A stretch of DNA of 64,000 nt from the human T2T-CHM13v2.0 reference genome, Homo sapiens, in assembly GCA_009914755.4 (NCBI GenBank), contig CP068257.2:25280001-25344000 (forward strand), read 5' to 3'. Shown piece after piece: positions 1 through 64,000 of the stretch (positions are counted from its first letter, which is position 1; every line of letters starts with the position of its first letter). Both the position numbers and the translations under genes were made by a program. Below the pieces are notes generated by a model that did not search any database, had not been told where the DNA came from, and saw only the letters and a list, made by a program, of their open reading frames with translations.

Positions 1-2469
1 TTTTCCCTTTGTTCACAATTCGTGGTATCTATTGAACACTCCATTTCTCTGAATTTCAGTTTCCAATCCATATCATCTTCTCCAGGAATTTAGACATACA
101 TTCCTCAGTCAATCTAGTGAGACTCATAAGAAAAAGGTGGAGAAAACTACTTAAAAGCATGGAATAGTGGTTTAATTGCTCTGAGCTCTCTAGGATTGTT
201 TCCATGACAGGTGTAAACCATCACTATTTGAGGGAAACATGAATCATTGATAAACCATATTAAAAATGTATGAGTATAGTAAGAGAAGCAGAGTAGGAGA
301 CAACTACATTTATGCCTCGAGTATTTTTTAATGTTGTTGGGAATATAACCACAAAAAATAAAAATAAATTTTGTCACATTTGAGTTACTTGATTAAAATT
401 ATTTCCAAAATGGAAAAAAGTAACATTAACCTCTCTCCTAATTCTCTTTGCACAGACAAATGGCACTGGGATTATTATTTTTTTTCTCACCTATTTAACT
501 AGGTTTGCTTTCTGCCCTTGGCATTGGGTGATCTCCATCACATATAGGTTATCAGCCTTGTACAGGCCTCATTTCTCAAAGTGATAATTTATTAAGAAAA
601 AAAATTTCTACGTCGAAAGCAAAGTCAGTCTATGAAAATTCAAAGGATAATTATTGGTTTTGTAAAACAATTATTTGTTTTAAAAGCAATTTCTTAAGAA
701 AATACTGAAAACAGCAAGACATCTATTTTCCTGGCCCACTGAAATGATGTAATATAGTGATCAGTTACATAATTCTTTTATATTAAAAACATCTTATAAT
801 AAAAATAAACTCTCATGAGCTTGTAGAACTCAAACAGTGGTTCCCTAAGATCTTCACATGCAAATCTTTAACAATAGGCACATTTGGCAGGATTACTATG
901 AATTTTTATAAAGAAAAATTGGCTTTGCAGTGTTTCACAACAAAAGAAATCCCAATGAAATCAAACAACTTAGATTTTCTAAGTTGTGAGGTTGGTGATG
1001 GGGGGGTGTACATTTTATCATCTAAAAAGATATCTTTAGGTGTGTGCTTATAAAATAATTTCCATGTCTAACTATTCAAACTTACAACCTACTTAAACAG
1101 GCTATGGAAACAAAAACAACAACTTTCTGAAAATCATCACATGTCATCACTCAAACACTTACGGGTACAATCAAGTGCTTTCCAGTTGGGAAAAATATTT
1201 AGTACAATAGGAATATACTTAGATTTTTTAAATTAAGAAATTATTGCCTATGGTGTGGAAACAGTCTTATTAATATTAACCACTTTTTGGCATTAACCAC
1301 ATTAACAATGATAACCACTTCTCAATGTGGCTAACTACCAAGTGATCTTTAATGTTTCTAATAAAATAAGTCAAGAAATACAAAACATTGTAGGTCTTAC
1401 TGAACCCTTGAACAAAACAAATAAGCAAACACAAACGCATTTTAAAGGCTTGCTGGTAGGAGGTATACCAGTGTTGAATGTGTTGGACATGATAGAAAAC
1501 TTGCTGTGTGTTTTGTACGTATATCATACATTGTGAGATATCAGATGAAAGCTCTGGAGAGAGAAAGTAGTTGTGAAAATATAAATTGAAAACACAGTGA
1601 AATACGATTTTTTTCCTTTTAAATTTCCAACACAAGGAAACTAGTTTTTAGACTCTTGAGTATGATCACACACACACACGCAAACCCTACTTCTACATCT
1701 GAAATTATGCATTAATTTGGCTAGCTACCTGAAAAAAATACAGGCAGTCAAAGGTTTTAAGTAAATGAACCCGTGTATGTATTTAAGTGACTAGATACAC
1801 TGAGATCTATTTACTTTTCAAAATTTCTCAGAAGATACTTGCTGTCAAAATGGTTTTTTGACTGAAATTTTATCTCCTGTAGTCAGAAAATATACTACAT
1901 CTTATTAAAACAGCAGCAAGTTCTTAATTTCCAGTAAAATATCCACAGCTCTTTCTGGAAACGGAAGGAAGTTGAAATAGCTGCAGACCTACTTTGGTCA
2001 AACACTTTTTTTATAGAAATATATATGGATATTTTAATAGAACCAGGGGATATAAAGTGACATACCAAGGGAGAATGTATTTACAAACAGTAAGAAGAAG
2101 CTACTGTGTATTATGGGTGAAAATGATTATGATACCATTAAAGACATTCTATCAGAGGTAGGTGACAAGGGGGAGACAGTTCTGCCATCTTCAAATGTCC
2201 CCTGATTTTACATTCATCAGTGTTTCTTGTAATCCCAGGGGATGTTCAATAACTCCCAAGTTTTTCTATATTGCAAGGTCACCACTGTCACGTGAAGCAG
2301 TGCACATCCTCTTTTGGTCACAGAGAGCAGATTCTGCCCATAATTGGACTCCTGTTGACAATGTCACTGAAGCATGACTTTCTGTGCGTTAGGTAGACCT
2401 CCTGTTCACCACGACTGCATCGGTGCTGAATCCTCCAGTTATCTTTGTGCATAAGATCATAACCACAGG
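1..2469 (-). other. ADAMTS5: ADAMTS5 3' UTR (partial; continues beyond position 1)
   Basis: Lies immediately 3' of the TAG stop (2470..2472 on the minus strand). I recall the ADAMTS5 mRNA as having a multi-kb 3' UTR. Only one canonical AATAAA occurs on the minus strand in this interval, at 593..588. Confidence 0.75.
588..593 (-). terminator. Candidate proximal polyadenylation signal AATAAA within the ADAMTS5 3' UTR
   Basis: Plus-strand tttatt at 588..593. It is the only canonical hexamer on the gene strand between the stop codon and the window edge. Confidence 0.3.
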
Positions 2470-3037
2470 CTAACATTTCTTCAACAAGCATTGCTTAAAC
2501 GCAGAAGGCCTTTGGGAGAGAGGACATCCTTTTGCTAACTTCCGGTTTCCATCCTGGCACTGCACCGTTCTGGTGTGCCAACCTGTGTCACAGGTCCTAG
2601 AGCAGGCGAGCCATGGGCCCGTGACCCACTGCGGCTGCGAAGTGTGTGATCCCACTTTATTGCTGCCATGACTAGTGACAGAGTTTACTTTTGGAGTGGA
2701 CTTCTTGGGAACAAAAAAGCTATAACGGACATCTAATGGTTTAGTGGGGTCTGTTGCAAGAATCTGCACTATTAGAATTTCCTTCGTGGCAGAGTAGCCC
2801 ATGCCATGCAGGAAGTCATCCCTGTGGCTCCAACCGCTATAGTTCATGACTGTTCCATTGATGTCAATGATAGTCTCTGAAGTGGAGATCATGTACTTTC
2901 CATTGATAAGGTACTCACCGTTTTTCTTTTTCAGGGCTAAATAGGCAGTGAATCTAGTCTGGTCTTTGGCTTTGAACTGTCGAACTTTTATGTGGGTTGC
3001 CCCTTCAGGAATCCTCACCACGTCAGTGTAACCCTTA
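2470..3037 (-). CDS. ADAMTS5: ADAMTS5 exon 8, coding part: spacer domain plus C-terminal TSP1 repeat, 188 aa and stop
   Basis: Acceptor cctacttccag|T at 3037. Reading frame gives KGYTDVVRIPEGATHIKVRQ...WVTGPWLACSRTCDTGWHTRTVQCQDGNRKLAKGCPLSQRPSAFKQCLLKKC then TAG. The first base T completes the Ser codon AG|T carried over from exon 7. Confidence 0.93.
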
Positions 3038-4470
3038 CTGGAAGTAGGAATGTTCACAGGAAGTGGGGGAAGGTGGTTAAAAAAAGGGAGAAAAAAATGA
3101 GTAAACACTTAACAAATAAATACACAAACAGAAGTTCTCTAAAAAGTCTTCTCTTAACACACAGTTTTAATGGATTAGTTTAAAATTGGGTTTAAAAATT
3201 ATTTTTTATGAGAAAATTGCAATTATACTACAGTATTGTATACACTTTAATTGAGGTGTTCAAAATTAGGATGATGCTAGCAACCTGCCTTCATTTAAAA
3301 CATTTATACTAACTTTCAAGATTTATACAACCATTTTCATCCTTATCAGATCCTATCATCTTTACAAATCTACTTTCCATTCTTTCTGGCACAAAATGGG
3401 ATCTGTTTAAACACAAACTGACAAAAATATGCCTTCACTTAATCTCACATAATTCTTTAATATTTCTCAGATTGCTTCCACATTAGAATCACGTGGGGAT
3501 CTTTTAAATCTTTCAGAGCCTACCCACACCTCAGACCAATTAAATCCCCATCTTCCAGGGTCGGGCACAGTCAAGAGCACTTTTGAAACTTCTCACATTG
3601 TTCCAATGTGCAGACTAACTTGGGAACACAGAATTAATTAGTTTTTGGACTAGAGGTGAGTAGAGTCTCTGCATTCCTTTCTACTAGAATTCTGGATTTG
3701 GTGGGACAGGCCATAAATGAAGCATGCAATTCTGAAATTGGGTAATGATATTACTAATACCATCATAAAAGGGGAATTTTTTTAAATGACTTAGAGAATT
3801 TTTCTGAATTCTTAGTGCCCATAAGATACGATAGATTGAGAAAGGCTTTATGGTGAGTGACATATAAGTCTTCAAAGAGCCATCATCTGGACAAAAAAAT
3901 GGGGAAAGACACAAATATCTTTAATACCCATAAACCTGTGAGGAATGCTAGGATGGAAATGCTAATTAAGCACCAAGGGTGAAATGACGAGTCAACTTTT
4001 GTCCACATTTTTGCCTTTTTAAGTAATTTCATAATAGGGTCCCTTCACTTTCCTAGTTATTTAAACAGGAATACTATTGGCTTGAGCAGTTTGACTGACG
4101 TGTGGAGCTGAACTGTCTCATTTCCAGTTCTCATTCACATGCTAAAGATCCAAGTGTGTTTCCCTTACTCCAGAGTTTCCTCTGAATTGGAAAGGAAGCT
4201 TATCGCCAAGGAAGTCCCCTGTCTGCAGGGCAATCTGTTCTACAGTGACAGCCACACAGGTGGTAAAGCTTCCTACAGTGTTGAAGAGAGATGATGCAAT
4301 GCTCAGGGCGTTCCTTATTCTGTCTAACTCGATTCATTATTTTTATTTTTGTAATACATTACAGATCAGATTTTGTTACAGATGTGTTTTGTAGTACCTA
4401 ATATTAATAAATAATCCATGAAACTATAGTGGCTTCAAAGAAAGTCAAAAGGGATGTTGGAGAATTCCTC

Positions 4471-4680
4471 GAGGTCAGGAGTTTAAGAGCAGCCTGGGAA
4501 ATACAGGGGAGGCCTTGTCTCTACAAAAAGTAAAAGAGTTAGCCAGGGATGGTGGCGCATGCCTATGGTCCTAGCTACTGGCAAGGCTGAAGTGGGAGGA
4601 TCGCTTTAGCCCAGGTCTTGGCTGCAGTGAGTGCACCACTGCACTCCAGCCCGAGTAACAGAATGAGATCCTGTCTAAAC
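4471..4680 (+). mobile_element. Alu, 5'-truncated (right arm), intron 7
   Basis: gaggtcaggagtttaagagcagcctgg...ccagggatggtggcgcatgcctatggtcctagctactggcaaggctgaagtgggaggatcgc...gcactccagcc. Confidence 0.8.
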
Positions 4681-4802
4681 AGAAGGTAGTTGGAGATAAA
4701 TATAACATCTTACACAAAAAGAGTATGAAATGGGGATATATGACAGTATTTGAACAAGTTCACTTTAGAGCTGATTAGTGGCAGTGTTAGGCTTAAAAGC
4801 CA

Positions 4803-5103
4803 GGCTTGGCTGGATGCCGTGGCTCACACCTGTAATCCCAGCACTTTGGGAGACTGAGGCAAGGGGATCACCTGAGGACAGGAGTTCCTGACCAGCCTGG
4901 CAAACATAGGGAAACCCTGTCTGTACTAAAAATACAAAAAGTAGCTGGGCATGGTGGCCCGTGCCTCTAATCCCAGCTATGCTGGAGGCTGAGGCAGGAG
5001 AATCGCTTGAACCTGGGAGGCAGAGGTTGCAGTGAGCCAAGATGGTGTTATTCCAGCCTGGGCAACAGAGTGAGACCCTGTCTTAAAAAAAAAAAAAAAA
5101 AAA
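4803..5103 (+). mobile_element. Alu, full length with A23 tail, intron 7
   Basis: ggctggatgccgtggctcacacctgtaatcccagcactttgggag...ccagcctgggcaacagagtgagaccctgtctt(a)n. Confidence 0.9.
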
Positions 5104-7004
5104 GCCAGGCTCTTGACTCCCAATTAGCGCTCTTTTTCACTATGTCCCCAGGCATAAAATCCTGACCCCTGCCAGCCATATGTTATAGCAGTTAAATGAA
5201 ATTAAATTCTGGTTATGTGCAGAGTTTAAATGATGCCCAGTAAGGAGTAAGTAAAATAAAGAATAAAGGGTAAGGGAAGCTTTTTTGGGTGTTTACCCTT
5301 GTTCCTTAGAGCTTATCTCATCTTGATGAGAATTAGTATGATGGTCAGTATTGCTGCAGGTCTTCAAACTGAGTTTCACAAGCACTAGTAAACCTGAGTA
5401 TTAGTGCCCTGATTTTTTAGTGCCTTAGTAAGAGATGATTCTCTTGATATTCCTGATTCCTTTTCTTTACATCCTGCTTGGTATCATTTAAACTCCAGAC
5501 ACTAACCAGCTTTCCCGACTACCATAAGTGAATGCAATTTTCATACAACTCTTACAAAGTATGGCTGGCAGGGCAAAGGAATCTTGTTTTGTTCAGGGCT
5601 ATCTGCACAGTGCCAAGGACAATGTCTGTCATGAAAAAATATATTCATTTATATTCAAGCATGCTCTCAGGGAAGGGATGTTTTAGTCCGCTCCCAGCAA
5701 ACAAAATATGTGGTGATATCAATTGATAAGAGCTGTGAAGAAACGGAGTAAGGTAAGAAGTTGCACAGTAGTGGTGGGAGTGGAGGAGATGTCCTCTTGT
5801 ACATTTACGGTAGCCTCCATCTGGGGAGGTGATATTTGACAGAGACCTAAAGAGATTCTGGAAAGTGTACTGCTCATTAATAGCAGAAAGTGTTCCAGGC
5901 AGAGGAAACAGCATTCTCATACCTGGTGTCATGTTTTTGAAGTGCAAGAAAGTGCATTCTGGTCAGAGCAGAGCATGAGAAAGGGACAGTGTAGAAAAGA
6001 CATAGAGGAGGGAAGGGGCCAGATCTTTTAGCACCTTAGAGATTACAAAACAGTCTTGGGTATTGAGTCTAAGTAAGATGGAAGCCACTGGAGGCTACTG
6101 ATCAAAGGAATGCAATGATCTGGTTTAGGTAATAGCCATGGCTTCCCTTGCTTGGTAAGATGAGATTGAGGAGCAAAGGATCCAGAGGTCAGCGAGAAGA
6201 CTGCAGTGTTAGTCCAGGCAAGATCTGATGAACACTTGGATTGCGGTGGGAGCGGTCACGGTGGTGAGGGGCACCCAGATTCTGGAGATGTGGTGGAAAT
6301 AGAACTGACAGGATCTGCTGATGGATGGATGTGGGGTGTGAGAGAAAATGAGACGTGAACCATGCCTCCAAAGTTTTGGCCTCAATAGTAGAAAGACTGA
6401 GTTGCCATTTACTGAGATGAGGAAAACTGAGGGAGGAGCGAGTTAAGATTAGGGTCATATTGTGAATGGGCTTAAAATTGATGAAATATTTTAATATGTA
6501 TTACCTCATTTCACCTTCACAACAGTTTTATTAACCATATGATAATAATTACCAGTATTTCCACTTTACTTTTGAGAAATCTCCTGGTAAAGAAATTAGG
6601 TGACAATTCAAAGATCACATGTCTAAGGAATCATTGAGCCAAAGCTTGATTACAAATATTGCAGTATGAGATCAATGTTCTTTTTCATAAATCATATAAA
6701 TTACTATGGCCTCCCTAGGTAATTAATTTGAACTACTCAAACATGTCATTTGTACCATAGTAGAATCTTGGTCAAACCAATTTTCAGGTGGTTACATTGC
6801 ATACCACTTGTTGCTATAATGAATTTCTTCTTTTTCATGTGAAAAAATGTGCAGATATTAGTTGTCAGCACAAAAATACTTAAAATGCTAAATTTAGCAA
6901 TTTTAAAACTGGTTTATAACTTTATATAGAAGAGAATATGTACCATAAAGTGTATAAGGTATTACTTTTTAAAAGTAGTTTTGTTTCTAATTTGATTCCT
7001 GAAT

Positions 7005-7165
7005 TCCCTCTCTCCCTCCTTTCCTTTTTCTTTCCTTCCTTCCTCTTTCTTTCTTTCTCTTTCCTTTGTCTTTCTTTCTCTTTCTTTCTTTCTTTTTCTT
7101 TCTTTCTCTCTCTCTCTTTCTTTCTTTCTCTCTTTCTTCTATCTCTCTTTCTTCTTTTTTTTTTC
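7005..7165. repeat. Polypyrimidine (CTTT/CTTTC/CT)n mirror-repeat tract, about 160 bp, intron 7
   Basis: ccctctctccctcctttcctttttctttccttccttcctctttctttctttctctttcctttgtctttctttctctttctttctttc...ctctctctctttctttc...ttcttttttttttc. Pure pyrimidine on the plus strand. Confidence 0.95.
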
Positions 7166-8298
7166 AAAGTGACCTGTGTATTCTAGGATTTCAGTTATGG
7201 TGTCTGCTCTTCTCTGGCATTCATCAGCCATGGATAATTGGCTAACTCCTATATTTTCAGAGTCCAACTCATTTTTAAAACAGAAGGTTGGACTGATCAT
7301 CTCCAAGGTGTTTTATACCTTTGAAACATATAAAAATGCAGGATATAATTGGGCATGCAGGGTTTTTGACATAGATGGTCTAACACAATTAGGTGAATAA
7401 TTATTTCATTAGCAAATAGAATTAGTAACGCATATTTTAACTCAGAATAAATTTTTCAGCCATATATTTTCAAATCACATCAGAGAAAATTTATAGTTTT
7501 TTACATTAACATGTTTAATTATTTTAATAAATCCTATTGTTAATTTCGTTTGCATATTACTCTCAAGTTACAGACAACACAGCACGTACATCAAGAATAC
7601 AGATACATTTGACTAATAACACTCAGCCTAAGAGTGGTTTGGGAAGAAAAGCAAGCCTGTATTTTACCAGACTCTAGTCAACTCAGTCATCCTACCTGAT
7701 AGCATATTTTATGCCGGAAATTGGTACTTCATAAACTTGAATATTTAAAGCAAAAATCTAGGACCATAAGAGGAAGCAGGAGAGAGACACTGCTGTATAT
7801 ATTTCTTTAGAGAGTAGATATAAACCAGGATACTTCACTGTTGCCCACACCATTGCAATGAACTTACATTTTGCAAGGGGAAATATTTTCTTAAGGAAAA
7901 CACAGTGTAAGGATAATTTGTTTTTAAAAATATAGTTAAGATCAAAACCAACCAACCTTCCCTAAATTATGTTTTAGGAATAACACTAGATCTGCAAGAT
8001 ATCACTAAAGTGGAATGTCCCCCACTTTTTCTTTTCAGTTTTCTGACTCTACAAGCTATTGATTCCCATGGCTACTGCAGTTTATCTGCTTCCAGAGGCG
8101 GCATGAGTTTTCCCTGAGCAACCAGAGTTTTATTCATCTCCTGTCTCTTCCTTCTCATATTTAAAATGTGTTTCTAGAGCCACGTTAGACCTCCTCATAC
8201 AGATAGCTTATGATGTAATATGAATCCTCCTTTATCAATTTTGCAAGAGTCTAAAGCTTTGTTCAATTCACATAAAGACAAAGGTTCTATCATATTAC

Positions 8299-8474
8299 CT
8301 TTTCTTATTAAAGGTTCCAACAATCTTTGTACAGCTGGAGTTGTCTCCTCCACATACTCCGCACTTGTCATACTGCAGCTTTGAGCCAATGATGCCGTCA
8401 CAGCCAGTTCTCACACACTTCCCCCGGACGCAGACGGAATTACTGTACGGCCTACATTCAGTGCCATCGGTCAC
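8299..8474 (-). CDS. ADAMTS5: ADAMTS5 exon 7 (Cys-rich domain, 176 nt)
   Basis: Acceptor gattcag|GTG at 8474 and donor AAGAAAAG|gtaata at 8299. Encodes [58 protein letters not shown]. Confidence 0.93.
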
Positions 8475-9099
8475 CTGAATCATGGCAAATGCATTAGGAG
8501 TGGGAAATGTTTGCATCAGTATTTGCTCCTTTGGTCAACTAGTAAGTTCTCATTTGTGATTTTTTGAGTTTGATTGGTATGGACAGTCCATTGAAAAAAA
8601 AAAAAAGCCAAAAAAACATAGTTTCCAGAAGTAGCTAACTGAAAAATCCTTGGCATATTGCCAGAAAGCAGATTTTGGATAAGCCTAGGTTACACATTTT
8701 CTCTCTTAACCTTACCTCTGAATGTGTTAAGAGACACAAGGTACTCATCTTCGTTTTTGTATGCATAATACATTCTCACTAGAAGTAATCTTTTCACTTA
8801 GTGTTTCAGACTATCATTTGTGTGCAGAACTGAATATGAGCAGGCTTGAGAATGCAAAGATCCTTCTTTGTTGCATAGTTGTTATTATAATGACAAATTT
8901 GAAAATCTAAACTTGACATTCAAAACTGTGTCATGGTTGGAGAGCATTCCCTATTGTGTGTTGAACTGTCAGACACTGAAATCGACACAACCAAATTAGT
9001 ACAGAAAAAGGAGTCTGGGGAAGTTAGATGAACGGACTTACTGGAAGAGACTGAATATATTTTGAATAAACGGATTAGTGTATAGTTTAAAAGCTAGTT

Positions 9100-9265
9100 A
9101 TAAAACAGTGTGTATATAGATTGTGGCTTGTGCATGTGAGTATATGTAATATATATACACTCATATATATAAATAAGCCTGTAAATTTTATATTTATGTA
9201 TATAGAAAACTCTTTTTATGCATGTGTATGAGTATGTTGTGAATGCGTGTGTGTGTGAGTTGAAG
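9100..9265. repeat. TA/TG-rich low-complexity segment, intron 6
   Basis: gtgtatatagattg...tatgtaatatatatacactcatatatataaataagc...tatatttatgtatatag...tgcgtgtgtgtgtgag. Confidence 0.5.
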
Positions 9266-9449
9266 TAGAATATACTTTATCAGGTTAATAGCTCTGTAGA
9301 TGGTGGTATTTTCAGGTGATTTTTATGTTTTTACTTCTGTGTAATATTTTTGAATGAAAATGCATTATTTTCTAATAAAAACATGAGCTTTAAAAAATTT
9401 CATAAATTGACATTAGCTTGTTTTTCAATAACATATTATAAATATCTGA

Positions 9450-9758
<309 letters not shown>

Positions 9759-10417
9759 ATAGGTGATTTTAAATGTAGCAACTGTTTACAAATTTGTAAA
9801 TTGCTGTATAACACTGACCATAAGAATAAAACTCTGCTATAGATTTAGAAAATGCTCACTTGTGAAAAATAAGGCATGTTCCATACACAAATATTATACA
9901 CATACACAAGGATTATAACATATATAACTAGAGGGACATTGATTCATATTAAGGGTTCTTGACTTATTCAAAAGCCTGAGTCAGAGGTATATGATCTTGA
10001 AACCCATCTCCACGGCTCATCAAAGGAATTCTTAAGTAAATCATAGAAAAATAGAAAAAGTTTTCTTGCTTTATGGTCTCCTTTACAATGCTGCTTAGGA
10101 AATACTAGTTGTTTTCATGGTTACTTTAAAGTTAAGGTCACACTTTGCCTTCCTTGACAGTGAGTTACACCTTTTACAGTGAGTTACACCTTTTAAATAT
10201 AGCTTTTAAAACATTTACTTGTTCTGTTTATAAAATAATTTTTATTCATTGTGTAAAGTTTGAAAATATAGAAGTTATAGAGATGAAAATAAAAACCTTC
10301 CAAAATCTAACTGACCCCAAACTAATAACTGTTTACGTCTGGCGTCCGCAGGCTTCATTCTACCAAATAATTTCCACCAGTACGCCTACTGCTTCTGGAC
10401 AGTTGGTGTGTAGTTAC

Positions 10418-10593
10418 CTTTGGAGAAAATACCACATAGTAGCCAGTGCCCTTGGCTCTGCAGGTCAGCTTGCACACATCCGCTGGCAGGACACCTGCAT
10501 ATTTGGGAACCCATTCCACAAAAGTTTTGACTCCTTTTGCATCAGACTGATAGCCATTTTTGGCCTCACACTGTTCATGACGAAATGATTTAC
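10418..10593 (-). CDS. ADAMTS5: ADAMTS5 exon 6 (Cys-rich domain, 176 nt)
   Basis: Acceptor tttctag|GTAAA at 10593 and donor CCAAAG|gtaact at 10418. Encodes (G)KSFRHEQCEAKNGYQSDAKGVKTFVEWVPKYAGVLPADVCKLTCRAKGTGYYVVFSPK. Confidence 0.93.
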
Positions 10594-10825
10594 CTAGAAA
10601 ACAAACATGTTTCAGTATTACCTTATCAGTTCTGAAACTTAGATATATTCTTGTGGGTTTAAATAGTTAATTTTAAGGGGAAGATGCAAACGTGTTTTTT
10701 TTATCCCACAGTCTCTTTACTCACCAATGCTGATGGATTTTATCTATACATAGAGTTCAAAATGGTGATTATTTATTCCAATTCTCTGAATATTGCTTAT
10801 AATAAAACTTAAAAATCACATATGT

Positions 10826-11126
10826 GGCTGGGCGTGGTGCCTCATGCCTGTAATCCCAGCACTTTAGGGGGCCGAGGAGGGTGGATCACAAGGTCAGGAG
10901 TGTGAGACCAGTCTGGCCAACATAGTGAAACCGCGTCTCTACTAAAAATAAAAAATAAAGAAAAAATAACCAAGTGTGGTGGTGTGCACCTGTAATCCCG
11001 GCTACTCAGGAAGCTGAGGCAGGAGAATCATGTGAACCCAGGAGGTGGAGATTGCAGTGAGCCAAGATTGTGCCATTGCACTCCAGCCTGGACAACAGTG
11101 TGAGACTCCATCTCAAAAAAAAAAAC
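10826..11126 (+). mobile_element. Alu, full length, intron 5 (antisense relative to the ADAMTS5 transcript)
   Basis: ggctgggcgtggtgcctcatgcctgtaatcccagcactttaggg...ctccagcctggacaacagtgtgagactccatctc(a)n. Confidence 0.9.
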
Positions 11127-11280
11127 AAACAAACACATAGGTGTTTGTTATTGATCTGCATATTGGTGGAACTGTGCAGTATAAGATTAATATTATTTCC
11201 CCAGCTTCCCTTATTCATTATTGCTAGAATACAAATGACATGTAGCATATGATGGTTGCTGACACTTGGGAGCAGCGTAC

Positions 11281-11464
11281 CATTGGGTGGGCAGGGCATG
11301 AGACTGCAGGAGCGGTAGATGGCCCTCTTCCCTGTGCAGTAGCGTCCGTTGTTTCTGGGAGCAGGGTTATTACAGTGACGATAGGCAAACTGCACTCCTC
11401 CTCCACATGAGCGAGAACACTGGCCCCAGGATCCCCAAGATCCCCAGTTGCCATGGCTTGACGT
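11281..11464 (-). CDS. ADAMTS5: ADAMTS5 exon 5 (central TSP1 repeat, 184 nt)
   Basis: Acceptor tctctatttcag|ACG at 11464 and donor CCCAATG|gtacgc at 11281. Encodes [61 protein letters not shown](G). Confidence 0.93.
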
Positions 11465-12885
11465 CTGAAATAGAGAATAGAATATATTTTAACTCCAATG
11501 AGAGAAAAACATTGAAAGTGTGCATTTGGAAATCACCTGCATTTAATGACAAAGTGGAAACTTTGTCACAGATACAGTTATATTTTCACTGAATTTAACA
11601 TGATCATGCTTTGGAAATGCAACACATTTCCAGTGCTAAGCAATTCATCTTTTCCACCCTCCCAACTCCAGCACTAGAAGATCTGAAAGCATCATCCTAA
11701 GTACTGAGCACACCACAAAGATTATCACCTTTTGGTTTCTACGGACCGTTGTAAATTATGTCTTCTAATATGGTCCATCTCTGTTAATATCACTGAACCA
11801 TGGTAACTTTTTGTCCACTCTGATGTTGGATCTTTATTGAAACGTATAATGCTGAAGGATCTGCATGGCACTGGGCATTATTTAATTGTGTTTGCATCTC
11901 TTCAGCAGTAAAACTCTGCAGTCCCTTTGTTGACATCCCACATCCTGTCTGTGACTGACTCCATGACGTTCATAAATGTACCGGACCCAACTTGGCTTAA
12001 TTCCTAATTAGATGTGACAGATACTGAAATGCACTCACGCCATACATGCAGACACACCCCTTAGGGAAGGAAGAGCCCTTTTATGGCAACCTAAGTCTGT
12101 TTCTCTGGAAACATTCCTGGAGGGAGCTTAGAGATTCTGAAAGGAAGAATATGATCAGCTGCTTTGCTGAGGGAATCTGTGAATTGCCTCTGGCTGACTG
12201 TGTCAGGTTATCTGATGATGAATGGTTGGGTGATGCCCTGGAAAGATACAGGCAATGGGCACAGGATAATTCTCTTCTAGGGACTTTGCAAATCTTGTGG
12301 GTTGAGAGCGAGCACTTATTTTACTTAGGCCTCGAAAATTAATAGGGCAGTTGCTGACCTGAAGCTGGACTGTGTATATAGTGGCAGACGTGTTTCCCCG
12401 GAGCAGTCATAAGTTACTTTAGCTCCTAAATTTAGATTAACTTATTGTCAAGGGGAAAAAAGTGACCATTTGGAGCTCACCAAATATGTACAAGCACCAC
12501 ATGTATCGGCTCTGCTATTACCTCCTTACTGAATTTAAATACTTATATTCTGATAACTTTAGCAAGAGAAGCTTGAAAGTAAACTTCCCAAAAGCAATTA
12601 ATAGGGTCCTACCTGAGGTCTCAATTAGACAGAATCTGAGTTACATAAGTATTTGTTAAAAGATGTAAACTGCAAGTAAATTCCCAGTATCTGCATTTTC
12701 CCCAGTAAATCTCGGATCACTGAGAATGGCTACTGCGGGTAAAAGAAGAAGCTCTAAATAAACCTCAAAATGAAAAGTTTTTAAATTAGAAAATAAAGCC
12801 TTCTGAGAACAGTGCCCATACCCATCACAAGAATGCACTTCACTTCTTGGGCCTCCAGGCATTGACTGATGAGAAAATCACTTAC

Positions 12886-13169
12886 TGAATAATATTTTTT
12901 CTTGGTTTTGTCCACACATTTGCCCTGCAGGCAGATTCTCCCCTTTCCACAAGGCGTCCCTTCCACCGCAGGCAGCTTCTTGGTCAGACAGACCATCTGG
13001 CCCTGGCGTACCACAGCACACCACAGGCGAGCACAGACATCCATGCCGGGACACACGGAGTACTCAGGCCCGAATGTCAGGTTGCACTGCTGGGTGGCAT
13101 CGTAGGTCTGTCCTGGGAGTTCTTCGGGGCCCAGGATCTGCTTTCGTGGTAGGTCCAGCAAACAGTTAC
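12886..13169 (-). CDS. ADAMTS5: ADAMTS5 exon 4 (disintegrin-like domain, 284 nt)
   Basis: Acceptor cttgtag|GTAAC at 13169 and donor TATTATTCA|gtaagt at 12886. Encodes (G)NCLLDLPRKQILGPEELPGQTYDATQQCNLTFGPEYSVCPGMDVCARLWCAVVRQGQMVCLTKKLPAVEGTPCGKGRICLQGKCVDKTKKKYYS. Confidence 0.93.
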
Positions 13170-13525
13170 CTACAAGAATAACTGAGATTGACCACGGCTC
13201 TGTGTTTAGGTTTCAAACCGCTAAAATCATGGATCTAAAAATGAAATGCCCCGGCTGGTGTTGGAGCACGAGGTACCCATGAATCTGTAGTGTAATGCTC
13301 TGGAGAGGGACTCCATGGGGACAAGGCTGGGAGCCCCCTTGGACGCACCAGACCCTCCAGGGTTCTCAGGAGTGATGCGCTCCGGAGTGTCTGTAACAAC
13401 AGAGGTGAGGTTGGCAGGGGTGTGATGGAATAAAATGATTCTGTAATGATTAGTTGTGAAAATAGCCCTTGTGCTAAGGCACTAAACAAAATTGGGATGG
13501 ACCTAGAGAAAATCAGATGGTGAAT

Positions 13526-13552
13526 TTTAATAATAATAATAATAATGATAAT
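13526..13552. repeat. (AAT)n microsatellite, intron 3
   Basis: ttttaataataataataataatgataatgaag. Confidence 0.9.
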
Positions 13553-16381
13553 GAAGCATTTACTCTACCACTTTGAGAAACAGAGTTTGTCCTTGGCACT
13601 CTATCTGTATAACCCATTACCCATTTCTAACTCACCCCTTCCCCATGTGCCTATCACATGTCTCCTTTCCACTAATTCCATAAATAATAGCCAAGCTGGC
13701 TCCTCATTCATTCTTACAGTCACTCGACAAGCATTTGTTCAGCACCTACAATGTTCTAGAAAACACACTAGGTATCTGAAATACAGAAAAATGACCCAGA
13801 TCTACCTTTGAAGGCCTTCCAATAAAGTCACAGAGATAAAGTATTTCTCTCAGACTGATATAATTTTAATAAAAAGTTTTCAAGATTCACAGAACAAAGG
13901 AGCAGTGAAAAAAGAAAAAATAGTCTTTGATAATTTAGGATTAAGTTAGTCTTTATACTCTTTGCTTTATGTCTATTTAATGGAATTGGTGTTTGTTGAG
14001 TATTTGGATCTATCTGCCGAAACAAGGTAGGCATCTCATTGCATCATATATGAGGGTGTACAGGCAGAGGGGTGAGATGGGGAATCCACAAAAGCTGGAA
14101 CATGGACGATGAGAATCCAAAACCTTAAATTTGCTTCCTCTTCCTCTCCTTCCCCTCCCCGCAAAAGCTTCCCTAAGAATCCCTGTCCGGTGAGTTAACA
14201 TCATTAATTTTCTTTTGTCACCCACATATGCATGCATATTGCCCATCTGTTTCTGTATTTTTCTGTTTACTTTATTTTAGGATTTACACAATTATTATAA
14301 TAGCAATAAAATAACAAATATTTGTTACACACACTATTCTCCATTCTTTACATATATGAGCTCATTTAATCCTCACCACAACCCCATCAGGCAGATTCTA
14401 GTGCATATTTTATTTATCCTACAGATAAGGAAACTGAGGCCCATAGGAGGCAGACCAGTTACCCAAGGTCACACAGCTGTTATGGTTTCATGCTCAGAGC
14501 CTGCCCTTTTCTTCTGATGCCATATGGCTTCTGTTAGCATGTGAGTAGCTGCCTGATTGTATTGCTGAAGGGCAGCCATGTGTAAGGATCCTTTAAGTGG
14601 TAGATATTGAGCTTAATGGAAGAAACACCCAGTCTGAAGTCTTACTCTGGTGAAATACTAAATGGTTGAGTGCTCCTGGCTAAGTTAGCTAACCTCTCCC
14701 TAATTTATTTTCAAGATCTGCATAATGCTTCTCTTCTCACTGTGATACTGTAAATGTGAAATTAGCTAACAAAGATCTTAAGGGTGACCAGAAAAATACA
14801 AAGCAATGGTAGTTGTATCCCAGTATATTTAACAGCCTTTTAGATGTACTACAGTTATTCTTTTTATTCAACAAAAAAGTCATATTCAAATCCTTATGTG
14901 CCACTGAGAAATAGAATATTCAGCATATTTTAAGTATACTGTAAATTTTTAAGGACTACATTCAAATTTCTTCAAAGTGAATACCTTAGAATTTGTCAAT
15001 CTGTGTTGGGGGCATTATATAAAAATGAATAAAGAGCAAAGTTCCTATTTAACTTCTGAGCCAGAACGTTTGAAGAGGTAAAGCTTCTTAAGGCAAGCCA
15101 GAAAAAGCATTAAAAATAAGAATCCAGCCAAAGAGAACTTTGGGAGAAAAACACCAAGTTAAAAGAAAAACACGAACATCAAGCCGATAGGAAAGAATGA
15201 TAGTAAAAGCTCACTAAGCTTTGTTTATAAGACAGAGTGCGATTAGGGCTTCAGAACTCCACGAAAAACATTATCTTCATTGCAGAATCAAAAAAGAAGT
15301 ACTGTGTAAACTAGGGGATGCTTGGCAGATTGCTGATGTTAGAAGACTGTCAACAAATCTCTGAGTCTGCAATAATGTTTTCCAGTTCTTCAAAAGTGCT
15401 GTTTTAAGAAAGTTTTTAAAAAAAATTTTACTAAAAAGCACAGACCATAAGACTGGGTAACTAAATATTAGCTAGGAAGTCTTTACCATGTGTGCATGCA
15501 CATGGCATGGATCTATCTCATTTTTCTGGAGTCAAAATAACTCACCACCTGACTATGCATACACAGTCACTGACACCTGTTCTACCTCACTAGTAGATGA
15601 CAAGTGAAAAAGAAACGTGTAATGCAAACAATTTGAAATCGGCTTCCAACAAGGAGACTTCAAGATGTGGCATCTCTTTAAAAAGCTTAACTTAGAACTG
15701 TAAGTTTTAAAAATAAATAACACATTAGCTTTCTATTCAAAATAAGATATATCAGCTCTATAATTTTCCCTTAGAGGTCATACATGTGGAGATGATCTTC
15801 TCTTGCTTAAAATAAAATAATTTATTTCAGAATTGCAATTAATGTGTTATGCCAATGTTCTCAGTACTAGGATTTGTAGCTGCATCAATTTCTGTTTATG
15901 CCAAAGCATATATAATTTAATTTTTACATTGAATTATGTCCTTTTGCAACAAAATAGGTACAAGCATCTCTACCAAATGGCAGAATGGTGCCAAGAAACA
16001 GTAACAAAAATCAATACAGAGCCTAAGTCTGAAACTCACAGTATAAAATGTTTAAAATCTAAGTAATAACAGATTGGATATACATTTTATATGTTTAAGA
16101 AATGTATACAGTTTGGGGAAGGAGTAAAAGGGGAAACTGATCAACCTTTCAGTATCATTTCTAGTGAGCTCTAGAGGCATCCAACCTAGTGCTGATTTTT
16201 TTCTTAATCTGTTTTAATTTTATTCTCAACCACTTCTTCACATCTACTTCACATATTTTCTAATTCATCGTAGTCTGAAATTTGATCTGGATCTTCCTGG
16301 GAACACTTTGACCCTTCCCTCCTTCTTCCTTTTGTTTTAACATTGTATATTTATAAATGGATAGACTATAAAATAAAGTCA

Positions 16382-16735
<354 letters not shown>

Positions 16736-16936
16736 TCATGTTAAACTAAATGCTTAAAATAAGGCAAAAAAATAAAAAGTAAAATGTTGTGATTTGAGGC
16801 GAACCAGTAAGAAAATGTGTTGGCAGAATTCCACTAAAGGTGTTTGAAGGAATGCCACGCCTCCAGGAAATGGAACAGAAAAATCTCTAGTTTCATATGT
16901 CTGACTTATAGCACTATTTGTCTCTCATATTAATGA

Positions 16937-17252
<316 letters not shown>

Positions 17253-20200
17253 TCTCAAAGTTGTTGTTCTTTATTGTTTTCAAATTTTTCTTCCCTATTT
17301 CTAGCACTAACATTATTTCCATCTTCTCTTCCTTTTCAATATGCAGGTATGAAATTAAGCATGACCCAAATATTCATGATGCAGGAGAAATCAATTAATG
17401 TTCCTAATCAAACTCATCCGAAGAAGCCTAACACCACTGCTTACAATCTCCCTTTGCTTCCACTCTTCATCTCACTGCCCTTGCCCCTCAGCTTTTAGGT
17501 CTTTACTTGAATGTCTAATGTTAAAAGAAAAATGGGTGCATTTGCCTGCTCTTTGATCACTCATTCTGGGCCCAGTGATATAAGAATGAACAAGAGCACT
17601 TCAAAAAACCAGACAATTGTTGTCAAAAAGCAATTCAAGGGGTCTGGGTATGAAGCTGTTAGATGCATTAGGTATACTGTTGAGCAGATGTAATGGCAAG
17701 GAAATTAAATTAAAGATTCCCTGTGATAGAGGATAAAGGAAAGTTTTTAAAAATATAAGTCACCGTGGCCTTAAACTATATGTCTTATTTTCACACTCTA
17801 TTAAAGAGCATATTTAGTATGAAAATCAAGATACAACCATAGTGTTGGCTTTGAATTTTATTAATGCCACCTTAAAAACTGATGTTAAGCTCTCCTGGCT
17901 AGCTTTAGTCTATATACTTAACAAAAGATTCAGAGAACTGGTTTTCCAATATCATTTTATGTGCAAAGTTCTGTGTTCAGTAAGTGGCTGTAAACTTAGC
18001 TCTTTACACTACATGACGAATTTTCAAAACCATCCATAGATTTTCCTTAGCAACCTGTGTTGTGAGTGTTCTTGAGCTGTATCTACATAAGTCATGGCCT
18101 TTCTCATCATCTGGCACTGTGGACTCAGGGATACAGCAGACACAGCTATCTTTTCTGGACTCAAGGTTAGTAAACATTTGAGAAAGGAAATTCAATAACC
18201 TGCTTTCACTGCACAATTTCTTTGCCAGTGCTTACCTTTATTTTTGAGGATCATACTCCTAGCCAGCTTGCCTAGAGCTAGCTTGTATAAACACTGCAGA
18301 ATGTCTACAAGTATCTTGGCCAAGGTTGGGAGGAGGGGGGTCCCATGAGACATGGCTTCTCCTTTTCTGAATCACAAATCTGCAGACACAGTGACTTTAG
18401 AGTGAGCACGCTGGTTTTTCAACCATAACCTAATTGCTGCATATTTCTTGTTGGAACTAAATCAGGAAACACTCAGTACTAATGAATTTACATTTGGCAG
18501 TGGACGAGTGCTACAAATGTCCAGCTACTTATGGCTAATAATTTTAAAAATAAATCAAATGCTTTGAATTTAACTTTACTCTCCGACCTCATTTCTCCAG
18601 TATTGCTGAAGGTGAGAGGGGGTGGGGTAAGATATTAGACATAAATGGAATTCCCATTTATAATGTACTCTTTAGGTACCATTGAAAAATTGTATATGTG
18701 TTGTCAGATTACCTGCTTAAAAATAGCAAATTGCTTTTCTGCCTTTATACTAGTCACAGTTTAACTTTCCTAGATAACTGAAAGTCATTTTTTTCTGTGT
18801 GTCAATTATTGTATCATGCTGAAATATAGCACTAACTTGAGGGACCATGTTGGTGAGATAGGGCTTTTGACCTTTAGAAAATGGTACCAGACCACTGTGC
18901 CTTTCATGTTTTCAGGCTATTTATAGCCTTTCTCTTATTGTTAAATAATATCATTTCTTGTTCTCAGATTACCTGTCTAAAGTCTCCCCACCCTCATCCA
19001 TCATGACTATTTTATTGCTTAAAAAAATTGAGTGGCCTAGAAAATTAGAACAGAAAAATGGTAGAACTGTAAAATACTAATAAATGGGCTCTGAGTGGAA
19101 GCCTGTGTAGCTTTCTATGAGTAAAGTTAAAAGGTTTTATAATATAGTTTTGTGACATCGTTTAGTCTTCTAACAAAGATGCATCTTTGTTATTCTATCA
19201 TCTTGGACTGTGACTGTCTTCTTAGTTCTCTCCCATGCTCTGTAGTTGAAATGTTAGCACCTCAATCATCTCTAAAGTGGGTTTGGTAGTTTCTATGGCC
19301 ACACTTTCACTTACATTGACTTAAGTGAGCTTTTTGGTTACATTTTAAAAGTTATTAAGTTATTTCAATTCATCTTTAAATAATAGCACTACAGGGAGTA
19401 CCACTGTTTCAATTCTGAATCTGAGTATGCTCTTTTGAAACAAAGTAAGACAGACATAACTGAGCTTTGTCATTGTGCCACACTGCTTTTCTTTGGTTTT
19501 TGTTATTCTGAAATCACTTTATTCATGTTATAAGCTACTGATAAAATAGGATTATTTTTATTGAAACAAAAGGCTGCCTAACCAAACCAAGATATTCAAA
19601 AGTGAGAAAGTCTAGATTGGATGAAAAAAATCAAATAAGTAAACTATAAGCATTTTCTGCTCAAGGAATTTTGATAATTGAATTTATTTAATATATATAC
19701 ATGAGAAATTTAGATACTTTTTTATTAGTGCAAATGAACAAGATCTATTTCTATTAAAATTATGTTCTTAGTTGTTCTCTATCATGAGCCCTTTGGAACA
19801 GAAACAGAGATATAAAAATATGTAAATTTGTTATAAAATCTTTAAAAAATCAGAGCATAGACTCTTTTAAATATAGAATTAATGTTAAAAATGAAGACAA
19901 TGCTGAAAGCATATTTACTGCATAGAAATTAAGATCACAAATTCCATAAACATGAAATAAATGAATCATTCCAAAATTAGGAACAAAATTCTCCACAGCA
20001 TTGTAATTAGCTGACCTAATATTTGCACAGGGAAAAAAATTTGGTCTCATTTTAGCCATAAGTATTTGCTGCCTTAGCAACTAAATCCATTCATTTAGTG
20101 ATTCAAGGTTTAGCTCAACTTCTTGGAATGTGTAACGTGTGATTTTGAAATAAAATATTAATGTTATTTTATTTTCAGAAAACCTGAAAAGAAGTAAAAC

Positions 20201-21805
20201 AGAAAAGCAATATTATACGTGGAGACTTAAGATTCCACCCAAGAAGGACTTTATGAGATACCGACCTGATCAATGTAGATAGGATGATAGTAAGGTAACA
20301 TTCATTTTAGGACTTTATCTGCATTTAATCCACAATGTAAACTGAGCTAAACATAAAATTACCATTGTATTACTGGTCTAAGGAAAAAGCTTCATACGTT
20401 AATTCTTATTGTTGTTTCCAAGTCTTTAAATTATTGACATATTTTTTCAACTAAAAAGGAACTTTTTTTTTGTATTGAGATATATTTTAAACCAAGCTGG
20501 ACTCAGATTGCTTTTCAAAATGAGACAAGCAAATATATAGTAACAGGCAGCTAAAGCCTTACCTGTTCACCACGAATGGAGCAAGAATGGGTTAATGAAC
20601 ATATTTTGACTCCATGGTATCAGAGAACTGTGCAGCTGAATTTCTTTATGTCTGAAATAATTTGAGTTTGTCCATTGTTCTGGTATTATGTAGCCACAGT
20701 TCAAAACAGTCAACATACTAAAAAATTATGGGACATTGAGTCATAAACTTTGTGGAACTGGGAAAAAGACGGTTGTCATAGATTATTCAACTTTGAACCG
20801 TATATCATGAGGTAATTTTATAGAAAATTATTATGATCAATAATTTCTGTCACATTCAATTTAACTACTAGTTTTAGAAACACAAATTTTAAGAGAACAT
20901 AAAATAAATGAGAATATGTCCATTTCTGTAACATAGGAAATTTCAGCTACATAATGTCTGATGATTCTTTAGAGTGCTAATGCATCTATCCTCCTGTGTT
21001 TTTATTACTTTAAAGTACTGAAGAATGCTTGGAAATTTGCAACAGCTTGTTTCAAAGATTACTTAGGGGTCAGAATTTATTATTTCTAAAAATTGTAACT
21101 TCCTCAGTATTTCAATGTAATTTACAGCACTGATCCTAGTCTTACAGAATTTAATAAAGTATGTTGTGCTCTTGAACTATATTTGAAGGATAAAGCCAAA
21201 GATTTTCTTTTGAAGTTCTTAAAGTGTTTTCCCATCATTCAGATTGCTTTTCTATTTCTGTTATGCAGTTTTTACTCTACTTTCAGGAGAATCTCCTATC
21301 AGAATAAAACCAAATTCTTCTAGTCAGTGCAAATCTAGAAAGCTTCCTCTTCTGGGCTTATGTTGCCATAAAGAGAATCCAGTAGAATTGTCACCTACAC
21401 CTTAACTGCACCCCTATAATAGGCATGTAACAAATAATTCTGAGAGTCATATTAATAGCAGGGAAACCAAGATGTCTGCCAAAGTTCTCACAGGAAGCTA
21501 GTGGTAAAAGAAGGAATAAAAGCCAGACTTTCAGGGCACTAGCTAGGCATTCTGTGTGGTCTTCCACACTGCTTCTCCTTTGAAATTTTTCAATTCAAAA
21601 GCCAAAATACCATAGCTAAAATGCCACCAAGGACGTTGGCAGTACATACCCACATATGATCAATTTTCTTGGTCTTTCTTCTGACACTATCCACACAACT
21701 ATTGTCTTAGAGGGCAAGATGAATATTATGAGGATATAATGAAGTCAAACTCCTAAGAATCCCAAATTTTGTTTCTCAGTCTGTGTTCTCCTAAATGATA
21801 CATAC

Positions 21806-21973
21806 CATGGCCATCATCCAGGAATTCTGTGATGGTGGCTGAAGTGCATTTGGACCAGGGCTTAGATGCATCAATGCTGGTAAGGATGGAAGACATTAAG
21901 CGCTTATCTTCTGTGGAACCAAAGGTCTCTTCACAGAATTTGGAATCGTCATGGGAGAGGCCAAGTAAATGTC
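21806..21973 (-). CDS. ADAMTS5: ADAMTS5 exon 3 (catalytic domain, second part, with GHLLGLSHDD and the Met-turn; 168 nt)
   Basis: Acceptor tctcccttag|GACAT at 21973 and donor GGCCATG|gtatgt at 21806. Encodes (G)HLLGLSHDDSKFCEETFGSTEDKRLMSSILTSIDASKPWSKCTSATITEFLDDGH(G). Confidence 0.92.
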
Positions 21974-24900
21974 CTAAGGGAGACAACAGAGGAAGTACAA
22001 ATAATCCGTGATTGTGTATTTCTATCTTTCCATGACAATTATGCTAGGGCTTGATTTTTTTCCCCTAATTGTAGATGAGTTCACTTTAACTGCTTTCTCA
22101 CCCAGAGACTGGACCTCCAGGGAAATAAAAGTTGCATGGAGTTAGTGTAGCAGTTGCTTTTGGTGAACATTTCGATGGAAACTGAAAAACTAAAGAGTAG
22201 ATGTTCCCATAATTCATCTGGATCACATATGCTTAATGTCATGTGGAAACAAAGCCTTATTTAGAATCTAGAGTTTGCGAGACAATTGTGGGATTATGTC
22301 ATAGCCCTCACCACATATCATTTTGATTGTCTAATTTTCTGCCTTCTCTGATCAAGCCCCATGAGATCAAAGTGAATTTGCTCCCATATACTGTTGAAAC
22401 CTCTGTATTGAACTTAGTGCTGTGCAAGTTGCAAACACTTAGTAGATGGTTTTTGAATGTCAGTGACTTATTTTCTTAGTCAAGTAAATAGGTGGCTAAT
22501 AAAAGGGAGGACTAGGGGAGACAAAGAAAGAGAAGTGAAATGAGGAAGTTTCCGGTTTCTTGCAAAACTAAGCTTGCTTCATCCGTTCATTTCTTTTGGT
22601 GATTTAGTGAGTTATGAATGTTTACTATTGTCACAAACATATAGCTCATTTTGAAAACATACCCATTTACATTTTAAAATGTCAAAATACCAATAATATG
22701 GAGTTTGAGAGCTTGAAGAAAGGACAGCTTGGTTTCCCAAGTGATAGTTGTGAGTGTTCAAAACCACTCAGCCAGGTGATATTTGTGCTTAAGCCTCTCA
22801 ACCAACAATGTTCTCTGAAGTTCCAGTCAAGCTAGATATTATTTCACAGAGCCCATAATTGCATTCTTATAATCCAAGTAAATTGCTTTTTATTACATAA
22901 GATCAATTTTCATGCAGTCTAAGGATAAAATGATATTCCACAACAAATTTACAATGCTATTTAAAACATCTAGGACAGTAGTTTGAGCAATTACAAACTC
23001 TAAAAAGTAGACAGCAAATCATCCTAGTGGTGTTTTTAACAAAGCTTTCTAGAATCATACACAAACCACTAAAACAAATTTAGGAAACACTGTAGCAAAC
23101 TGATGACTACATTCTCCTTGGGATCTTGAATGCCAAACGCAGAAAACTTTGGCCATTCTAGCAAAAGAGTCCAGTGTGCACCAATAAAACCCAACAGAGA
23201 TGAAATCTTTCACTTTATATTCCGACTACTTTGGGCCAACTTGTTAAATCACCAACACCTCATAACAAAATTGTCCACTGAGCAACTGACTGCTGTTATG
23301 GCTGAAAATAAGTGGCTAGGGCTCGGTGACCTTCCAAGCCTCCACATTTTTATGTTATTTATACAGATATTTACTTCGACAGCATTTACTAGGCTTACAA
23401 GTTTTCTCTGGGAAGTTCTCCCACCACCACTTAACATTTTGTTTGGTCAGTAGCATAAGTGTGCATTATAGTCTATATATAAAGTATGTCCCAAATAACT
23501 TGCAAAGGAAATTAGCAGGGGCTCATCTAATTTTTGAGTGGTTTGTTGAGTTTTTCAAGAAACTCACAGCTCACAGAAAAAAAAAAAAAACAATCTTTCA
23601 TTCATGTACTATTAGAAATGACTTAAAGTTACTTAGTACATGAAATACTTGCTGATATCGCACTCTACACTTCCCAAAATTTTCCAAGATAGAAGATTTA
23701 TCAGTTAACACTGAGGGATATGGTGGAAATTTCACTCTTGAGTTTTTTCCTCTGGCATAGAAGAAAAGTGTCCCCAAGTGACCTCTGCAACATAATATTT
23801 ATTTGAATCCAGGTTTTTACTTAAAAAATGTGACGTATACATTCTACTTCATAGGATATTTATATTTATTTAATGAAGTAATGGCCTTTTCCTCCAAATC
23901 TATATAAATACATAGCACTTTCCATATGCCTTTTTATTATTGTATCAAGAGATTTTCACTTCATTTGGAGGGTAGATTTTAGAATTCTGATTTAAAATAT
24001 AGGACACATGGCAGACACGAAATTCACTTTGAGGGACCTGAGAAAGTACCTTCATTCTCTCTTTCAGAGAGGTGAAGCATGTAATTTTAAAGGTTTCAAT
24101 TATGTAAGCAAGTCAATTTAATTTTGAAATATTTCAGCATCATTTATGAATCTTTTGGAATACTAGTTAATATAACATTATGACTTCTATGCTCCCCAAA
24201 TTTGCTCATTTTCCACTGAAACTTAATTGCCACTGAAGATGCATAGAGGAAATTGCACTGCGAAAGACTGCCTTTCAAGCATGAACAAATCTTTGCTTCA
24301 CCTCAGCAAGGGGATGTGACTTTTGTAAGATCTCCAAAAGTCAGGCAGAAACAGACTGCTTAGAGTCAACTGAAAGAGATCGACTCTTTTGAGGGCGAAT
24401 GAACACTCTGTGCTCCATGAAGAAAGCCTGTCAGCTCTCTGGGAGAGGCATGCTCTCTCAAGGGCAGCGAGAGTCCTGGGCAATGTGAAGAACACTTAAG
24501 CACCCAAAGTAACAGGCAGCCAGTTCCAGAGTAGCTGGAACCAGGGCATGGCGAGAGAACCGCGTGACTTCCCTTCAGGAGCTGGACAGGATATGAAAGG
24601 GAAGATCAATGTGAGGGATGTTTGGATGCTCTTCAGGAAAGACGTGACACACATTCTAAAGGCTGCAAACAGCAAAAGGAGTGGTATTTTGTAATTCGAG
24701 CCCCCAGTCAATTATGCTAAGACATTTACTCTTAGTTGAAATCGGCCTTGAAATAGCAAAAGTATACAAAAGTATAAGCAATTTTAAAGGAGTGCTCACG
24801 GTAAAGACGGCACGCTATGATACCAAAAGCTAACTACCAGAGAAAATCCAGAATCCGGGGAATTTAAAATACAGTGTCACAGCTGACAACTGTCTTTTAA

Positions 24901-25840
24901 GTAGGGATTGTGAAGGGGAATTGGAAAAGCTAATAGCTTTGAAGACATCTGCCTTTTCAGGGAGAGTTTGTTCATAAATCATTCACAGAGATGTTTAAAA
25001 TGAATGGTGTGGTTTGGAGATTAAGCATTTCTTGGACAAGCAGACCCCAGGAGCATTAGCAGCAGATAGGATTAGATATCCCTGTCTCAGAGAGTAAAAC
25101 AGCACATGAAGAATATAAAAGAGTGTGGAGAAAATGTGTACAATGCCAAAAGTAATTTGTTGTTTACATCAAATTGTATTACATGATGAGTTTTTAGAGC
25201 AATACAGAGCAACAGAGTTAGTTGAGGGTGAGGTTTTAGAGGAGGCAGGGGGATGGAATCGAGAAATCCACATAGAATGGCAATCCTTACCCTTGGAAAA
25301 AGAGAAAGAGTTCTTTTTTGGAGAGTCAGAGTGTTGCAAGAGAAGGGTGGGGAGGACTGAAAGCCATTTTGACAGAGATCTGAGGAAGCTCCCTCACTAA
25401 AATAGGACGTGAAACTCCTAGTGAGAGAAAAGGCAGAGGTGGGTTTCGAGGTAACTATCTGCTGTCAGGATTTAAAGCAGAGGTAGTGAAGTCTTGCTTT
25501 AGGGAAGAATTAGTGTTTGTGTTTAGGACCATTTATAATCAGCAGACATGCAAAAGATCGAAAAGCAGTTTGCTTGAGCAATTTTGTTTACAATACTCTT
25601 TCTCAGCTATCTTTAATTCTTGATGATGTAATTGGAAGCTTTTCACCTAAAACCCTGAGGCAACTAAGGACCAAACACACTTGTGTAATAGATGCACTTG
25701 TTAATGACCTCTGTATTTATATGCTAAATAGGGTTTTAACTGGGGAGGGGAGATAGAAGCCAGAGTGAAATTCAGAGAATAATGCAACTGTCTAATCCAC
25801 GAGTATTTTCCAAGCGGTGCCTACCTCAGAACTATATTTA

Positions 25841-26158
<318 letters not shown>

Positions 26159-27562
26159 TCAGAACTGTATTTCGCTGTTTGAAATAATTAGTAAAAGCTA
26201 AGGTGTAAATTGTGTTAGATGATGTTGACCTATTCTTAATTGATGTTAAATCATACAACAGTCATGCTGAGTGTCTGTCAGCAAGTAACATCAGAAAGGA
26301 GTTTATTTGAATTAATCTAAGAAATTAAATGTAATGATAAATTATGTCAGAGTAAAGTCTATAGGACTGAGAGTTTGAGTTACATTGTTAGCTCATAAAT
26401 AGCAAACAAATCGTCACCTGATAACTTTTCTGGTATGAAAATTCTCTTTTTCAATTGGCAAAGGGGTGACATTTTATAAAATAAATGTTATCTTTGATAT
26501 TCCCAATACAGATTTTAAGAACACCTTGCTTCATTAAATTCACAAGAGAATCTGGTGTTAGAAAATCTGTGATAATGTGTAGCCAGATGAAGACACATCA
26601 CTTTAAAGGAAACTGTTGGTTCAGCTTCTTATTCAACCCAGGCATTACTGTACAACCAGGGCTGACTTATAACATTAACCTCAGGAAGGAAATTGGTTGT
26701 TTTTCTAAACTTTGGTCTGCAAATTAAACAGAATTTCAAGCTCTTGTCTCCTGATCCCAAACTGACCAATGGTCAAGGGGACACAGTACCACATCCTAAA
26801 AAAATGTCACAAGAAGCTCTGTAATGTGTTTACTCGGGAAAGCACTGCTCAGATGAAGCATCTGTTTCTTAATGAGGTCATGTTTTTATTTTACCTAATT
26901 TTCCAGCTGGGATTATGGAGGTGCACGGTCTTGCCAGGGGTTGAAAAGTGAGTCAACTGCTCACATGGAATCAGAATCTAGAATCCTTGAAGAAGGGAAC
27001 CATGAGCTCCAGTCATTGGATCATGCATGCTTATTCAAACACGAATCTTTACATAGATGTGATAAAACTCTTATAACTCCCATTTGAAAGCATTAAACAT
27101 GAATGGTAAATGTGGTATCAATTATGTAATTTGGAAGGAAGAAACTCTAACTTTTTCACCTTATAACTAGCTGTGTCAATATCCTTTTGAATCCATTTCA
27201 GAATTATAGCCTTTAAAGTAAAAACTGTCTAAAAAAACATTCTAGAAGCATATAAACATCTTGAGCTCTGGAGCCAGATGGATTGGGTTTTAATCTCACT
27301 TTAGCAGTATATTAGTTGTTGACCTTAGACGGGTTTAGAAAGTACCCTGTGTGTTAGCTTCATTCTCTCTCTTGGGTGACCCACTAATGGTACTTACCTC
27401 ATGGCATTTTGTAAGAATTAAATGATATAAAACATGCAAAGTGATTAGAATATGTGCTTGACATATATCAAAGGACCAGTGATTGTTAGCTAACTTTATT
27501 GTCCTCATTGATATTCTGGGATTGTTATATACTTTTACTTATAAGTATTCTAGTAATCAGTG

Positions 27563-27650
27563 ATATATATATATATATATCACACATATATCCATATATA
27601 TATATCACACATATATATATATATGGAGAGAGAGAGAGAGAGAGAGAGAG
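27563..27650. repeat. (TA)n and (GA)n compound microsatellite, intron 2
   Basis: tgatatatatatatatatatcacacatatatccatatatatatatcacacatatatatatatatggagagagagagagagagagagagag. Confidence 0.9.
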
Positions 27651-27903
27651 TCTTGCTGTATCACCCAGGCTGGTGTGCAGTCATGCTATCAAAGCCCACT
27701 GAAGCCTCCATCTCTTGGGTTCAAATGATCCTCATACCTTCTGACTAGCTGGGACTACAGGTGCACACCACCACCCTTGGCTAATTTATTTATTTATTAC
27801 TTATTTATTTATTTTTTTACTTTTTGTAGAGACAGGGTCTCACTATGATGCCAGGGCTTGTCTCAAACTGTTGGGATTACAAGCATGAGCCACCACACCA
27901 GCC
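27650..27903 (-). mobile_element. Alu, older and diverged, intron 2
   Basis: tcttgctgtatcacccaggctggtgtgcagtcatgc...gctgggactacaggtgcacaccaccacc...ttgtagagacagggtctcac...gggattacaagcatgagccaccacaccagcc. A (TA)n/(GA)n microsatellite abuts it. Confidence 0.75.
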
Positions 27904-29288
27904 AACAAGCTTTGATATTACTAGACACTCTTTATGTGGGAGGGAAGAGGAAACTTCCTAAACATAAAAGAAAAAAAATCACTCAGCAAGTGTGTGTTAG
28001 AGTTACTTTTTATGCCACCTTCAATTTGCTGGTTTCCACACATGTGCTAGATAATCTATAGGTTTCTCCCTAGAGAAACATGAATTGGGATTAAGTTTTT
28101 AAAAACTGACAATAGACACAAAATCTCTCAATATTCCTCAACATATAGCAAAAACTTATTCCCACATTTTATTTGGGGGCCAAGAAAGACATAGTGTGGC
28201 TTTCCTCCAAACTGCTTGTTGATTAAAGCAATGGGTTTGCGGGAAAATATCAAGTTTAATCCTAGTTTCCTTCGAACTTTACATCTTACAACAAGCCTGG
28301 ACATCTGATTCTGTGTATTTGGATTTGGTCTGTGGTGTTTCAAGAACCTCTGCAGCTTTTCAAAATATGGCCGTGTTTAATCTAATCATCTACAGAAGCA
28401 GAGTCACACACAGATCAGCACAACCAGGGAACACCTTTTAACCACACCAAAACACAGGCGGCTTTGCTGTTGTGTCTCAACCACTTCCTAAGTCTCAGCT
28501 GAATATTTGGTCTTGACTTGTTAAGTTGCCTGAGTTTAGCTTAGGAAGCACACTGGAGTCTTTCACAGTAGAGAGATTCACTTAGTGCATTTTATAATTA
28601 ACCACTATAAAGCAAAGCTTCGGCATGTTTGCAAATTATGGATTTCATTTGTCTAAATAAAATCAGATTGTTCCTCCTAGTGTATTAGAAGCTGGCCCAA
28701 CATCAATAAAATTATTGTTTTTAAGGACCATATGTGCAGCAGGTGAAATCTTTATTATTACAAGTCAATAATAAAAGTTTGACAAGTTAAAATATAAACT
28801 CAAAATGTAAACTTACACTAACTTGAAAACTTTCTGCAGTTCACATTTGGATTGTAAAGTGGCTGTAAACACATTCCTGTCTCCACTCAAGGAACATGGA
28901 TGGGGACTGTGTTTTTGATAGTTTGAAGTGACTTTCTGAAATGTCTTAACAATTTAGCCAACATTTACATGCATATAACACAAGAAGGAAAGCACTTTTT
29001 GACTGCCTATCCAGAATCAATGTCAATCAATATCCATCTTCCAGAAGTCTGTATTGGCATCAGTTGATTAGTTACCTTCAAAATCTAGCAGCTTTTTTGA
29101 AAGAATTAGCAGAAAAAAAGAAGTGTTCTAGTTTCAAATGGTATATGAAAAGAGTAAGTTTTCATAATTGTTCATTTTTAACCTGTGTCATTTTGACTTC
29201 AAATAATTTAATGCCGTGGGTAGAAATGGTGTCAGATAGAGACTACAGCTCTGCCTCTATTTACCTGATGAGTTAATTATCAAGGTAA

Positions 29289-29503
<215 letters not shown>

Positions 29504-29849
29504 TAATGAACTAAAAAGAAAATTTTGATTCAGTTTATTCATGCACAAAATAGATATGACTTTCTATTTTAAACCACTGTGAAGAGAAAGAGGAAACAGT
29601 TGTGCGTTTCCACGAGAACCTGTAAGTAGGTTAATGGAAGAGTTATTCTTGCTCAAATATATCCTTTTACTGCTTATAGAAGAAATAAAGTAGAAAAATT
29701 ATGGGAACAGCCTGGGAATCTCTCCTAGCTTGTGTTTTGAGCACAGTAACACATTCACACTGTTTGCATAAAGGAAATTACACATTTTGGAATGAGGCTA
29801 GAGTAAATTTAAAACACTGGAAAACTGAGCATTCAAAACGTCATTTTCA

Positions 29850-30168
<319 letters not shown>

Positions 30169-32373
30169 TTAGAATCGAGAGCATGGTTAGCTCAGACTGA
30201 GAGCTTCACACAGCAATCCAAAAAATAGAGCACGGGAAACAAACCAGCAAGCTGCATTATCCAAGATCACACTGGCTGGAGGGGCAAGACTCTGTAATAA
30301 TACACAGATGATCAGGAAATCTTTTGTCAGGCTATCTTTCCTAAACGTTGAAGGCTTATTTTTTATAACACATGTTCATAATATTTAGGCAAAAAGTGAA
30401 ATTAAAGAATAATAAAGAGATTAGAAAATAAACTGAATGAGAACCAGATTCTTTTATGAAAGCAGAATTGAATCCATATTCCCCCACTTCCAGACCTTAA
30501 ATAGCTCAGATTAGTTCATATGTAATACAAAAGGGAAGTTAAATAGAGAGTGTTTGATTGGGCAATGAATTACAGGGACTTCTAAAGAAATAAACAAAGA
30601 TGATCCAACCAAAAATTTAAGTGCACAGAAGGGCATAATCATATATCAAAGATTTAGGTTTGAGTTTTCATACAGAAGCCCACCTTTCTCCTACGTTGTT
30701 TCCTTGTATAACTATGTCTAATATTCTTGTACTATTGAGAAAAGTTCTTACTGTGTGTGTACACACACATGTATATATTTAGTTTTAATATAACGTTTGT
30801 GCTTATCAGCATCTGGCTTCCTGCCTCTCAGACTGCTGCATCAGCCTTGTAACCCAAGATTGCCTTAGGAATTCAGGAGAGCTGGGAAAGGTGACCCTGC
30901 AGGGCTCTTCAATCCTCCCTAGTTAACTTGAGGTCAAAGCATCCCTGAAGAAGCTGCACTTATTGCCACAGTGTTTGTCTTACAGGGAAATCTCCCAGAT
31001 GCAGTCAATGTGTGAAAACCAATCACTAGAAAGGAAAGAAACTGCCCTTCCTTTAAGGAATGTGGAATCTTTCCTTTTGAAGATCAAGATTTGGAGCCCA
31101 TAATCCTGTGGATGGATGACGCCAACATTCAGCTCTGCTGCTTATTCCCCATAATTTCTCCGCTTGACCTGTGACGAATCAGCTTCTGCCTTTCCAGGGA
31201 CTTAGAACCTTTCTTATGGGACTCCTCTCACTCTGAATGATGGTGATTAATTACCAGTGTACTTTAAAAGTCTCCTCTATTTAATTACATCCTCCTGAGT
31301 ATTTGGACTAATTCCTCTTAGTTTCCGGTGCAGATCGGAATGTTGCCTTGAGCAAGTCTCATGTTTCTTTCTCCCGCTTACGCAGTCAAGCACATACATA
31401 GATATGTAATAAATATTGATTAAGGTTCTGTATTAGGCTGTGTTTTTATCAGTAAGGATTAATAGGCATAAATGAGAGACATGATCCCTACCCTGGAGCC
31501 TAAATGGCATGTGTTATAAAGACGCTTTCAGGCTGACCAGTTCTTCTAGTGCAGCTGAGAAGACAGCCATGCCTCCTCATTAGCCCACTTTATAGGGAAG
31601 AAATGGAGACTCAAAGTATCTAAATCACTTGTCTGAGATAAAACAGAGAACCCAGAGACAGAGCTGGGACTCCACTCAGATCTTTGACTACTGAAGCCAA
31701 AGATGCCTAATCAATAAAACACTGAATTATTCTCAGTGATGCTATTGGATAATTATTTACGTTTAGGTTTTATATTTGTGTTTTTCTGCTTAGGAGGTAA
31801 GAAACGTGTCAGGAACATTAATGCCATACTTAAGAACTGACATTTAACTACTGAATTCTGTTTTACTGGGGCAATATTGTGAATTATGCAATTACACTGT
31901 ACCTTGGATTAGAAGTTATTTAACTCCCCAAAGAAAACATAGCAGTTAGAAATGGATGCTTTGTGAAAATATTCTCTGCCTATTAGGAATGTAAAAAAGT
32001 AGTTTTAATTCCCATTTAAAAGTTATAATTTTAACCTTAAAAATCAAAATCTGTTTAAATCAAAATCTTTTTTGCTATAGATGGCAAAAGGTACCATAAT
32101 TATCAAACCATGCTTTGCTCCCAAAAATGTGATGCTGAGTTGATACATACATTTCAAAAGCAAATGAACTATTTAGCTAAAAAGCAAAACATAAGTACAT
32201 GTGGATATAAATAACATCTACTATCTAAACTCTACCCAATATATTCCCCAAAATAATTCCCTGAAATAGGCACTATTATCCCTATGTTTCAGATATGAAA
32301 ACTGGAGCTCAGAGAGTTTAAATAATTAGACCAGTGTGACATAGGTATAAAGTAATTTAGCAAAAATTGAGCT

Positions 32374-32456
32374 CATTTAGGACTAGATGTTGGAATTAGA
32401 CAGAAAAAAGTTAGACACAAAAAATTGTGTCTAATTCCAACATCTAGTCCTAAATG
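32374..32456. repeat. Long inverted repeat: 32-bp perfect stem (29+3 bp arm interrupted by a 15-nt bulge), 4-nt aaaa loop, intron 2
   Basis: Left arm catttaggactagatgttggaattagaca[gaaaaaagttagaca]caa. Right arm ttgtgtctaattccaacatctagtcctaaatg is its exact reverse complement once the bracketed 15-nt duplication is skipped. A nested 10-bp hairpin ttagacacaa-aaaa-ttgtgtctaa is also present. Confidence 0.9.
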
Positions 32457-33151
32457 TACTAAGCCAATTTCTCATACACCTAGTAATCTAGGTCAATAAT
32501 TAGGAAGCACATATTCTTTATTTTGGAAATATTTTTTAGCAATCAACTCAGTCCTCTATTTATAGATGTAGGATTTAGATGTGTTTCTTACAACAAACAA
32601 ATTAGGTAAGTGACATTTTAAAGCAAACCCTGTTGAGTGTCAGGCTTGGCTTCCTTTCCTTGCTATTAAGAACAAGACAGAAATATTTACCATAAGCCAT
32701 TGATGACCTTTGACAGGAGCCTACAATTATCACTGACAATGAAATAAAACATGTTAAATTTCTGTGCAAACTGATTAGCCCTGGATGAGCCAGTACTGTC
32801 TCCAGTAACTTCTAAGAAGGACATCTCTGCATACCAAAGTTGCCTGTGACAAATTTCATCCAGGGGTCATTTACGGATGCTTAAAAAGATAGTAAGAAGG
32901 CAGTAGCAGTAGCAAATTTCTCTTGAACTTTTAAAGGACACTGTCAGAAGAAAACATCCACCGTGTTGCTGACTTTGCCTTCCCTGTTGCTCGTATTAGT
33001 TAACCTTAAAAGTGCAGATATAAACAAATTTAATCCCCAGTGGTACATCTGAACCAGGAGAAATCTGGAATTAATTGCTAAGTATTTTGGTTCCTGTTGC
33101 AGCTGTTACAAGTGTTTGATTTGGTGAGGGAAAAGAAAAGGCGCTGCATAC

Positions 33152-33284
33152 CGATTTCGTGAGCCACAGTGAAGGCTGCGTGGAGGCCATCGTCTTCAAT
33201 CACAGCACAGCTGCGCTCTGGAGAACATATGGTCCCAACGTCTGCCATTCCCAGGGTGTCACATGAATGATGCCCACATAAATC
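33152..33284 (-). CDS. ADAMTS5: ADAMTS5 exon 2 (catalytic domain, 133 nt, ends inside the zinc-binding motif after HEI)
   Basis: Acceptor tttctcctgggcag|GATTTA at 33284 and donor GAAATCG|gtatgc at 33152. Encodes [44 protein letters not shown](G). Confidence 0.92.
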
Positions 33285-35744
33285 CTGCCCAGGAGAAAGA
33301 AAGAAATCATTAAAATCAATTTACATCCAGAAGGAGCCGCCACATAGAGCCACTTGCTTACCCCAAATGGCAACAGGGATATGTTTATGGTATCACCTGT
33401 TCCTCTCTGGAAACGTTCCAAAGGCAAACTCAAGGCAGAGACTCTTCTGAACTGCTCTGGGGCCCAGAAACACAGAAGGATAATGGAACTCAATTACATT
33501 TAAAAAGATGTCTTAGGATTGTAACTTGTCTATTACAATAGCACCCGCAGCTTTAACAAAGCCGTAATGCAGATACGTCTCTGATCACTTTCCCATATGG
33601 TCATGCTTAGGAAAGTCCTAAAATTCTGATGGAAATTCATGCTAAATTTATCAAAATCTGGCCTTATAATTTGTTTTCTATTACAGGGGCAAACTGCAGC
33701 CAGACGTCTGCAGCAGAGTATAAATTTATTAGAAATTTGGATAGAAAACTAAATTTTAATTCATAATTTGAGGAAAGGTCATCTTTTACTCCCCAAATGA
33801 GCTGTAATTTCATAGGTTGTGTCTTCTGAAATCTGTACCTTCTTACTCATAACATTTAATGTAGCATTTCTCAACCTGACCAATCTGCAGAAAATATATG
33901 TCATATATTAATTGTGTATACATGAATATATGCATTTTTCTGGTAAAAAGTCATAGTTTTTCATAGATGTCATGTAATCTTTTAAGAGATTCTCAAATAG
34001 GAACATGATTCCACCCCAATAATGGTGAAAAATGATCAATTTAGATGAAAGGGACCTCAACAAGCCTCTTGAGATATGAAACATAAAGAGAAAATATAAG
34101 CCGCAACTTTTTGACATGACAGATTCATAATGATAAACTTTCCCTTTAAATGCTATTTGAGTATTAATGGACATTAGCATTTCTTGTGCTTGACCACAAT
34201 TTTCCATGAAAATTTACTAACAATGTGCTCATTTATATTCCCAAAGAGCAAGATCGTGTTTCTAGTAAGCCATAAGTTAGGAACTCTAAAAGGAAAAGTT
34301 TTAAAAATATACTAATTATTGTAAAGACAACTGTTTATTGGTTAAAATAATAAATGTTTCTATTATACAACAATCATTTTTGTATGCCCAACTTCCATAT
34401 TCTCCAGCTTATATAGTAGGAACTCAGCAAACATTTGTTTCATTGAGTTGTGACCTACAGTCAGATACATTATAGTGCTCCCACATCTTTAATATGCTGT
34501 ATGCCAGCAGGACCTCAGCAGGCTCCAGACAACCAGTACAAGGCAGTGTGACTACATAACCAGTGCTACATACTCAATGGCAACATACTCTTCTAACCCT
34601 TTGCTATTTTGCTGCATAAAAATCCTACCAAGGTGAAGAGTATTTAGAAACTCAGCTGTATTCTCTTCTCTTAACTTCATTCTCAGGTCCTTATTGTGTT
34701 CTGTTTATTATGAGTTCCCAGCTGAGATAAGTTACGGTGTGGCCACCAAGTTACTGTAGCTTTAGACACTGGAAATCTCAGCCAAGTAGCCTTGGTTAAT
34801 CATGTCACAAAACCAACAGCCTTCCAAAGTTTCCTGTATATCCTCCCATGTCATCCCATGGGATGCCAAATTACAGCTGTTGAGTACAAATCAGTAGTTT
34901 TTCAAATTGAAATTGGAACACACTTTTGCATAATAATCAGTCTTTGAGATAATAATGTAGCACAATACATTTTTAAGCCCCTCCCCCACAATCATTTCAC
35001 TATCTCTAGGACCAAAAACCTAGGTCATGCCTTAAGGGAGCTGCTAGACACTCTAGGTTATATCTGCACACATTTTTTTTAAAACAAGATTTATGTTTAT
35101 ATCGCAATTTGGGGTATTTATCTTTAAATAATAAAATCCAAGAATTACATTTTCCCTTCTTACTCTATAAATAAGCTAAGATGAAGAGCCACAGCAAAGG
35201 GAAATGACCCTCCTCTTCTCGATAGAGATTAAACTAGATTCTTAATATCTCTCTGTTTACTGCTAATCAATTGCTCATTAGAGGCCATCAACCCTCCTTG
35301 TCATCCTTGAATTGGATTAAATGCATTTGGCCTTTTGCCACGGAAATGTGACAAAATTATGAACAGAAGCACTTGTTATTTTTTTAACCACACTGATTAA
35401 ACTCCTTGACTACTCAGCCACACTATATATTTCTGTAGCTATAATTATGTAAACTGGCAACCTTTCCATTTCACTCACACAATTTCAAATCTTGGCAAAC
35501 AGTTACAGTTTCAGCCTCAAGGCTTATAATGAACATCTGAATTTCTTTGTGAACAATGTTCATTTCAATGAATTAAAACTAATGTGCGTCAAATTGTTAA
35601 GAATACAGCATCTCGCATTCATGTCTACTTTCTGTTGATGATTTCTAACAACATTTATAGGTGTAAACCTTATTTGAAGTTTATAGAATACTTTCTTAAA
35701 TTCTTAAATTCTGAGCAGGAGTAAAGATATTATTGGGGCAATAG

Positions 35745-35890
35745 TATATGTGTATATGTGTATACATATATACACATTTGCTATTATATATGTGTATGTA
35801 TACACACACATATATGTGATACACGGATATGTGTGTGTGTCTATAGATAGACGGATAGATGATAGATAGATAGATAGATAGATAGATATA
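35745..35890. repeat. Compound microsatellite (TA/TG)n followed by (GATA)n with about 9 units, intron 1
   Basis: gtgtatatgtgtatacatatatacacatttgc...atatatgtgtatgtatacacacacatatatgtgatacacggatatgtgtgtgtgtctatagatagacggatagatgatagatagatagatagatagatagatata. Confidence 0.9.
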
Positions 35891-36764
35891 ATCTAGACCT
35901 GGAAGCAGGAGATACTGGAGAGATGTGAATCACATACAATACCATGTAAGAGGTAAACGAATTAAAAGTTCTGACAAAAGCTTATCTGCTTGTTCAGTGT
36001 AGATCTGAAGGTAAGTGATTATCTTTGTCATATCAAATAAGGCTTGTTTTATGCAAGATCAATATCTTATCACTACTGTGTGGACAGTAATGCAGTGGAA
36101 GATTTAGTAAAATATGAAGGTTGCAAAGGTTGCAGAGATTTATCTAGTGGTTTTGTGGTATGGTGTTGGCCAGGATACAAGACTGAGACATTGTATCTAA
36201 CTCAGAAGTGTATTCATGGTGGTCTGCACCACCAGCAGAGATTCGATAGGAAGGTCATTGACACTGTGACCATTCACCAGGTATGACCTTTTAGGAGACT
36301 ATAAATATGGCCAAGCTTGTGATTTATCACAGAATTTTGAAGCCGTAATAATACCCAAGATCTACTGGGCACTTCTTGGGGATGGGATGGGGGACAGGGA
36401 GCCAGTAAAGGATGCTGCCTTGAGAAGCAGATGCTCAGAAGATAGTGTGAACTCTGAAAATCCCAGTGGGCAGTACTGGGTGGTGAAAATGAACCAGTCA
36501 GACCCAAATGTCCTAAGGTGGACAAATCACAGGAATCATAGGATTTCTTGTCTTGACTGAGAGATTGTTTTCACATGCAGTGCAAATACGCTGAGGGAGG
36601 GAGCCAGAGGCAACACAAATGCTGACACAGGTAGATACCATCACAGCTGCAGCCACAGCAGCTGAAATTAAGGAAGAACACCTTATATCAGAGTTAAATA
36701 ATAGCAACTTCTGTTTCTATAGATCTTACCCCTTGGTAAGGGCAAGCATGGAGCTCAAGGGAAG

Positions 36765-36792
36765 AGCACATACACACACACACACAAACGCA
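36765..36792. repeat. (CA)n microsatellite, intron 1
   Basis: gcacatacacacacacacacaaacgcatgc. Confidence 0.85.
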
Positions 36793-38789
36793 TGCATATT
36801 TGTTCTGTGGATCTGATTCTTGATTCTTGAGGAGTCCTTTGCCTTTCTGGCTACCTATCCAGCAGTCCCCAATAATAGGGGTTTTAATTTTAGATTTCAG
36901 CAGAGACTACATTAATTGGAACTGTTAGGCCAACCTTTACGATGACCCATTTTATACAATCTCTATCCTTGTCTCTTGATACACCTAAGGGATACCAAAC
37001 ACACAGAGCCCAGATGGATTAGGGTCCCAGAGATCCAGACGTGTTTATTCCTAAAACAATTATTGTGTGCCTACAATCTGCCAGACACTGTGGAAGTGCT
37101 GACACTGTGGTAAATAGATGAAATAAGATCTGATCCTGAGCTTTAGGGAACATCAGGCTCTAAGGAGCAAAACAGATATGTCAAGAACAAAGCAAACTGT
37201 GACTTCCATTATGAACAGATTGTTCAGGGAGAACAGAAGAGGCATTGATGAATTCTCCTTGAGGGAATCCATAAAGGTGTCTCCACGGAAGTGAGTGGAT
37301 CTGATAGCCTGGGAGGAAGGATACTCTGGCAAGGAAGGACTAGTGGAAACATAATGGAATGGGAAAAGGCAGAGTCTTTTGGGAATGACAAGAAGTTTGT
37401 TTTGGCTGGAACACAGGATCTGTTGAGCAGAGGGCTAGCAGGGAAGCTGGAAAGAGAGTCTGGGCCCAGAGTTCCAAGTCAGGAAGCTTTCTCTGACAAA
37501 TGTGAGGTAAGAAGGGGAAGAAGAGATGGAGCAAGTTGGAGACAGGGAGCAGGGGAGTAGATGCTTGACGGAGTCATTCTGGTAAAGAGAAATGGAAGCT
37601 GGTTAGAGAGTGAATGGAAGGTAGATTGCTTTTTAATTCAATGCTGTTAGTGAGAAGCACTGTGTAAATCATTTACATGCTTTGAGACAAAGTTCCCTCA
37701 TCATTAACATCAGGAGTTTGGTCCAGGTCATCTCTAGGGTTTGTTCCAGCTACACATGTCCTGATATTAACTAAAAGCATTCCAATTTATAAAGAAATTA
37801 AAGCTCAGGGGCATTAAATGCTCCAAATCTCAAGTTTGTCCATACTGAAGCTGAAATTCAAACCTGTATCTAAACACTCAGAATCCTGAACTTACTTCAC
37901 CATGGTTTTGTTAAGTCATCACATACGTTATTCTTGACATTAATCTTATCTTTTGTATTCATAATCTACACTTGATTAAGCAAATTTCTTTCTTGCAGCA
38001 AATAAAGAATATCCTGGTTTTCTCTCTATGCTGTGTTGGAAAAACTAGATAATTTAGAGGTATACTAAATATATGAAATACACTGTGAAAGATATTCCAG
38101 AAAACAAGAAAATGGAAGCACTGGATAAGAAAACTGGTGACATCATTAACTCGCCTCCTTCTCTCACCTGTCACATCTAATTAGCCACTGTAAGTCACTG
38201 TAGTTGTCCTCTATTTCTCATTTTTTTCTACTATTATTTCCTGCCTGAATTATAACCCGAGACTTCTAACTGGTCCCTTTTCCTCCTGTAACTTCCTTAT
38301 CTATATGCTCAAGTCAGTCACCTTCTTAGAGCACAGATCTTATTAGATTCCTCCAGTCCTTCATGTCAGCCTTAGCCTGGCATTCAAAACCTGGCACACT
38401 ACAGCCTCAGTCTTTCTGTCTGCCTCCACTGTACCTTCCTGCTCCATTCTGTCCACTATTTTGTGCATATCTCATGAATATTTTGGCCTCTGAAGCTCAG
38501 CCCAAGACATTCCTTCTGCTACAAAGAATTTTTACTCACATCCACCTCTTCCTAACATTTCTTGACCCAATCTATGCCTCTCAATTCCTAATGCCACTGC
38601 TTTAGTTTAGACCACCTTGAGCCTCCTCTTGAAGATTTCTGAAACAGCCTGCTCACCCAGGATCCAGTCCACTACTTAGACCAGAAGGTTCATTTCAGAA
38701 CACACCTCTGATCATTGCTGTCTTCCTACTAATGTTCTTTTCAATGATTGCCATTGCACTTAATTTACAATTAAAACTTGTCAGCATGG

Positions 38790-39150
38790 TGGAGTAGACT
38801 GAATTGTGTCCTCTCCAAACTCATCTATTTGGAGATAGGGCCTACAAGGAGGTAAATGAGGTTAAATGAGGTCATGAGGACAGGACTCTAATCAGATAGG
38901 GTTAGTGTCCTTAGAAGAAGTGATACCCAAGAGTGTTCACTCTGTTTCTACTTGCAGGCAGTGGGAAGGCTTTGTGAGTACACAGTGAGAGGGTGGCCAT
39001 TTATAGGACAGGAAGAGAGCCCTCACTAGAAATCAAATTGGCTGGAGCCTTGGTCTTGGACTTTCTGGACTCCAGAACTGTGAGAAGACATACTTCGGTG
39101 GTTAAATCCACCCATTGTACAATATTCTGTTACGGTGGCCTGAGCAGACT
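38790..39150. repeat. Probable ancient mammalian interspersed repeat of unresolved family, intron 1
   Basis: Contains ggtaaatgaggttaaatgaggtcatgaggacaggactctaatcagatagggttagtgtccttagaagaag...tggtcttggactttctggactccagaactgtgagaag...ggttaaatccacccattgtacaatattctgttacggtggcctgagcagactag. I recognise these as motifs of a very common human repeat but cannot name the family with confidence. Confidence 0.4.
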
Positions 39151-42048
39151 AGCAGACATAGTGTATAGTTTTGTTTTTCCATAGTTGGGTTGTTATTATC
39201 TTCTCCAAACTAATCTATTACCATTTCCCATTGAACATGATGGTTTGCTGATGTCTGCAATGCCTATCTCCTCCTTACGTATCTGGCTAACTCCCACTCT
39301 TTCTTCAAAATTGAACTCAGATGGAGTGAGCAATCTTCTAATGCACTTCCATAATACCTTACAAATACATCTACTGTAAGAGCCATCATGCTGTGCAGCA
39401 ATGACCATTTCCCTGTCTGTTTCCAGGAATAGATTCTTAAGAAAGGGGCTACTTTTTAAATCTCTGAATCCCTCCTTGCCTACGAGGAGCATATTAAAGG
39501 TTTGAATAAATTAGTGATAATGCTTTTAGTTTAGAGAGCACTAGACAGGACTGTCTTCTCTGTCTGCCATTTGTTAGCTGTTAGTCTAAGAAGTTTATCT
39601 TTGTTTCTCTTCACATGAATTCTGTCAAGATAATTACACAATGGTTACAGATTGTTGAAATGATTAATTGTAAAATAGTTTGTGGCCATGGATAGTACAT
39701 AAGAAATGCTCAATAGCAGCTGGCTGAATCTAAATCCAATCTATCCATCCTTTGAGGACCAATTCAATTCTACATTTGCAATGAGACCTACAGAAAGGTC
39801 CATAGGCAGAATTAACTGTTACCTTCCTTTTCCTTTCACAGACTTTGTTTATATCTCAGTATGGGATTTATCAGAGTTTTCCTAACAGTAGTGTGATTTC
39901 CACGTGTATCTGTTTCCACTCTGCTGGGGATACGCCTAGTGGGCAGGGAGCAGGTATTTCTACCTCGCTGCCTTAAACTGCCTACATGAGTCTCACACAT
40001 AGGAGGTGCATGTAGGCAGATACTGCACAGATTTTAGATTTTTCATAATATCCCTCACAGTTTATTGTAAAAATGTTAATTAGAGCTGCTTAGTCTGCTA
40101 CCAGTCTCCCCACTTCTGAGTTATTTATCCTTTTATTGATTAGGATTGACCTATAGGCTCTGATTCCTTGACAAGGGTTCACTTTTGACTTTAAATGAGA
40201 TTTCAGCTCAAATATGTGACTGAATTAGTCCAGGCAGCAAGCCAATAAGAAAAAGCCCATCCCTCTCCCTCTTCCAAACTTCTGGTCTTCCTCTACTGCC
40301 CCCTGTTGTCAGAATCAAGCCAGGAGCCACGTGGTAAAGGAGAAATGCCGTGTGGGGAGACCCGGTCCCAGCAATCTAAGGCAGAATGTACAGAGTTTTA
40401 GCTGAGACAGTGATCTATCAACTGGCATATTGATAGTTAATGAAAGGGAATTATCTTTTTATATTGCACAATCTCTTAGTTGGTTCGATTTTAATTCAGT
40501 GTTTCAATCTATGAAAGAGTAAGGTTTTTGCTGCTTTCATGAAGGGGTGGAGGGATATTAAACAATTTCCTATTTTGTTATCAAGCAGGTAGGCTTTTGT
40601 TTCTAAAGAGCAAATGGTCTAAAAAAAACGACTGTAAGAGTTTGTCTTTGAAGAAATTATCTTGAAATAAAAGAGGACGTCCAGAACAAGGAAAGGATTC
40701 TGGAAAGCAAAGCTAAATCCTGGGGAGATTGGATTTCTACTGTTTGATGGCAGAAGTGGTGTGAATTCCAGCATTAGTGCCATTTCAGAATGAAAACAGC
40801 TTTTATGCCAGGAAATTGACTGGTGCTAACTCTCTCTAATTAGAATAGTACTGGAGTGCTGGGTACAGTCCTGACAGTGAAGTGTGATCGTTTGATAAAT
40901 GAGTTACTAGCTCTATTCTGCTGACTTCCAGATGCAACTTTCAAGGTGGCCTCAGCTAGTAAACAGAGGTAGAAAACATATCCTCGTACATTCGCTTCAT
41001 GCCTAAAAAACAAGCAATTTAGGAGAAGACATCTGGACCTAAATTTGAGCAGGACTCAGAGCCCATCAAAACATGGATTTCATAGCTTGGCGTCTGGCTG
41101 CTAAGCAACGCACTTCTTACATTCAAAACAGAGTTGTAAAAGTAGAATCTTGGTGCCAACTCTGGGTATTTCTCATTGAAAAGGAAATAGCTCTGAAAGC
41201 TTTTCTTTGGGCCTTAAGATAATCTGATTTTCATGAGATGGAAGACCTCAGATCATCTCTCCTCCAGACTTCTTTTTTTTTTTCATGCTCTGAAGTATTA
41301 GGCAAAGTTCACTTTGCATTGTGAAATACTCTCAAATGAATGCTGCATAAATGCCTTGAAATTTTTTTCAACCCCCTAATTAGTAACACTCTTTTAAATT
41401 GGGCGCATCTATTGAAAATACACATGCATTTCAAATATTTGCTTCTTGTGAAGTTAGATGTGTATACTACAGGGCCAACCACAAATGAAATTTGTTTTCC
41501 TAAAAGTATGCTTCTGCTTGGCAAGGAGACCAGAGAGGGCCCATGTGAAATATCTTCCATGTGTAGACTAGTTTGAAAAATGCATGTCCTTATAATACTG
41601 ACAAAAATTAAGATGGACCATTAATTTATTTGTCCCTTGCTTTGTATCTATTTAAAATATGCTGTTAAGTTTCAGACTTTGGAAAAATAGGGACAGTTAA
41701 CTATCCAAACAAAAAACAAATTCGGAAAAAGTAATCGACAAATCATTGAGAATCACTGAGTAGTTTCCTGTTTTCTGGGAAACAATTAGGAATGTTATGG
41801 GGCAGGAGGTAGGAAGTAACAGACCTTCTATTAATTTTTATTTATTTTAAAATTATGAAATGTGGATTTGTGTTTAAAAATGAAAGTGAACTACTAAAAT
41901 GACCCACTCCTTGGCGCAGTATGCTTACAAAAGTATTTCTTCCTCTTCCTTTAGAGAACCTCCTTCCATAAACTCTCCAAAGCCTCCTTCTTGGCATCCT
42001 CTTGTGATGTAGCAGAGCAAGGAACCCCAGACACGGAAAGTTGCTTAC

Positions 42049-42074
42049 CAAAAAAAAAAAAAAAAAAAAAAAAA
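42049..42074. repeat. A26 homopolymer, intron 1
   Basis: ttgcttacc(a)26gagcttgg. Possibly the tail of a retroposed fragment whose body I cannot classify. Confidence 0.9.
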
Positions 42075-43674
42075 GAGCTTGGAAACCTAACAAGAAATGG
42101 ATAGTTTTACAGAACTTCATTTTGCAGAGAAGGCTACAAATGAATGTTCTACCGCTTCAAAGACTAATGTTGTGCAGAGGAATTAAAGGATGGCTTCCAG
42201 AAAATCACTTAATGAGGAAAAAAATGTTTTCCATTGTGCACAGCACTGCGCGCTGCTTGGCTCTCCCTAAACTGCCGCCCTCCAGCATCTTTGTTTACAT
42301 GTGGTTTACATTAATGTCCACCCTATGAACCACAAGTGTTTCTCTACTCCAAATTTATCAACACTTTTCCTTCATACCAGGGGTGCCTTAGTAAAAATAG
42401 AAGAATTAGGTAGCGAAGCTGTGTGATTCTAAAGTCTGCAATCCATCATTTAATTTCCTATCCTTGTTCTGTTTGCTTCATTTCATACCATGATTTTACA
42501 TAATACTTCAAAGTTTGTAATCCTTAATCTATTCTGGATGGGTCTCAAATACTTAAAGAATGAGCTTTAGAAGTCAATTCTTACCAGGCATTTAAGAGGC
42601 ACAACTTAAAACTGCCAATCAGAGTCGAGTTGTGACAACTGAGGCTTAGAACTATGCGCAAGCCAGGCCCCAAACCAACCCAGACTTTTTGTGTAAATGT
42701 CACACTAACGTAGTGGTCAAATACTGTGTAAATAGATACTGCGTTCCTCCCTGAGCCTCTGAGCCTTAAAGATCCATTTCTTTGCTTCCCCATAACCATC
42801 TTTCTTAAAAGGGGGAAATGCTGGGAAAACATTTCTTCCTTCTGTCTTGACTCTTCGCCCAGATCTTCTGCACTGGGGCTTCGGAAACATATTCATCCAA
42901 AACCCAAACACGCAAACGGGATGTGACCCTCCCTAGGCGGCGGAGTTGGCCTGGGCAGTGCTTGCGACGCACTGGTCGACTAAGCAAAGGAGTTGTTAAG
43001 GAACCTCACAAGTTTGTCCTCTCATCTGATTGGGTCTCTGTACCCTGCTGGCCCGCCCACATTCCTTCCTTCCCAGGAACTGAGATTCCAAGGTGGACAT
43101 GTAAGAACTCCATTAGGAATCCAACCTGGAAAAAGAGTCCTTGAGAAAGTTTTCTCATCCTCTGTGTAACAGAAGGGGTTCTAGTAAAAAGGTGTGGACA
43201 CTTACAAAAGAAGGTCATCGGATAACAGTGAGTACCGTGAGTGAACCATCCAGCCCTTTCCATTAGGTGGGACAAGGTTATATTTTATTTTCACTGGAAA
43301 GAAGAAGACCCATGATCCCAAAGGCAACTTTGTTTTCCTTCCTTTTCCCCATTTAACTGTATCATTTCCCCAAGCATCCTTGTGCCTTCTTATGTTTACG
43401 TTCCTATGCCACAACACCTCAGACTAGATGACATGCAGCACTACTGGGTCTTCATCATCACCTAAGCAAGTCTTGGCATTTAAGGCAAAAATTTCTGCGG
43501 GGCTAACGTGAATACAGGAGCAGAGTTGAAGGCTGGTTGGATTTCCTGCAAGAAGCAGTTAAACACATCCACAGCTGCAGGAGGTTTGAGGGAGAAGCAA
43601 AGCCACCAGCAAGATTCCCTTCTACCTACCTCCTGATATCAGCGCTGGGACCCCCGCATCCCGGCTGGACCTAC

Positions 43675-44778
43675 CTCCCGAGTAAACAGGATAGCTGCAT
43701 CGTAGTGCTCCTCATGGTCATCTCCCAGCTGGTTGTGTTGGTGCTGCCACTTGCAAAAGTTCTTGAGTGTGGTGGCAGCGTTCTTGCTCACTTCCAGGCT
43801 CTTGTCCTTGTCGCCTAGCACCACCACCTTCACCACGGCCAGGCGGATGTGGTTCTCGATGCTAGCATGGCTGTACAGCCTATTGGCGATGGAGGCCAGG
43901 GTCAGCAGGTAATGCTGCAGGCCCCGGCCATACAACCGCGCCATGGACGCGTCAGCCACCAGAAGCAGCTCCACCTGGCGGGCCCGGGAGATGGAGCGGC
44001 GCCGCCGCCGCCACCACGTCTGCGGTCCTGAGCCCCCAGCGGGCGAGAGAGCGGACTGGTCCAAGAGCTGCGAGGCCAGTGCTGCGCGTCCGCTCGGGTT
44101 GCTGTGCGCCGGAGCATGCTCGTGGGCCTCCGGTGTGGACGCGGGGGTTTCGCAGCTGGCGCGCGGCGGCAGGGCCTCGAAGCTGAAGCCCTCGCGGGTG
44201 TAGACGTGCAGGATCCGTGCGGACCCATCCCCGTACACGCGCCCCTTTTCTTCCTCCGCCCAGGGTCCGCGCAGCAGTGGCTTTAGGGTGTAGCGCGCGT
44301 GCTTGACCGCGAAGAAGCCGTCGAGACCCCCACAGAGGTCAAAGACAGCCAGAGAGCGGGGACTACCGTCCACTGTGCCCCGATAGAAGCAGTGGCTCCG
44401 GTGGCGCCAGGGCGCACTCGTCCCGCCTCCTGCGGGCACGAAGCCAGCAATGCCCACCGAACCATCTCGCTCCAGGTCCAAGAGGAACCTCCGGCCGCCC
44501 GCGTAGACGAGGTAGCCCACCTTGCCGCCGCCGGAGTAGAGTTGGTCGATGTTCTGCACCAGCCCCTTGCTCCTGCGCCGCTGCGCCAGGGGGTGCGGGT
44601 GGCCGGGAGGCTCGGCTCGCTCCTGCACCTCCTCCCCCTGCCGCCGGCTGGGCTGGGCGGCTGCTGCAGCAGTCGGAGGCTGCCCGGCTTTATCCTGGGC
44701 AGGTGTCGCGGCGGGGCCGACCGCGGCCAGGGGCAGGCGGAACGCGCACAGCAGCAGGGACGCCCACCCGAGCAGCAT
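43675..44778 (-). CDS. ADAMTS5: ADAMTS5 exon 1, coding part (signal peptide, prodomain, furin site, start of metalloprotease domain; 368 codons)
   Basis: ATG at 44778..44776 (minus) preceded by gcgcact. Open frame MLLGWASLLLCAFRLPLAAVGP...WWRRRRRSISRARQVELLLVADASMARLYG...HEEHYDAAILFTRE ends at donor CGGGAG|gtaggt (last exon base 43675). The track ORF 43639..44778 extends 12 codons into the intron. Confidence 0.93.
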
Positions 44779-45475
44779 AGTGCGCTGCCCGCGGGGAGGG
44801 GCTGCGCGACTGGGACTTTATGGGTATTTGTTATTTGCTATGAAGTTAACGGGGCGGGGGATGGGGACACACACACACTTGCTTGCAGGATTGAGTCAAG
44901 TGTCGGAGGGAGGGGGGCCCGGCAGCAGCGCCAGCCTGTCCGGGCTGCGGTGCCAGCGTGCGAACTTTTCTTTGTTGCTTGGGAAAATGTTTGGATTCGT
45001 GCTCCAGAAAGAGGTGGGGGGGGGGGGGGGGGGAAGAAAAGATTAAAAAAAAAAAGTCGGATAGTGGAGATTCAGCAAATACGGGAAAAGGAAAAAAACA
45101 AAAACCAAAAAACCACCAAATGCAGGCACGATCGCTGTTTCAAGAAAAGTAAGGAAAGGTACCGCGCACCGGGCTGGCAACTGGTGCGCGCAGCCTCCCG
45201 CCCCCGCGCTGCGCTGGACAAGCCGGCTGTGGAGGTTCCAAGCTCCGGGGCCCACTTCCTTTCTTATTTTGTGGGTTTCCTTGGCTCTGCTGGGACCAGG
45301 AGGAAGGGAAGAAAGAGAGGGGAAAAAGCCGTAAAAATTAAAACAAAAATGCAGGGGGGCAGCCTGAGGCGAGCTGGTGAAGCGGCGTGTCTGTGTCCCT
45401 TCGGCTGCGGTCTCCTCCTGCCCGCCGTCATCCCCAGTCGGCAGCTGCGAGCGCCGAGAGCAGCGCGAGCGCTGT
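44779..45475 (-). other. ADAMTS5: Putative ADAMTS5 5' UTR. The TSS was not determined and its extent is inferred from a TATA-like motif.
   Basis: GC-rich sequence between the ATG and a TATAAAT motif at 45509..45503 (minus). It contains a C18 tract (mRNA sense) and an upstream ATG. The true TSS could lie anywhere in the CpG island. Confidence 0.35.
45016..45033. repeat. G18 homopolymer (C18 on the ADAMTS5 sense strand)
   Basis: 18 consecutive G at 45016..45033, followed by gaagaaaagattaaaaaaaaaaag. Lies about 240 bp upstream of the ATG inside the CpG island. Confidence 0.95.
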
Positions 45476-45502
45476 GAAGATGCGAGGAGGTGGAACAATG
45501 AA

Positions 45503-45509
45503 TTTATAG
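45503..45509 (-). promoter_or_regulatory. TATA-box-like motif (minus strand reads GCTATAAATTC)
   Basis: Plus-strand aatttatagc at 45501..45510 gives TATAAAT on the gene strand, about 725 bp upstream of the ATG. A CCAATTGG (CCAAT/ATTGG palindrome) lies further upstream at 45803..45810. Confidence 0.35.
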
Positions 45510-48500
45510 CGGCATGCCATCCTGCAATGGCAATTTCAACAGTTCGTCACTGCACGCTGCCTCTTAAAGGGAGAGCTTCCCCCACCACTCCCACCCTTCC
45601 CAGTCCGCGCCTAATCAGATGGGGGAGGGCAAAAGAGGAGGGTGATCGAGGAAAGGGAGACGAAGTAGGAGGAAGGGACTGGGACCCGGCGAGGTGGTAG
45701 GAGGGGAGAGGGGAAAATAAAAAGTAATGGGGCAAGAAAAACAGATTTCCTTGGCCACTTTTAAAGCCACAGCGGCTCCGGGTCTGCCTGATATTTCACA
45801 ACCAATTGGGGTTGGCTAACCTTGGCTTACCTCATCTCCTGAACGGGTGTTTTGGTTAAAGTTATTGAGACGTTTCAAGTCTCTCCCTGCCTCCTTCTTG
45901 CCTGCTTTTCTCGCCCTCGGTGGGAAGTTCCTGCCGCAAGTTTTTCCCCTTTGCACACCCGTGCGCTCTGGCCTCGCAGACCGTGCAACTCCATCCACCA
46001 GCCAGAGCTTTTCAGCTTCCCGTGCGTCCCCTAACCACCGCGTTCCCTTCGCTTCCTCCCCTCCGTCCCGGCACCCGGTTTCCTCCCTCCCCATTCTCCA
46101 GCCTCTTGATGCTTTGACGCTCGCCGGATTCGGGCTCCGGGTGACTAACTTCTCCCGGCCACCAGCAGAGCGGCTGGACAGCCAGAGAGCCCAGGGCGCT
46201 TCCTGGCGCGCTGCGGTACCCCGGGGCGAGAACGCCCGCCGCTTGGGAACTCCGCAGCTTTGTCTGCGAACGGCGGGCTCCCAGCTTTCTCCAGCACGCC
46301 TTTCGTCAGGGTCCACAATCTGTCCCTTACTCCCAGCCCACTGGAACTTCCTTTGCTCTAAAAAGGCAGAGCGAGAAAGAGTTAACTCTTAGAGGGAATT
46401 CCGCTCATTTTTTTTCCCTGAAAGATTTTAAAATTTTGCGCTCATACTTTTATTTTTTGCTTAAATGATACTTTAATAATAAATTCCTATATCTGTTTTT
46501 GTCTCTTCTAAAGCAACCACTTATCGCCATAGGCCTTGACCTACCTTCATTCTCAGAAATTCCTTTTAGAAGAAAAAGAATACTTTTGGCGGAAGGAAGA
46601 TTGGTGCTTATTAGTACGCGGGTGACATTATCACTGCTACTCGTTTCCTCTGACCTCTTTGTTTCCTCTAATTATCATTCTAAGAAGGGAGAAGGAAAAC
46701 CCGACGACTTATGGTTAGAAGGTCTACCTTCTACTGTAGGGGTAAGAGCTCCCTCCATGCCCAAATTATTCTTCAGGCTAATTAACTAATGCACCAGTGA
46801 AAAATGAATGTGGTGTAATTTGTACATTTCCATCTTTTTCTACGTATAACTTTGGCTACGCTGGGGATAGCAGGGCGGGTGCCTTAATGGGGCCCCAAGC
46901 TGATCGCTTTCTCTGGGAGGGAACCATGAGGGTCCAGAGCTTGATGGAGGTTCTTAGAGTGGCAATAATCCTCTGGAAGGAATTTCAGAATTGCCCGGCA
47001 ACAATACCCATTGCCGTGTGCCTGGGAACACCCTCTGGAGTCTTGTGAGGGGCAGATGTATCATCTTGTTTTAACTTATAAATAAAGAAATCACTGGGGC
47101 CTTAGGGACACCCAACAGCCCCTGATAGATTCTGAAATACATCAGGACCAGGGAGGAAGTTACTATTGCTGAAGGCCATTGCTTTATAATTCCACAATGC
47201 CTCAGCCTCTCAGTGGCCAGTTGCCCCAGGCCAATGCTAACAGCTGGATGGGTCAGAATAGGAGGTTCCAGCCATTTTCTCTATCCCACCAAGGCCTTTG
47301 AGCCTTGCATTAGCCGTTCTCTTTTGTGGTCCTTGCTTTGCACCTACAAATAGCAAACTTTTATCTTTTTAACCAGTTACAGTGAAAAGGAGTCCAATAT
47401 TTGGCACTAAACACCATTTCTAATACAACCTTGATTCAATAAATTTAACAATTTTGTCATTGTTCATGCCAAAGAATCATTTTAATAGGCATTTTAGGTG
47501 ACAGTGGTTAAAATTTGTTAATTACAATTATTTTCATTCACAGATAGATTTTGTTATTTAGGATTTCAGGAAATTCCAACAGATTCTCTTTTCTTTGATG
47601 GTCTTGAACTCATAACCTCCAGGGATTCTCCCACCTGATGAGACACAGTGACGGCTTGAATTTTCTTCTTAATGAAGCTTTTCTCCTCTTTCACAAACAC
47701 CGTGCTGAATCCTGAATCTGAATATTATGCCTTTAAGTTTAATTATATAGTGACATTTGTACTCAGTTTATTCAAATATTTAAAAATACATGGGGAGAAC
47801 AGGATAGACACAGATAAAGTTCCAAACATGAATATCAAGCACAGAATATTTACTAGAGGTATATATTCACAAGGAAATAAATACTAAATCTTATGAATAC
47901 AATGAATAAATTCTTACATCTCAGAAAATTTCTACTTCGATATAATTTTTTTTTTAGAAAGTAACTTGGACACTTTAGAAACTTCATTTGGTAGTATTTT
48001 TAAAACATTACACTAGTGGATTAGGATGAGCTGCTACGTTGTGGAAAAAATTACTATCTGTCACTCTAAGGAAGTAATTTGCACTGGATAAAAGTAGCTG
48101 AACTTTTTATTTTTACAGTAGAAAGGAAAAATATATTAGCAATCATGTTTAAGCAGAATAACTGCTACTCATTCAAAGTAACAGTTTTATTTGTGCACAT
48201 TTAATGAGAAATTTCCACTGAATTTATAGAGTATATGATCACAAATACCATGATAGATGATTTTACATTTCCCAAAAGGAAGAAGGACTTACTACTCCAG
48301 AATGTTATAATTTATCTTGGAGATCAGGTAGGGCAACTTTCTCCATCTAACTGTGAAAAGCTGAGACCCAGAGGCCAAAATGGCTTGCCTGTGGATAAAA
48401 AAGTCCACTAGTGGCCGAATGTCCTGAAACCTAAATCTCCCAGCTCCTAATTTGGGCTCATTCTACAACACTTCTTACAATGTATCCAGTTTAACAAATA

Positions 48501-51500
48501 TCTATCAAGGTCCTACTGCAAAGTGCTTTATGAGGCTCTCTGGAGGCATGAGAAGATGAACAAGTCATGAGTAATGTCTGGAGGAAACTCACAGTTTAGA
48601 GATGGAGCCGTTTGTATAATAGATGCACAGAATACAAACTGGAAAATACAAATATAGAGGGGGAGAAAGCAAGAGAATTACTCCTGCAGGTGCTCTGAGC
48701 CCTGTATTTCCAATATAGCTCCACTCCATAATTTGTATACTCTTTTAAGTAGCATTTTCTCAAATTTCCATTTGCTAAAGTGTCATTTCCTACCCCCCAC
48801 CCCAAACTATGATTTTAATGGTAAGAGTGAGGAAATATCTGACAGTAAAATATTCCCTTCCGGCCAAACACCTGCTCCTTACCTCCCATGTAGAAGAATT
48901 ACAGTCTTTCAACTCTGCGTTTTTCTTTCCCACATCAAGATCCCTACCCTAGGCCTGCTGAATTGGAAACCCTTTTAGTATCGGCACCCTTGGTGGTAGC
49001 AGGGTGTGTGGATTCTATGGGTAAGATCTCCACTACTAAGCTCCACTACTGCGTGGGACCATGAATGAATGCCTTAAAGACACTGGGTGAGCTTTTCCCT
49101 TTTGTGACACTCGCTTTGCAAATTCTCGTTTTTAGAGGGCTTTGCTTCAAAACCAAAGGTCACACTTTGGGAGTGATTCTAGCTTTGATATGAACTCTTC
49201 ATTTTTAGAGGGTGAAACTACACTTAAATAGTCCTTCTTCCCTCCTTCCCCAGCTCTTTTTCCCCCCGTCCATCCCCTCTGATATTTACAATGGCAGAAC
49301 ATGGACCCTGATGCACTAATGCATGTGTACCCAATCTCATATGCATTAGTACACACAGCACATGTCAGCATGCATGTGCCACACACGTACTCACTTGAAC
49401 TCATGTTTCCCTCTAGGCTGTACTGATGGCTTGATAGAAATCCTAATTAGAGCTCAGATAATAGAAGAGGGGATTAAACCAACCATCCTCTGCCTTTACG
49501 AAGAAAACTTTCTAGAGACCTGCATTGTAGAGATTCTTTTATTTTGCCCCTCGGGAAACCTTACTGAATGCCTGATAAAACTCGAAACCATCTTCTCTGC
49601 TATCTGATTAGGACATATTACAAAACAATCTATCTATTGTGATGGATAACATATGCTTTAGAATCTGTTTTACTTAATATTATAGAAAATATATTTCTAG
49701 AAAGCCAGATTTTCATTTTTTATACACAGTAATTTTATACTATATAGAAGTCTTCAAATGAATAATGTACATATGTATTATTTAAGACATACAGGTGTTA
49801 TCTGTAAAGTAAAACCGACAAGTCATTTTTTATGCTGACCAGCTGTGAAATGTTGTTTTAGCTTTTCTCACACAATTATGCACATATTACTTGCTTTTAT
49901 GAGTTACTTGAGTTCTATTTTTCCTTATTTTCCAAAAATCATCAAAAATCAAACCTTACTAGAAACACATGGAAAATCAGGAATTTCCAGCAGAAAGTAA
50001 TTTGAAACATTTGAGGTTTTCTTTCCCTTCCTTCATAATGGCAAATTTCAAGCAAAGTTTTCAAATTACTTAATGAGTAGTAGCTGTAATTGTAGTAGGA
50101 GTTGTTTCTCGGTTCTATAATTATGTATATATATTTTTACAGTTAAGATTGTATCTTAACATCACCTTTCTCAAGCTCTAAAATATTATAGTCTTCCTCA
50201 AAACTATTTGGTCTCTCCATGTTAAATACATTCTTCTGGTAAATAAGGTAAGAACTGGAAGTAAGTTCACATAAAGCTGGTAAATATCAGTTGGTTACAG
50301 TCTCACCCCTGGCAAGTAGGGAAATGGAAACTGTAGCTTCTTGATCAATGTAATTATCTCCTACCCATGATGTTGGGGTCATTGCAAGTTGCTTATGTGG
50401 TCAGTGGAAGAAAATATACAGTTTCTTTTTTCAGACTCTCCATACACTATTACATACCTCTCTCATACACACCTTTCCTAGTCAGGGACTAACAGGTGGA
50501 AGAGCAGTTATCTGTGTTACACTCCTAGACCTGGGTTCAAGTAAATACATTACAGGTTTTTCTCACTTTATTTGACTTAGGAGGTGTTGCTCTTCCTACA
50601 TCTCTGCTTCTTACTCTTTTAAATCAAGCTGGAAAGAGGAAGTGACAATGCACTGTCACTTACTGGCTGAATGATGATTTGATTCTAAGTCCCAGGAAGG
50701 AACCCTCTTCCAGGAACTCACCATCAACTCTCCCCCTTTTCTCCTTCCAGCTGGCCCAACCTGGACCTGTCGGAAACTTCTCCTTCACCACTATGCCCCA
50801 GGGTCCCAAATGCCCCAGGATCCCAAAAAGATTGCCACCTCTGACCTTTGAAAATATGAGCATGTGAGCTTGAGGCAGCAGGAGAAGAGGAAGTGGGCTT
50901 TGACTGATTTACAATTCAGGGAACTAACTCTTGCCCATAGCTTCTAGTGTGGTTCTTTCCAAGAGCCAGACTACCACTTTTGCTCCTCTCTTTTTCTCAT
51001 TTCAGGACCCTCTTCCAATCCATCTATACCCTGTCCGGTTTATGTTAGTGACAAAACAAGACTCCCCCATCCTTCAAGGAGGTGGAGCATCAGAATCTTT
51101 TCAGAATAGGGGTGGAGAGGAAAGGATTCAGTTGTGGTGCCCTCATTTGTGAGACTCGAGCCCTTGTTCAAAATCATCTTCTCAGATAAATCCCCACCAG
51201 ATCTGCCCAGAAAGTTTATCAGACCCTCCATGGCCCATGTCATTTTGGTTCCAAATGTTTCAGGTGACTTTTGAATTGCAACTGAAAAAGTTATTCTGAT
51301 TTTTGACATTATAGAGTTCATTATCGACAGCTGGCTATAAATTACTAAATTTATAATTAACTATATAATCCCTGGCTTGTTTTTTTGCACCTCAAACTCA
51401 CACTTATTTCTGATAAGCCTTAATCAAATAGGCAATTATTTCATTCATCTATTAGCTTAGTAGGTGTCTTCCTTTCTTTAGGAAATTCAGATGAGGAAAA

Positions 51501-54472
51501 TGGTGCAGATTGAATCTAAGAAAGGTAGAGGTATTAACATAGGGAAACTAGCCAGTATGACACAGAGAAAGCCTCTTACATATGTTGTATAGCTAAATTC
51601 CAGAGACGTTCCGGAGAATCCATAAATAACTTTAACAAATTGCTGGTTTTCAGAGCATTAAAGAGCAAAGTAACCTGATTAGAGTCTCTGCTAGCTTCCA
51701 GCCAACCAGTTTACCTTCCAGAAAATGCAAAACAGTGTCTTGAGATTATGAGATTTTTTTCCCCTCTTTTCTATCATAAGTTTCATTTTTGCTTTTGATT
51801 GTTGGCAGTAGTCTGATGGTTGGGTCCCTCCTACATGAGTAAACTTTTTGCATGCTAAGGATAATAATGTCTCAGAATTATTTTTGGCTAACGTCTCTTT
51901 CTTCTTTCCACATTCTTTTCTTTTCTTTCTCTTTTTCTTTCTGTCTTCACCATAGAATGTATGTTCTATGAAACCAGGGACCATGCTTGTCTTCCTCACC
52001 ACGGTATCTCCAGTTTCTAGTTCAGTAACTAGCAAATTGGAGGCATACATGGACACATGTAAAATATGCAAAACACATATGTTAACTATTTTTAAAATTA
52101 TGTATGTGGGTGGTTACTGATATTTTCCTGTTGCTCTTCTTTACCATCCTTGTCTCTGGTAATAAAAACACACCTTTCCAAGGAAAGTCAATCCACATGT
52201 TTGAATAAAGCTGATGGCTTTCCTTCAGATCTGGATACTGGATACCGAGCCTGACAAGTCAGAGTGCCCCATACATCTGGCCAGAGCTGATGGTTCTGGG
52301 AAGAACTCTGCCCACTGGACATTTGCTCAAACCATTAGCTGAAAGCACTTTTCCTCTGGGATCAGACAATCTAAGGATCATGTATTAAGAAGGAAAGTTG
52401 AACTGCTGTAACAAATACCTTTAAATTCTCAGTGGTTTCACATAAAGTGTATTCTTTGCTCCTGTCACTGTCCCCTGTGGGTTGATGGCCAGCACAGTAG
52501 TGATCCATGCAGTAGGAGCTCAAGCTTGCTCTATCCTGTAGTCTTTCCCCTCAACTGCCTCCAAGGCTGATGCAGAAAGAGAAGAAAGAGAGAGAGATAG
52601 TAGAGAAGGCACACTCTCCCTTGCTTGCCTCTTCCTAGAAGTAGCATACTTCTGGTCCATTGGCAGAAATATAGTCCATATGGCAGTAATAGCCCTATGG
52701 CCCCACCCAGATGTAAAGATGGTAGTGGGAAGCTGAAAACTACAAACCAGTAGTGAGCCAAGAAGAAGAAAGAGGGGGAAACATCTAGCCAGTCTCTGCT
52801 GATTGCCATTTTATCTCACAGATCCCACCAAATGGGAAAAGTCTAAGAATGAAGTTGAACAGAGATGAGAAAGGGAGAAGGCAGGAGGAAGTAAAAAAGA
52901 GAGGAGAGAAAAAGGGGAGATAAATCATCACAATCCTCGAATCCAATAATGTTAATAAAATTCTTACTTTTGTTTAAGTAAGTGTAATCAGGGATTTTGT
53001 CACCTAAAACAGAAATAACCTGGTTAACATACTACTTTGTCCTGGCCATGTTATGTCTAGCCCCTAGCTCAGTCCTTTGCATATATATTAGATAATCTAA
53101 GTATTTTTGGTATCAACGAGCATAAGAATGAATACTTAATATTAAGACATTGAGTTAAAACTGTGTATAGTTATTGGTGCGATCGATGTTAACTAACAAG
53201 CTTATCTCTTACATTATTCCTAAAAGTTGTAGTCTCAGGTAACTAATAAGTGTGCAACATTTATTCTATTATTGTAGTTCCTGTTTTTCTGTTCTGTCAC
53301 TTACCTATGAATGTCACTTACCTGCTGGTCTATGTAAAAATTGTCAGTGCCTTTTATCTGGGTGGGTATACTAAATATAAAATGTTTACATTCGTAATTA
53401 ATCAAAACCAAGACTTCCATTGTAATTCTATTATTCTAAGCTTGCCTAGTCTTACTAAATACCGTAATTATCTGTAAAATCCTGGAATGTAAGGACATTA
53501 ACCTTCCTCCAGTGTTTATTCTGAAGAAATGTTTGGCTAGCCTTCCTCATCTCACTGCGTGACCTTGCAGTATAGAAAAATACCAATCATCGTGGCTCTT
53601 AAACAGTTAGAACTAACTGCCTAGCTGAACATCATAACAAAATTCTTCTACCAAACGACAAGGCATGGAAGGAGAACACTCCCCGTGTGCTAACTTTCTT
53701 TATGGTCGAGCACACCCTGCCAAAACAAGCAGCCAAAAGGCCTGACTTTATGTCCTAGCCTAGGCACTGTATGGGATCCTGGGGAAGTTATTTAGATACT
53801 TTGTGTACTTTTTTCCTCATCTGCAAAAGAGTGACAATTATAACACATGCCTCATTGGGTTTTTATGAAGGTTAGCAAGGTTAAGAATTTGAATTGGTGT
53901 GCAATACCTAGTACATGGCAAATAAATAATAAATGTATTATTGTTATTTTAAATTACCCACTATAGCAGTTAAGGGTTTTGTTTTAACTCTTTCATTTTC
54001 ACTTAAATTTTGCCTCAGAGATTACCTCTGACTTTGTTCTGATAGAAGCTTTTGGAAGAGAATCACTAAGGCTGCGAGCAATAAAGAAGTTTAAGACATT
54101 TCAGTTACTAAGGCTGGAGAAAAGTCTGATGCAAATAAGTAGAAAATCCAAAAAGGTGTATAAAGATGCACAACTTCTATGTGGACTACATATAGAGAAG
54201 ACTTTTAAGAAACAGTGCATCCTTTCCATTCATGTCCTTTTGTGTTTATAGTCCCTGATAGTGTTAAAGCCATTTGTGTGCTTATTTTTCTGTTGCTCCT
54301 GTCACATGCCAGGCTGCCATCACACAGAGCATGAGGACTCCATCTACACACATGGCACCTCCGGTGCCTAGCACAACATCGGACTTTACAATTTTTTGAC
54401 AAACATTGGCTTAATTGATTTCAATGAAATCAATCTCATATAGTCCCATAGAGTTTAGGTGAGGAGAGAGAA

Positions 54473-54475
<3 letters not shown>

Positions 54476-54528
<53 letters not shown>

Positions 54529-54792
54529 ATATATACATATATACGTGTATATATATATATACGTGTATATATATACATATATACGTGTATATATATATAC
54601 GTGTATATATATACATATATACATATATACGTGTATATATATACATATATACATATATACGTGTATATATATACATATATACATATATACGTGTATATAT
54701 ATACATATATACATATATACGTGTATATATATACATATATACATATATACGTGTATATATATACATATATACATATATGTATATATATATAA
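54476..54792. repeat. Compound tandem repeat: (TA)n, (TG)n, then about 6 copies of a 30-bp unit gtgtatatatatacatatatacatatatac. Intergenic.
   Basis: Plus strand at 54601..54780 repeats acatatatacgtgtatatatatacatatat with 30-bp periodicity. Preceded by (ta)17 and (tg)9. Confidence 0.9.
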
Positions 54793-54919
54793 TTTTAAAA
54801 AATCTTTAAGTTAAAGAAAAAGAATTATAGCTTAAGAAAGTAATCATGACTATCTATAACTTAGTTTAATAGAAACTTTTGTGTTCTAGAGCACCACACC
54901 TCAAAGAAAACTCAGGTAT

Positions 54920-55304
54920 TGATATGGTTTGGCTGTGTCCCCATCCAAATCTCATCTTGAATTGTAATCCGAATTGTAATCCCCATGTGTCGAGGGAGGG
55001 ACTTGGGGGGAGGTGATTGGATCATGGGGCCGTTTCCTTCATGGTGTTCTTTTGATAGTGAGTGAGTTCTCAGAAGATCTGATGGTTTAAAAGTGTGTGA
55101 CTTCCTTTGCTGTTCCTCTCTCCTGCTGCCATGAAAGATGGGCCTTGCTTCAACTTGGGCTTCTTGTGATTGCAAACTTGGGATTGCAAATTTCCTGAGG
55201 TCTCCCCAGCCATGCGGAGCTGTGAGTCAATTAAACCTCTTTCCTTCACAAAATACCCAGTCTCAGGTAATATCTTTATAGCAGTGTGAGAACAGACTAA
55301 TACA
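54920..55304 (+). mobile_element. MaLR LTR, THE1/MST-type, probably a solo LTR
   Basis: Begins tgatatggtttggctgtgtccccatccaaatctcatcttgaattgtaatcc and ends tgtgagtcaattaaacctctttccttcacaaaatacccagtctcaggtaatatctttatagcagtgtgagaacagactaataca. Flanks ggtat / ggtag form a possible 5-bp target-site duplication. Confidence 0.8.
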
Positions 55305-57730
55305 GGTAGTTACAAATGGTATTGGTTGCTTTTAACTTGAGGGAAGAATCAATGACTCTCATCTTTCCCATCACATAATGTAATATTTGACCCTTAGGAT
55401 TAGTGTATATGGTATTCACATTTTCAATCTCTGAGAGGTTTCCTGAAGAACTTAGATGGATAGTACATAGCAATTCATAATTTGAAATGTGATCAGCCTA
55501 TGCAGTTGCATGGCATTTCTTGTTCTGCGTTTTGTTGGTTTGTTTGTCTTGGTTTGAATACTCATTGTTACATAGCAAGCAGCTAAGGTAAAGAGATTAA
55601 AGCAAAAGCTGAAGCCACAACTCTGTTTCTTTTAGAGAAATGCTCCTCCTAAAAAGGTTAGCTATTATTGTTGGTGGTGGAAGTGATGAGAACATAAATA
55701 AGTGCAAGACAGTTGTGTTTTAAGACAGAAAGTAGAACAGATAGATTTAAAAAGGGAATTCAGTAATGGCTCAAATCTACCAAGGGAATAATCTCAATTA
55801 TGCTGCCCTCAGGTAGAGGAAAAGGTGGTAGATGAGATAGCCCCTTCCAGGCAGTTCATCCGTTGCAGAATTCACTCATCAATAAATGCTTGGGAGAAGT
55901 TGTAAAATGGTCAAATGTGTTATTACACACAAAACAACACATCTGTGAGTTTCCATTAAAATGAGGTTGAAGAAAGGGAGTCAAGAGTGCAAACATTTCA
56001 ACAAAGCTACAGGTGGTGAAGGCAAGTTGTAGGCAGCTAAACTAGGCACACCTGTAGTAAATGTTGCTTTTAAACTTCCAGAAACATTTTATAGTTTTTG
56101 CCACATGTGAGGTCAACAAATGCATTGTTTGACTTACTGCCCCACTTGTGTTCTCTTGACGGGAAGAAACTCCTAGAAGAGAAATAATATGTTTAATAAA
56201 GAAAATACTGGCCTATGTTAGAAGAAAATACTTTCCCAAATATTCATCCATGAGATGGGTAAGAAAACACGATGATTTAAGGAAGCCAAGGATAAATTGA
56301 CTCATCTACTTTTGTGGCAATGCAGCATATTTTGGGATTAAGACTCACTTGTTTTCCTGTTCTGCCATTTCCCAGTATTAAGGAACTTGAATAGGAACTG
56401 GCTGAATGTTTATTGACATTCCATTAAAAAGAGCATAAGACACAGCCAGATTTTTTTTTCCTTCAAAAATGTCCACAAGTACATTGAGCTAAGGTGGTAT
56501 TTTAAAACGTGGGTTCTCAGTATTTTCTTGACATATCTGTAAGAGTAGGAGAGCGTACTTTCTCTTTCTTTGTATGTCTATTGACCAAGGAAAAACAAAC
56601 TTCCATACTCTAGAAAGCGGTGAATCTCAAATATTTTGGGGCCCTTTTATCCCTTTAAAAATTCTCAAAAACCTACAAAACGTTTGTTTATGTAGGTTAT
56701 ATCTACTAATATTTACCACAATAGAAATTACAACTAAAAAAAGAAATATTTGTTAATAACAATACCACAACTATGATATGCTAACGTAGGTAACATTTTT
56801 ATGATAAGGAATCATATTCTCCAAAACAAAAAAAAATAGTGAAACAAATGGTGTTGTTTTATATATTGACAAGTTTCTTTAAAGAAGATAGCTGGATTCT
56901 AATATCTTGTCCTGTATTTAATCATTTTAACATCACATGTACCCTCCAGGAAACTCCACTGTAATATCTCTGTATTATTATAAGAACTTTTTTTTTTTTT
57001 TTAATCTTGGGGCTTTCCTGAAAAAGCTTCACAAATCTTGCTCTAGAAACTCGCTACTCAAAACCAGCATCTGCATGACCTAGAGCTGGTAAGAAATGCA
57101 AAATCTCAGGTTAGACCCCAGACCTACTGGATTTGCAGTTTCACACAACTTCCAGATAATTATCGTATGCATTAGTAAATAGAAGGATGCTGTTACTTTG
57201 TTTTCATTGCTTACTGACTTCTCCCCAGGGAAAAAGTGGATCAACTTTTTCCACTTCGGTGACATGATTGGTGGAATGAAAAGGTAGACAAATGTTGGCC
57301 TACATTTCCCAGTTGAATGTAATTAATTTGGCAAAAATCACTGGGTGTATGTGGCCTTTTTGTGTGTTGAGGTGGTTGGAGGGTGGGATGGATCCTCTGT
57401 GCTTAAAGTTTCATGTAGCAAACCTGCTAAATGTCGTGCTCTTCCCATAGCAGGTCCCAAGGCTAACCAAGGAAGTCAGAAGGATAGAGAATCAAGTTAA
57501 AGCACCATCCTTCAATTAAGCTTTACCAATTATATTTTGATCTGTATCCTGTTTCTAAGCTGGTTCAGAAAGGGAGAAGACTGTGATAATTTACTATTCC
57601 CACATATCTCTAAACCTAGCAAATGTCTTCCGCACAATGCCTAGCCCAGTCAGTGCATGTACCCATTATGTGTTGCTGCTGCTATTGGATGTAGAAAAAT
57701 AGACTAGAACTTAATATTGGTTCAATTATT

Positions 57731-58027
57731 CTTTTTCTTTTTTTCTGAGACAAGGTCTCACTCTGTTACTCAGGGTGGTGTGTAGTGGTGCAATTACAGT
57801 TCACTGCAGCTTTGACTCCTGGGCTCAAGCGATCCTCCCACCTTAGCCTACAGAATAGCTGGGACTACAAGCACATGCCACCACATCTGCCTATTTTTTT
57901 TTATTTTGTTGTAGAGATGGGGTCTCATTATGTTGCCCCAGGCTGGTTTGGAACTCCTAGGCTCAAGTGATCTTCCTGCCTTGGACTCCCAAAGTGCTGA
58001 GATTTAGGTGCAAGCCACGGTACCCAG
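57731..58027 (-). mobile_element. Alu, intergenic upstream of ADAMTS5
   Basis: T-rich head then gagacaaggtctcactctgttactcagggtggtgtgtagtgg...gctgggactacaagcacatgccaccac...gtagagatggggtctcattatgttgccccaggctgg...caagccacggtacccag. Confidence 0.85.
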
Positions 58028-58980
58028 ACCAATTATTCTTTTACTTTGAAAAAAATAGACTGTAAATATTTTTACAAGATTAGATATTAACAGCTAGGAT
58101 CCACAAAGCACATAAAGTTTATACTTTTACACCTAAGTTACAATTAAAAATATATAAACTTACATTTTAAATTTATATTTATGCATGTTTACATCCCTCT
58201 ACTCAAGCATGCAGTGAATATGGGTAACATAAAATATGAAAAGAGAAAAATAGAAAAACGCATTCTCTAAAGCCTATCTCTTTAGATCAGAAACAGAAAC
58301 TCAAAGTTTTGAGATGAGAGGCTTTCTGGACTCTGCGATAAGCAGGCAATGGCATCTAAGTGTTTGGCCCCTGTGTGCTAATAGAGGCAAAAAAAAAAAA
58401 AATAATAAAAAATAAAAAAAACCCAACTATATCACAATAAATGGAGACCTAAAGTCTGTCTCATTAGTTAAAGCTCAAACTTAAATCTTACTACTGATCC
58501 CTAGATTATGGTAGCAGGCTTAGGAAAATGGCAACTAACTGTTACCTGCAACAATGTTTTGTAGCAAGCTATGGTCCGGGTCAGTAACAGAACCAAGCTC
58601 GGAAACCATAAACTGAACCAAGAAACCTGGTGGACTAGTGAATACTTCTGTGATATCCCTAGTGTCTCCTCTGGCAGGAGCGCTGAAATCATGAAGTGTT
58701 AGGCTGTTAGAGCTAGTGACTGCTAAACAGAGATGGGTAAGTACAGAGGAAAATTTTAAAAAAATTCCCATCTAAGTGCACAAATGATATTACACAGAAA
58801 TCAAATGCTAAAATTACAGCCAACAAAATCAAAATTCAAAATATAAATATAATTTCAGTGGAGGTTGACAAAAATTTTAAGTGAAGTTTCTGAGGATGTT
58901 TGAAGAGATAAATGAAGAAATAAGTTTGATTAAAAAGAATAGAATATTTGGTAAAATGAAGGTAAAATATAAAGTAAGAG

Positions 58981-59335
<355 letters not shown>

Positions 59336-61778
59336 TTAAAAAACATAAAACTATTTTAATGGATTCCGTAAATGGTGCATACATTTGAAGGGAATTAGTG
59401 ATTTGGAGGAAGGTACCTTCATCTAAAGTTCTTCATAATAGAGACACAAAAGGCCAGGTAAATGGTGTATAGGTTAATAAGGAGGGTAGCAATAGAATAA
59501 GGGAATGAAAGGAATGATAGAAAAGCATATATGAATAGAAAATATTTGATAATTTTCCAGAATTCATTAGATCAAAACTTTACTCTGAATGAAAAATGAA
59601 TAAAAATAATTTTAATTTAGACTCATCGTGTTGAATTTTACTAACAAGAGGGATAATTCATTTATCTTAATGGTTTCTAGATTGAGGAGAAATCCAAATT
59701 AATACATTTTAGGCAAATTTTTTTATCAGCAAAAGTAGATAACAGAAAACAGTATATTCATATCTTTAAAGGACTGAAAATTTAAACTTAAATTTTTATA
59801 CCCAGCTATATTATTTTTCAAAAATGAAGACAAAATATTCTTTAAACATTTTTCAGAACTAAGAAATTTTACTATCAATTAATAGGCCTTTATAAAGGAA
59901 TTGTTAAAAAATAAAATTTAGCAAGAAGGAAGGCCAGCACAGAGGGAAGATGATGAATGCAAAATTGATAAAATATGTTGATAAATATATTGAATTTTGA
60001 TATAGAGGTAAAACAGCCCAGCTTGTGTGCTTTTTCTTATTTTGTTCAAGGTAATAAGATGGGAGAAATTATGAGCTTTAATATAGAAGCTATCCTGAAA
60101 AAGCTTCTAATGGCCAAAGATGGAACAATTTGAAGAGCAAAATAAATGACGTAGTGTAGGATTGTAACTCAAAGCAAAAAATAAATAAACATCTATAAGT
60201 CCATATTGATATGAACACATTATTAAACAAATAAAAGAAAGAAAAGATACAAATCTTCCATACAGAAGAATACTACATAACATGTTAACACTCCCTTTCT
60301 TAAGGAGTTAGTGCTTAGCTCTCTGTCTCTTGAAAATGGGTTACACTTAATAACCTGCTTCCAATGAATACAGTGTGGAAGGGGAGAAAAGTGTCTTCAC
60401 AATAGAAAAATCCTGCCAACACTACCTTGCCAGGGGATCGAGATTAACTACATCACTGATAATTAATGTGGATAGTATGTAACTGTCATATGATATGATG
60501 AAAATGACACTTCATCTCTACTGTCTTCCTTTTTAAAAACTTTAGTCAAATCATGAGAAAACCACACTGAGAAAATGGGGGGAGAGGGGGGCTAATGTTG
60601 CTGGAAATTTAGGAAGGAATAAAAAGAGGGGAGAGTTATGAGGGGCCCAGAAGGCTTTTTAGTGAAATTGAAATGTAAATATACGAAAATAAAATGAGGG
60701 AAAATGAAGGCCAGATTCAGATCCAACTGGACGGACAGAAAGAACTAGTGAGCTTTTAAAGCTTTAACAATGAAAAGAGACAGAAAATTGTCAAGTAATG
60801 TGTGGCAATATCCAGACAGGATTTAACTTTAAAAAGTGAGAACTCCTGGACAAGTTGAAGGGAAAGAGAAACAGATTTTGTGAATGGTGATGCTGTTTTG
60901 GAAAATTTGGTTTTCTAAACCAAGTTTGAGTGCCTATACCATGGGACAGAACTCAGGCTAAGTAGGTAGGATAAGGCTCCCTCGTTTATGATTTATACAT
61001 GACGTTGATGGGAAATGGTTCCCTTTTTTAATTTCTATTTTTTAAGAGCAATCCATCATCTACAATGTTGTATAGAAGGCAAGTCTACATAATCTAAACA
61101 TAGGGTGGCCATAGGAGTCTCAGATTCCAGATCTCAGTTTTCTCCAAAGAGGAGGCTTGGAAGAGAAGATTTTACCAGATACAGGTGTGGTAAGAGGGAA
61201 TTCCTAGAAAGTACTGAAAGCAAGAGTTGAGGACTATGTACTTTGCATCAAAGGGATCACTCTTAAATGAATTTTCTCATGCTCTAGTAAATTCAATGAG
61301 GCACTTGTCTTAACTACAGGTGGTTCCCACTTACGGCAATTTGACTTATAATGAGTCATAGGCTCAGTGCTCTGCCAGTTACTCAGAGCCCTGGCAGAAG
61401 GCCACACACAGCTACATCATTGGCACTGTCTTCTTTCTGACAGGCACCAATATTTAAGACCCTTTTGCCTGGGTCCTTGACTTTAGATGACCTCTTAAAA
61501 GCCTTGCAGCTTCCTCGGTGTGGGTTCTCTATGGTACTTGTTTTCAAACATTCCTGCTAACAATCAATAATAACAATGTAGAATATATTATGTAAAGCTT
61601 TGCTACTTACCCTTGTGGACATATTCTTTCATTCTGTACTAACATCAATAGCCAAGTATCTATTGAGCACTTACTATGTGACAGTCACTATAGCAGTCAC
61701 TTTAAATAGATGAGTGTATTTAATCCCCTAAGAGACCTATGAGGAGGACATTATTAATTGTATTTTGCTTAAAAATGC

Positions 61779-62148
61779 TGATATGGTTTGGCTGTGTCCT
61801 CACCCAAATCTCATTTTGAAATGTAGCTCCTCTAATCCCCACGTGTCGTGGGAGGAACCCAGTTGGTGGTAATTAAATCATGGAGGCAGTTACCCCCATG
61901 CTGTTCTCGCGATAGTGAGTGAGTTCTTATGAGATCTGATGGTTTTATAAGAGGCTTTTCCCGCTTTGCTCGGCGTTTTTCTCTCCTGCCACCGTGTGAA
62001 GAAGGTGTTTCCTTCCGCTCCACCATGATTGTAAGTTTCCTGAGGCCTCCCCAGCCATGAAGAACTGTGAGTGAATGAAACCTCTTTTCTTTATAAATTA
62101 CGCAGTCTTGGGCAGTTCTTTATAGCAGCATGAGAAATGACTAATACA
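61779..62148 (+). mobile_element. MaLR LTR, THE1/MST-type, second copy in the same orientation
   Basis: tgatatggtttggctgtgtcctcacccaaatctcattttgaaatgtagctcctctaatccccacgtgtcgtgggaggaacccagttggtggtaattaaatcatggaggcag...ctttataaattacgcagtcttgggcagttctttatagcagcatgagaaatgactaataca. Confidence 0.8.
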
Positions 62149-64000
62149 GGGAAATTTAGGTTTGAAAATGATGTCTGACTTGGGTAAAGGCAAAGAGCTG
62201 GTATGTGGGAGAGCTGGGACTAATATCTAAGTTTCCTGATTCCAAATACAGTTCCTTTTTTACTGTACAATTTTGCTCCTCCTCAGGAAGACCCTTTATT
62301 GTTAATTTTCAGCTACAAGTCCTTCTACCAGTTATACTTTCAATCATATTTGTGTGTCTTATTATTGCATTTGTTCAAGTATATTAGCTTCTATGTATGT
62401 AAAAACCTTTATACCATACAGTGTATAAGTTTATGCTTTAATGACAAATAATTTTGATAGGCTGTGATTATTTCATTTACAAATTGAGCACCAGGCTGTT
62501 GATTAGGAAATAATCCCTTATTATGACATTGTACCTGTAAGAAAACTAAAGTCGACTTGAGTCATTTCATTTATAGCTTGAGTAATTAGCTTTACATTCA
62601 AGCACTGTCTTAGAATGATCTAGGAAAAGAATAGAGGGCAAGGTCTGAAAGAGAAATATCATCTTCACTTTTGATTCTTGGGTATAGACAGTATGACATT
62701 AACTTGAAAGAGACTAAGACATCTAGCTATTTTCTTGTACTTTGAAACTGCCCTCATCAAGGACAACTCTTAATTCTGATAGGGTATCATTCTGAGGTGT
62801 GAGTGGGCTGTATTTTGAGTTCAGCTTACTGTTCACCAAAAATTCTCAGAGATTCTTATTACCTTGGTGAATTTTCATGGTCTAAGGTCTGGTCATTAGC
62901 CTTGAAGATAAGAAACTGGGCCTTTCATCTCCCCAGCTCACCCACTGTTTTTCTGCTGACAACCCTCCTTGATATGCACTTTCTTTGGCATATTAAATTT
63001 GCTGATAAAGTCAGCAGCTCCTTTAGTCCTGGAAAACATTTTTGTACCCTCTCATTTTGTGTTGAGTCCAATAACCAGCAGGGGATAACCTTTTATCCTG
63101 GCTAGTAGTAAGATGTAATATATATAAACATAGAAATGTATGTGCTTCTCCCTTTCCCCACCACTGAGTTCTTTCTTTTTAAAAACCCTTAAAATATTTT
63201 CAAAAATAGAATAAATTACAAAAGAAATTGTTTATCTTAAAGAGTCAGTAGTAAATTTTGAGATATGTAACATGGAAAAAAGTTGAGGAAAACATGGTAA
63301 TTACCTATAATAACACTTTAGTTGTTAAGCAATGATAGTTTTTACATATTTTTTCCAGCCTTCAATTTTACAATTTTGTTAATTGTATTTTTTATCACCT
63401 AGAATTTAAAAAAGGCTAAAAGGCTTAAAGTGAACAAATAATGTCCCCAGGCACCTCCAGACCCACTAGTTTTATTCCTCAGAAGTAACATTTCCATTTT
63501 CAAAGTGTTTTAGCTATTTCTTTTGATATTTATTTTCATATTATGAGGTGTATGTTAATAATGTGCTTTCTTTATCAGTTTTAGTCATCACCCAGTTACT
63601 TCTCACAGTAGCCAAAGACTGATCTTATATACCCTTCCCACTCGTTTCTTTTCCCTATATATACCCAATATAGATAAATAAAATGTTTGGGAAAAAACAG
63701 TAGTGTGCAGAAGTCCTGTTTTTTCAATAACAAGGAGCAAGGGTACTAGTTGAGAGTGAAGGAAATTCGAGGTCTGAGGTAAGAGGAGAATAAGAGGAAG
63801 GATGGTCTGGGAGTAAGAGAATAAATTGGTTAATGATTCATTTCAGTATGTTCTTGAGAAAGAAAGACAATTAATACATGTGATCAATCTCATATGCTTA
63901 AAGAACAACAAAAATCACAAAAATTTATTCACAAAACATGCATATAATTAAATGTTATGAGTTTTTATTTAGCTTAAATATGATGGTCAATGGTATACCA

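What the first reader, a model, noticed from the sequence alone, without database searches (positions are those of the whole stretch)
44779..45510. TATA-like element about 725 bp upstream of the ATG implies a long, extremely GC-rich 5' UTR that would contain an upstream ATG/uORF
The only TATA-like motif on the gene strand is GCTATAAATTC at 45509..45503. If transcription starts about 30 bp downstream, the 5' UTR is about 700 nt at very high GC. It would include, in mRNA sense, GGGG-ATG-ACGGCGGGCAGG... (ATG at about 45420..45418), opening a short uORF that terminates well before the main ATG. It would also include the C18 tract. The leader would then act as a translational gate, which matters because ADAMTS5 protein and mRNA levels are often reported as discordant.
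Basis: inference. Interest (0 to 1): 0.5.

Follow-up and report, generated by a model that had tools for sequence, protein, structure and literature searches.

The report
ADAMTS5 TATA promoter and long leader
The TATA box about 730 bp upstream of the ADAMTS5 start codon sits in a deeply conserved core promoter, so the roughly 700-nt leader with one upstream AUG is very probably real, but it is not GC-rich and nothing here shows that it controls translation.

Summary
The sequence features are real, with small coordinate errors:
- TATAAAT at 45508..45502 (minus strand).
- Main ATG at 44778.
- A single upstream ATG at 45431, not about 45420. It opens a 55-codon uORF that stops 485 nt before the main ATG.
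- C18 at 45033..45016.

"Extremely GC-rich" is wrong. The 697-nt leader is 57.6% GC and folds no better than shuffled sequence.

The TATA box lies at the peak of a block of about 160 bp (88-95% invariant columns). The block is near-identical in the primate window, a whale, an artiodactyl-like species and three rodents, and 89.7% identical in a skink. A conserved Inr-like TTCACAG lies 27-33 nt downstream. Published mouse ChIP amplicons labelled -700 and -1400 relative to the TSS map to those distances from this site in mouse-like rodent loci. A TATA-directed start and a long leader are therefore well supported, and are very probably what the reference annotation already shows.

The uATG is present in 7 of 7 mammalian sequences. 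However, it sits inside the conserved promoter-proximal block, its peptide is not conserved (8-55 codons), and the skink lacks it. C18 is primate-specific, and only a pyrimidine tract is shared. The "translational gate" remains untested. LRP1-mediated endocytosis already explains much of the ADAMTS5 mRNA/protein discordance. This is an ordinary feature of low interest.

The parts
45467..45625 (-). Ultra-conserved core/proximal promoter block of ADAMTS5. It contains a GT/GC-box-like GGGTGGGAGTGGTGGGGG, CCCTTTAAGAGG, a TGACG half-CRE, the TGCCA-N7-TGGCA palindrome, the TATA box and the Inr.
   Evidence: 88-95% invariant columns in 40-nt bins across primate, whale, artiodactyl-like and 3 rodent sequences. 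89.7% identity over 155 nt to skink L017:5300-5452.
45502..45508 (-). TATA box TATAAAT (within GCTATAAATTC, 45510..45500)
   Evidence: Invariant in all 8 species. It is the only TATAWAW on either strand between 40463 and 47077.
45472..45478 (-). Inr-like TTCACAG (matches BBCABW). The predicted +1 is A45475, 33 nt after the first T of the TATA box. An alternative CA lies at 45482/45481, 27 nt after it.
   Evidence: Sequence. It is part of a 22-nt invariant run at 45493..45472 and is conserved in the skink. The TSS itself is inferred, not measured.
44779..45475 (-). Predicted 5' UTR: 697 nt, 57.6% GC, 59% pyrimidine, CpG o/e 0.81, one AUG.
   Evidence: Fold MFE -223 kcal/mol, z = -0.52. No Rfam match.
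45264..45431 (-). uORF. The uAUG is at 45431..45429 (+45 of the predicted mRNA; context CTGGGGAUGA, with G at -3 and A at +4). It has 55 codons and the stop UAA is at 45266..45264. It is out of frame with the main ORF and ends 485 nt upstream of it.
   Evidence: The uAUG is present at +45 in 7/7 mammalian sequences. uORF length is 55, 30, 30, 30, 8, 8 and 28 codons. It is absent in the skink.
45298..45328 (-). First pyrimidine run of the leader (31 nt, CTTTTTCCCCTCTCTTTCTTCCCTTCCTCCT), inside the uORF
   Evidence: A comparable run is present in the whale and in L009/L012.
45016..45055 (-). T11 (45055..45045) and C18 (45033..45016) homopolymers, forming the second pyrimidine tract 238-277 nt before the main ATG
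   Evidence: This is the least conserved part of the leader (23% invariant columns). The tract is T18-20 in the whale and artiodactyl-like sequences and mixed C/T in the rodents. Three assemblies break here (L013, L008, L011).
44935..45006 (-). Second highly conserved block inside the leader (TGGAGCACGAATCCAAACATTTTCC.A..CAACAAAGAAAAGTTCGCACGCTGGCA...)
   Evidence: (27-nt invariant run at 44977..44951). No covariation support for a structure.
44782..44807 (-). Invariant GC-rich hairpin-capable sequence GCGCAGCCCCTCCCCGCGGGCAGCGC, ending 3 nt before the main AUG
   Evidence: 8 predicted pairs that never vary, so the result is uninformative about structure.
44776..44778 (-). Main ADAMTS5 start codon (context GCGCACTATGC, A at -3). 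Exon-1 CDS runs down to about 43663.

Best explanation
The TATAAAT at 45508..45502 is the TATA box of the ADAMTS5 core promoter. Together with the conserved Inr-like TTCACAG it directs focused initiation at about 45481..45475. Exon 1 therefore begins with a leader of about 700 nt. The leader is moderately GC-rich (57.6%) and pyrimidine-rich, is not unusually structured, and contains a single AUG at +45.

That uAUG is in an adequate but not optimal Kozak context. It opens a short uORF that ends hundreds of nucleotides before the main AUG. If the uORF is used, it would capture a fraction of scanning ribosomes. The main ORF would then be reached by leaky scanning and by reinitiation, giving a modest, peptide-independent dampening of ADAMTS5 translation. 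The long leader would add a general eIF4F-dependence.

Shown: the sequence anatomy, its conservation, and consistency with published mouse TSS-relative coordinates.
Inferred: the exact TSS, use of the uAUG, and any effect on protein output. I put about 0.85 on the promoter and long leader. I put about 0.35-0.4 on a functionally meaningful uORF effect.
For: - Conservation peaks on the TATA/Inr block, which is 89.7% identical over 155 nt in a skink.
- The TATA-to-ATG distance is long in all species: 730, 734, 720-722, 792-804 and 590 nt.
- The forward primer of the mouse amplicon labelled -700 (PMC6546747) matches 19/19 in rodent loci at -790/-785 from TATA+33. Its reverse primer maps at about -710..-695. 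The reverse primer of the -1400 amplicon maps at about -1421..-1397. The annotated mouse TSS is therefore TATA-proximal, not ATG-proximal.
- There is one ATG in the 697-nt leader against 5 in the 697 nt upstream. The dinucleotide-shuffle mean is 3.8, P = 0.077.
- The uAUG sits at the identical position and in the identical context in 7/7 mammalian sequences, and always terminates well upstream of the main AUG.
Against: - No direct TSS or transcript evidence could be obtained here. The uORF peptide look-up was empty. The promoter-characterisation paper (PMID 17211519) and PMC3789961 are not held.
- ATG depletion is not significant on its own (P = 0.077), and the other species carry 1-3 uATGs.
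- The uATG lies in a block that is 80% invariant anyway, so its conservation does not demonstrate selection on translation.
- uORF length and peptide vary from 8 to 55 codons, and the skink lacks the +45 uAUG.
- The leader is no more stable than shuffles.
- The polysome and ribosome-profiling studies of chondrocytic cells that I checked do not mention ADAMTS5 in their main text.
Confidence: 0.7

Rival explanations
1. The long leader is real, but the uORF is functionally negligible. The uATG is conserved only because it lies in a promoter-proximal DNA block (+1 to about +60) that is constrained for transcription, for example by factor binding or polymerase pausing. ADAMTS5 mRNA/protein discordance is then explained post-translationally, by LRP1-mediated endocytosis and degradation, pro-domain processing and matrix binding.
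For: - The uATG is part of a 13-nt invariant run inside bins that are 80-82% invariant and continuous with the promoter block.
- The peptide and uORF length are not conserved, and the skink lacks the uATG.
- PMC5449214 and PMC5146981 report that ADAMTS-5 is constitutively secreted and rapidly endocytosed via LRP1, and that this is impaired in OA cartilage.
Against: - A uAUG with G at -3 only 45 nt from the cap is expected, on general scanning-model grounds, to be recognised by a sizeable fraction of ribosomes.
- It has been retained in all three boreoeutherian lineages sampled here (primate, cetartiodactyl, rodent), although single-nucleotide loss would be easy.
Confidence: 0.45
2. Most ADAMTS5 transcripts start much closer to the main ATG, through dispersed CpG-island initiation or a downstream promoter. 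The common leader would then be short and would lack the uATG and C18. The TATA block would serve as an enhancer or a minor promoter.
For: - The whole 43650..46250 domain is CpG-island-like (62% GC, CpG o/e 0.78).
- A second strongly conserved block (45006..44935) and the last 35 nt before the ATG are nearly invariant.
- A CATAAAG lies 44 nt before the ATG.
Against: - CATAAAG is not conserved in L009/L012 or the rodents.
- The published mouse TSS-relative coordinates fit the TATA-proximal start. An ATG-proximal start would put those amplicons near -1500 and -2200.
- A TATA plus Inr at canonical spacing, conserved to a reptile, is the signature of a focused promoter.
Confidence: 0.1
3. An additional upstream start site is used. 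It would be driven by the conserved CCAATTGG (45809..45802) and TTTAAAAG (45765..45758) module. The leader would then be about 950 nt and would also contain the ATGs at 45520 and 45515, making translation of the main ORF even less efficient.
For: - The CCAAT/TTTAAA module is 72-82% invariant in mammals, and 45782..45740 is detectably conserved in the skink.
- A CCAAT box about 45 nt upstream of an A/T-rich box is a classical arrangement.
Against: - The mouse coordinates fit the TATA-proximal site to within tens of nucleotides.
- ATGs occur at normal density upstream of 45475 (5 in 697 nt).
- No Inr-like element was examined or found conserved downstream of TTTAAAAG.
Confidence: 0.1
4. The pyrimidine tracts, and C18 in particular, are the active translational element. 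They would bind poly(C)-binding proteins (PCBP1/2, hnRNP K) or PTB, or act as pyrimidine-rich translational elements, and so gate translation.
For: - A pyrimidine tract lies 255-300 nt before the ATG in every mammal examined. The same is true of a second tract near +148 in the primate and cetartiodactyl sequences.
Against: - The sequence of the tract is not conserved: C18, T20 or mixed. It is the least conserved part of the leader.
- This is the behaviour expected of a mutationally unstable homopolymer, not of a specific protein-binding site.
- No binding data are available.
Confidence: 0.12

Closest known systems
Focused TATA-box/Inr RNA polymerase II core promoter
   Same: It has a consensus TATAAAT, an Inr-like TTCACA 27-33 nt downstream, and very high conservation centred on these elements from primate to squamate.
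   Different: It is embedded in a CpG-island-like domain, whereas many TATA promoters are CpG-poor. The TSS was not measured here. The TATAWAW motif matches, but the eighth base is T rather than the purine of the extended consensus.
Peptide-independent regulatory uORFs that act by leaky scanning and reinitiation (the common class found in roughly half of mammalian mRNAs; established knowledge)
   Same: It has a single cap-proximal uAUG in an intermediate Kozak context. The uAUG is conserved across the mammals sampled. The uORF terminates far upstream of the main AUG, and its peptide is not conserved.
   Different: There is no evidence of ribosome occupancy or of an effect on the main ORF. Only one uORF is present, not the multi-uORF arrangement of ATF4 or GCN4. 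uORF length differs about 7-fold between lineages.
GC-rich, highly structured, eIF4F-hypersensitive leaders (e.g. ODC1, TGFB1; my recollection of established examples)
   Same: The leader is long, about three times my recollection of the typical human 5' UTR length.
   Different: It is 57.6% GC and its MFE is indistinguishable from shuffles.

Membership tests
TATA/Inr focused core promoter | TATA consensus (TATAWAW) on the gene strand | tested here: met
   TATAAAT at 45508..45502
TATA/Inr focused core promoter | Initiator (YR / BBCABW) about 28-33 nt downstream of the first T of the TATA box | tested here: met
   TTCACA with A at 45475 (33 nt), and CA at 45482/45481 (27 nt)
TATA/Inr focused core promoter | Evolutionary conservation of the elements and of their spacing | tested here: met
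   Invariant in 7 mammalian sequences and in the skink
TATA/Inr focused core promoter | Experimentally mapped TSS about 30 nt downstream | not testable with these tools
   There is only indirect support. The mouse amplicons labelled -700 and -1400 relative to the TSS (PMC6546747) map consistently with a TATA-proximal TSS. The 2007 promoter paper (PMID 17211519) is not held.
Regulatory uORF | uAUG with an in-frame stop upstream of, or overlapping, the main ORF within the transcribed leader | tested here: met
   AUG at 45431 and UAA at 45266..45264, 485 nt before the main AUG. This depends on the inferred TSS.
Regulatory uORF | uAUG conserved among orthologues | tested here: inconclusive
   It is present in 7/7 mammalian sequences and absent in the skink. 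It lies in a block that is about 80% invariant regardless, so uAUG-specific selection cannot be shown.
Regulatory uORF | Ribosome initiation on the uAUG and a measurable effect on main-ORF translation | not testable with these tools
   No Ribo-seq or reporter data are available. The literature searches found no paper linking ADAMTS5 with a uORF.
Peptide-dependent (stalling) uORF | Conserved uORF-encoded peptide and length | tested here: not met
   Lengths are 55, 30, 28 and 8 codons, and the sequences diverge after about 5 residues.
GC-rich structured leader (eIF4F/eIF4A-dependent) | Very high GC content and thermodynamic stability beyond what composition predicts | tested here: not met
   GC 57.6%. 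MFE z = -0.52 for the whole leader and +1.59 for the first 120 nt.
Known structured RNA element (Rfam: IRES, riboswitch-like, etc.) | Match to a curated covariance model, or covariation-supported structure | tested here: not met
   No Rfam hit at E<=1 in 44600..46300. The RNAalifold covariation term is +0.29 and only 1 pair has compensatory changes.
Poly(C)/pyrimidine-tract protein-binding element | Conserved C-rich or pyrimidine motif, and binding by PCBP, hnRNP K or PTB | tested here: inconclusive
   The pyrimidine character and position are shared, but C18 itself is primate-only. Binding is not testable.

The most novel reading that the evidence does not exclude
The mammal-wide uAUG at +45 is a genuine translational brake whose strength has diverged between lineages. 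After an 8-codon uORF (two mouse-like rodents) reinitiation would be efficient. After the 55-codon primate uORF, followed by a primate-specific C18 tract that could recruit poly(C)-binding proteins, it would be inefficient. Primate ADAMTS5 would then be much more tightly gated at translation. It might be de-repressed by mTORC1/eIF4F or stress signalling in osteoarthritic chondrocytes. This could contribute to the different relative importance of ADAMTS5 in mouse and human cartilage.
Probability: 0.08. Interest if true: 0.55.

Novelty: new member of a known kind. Interest (0 to 1): 0.22.

Why it matters
ADAMTS5 is a major aggrecanase and an osteoarthritis drug target. If the leader and uORF set its protein output, mRNA measurements would mislead, and the uAUG or leader could be a target for antisense modulation.

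As it stands, the promoter and long leader are ordinary. They are almost certainly what existing annotation and a 2007 promoter study already describe, although I could not read either. A single uORF in a long leader is commonplace.

This check adds four things:
- The deep (amniote) conservation of the TATA/Inr block.
- The presence of the uAUG in every mammal sampled, with a non-conserved peptide.
- The correction that the leader is neither GC-rich nor unusually structured.
- The finding that C18 is lineage-specific.

Tried and rejected
- Literature (10 of 10 searches used). No held paper gives the human ADAMTS5 TSS, TATA box, 5' UTR length or uORF. Thirunavukkarasu 2007 (PMID 17211519) and Kobayashi 2013 (PMC3789961) are not held. 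The one review that mentions both 'uORF' and 'ADAMTS5' does so in unrelated passages. The two chondrocyte translatome papers do not discuss ADAMTS5.
- A metagenome-contig scan with the invariant 20-mer ATTGCCATTGCAGGATGGCA gave 3 chance microbial matches and no orthologues.
- An exact look-up of the 55-aa uORF product, hoping for transcript-derived contigs whose ends would mark the TSS, found nothing on record.
- The sturgeon locus L021 has an incomplete gene model, and no promoter homology was detectable within 8 kb. Conservation beyond amniotes is therefore unresolved. The bird-like loci L014-L016 hold only about 600 nt upstream and gave no blastn hit.
- L010 is a chimeric contig just upstream of the ATG and was excluded. 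L007, L008, L011 and L013 are too short upstream.
- ATG depletion as proof of a 5' UTR was rejected as decisive. The mononucleotide expectation is about 7 by my own arithmetic, but the dinucleotide-preserving shuffles give 3.8, P = 0.077.
- Structure-based gating was rejected.
- The SP1 site quoted at -113..-104 in PMC11228694 would fall on the conserved GT-box near 45591..45582 if +1 is about 45478. The paper gives no sequence, so I did not use it as evidence.
- My recollection of the published NF-kB site coordinates could not be checked and was not used. The only canonical motif is at 45931..45922.
Full report
**What is there.** The minus strand of the window carries exon 1 of ADAMTS5.
- The ORF starting at 44778 reads MLLGWASLLLCAFRLPLAAV... 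and runs to a GT intron at about 43663.
- Its C-terminal part matches the Reprolysin metalloprotease domain.
- Its database relatives include fish proteins that their sources name ADAMTS5, and mammalian exon-1 ORFs at 77-100% identity.

On this strand I confirm the following:
- GCTATAAATTC at 45510..45500, with TATAAAT at 45508..45502.
- The main ATG at 44778..44776, 730 nt after the first T of the TATA box.
- A 55-codon uORF ending with TAA at 45266..45264, 485 nt before the main ATG.
- C18 at 45033..45016, preceded by T11 at 45055..45045.

**What is wrong in the observation.** The leader is not "extremely GC-rich".
- From a start about 30 nt after the TATA box it is 697-700 nt and 57.6% GC. 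The composition is C 35%, T 24%, G 23%, A 18%.
- Only the first 100 nt reach about 70% GC. The segment around 45130..45030 is 36-47% GC.
- The coding part of exon 1 is the GC-rich part, at 68-71%.
- The predicted MFE of the leader is -223 kcal/mol, no better than dinucleotide shuffles (z = -0.52). The cap-proximal 120 nt fold worse than shuffles (z = +1.59).
- Rfam finds nothing in 44600..46300.

**Is the TATA box more than chance?** The motif alone is not convincing. TATAWAW occurs 241 times in the 64-kb window, although only once on either strand between 40463 and 47077. Conservation is the real evidence.

I fetched orthologous loci through exon-1 protein matches. I then aligned 1.4 kb upstream of the ATG from six mammalian loci with the window:
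- a gray whale (L001);
- an artiodactyl-like species (L009 and L012);
- three rodents (L002, L004, L005).

The results were:
- Conservation peaks exactly on the TATA region. The 40-nt bins from 45618 to 45459 have 82-95% invariant columns, and the invariant runs include 45510..45495 and 45493..45472.
- The same block is 89.7% identical over 155 nt in a skink. Window 45619..45467 corresponds to L017:5300-5452.
- In the skink GCTATAAATTCATTGTTCCACCTCCTC.CATCTTCACAGC is almost unchanged.
- TTCACA, which matches the BBCABW initiator, has its A at 45475, 33 nt after the first T of the TATA box. A second CA lies at 45482/45481, 27 nt after it.
- The TATA-to-ATG distance is long in every species: 730 nt (window), 734 (whale), 720-722 (L012 and L009), 792-804 (rodents) and 590 (skink).

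**Independent support for the start site.** No CAGE or cDNA data are reachable with these tools.

Mokuda et al. 2019 (PMC6546747) give primers for mouse Adamts5 promoter amplicons, which they label -700 and -1400 relative to the TSS. Mapped onto the mouse-like rodent loci:
- The -700 forward primer matches 19/19 in L004 and L002, at -790 and -785 from TATA+33.
- Its reverse primer maps at about -710..-695.
- The -1400 reverse primer maps at about -1421..-1397.

The TSS those authors used is therefore within tens of nucleotides of the TATA-directed site. An ATG-proximal TSS would put these amplicons near -1500 and -2200.

A human promoter characterisation exists (Thirunavukkarasu et al. 2007, PMID 17211519, cited in PMC8381022), but it is not held. 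I believe, from general knowledge and not from a tool result, that the reference transcript annotation already carries this long 5' UTR.

**The uATG and uORF.**
- The uATG lies at +45 of the predicted mRNA, in the context CTGGGGAUGA. With G at -3 and A at +4 this is adequate but not optimal. It is identical in all 7 mammalian sequences.
- The uORF is not conserved as a coding unit. It has 55 codons in the window, 30 in the whale and in L009/L012, 28 in L005 and 8 in L004/L002. The peptides diverge after about five residues.
- The skink has no uAUG at +45.
- The uATG lies in bins that are 80-82% invariant and continuous with the promoter block. Its retention therefore cannot be attributed specifically to translation.
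- ATG depletion in the leader is suggestive only. There is 1 ATG, against a dinucleotide-shuffle mean of 3.8 (P = 0.077), and against 5 in the 697 nt upstream. The other species carry 1-3 lineage-specific uATGs.

**C18.** It is not conserved.
- At the homologous place the whale has T20, L009/L012 have T18-20 plus mixed pyrimidines, and the rodents have mixed C/T runs.
- This is the least conserved bin of the leader, with 23% invariant columns.
- Three independent assemblies end in it (L013, L008, L011). This fits an unstable, hard-to-sequence homopolymer.
- Only the pyrimidine character and the position, 255-300 nt before the ATG, are shared.

**Mechanism.** The best-supported reading has two parts.
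- Well supported: a focused TATA/Inr promoter producing a leader of about 700 nt with one cap-proximal uAUG.
- Inferred from the scanning model: some 43S complexes initiate at the uAUG, and the rest leak past it. After termination, the 485-nt spacer allows reinitiation. Reinitiation should be less efficient after 55 codons than after 8. The net effect would be a moderate, peptide-independent reduction of ADAMTS5 synthesis, added to the general cost of a long leader.

None of the second part is shown.

The mRNA/protein discordance that motivated the idea already has a documented post-translational cause. ADAMTS-5 is constitutively secreted and rapidly cleared by LRP1-mediated endocytosis, and this clearance is impaired in OA cartilage (PMC5449214, PMC5146981).

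**Rivals.**
1. The uORF is functionally negligible, and the uATG is conserved as DNA.
2. The dominant TSSs lie near the ATG.
3. An additional upstream TSS is driven by the conserved CCAATTGG/TTTAAAAG module.
4. The pyrimidine tracts are protein-binding translational elements.

Rivals 2 and 3 are disfavoured by the mouse coordinate mapping. Rival 4 is disfavoured by the lack of sequence conservation. Rival 1 remains fully open.

**Comparison and novelty.** The promoter meets the sequence criteria of a TATA/Inr core promoter. The uORF meets the structural criteria of the common leaky-scanning/reinitiation class. It fails the criterion for peptide-dependent uORFs, and the leader fails the criteria for GC-rich structured leaders and for any Rfam element. 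At most this is an undescribed but unremarkable member of a very common class, in a gene whose promoter has been characterised. I score interest low.

Noticed in passing
window 45006..44935 (minus strand): A block of about 72 nt inside the leader is almost invariant across primate, whale, artiodactyl-like and rodent sequences. It includes a 27-nt invariant run at 44977..44951. It begins immediately after the pyrimidine tract, at ...TTTCTGGAG|CAC. It could be an RNA element, a DNA regulatory element or a cryptic 3' splice-site region. No covariation was found.
   Followed up: partly
window 44807..44782 (minus strand): An invariant GC-rich inverted repeat, GCGCAGCCCC-TCCCCGC-GGGCAGCGC, can form an 8-bp hairpin ending 3 nt before the main AUG. 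The pairs never vary in 7 mammalian sequences, so structure is neither supported nor refuted.
   Followed up: partly
window 45833..45758 (minus strand): A conserved module lies upstream of the TATA box. It contains a perfect 5' splice-site-like GAG|GTAAGC (45833..45825), the palindromic CCAAT box CCAATTGG (45809..45802), TGTGGC, and TTTAAAAG (45765..45758). Part of it (45782..45740) is also detectable in the skink. It might be a second promoter or a U1-binding element.
   Followed up: partly
window 45931..45922: This is the only canonical NF-kB motif (GGGAAGTTCC on the opposite strand) found in 44779..47600, at -456..-447 from the predicted +1. It is conserved in the whale and partly in L009/L012, and degenerate in the rodents.
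   Followed up: partly
window 44878..44867; L002, L004 and L005 at the homologous place; L007:1-30: A short (GT)n repeat in the leader, about 90-100 nt before the ATG, is expanded or replaced by a G-rich insertion of about 28 nt in the rodents. L007 begins in a TG/CG repeat there.
   Followed up: no
L013:1, L008:1-46, L011:1-43: Three independent short-read assemblies of orthologous loci terminate inside the homopolymer/pyrimidine tract 240-290 nt upstream of the ATG. This suggests sequencing or assembly drop-out, or length heterogeneity, at this tract.
   Followed up: no
L010:2730-2801: The ENA metagenome contig L010 carries unrelated sequence immediately upstream of the ADAMTS5 ATG. It is an apparent assembly chimera and was excluded.
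   Followed up: yes
window 27563..27624 and 54476..54711: Long (TA)n microsatellites account for much of the excess of TATAWAW matches in the window (241 observed against about 68 expected).
   Followed up: no
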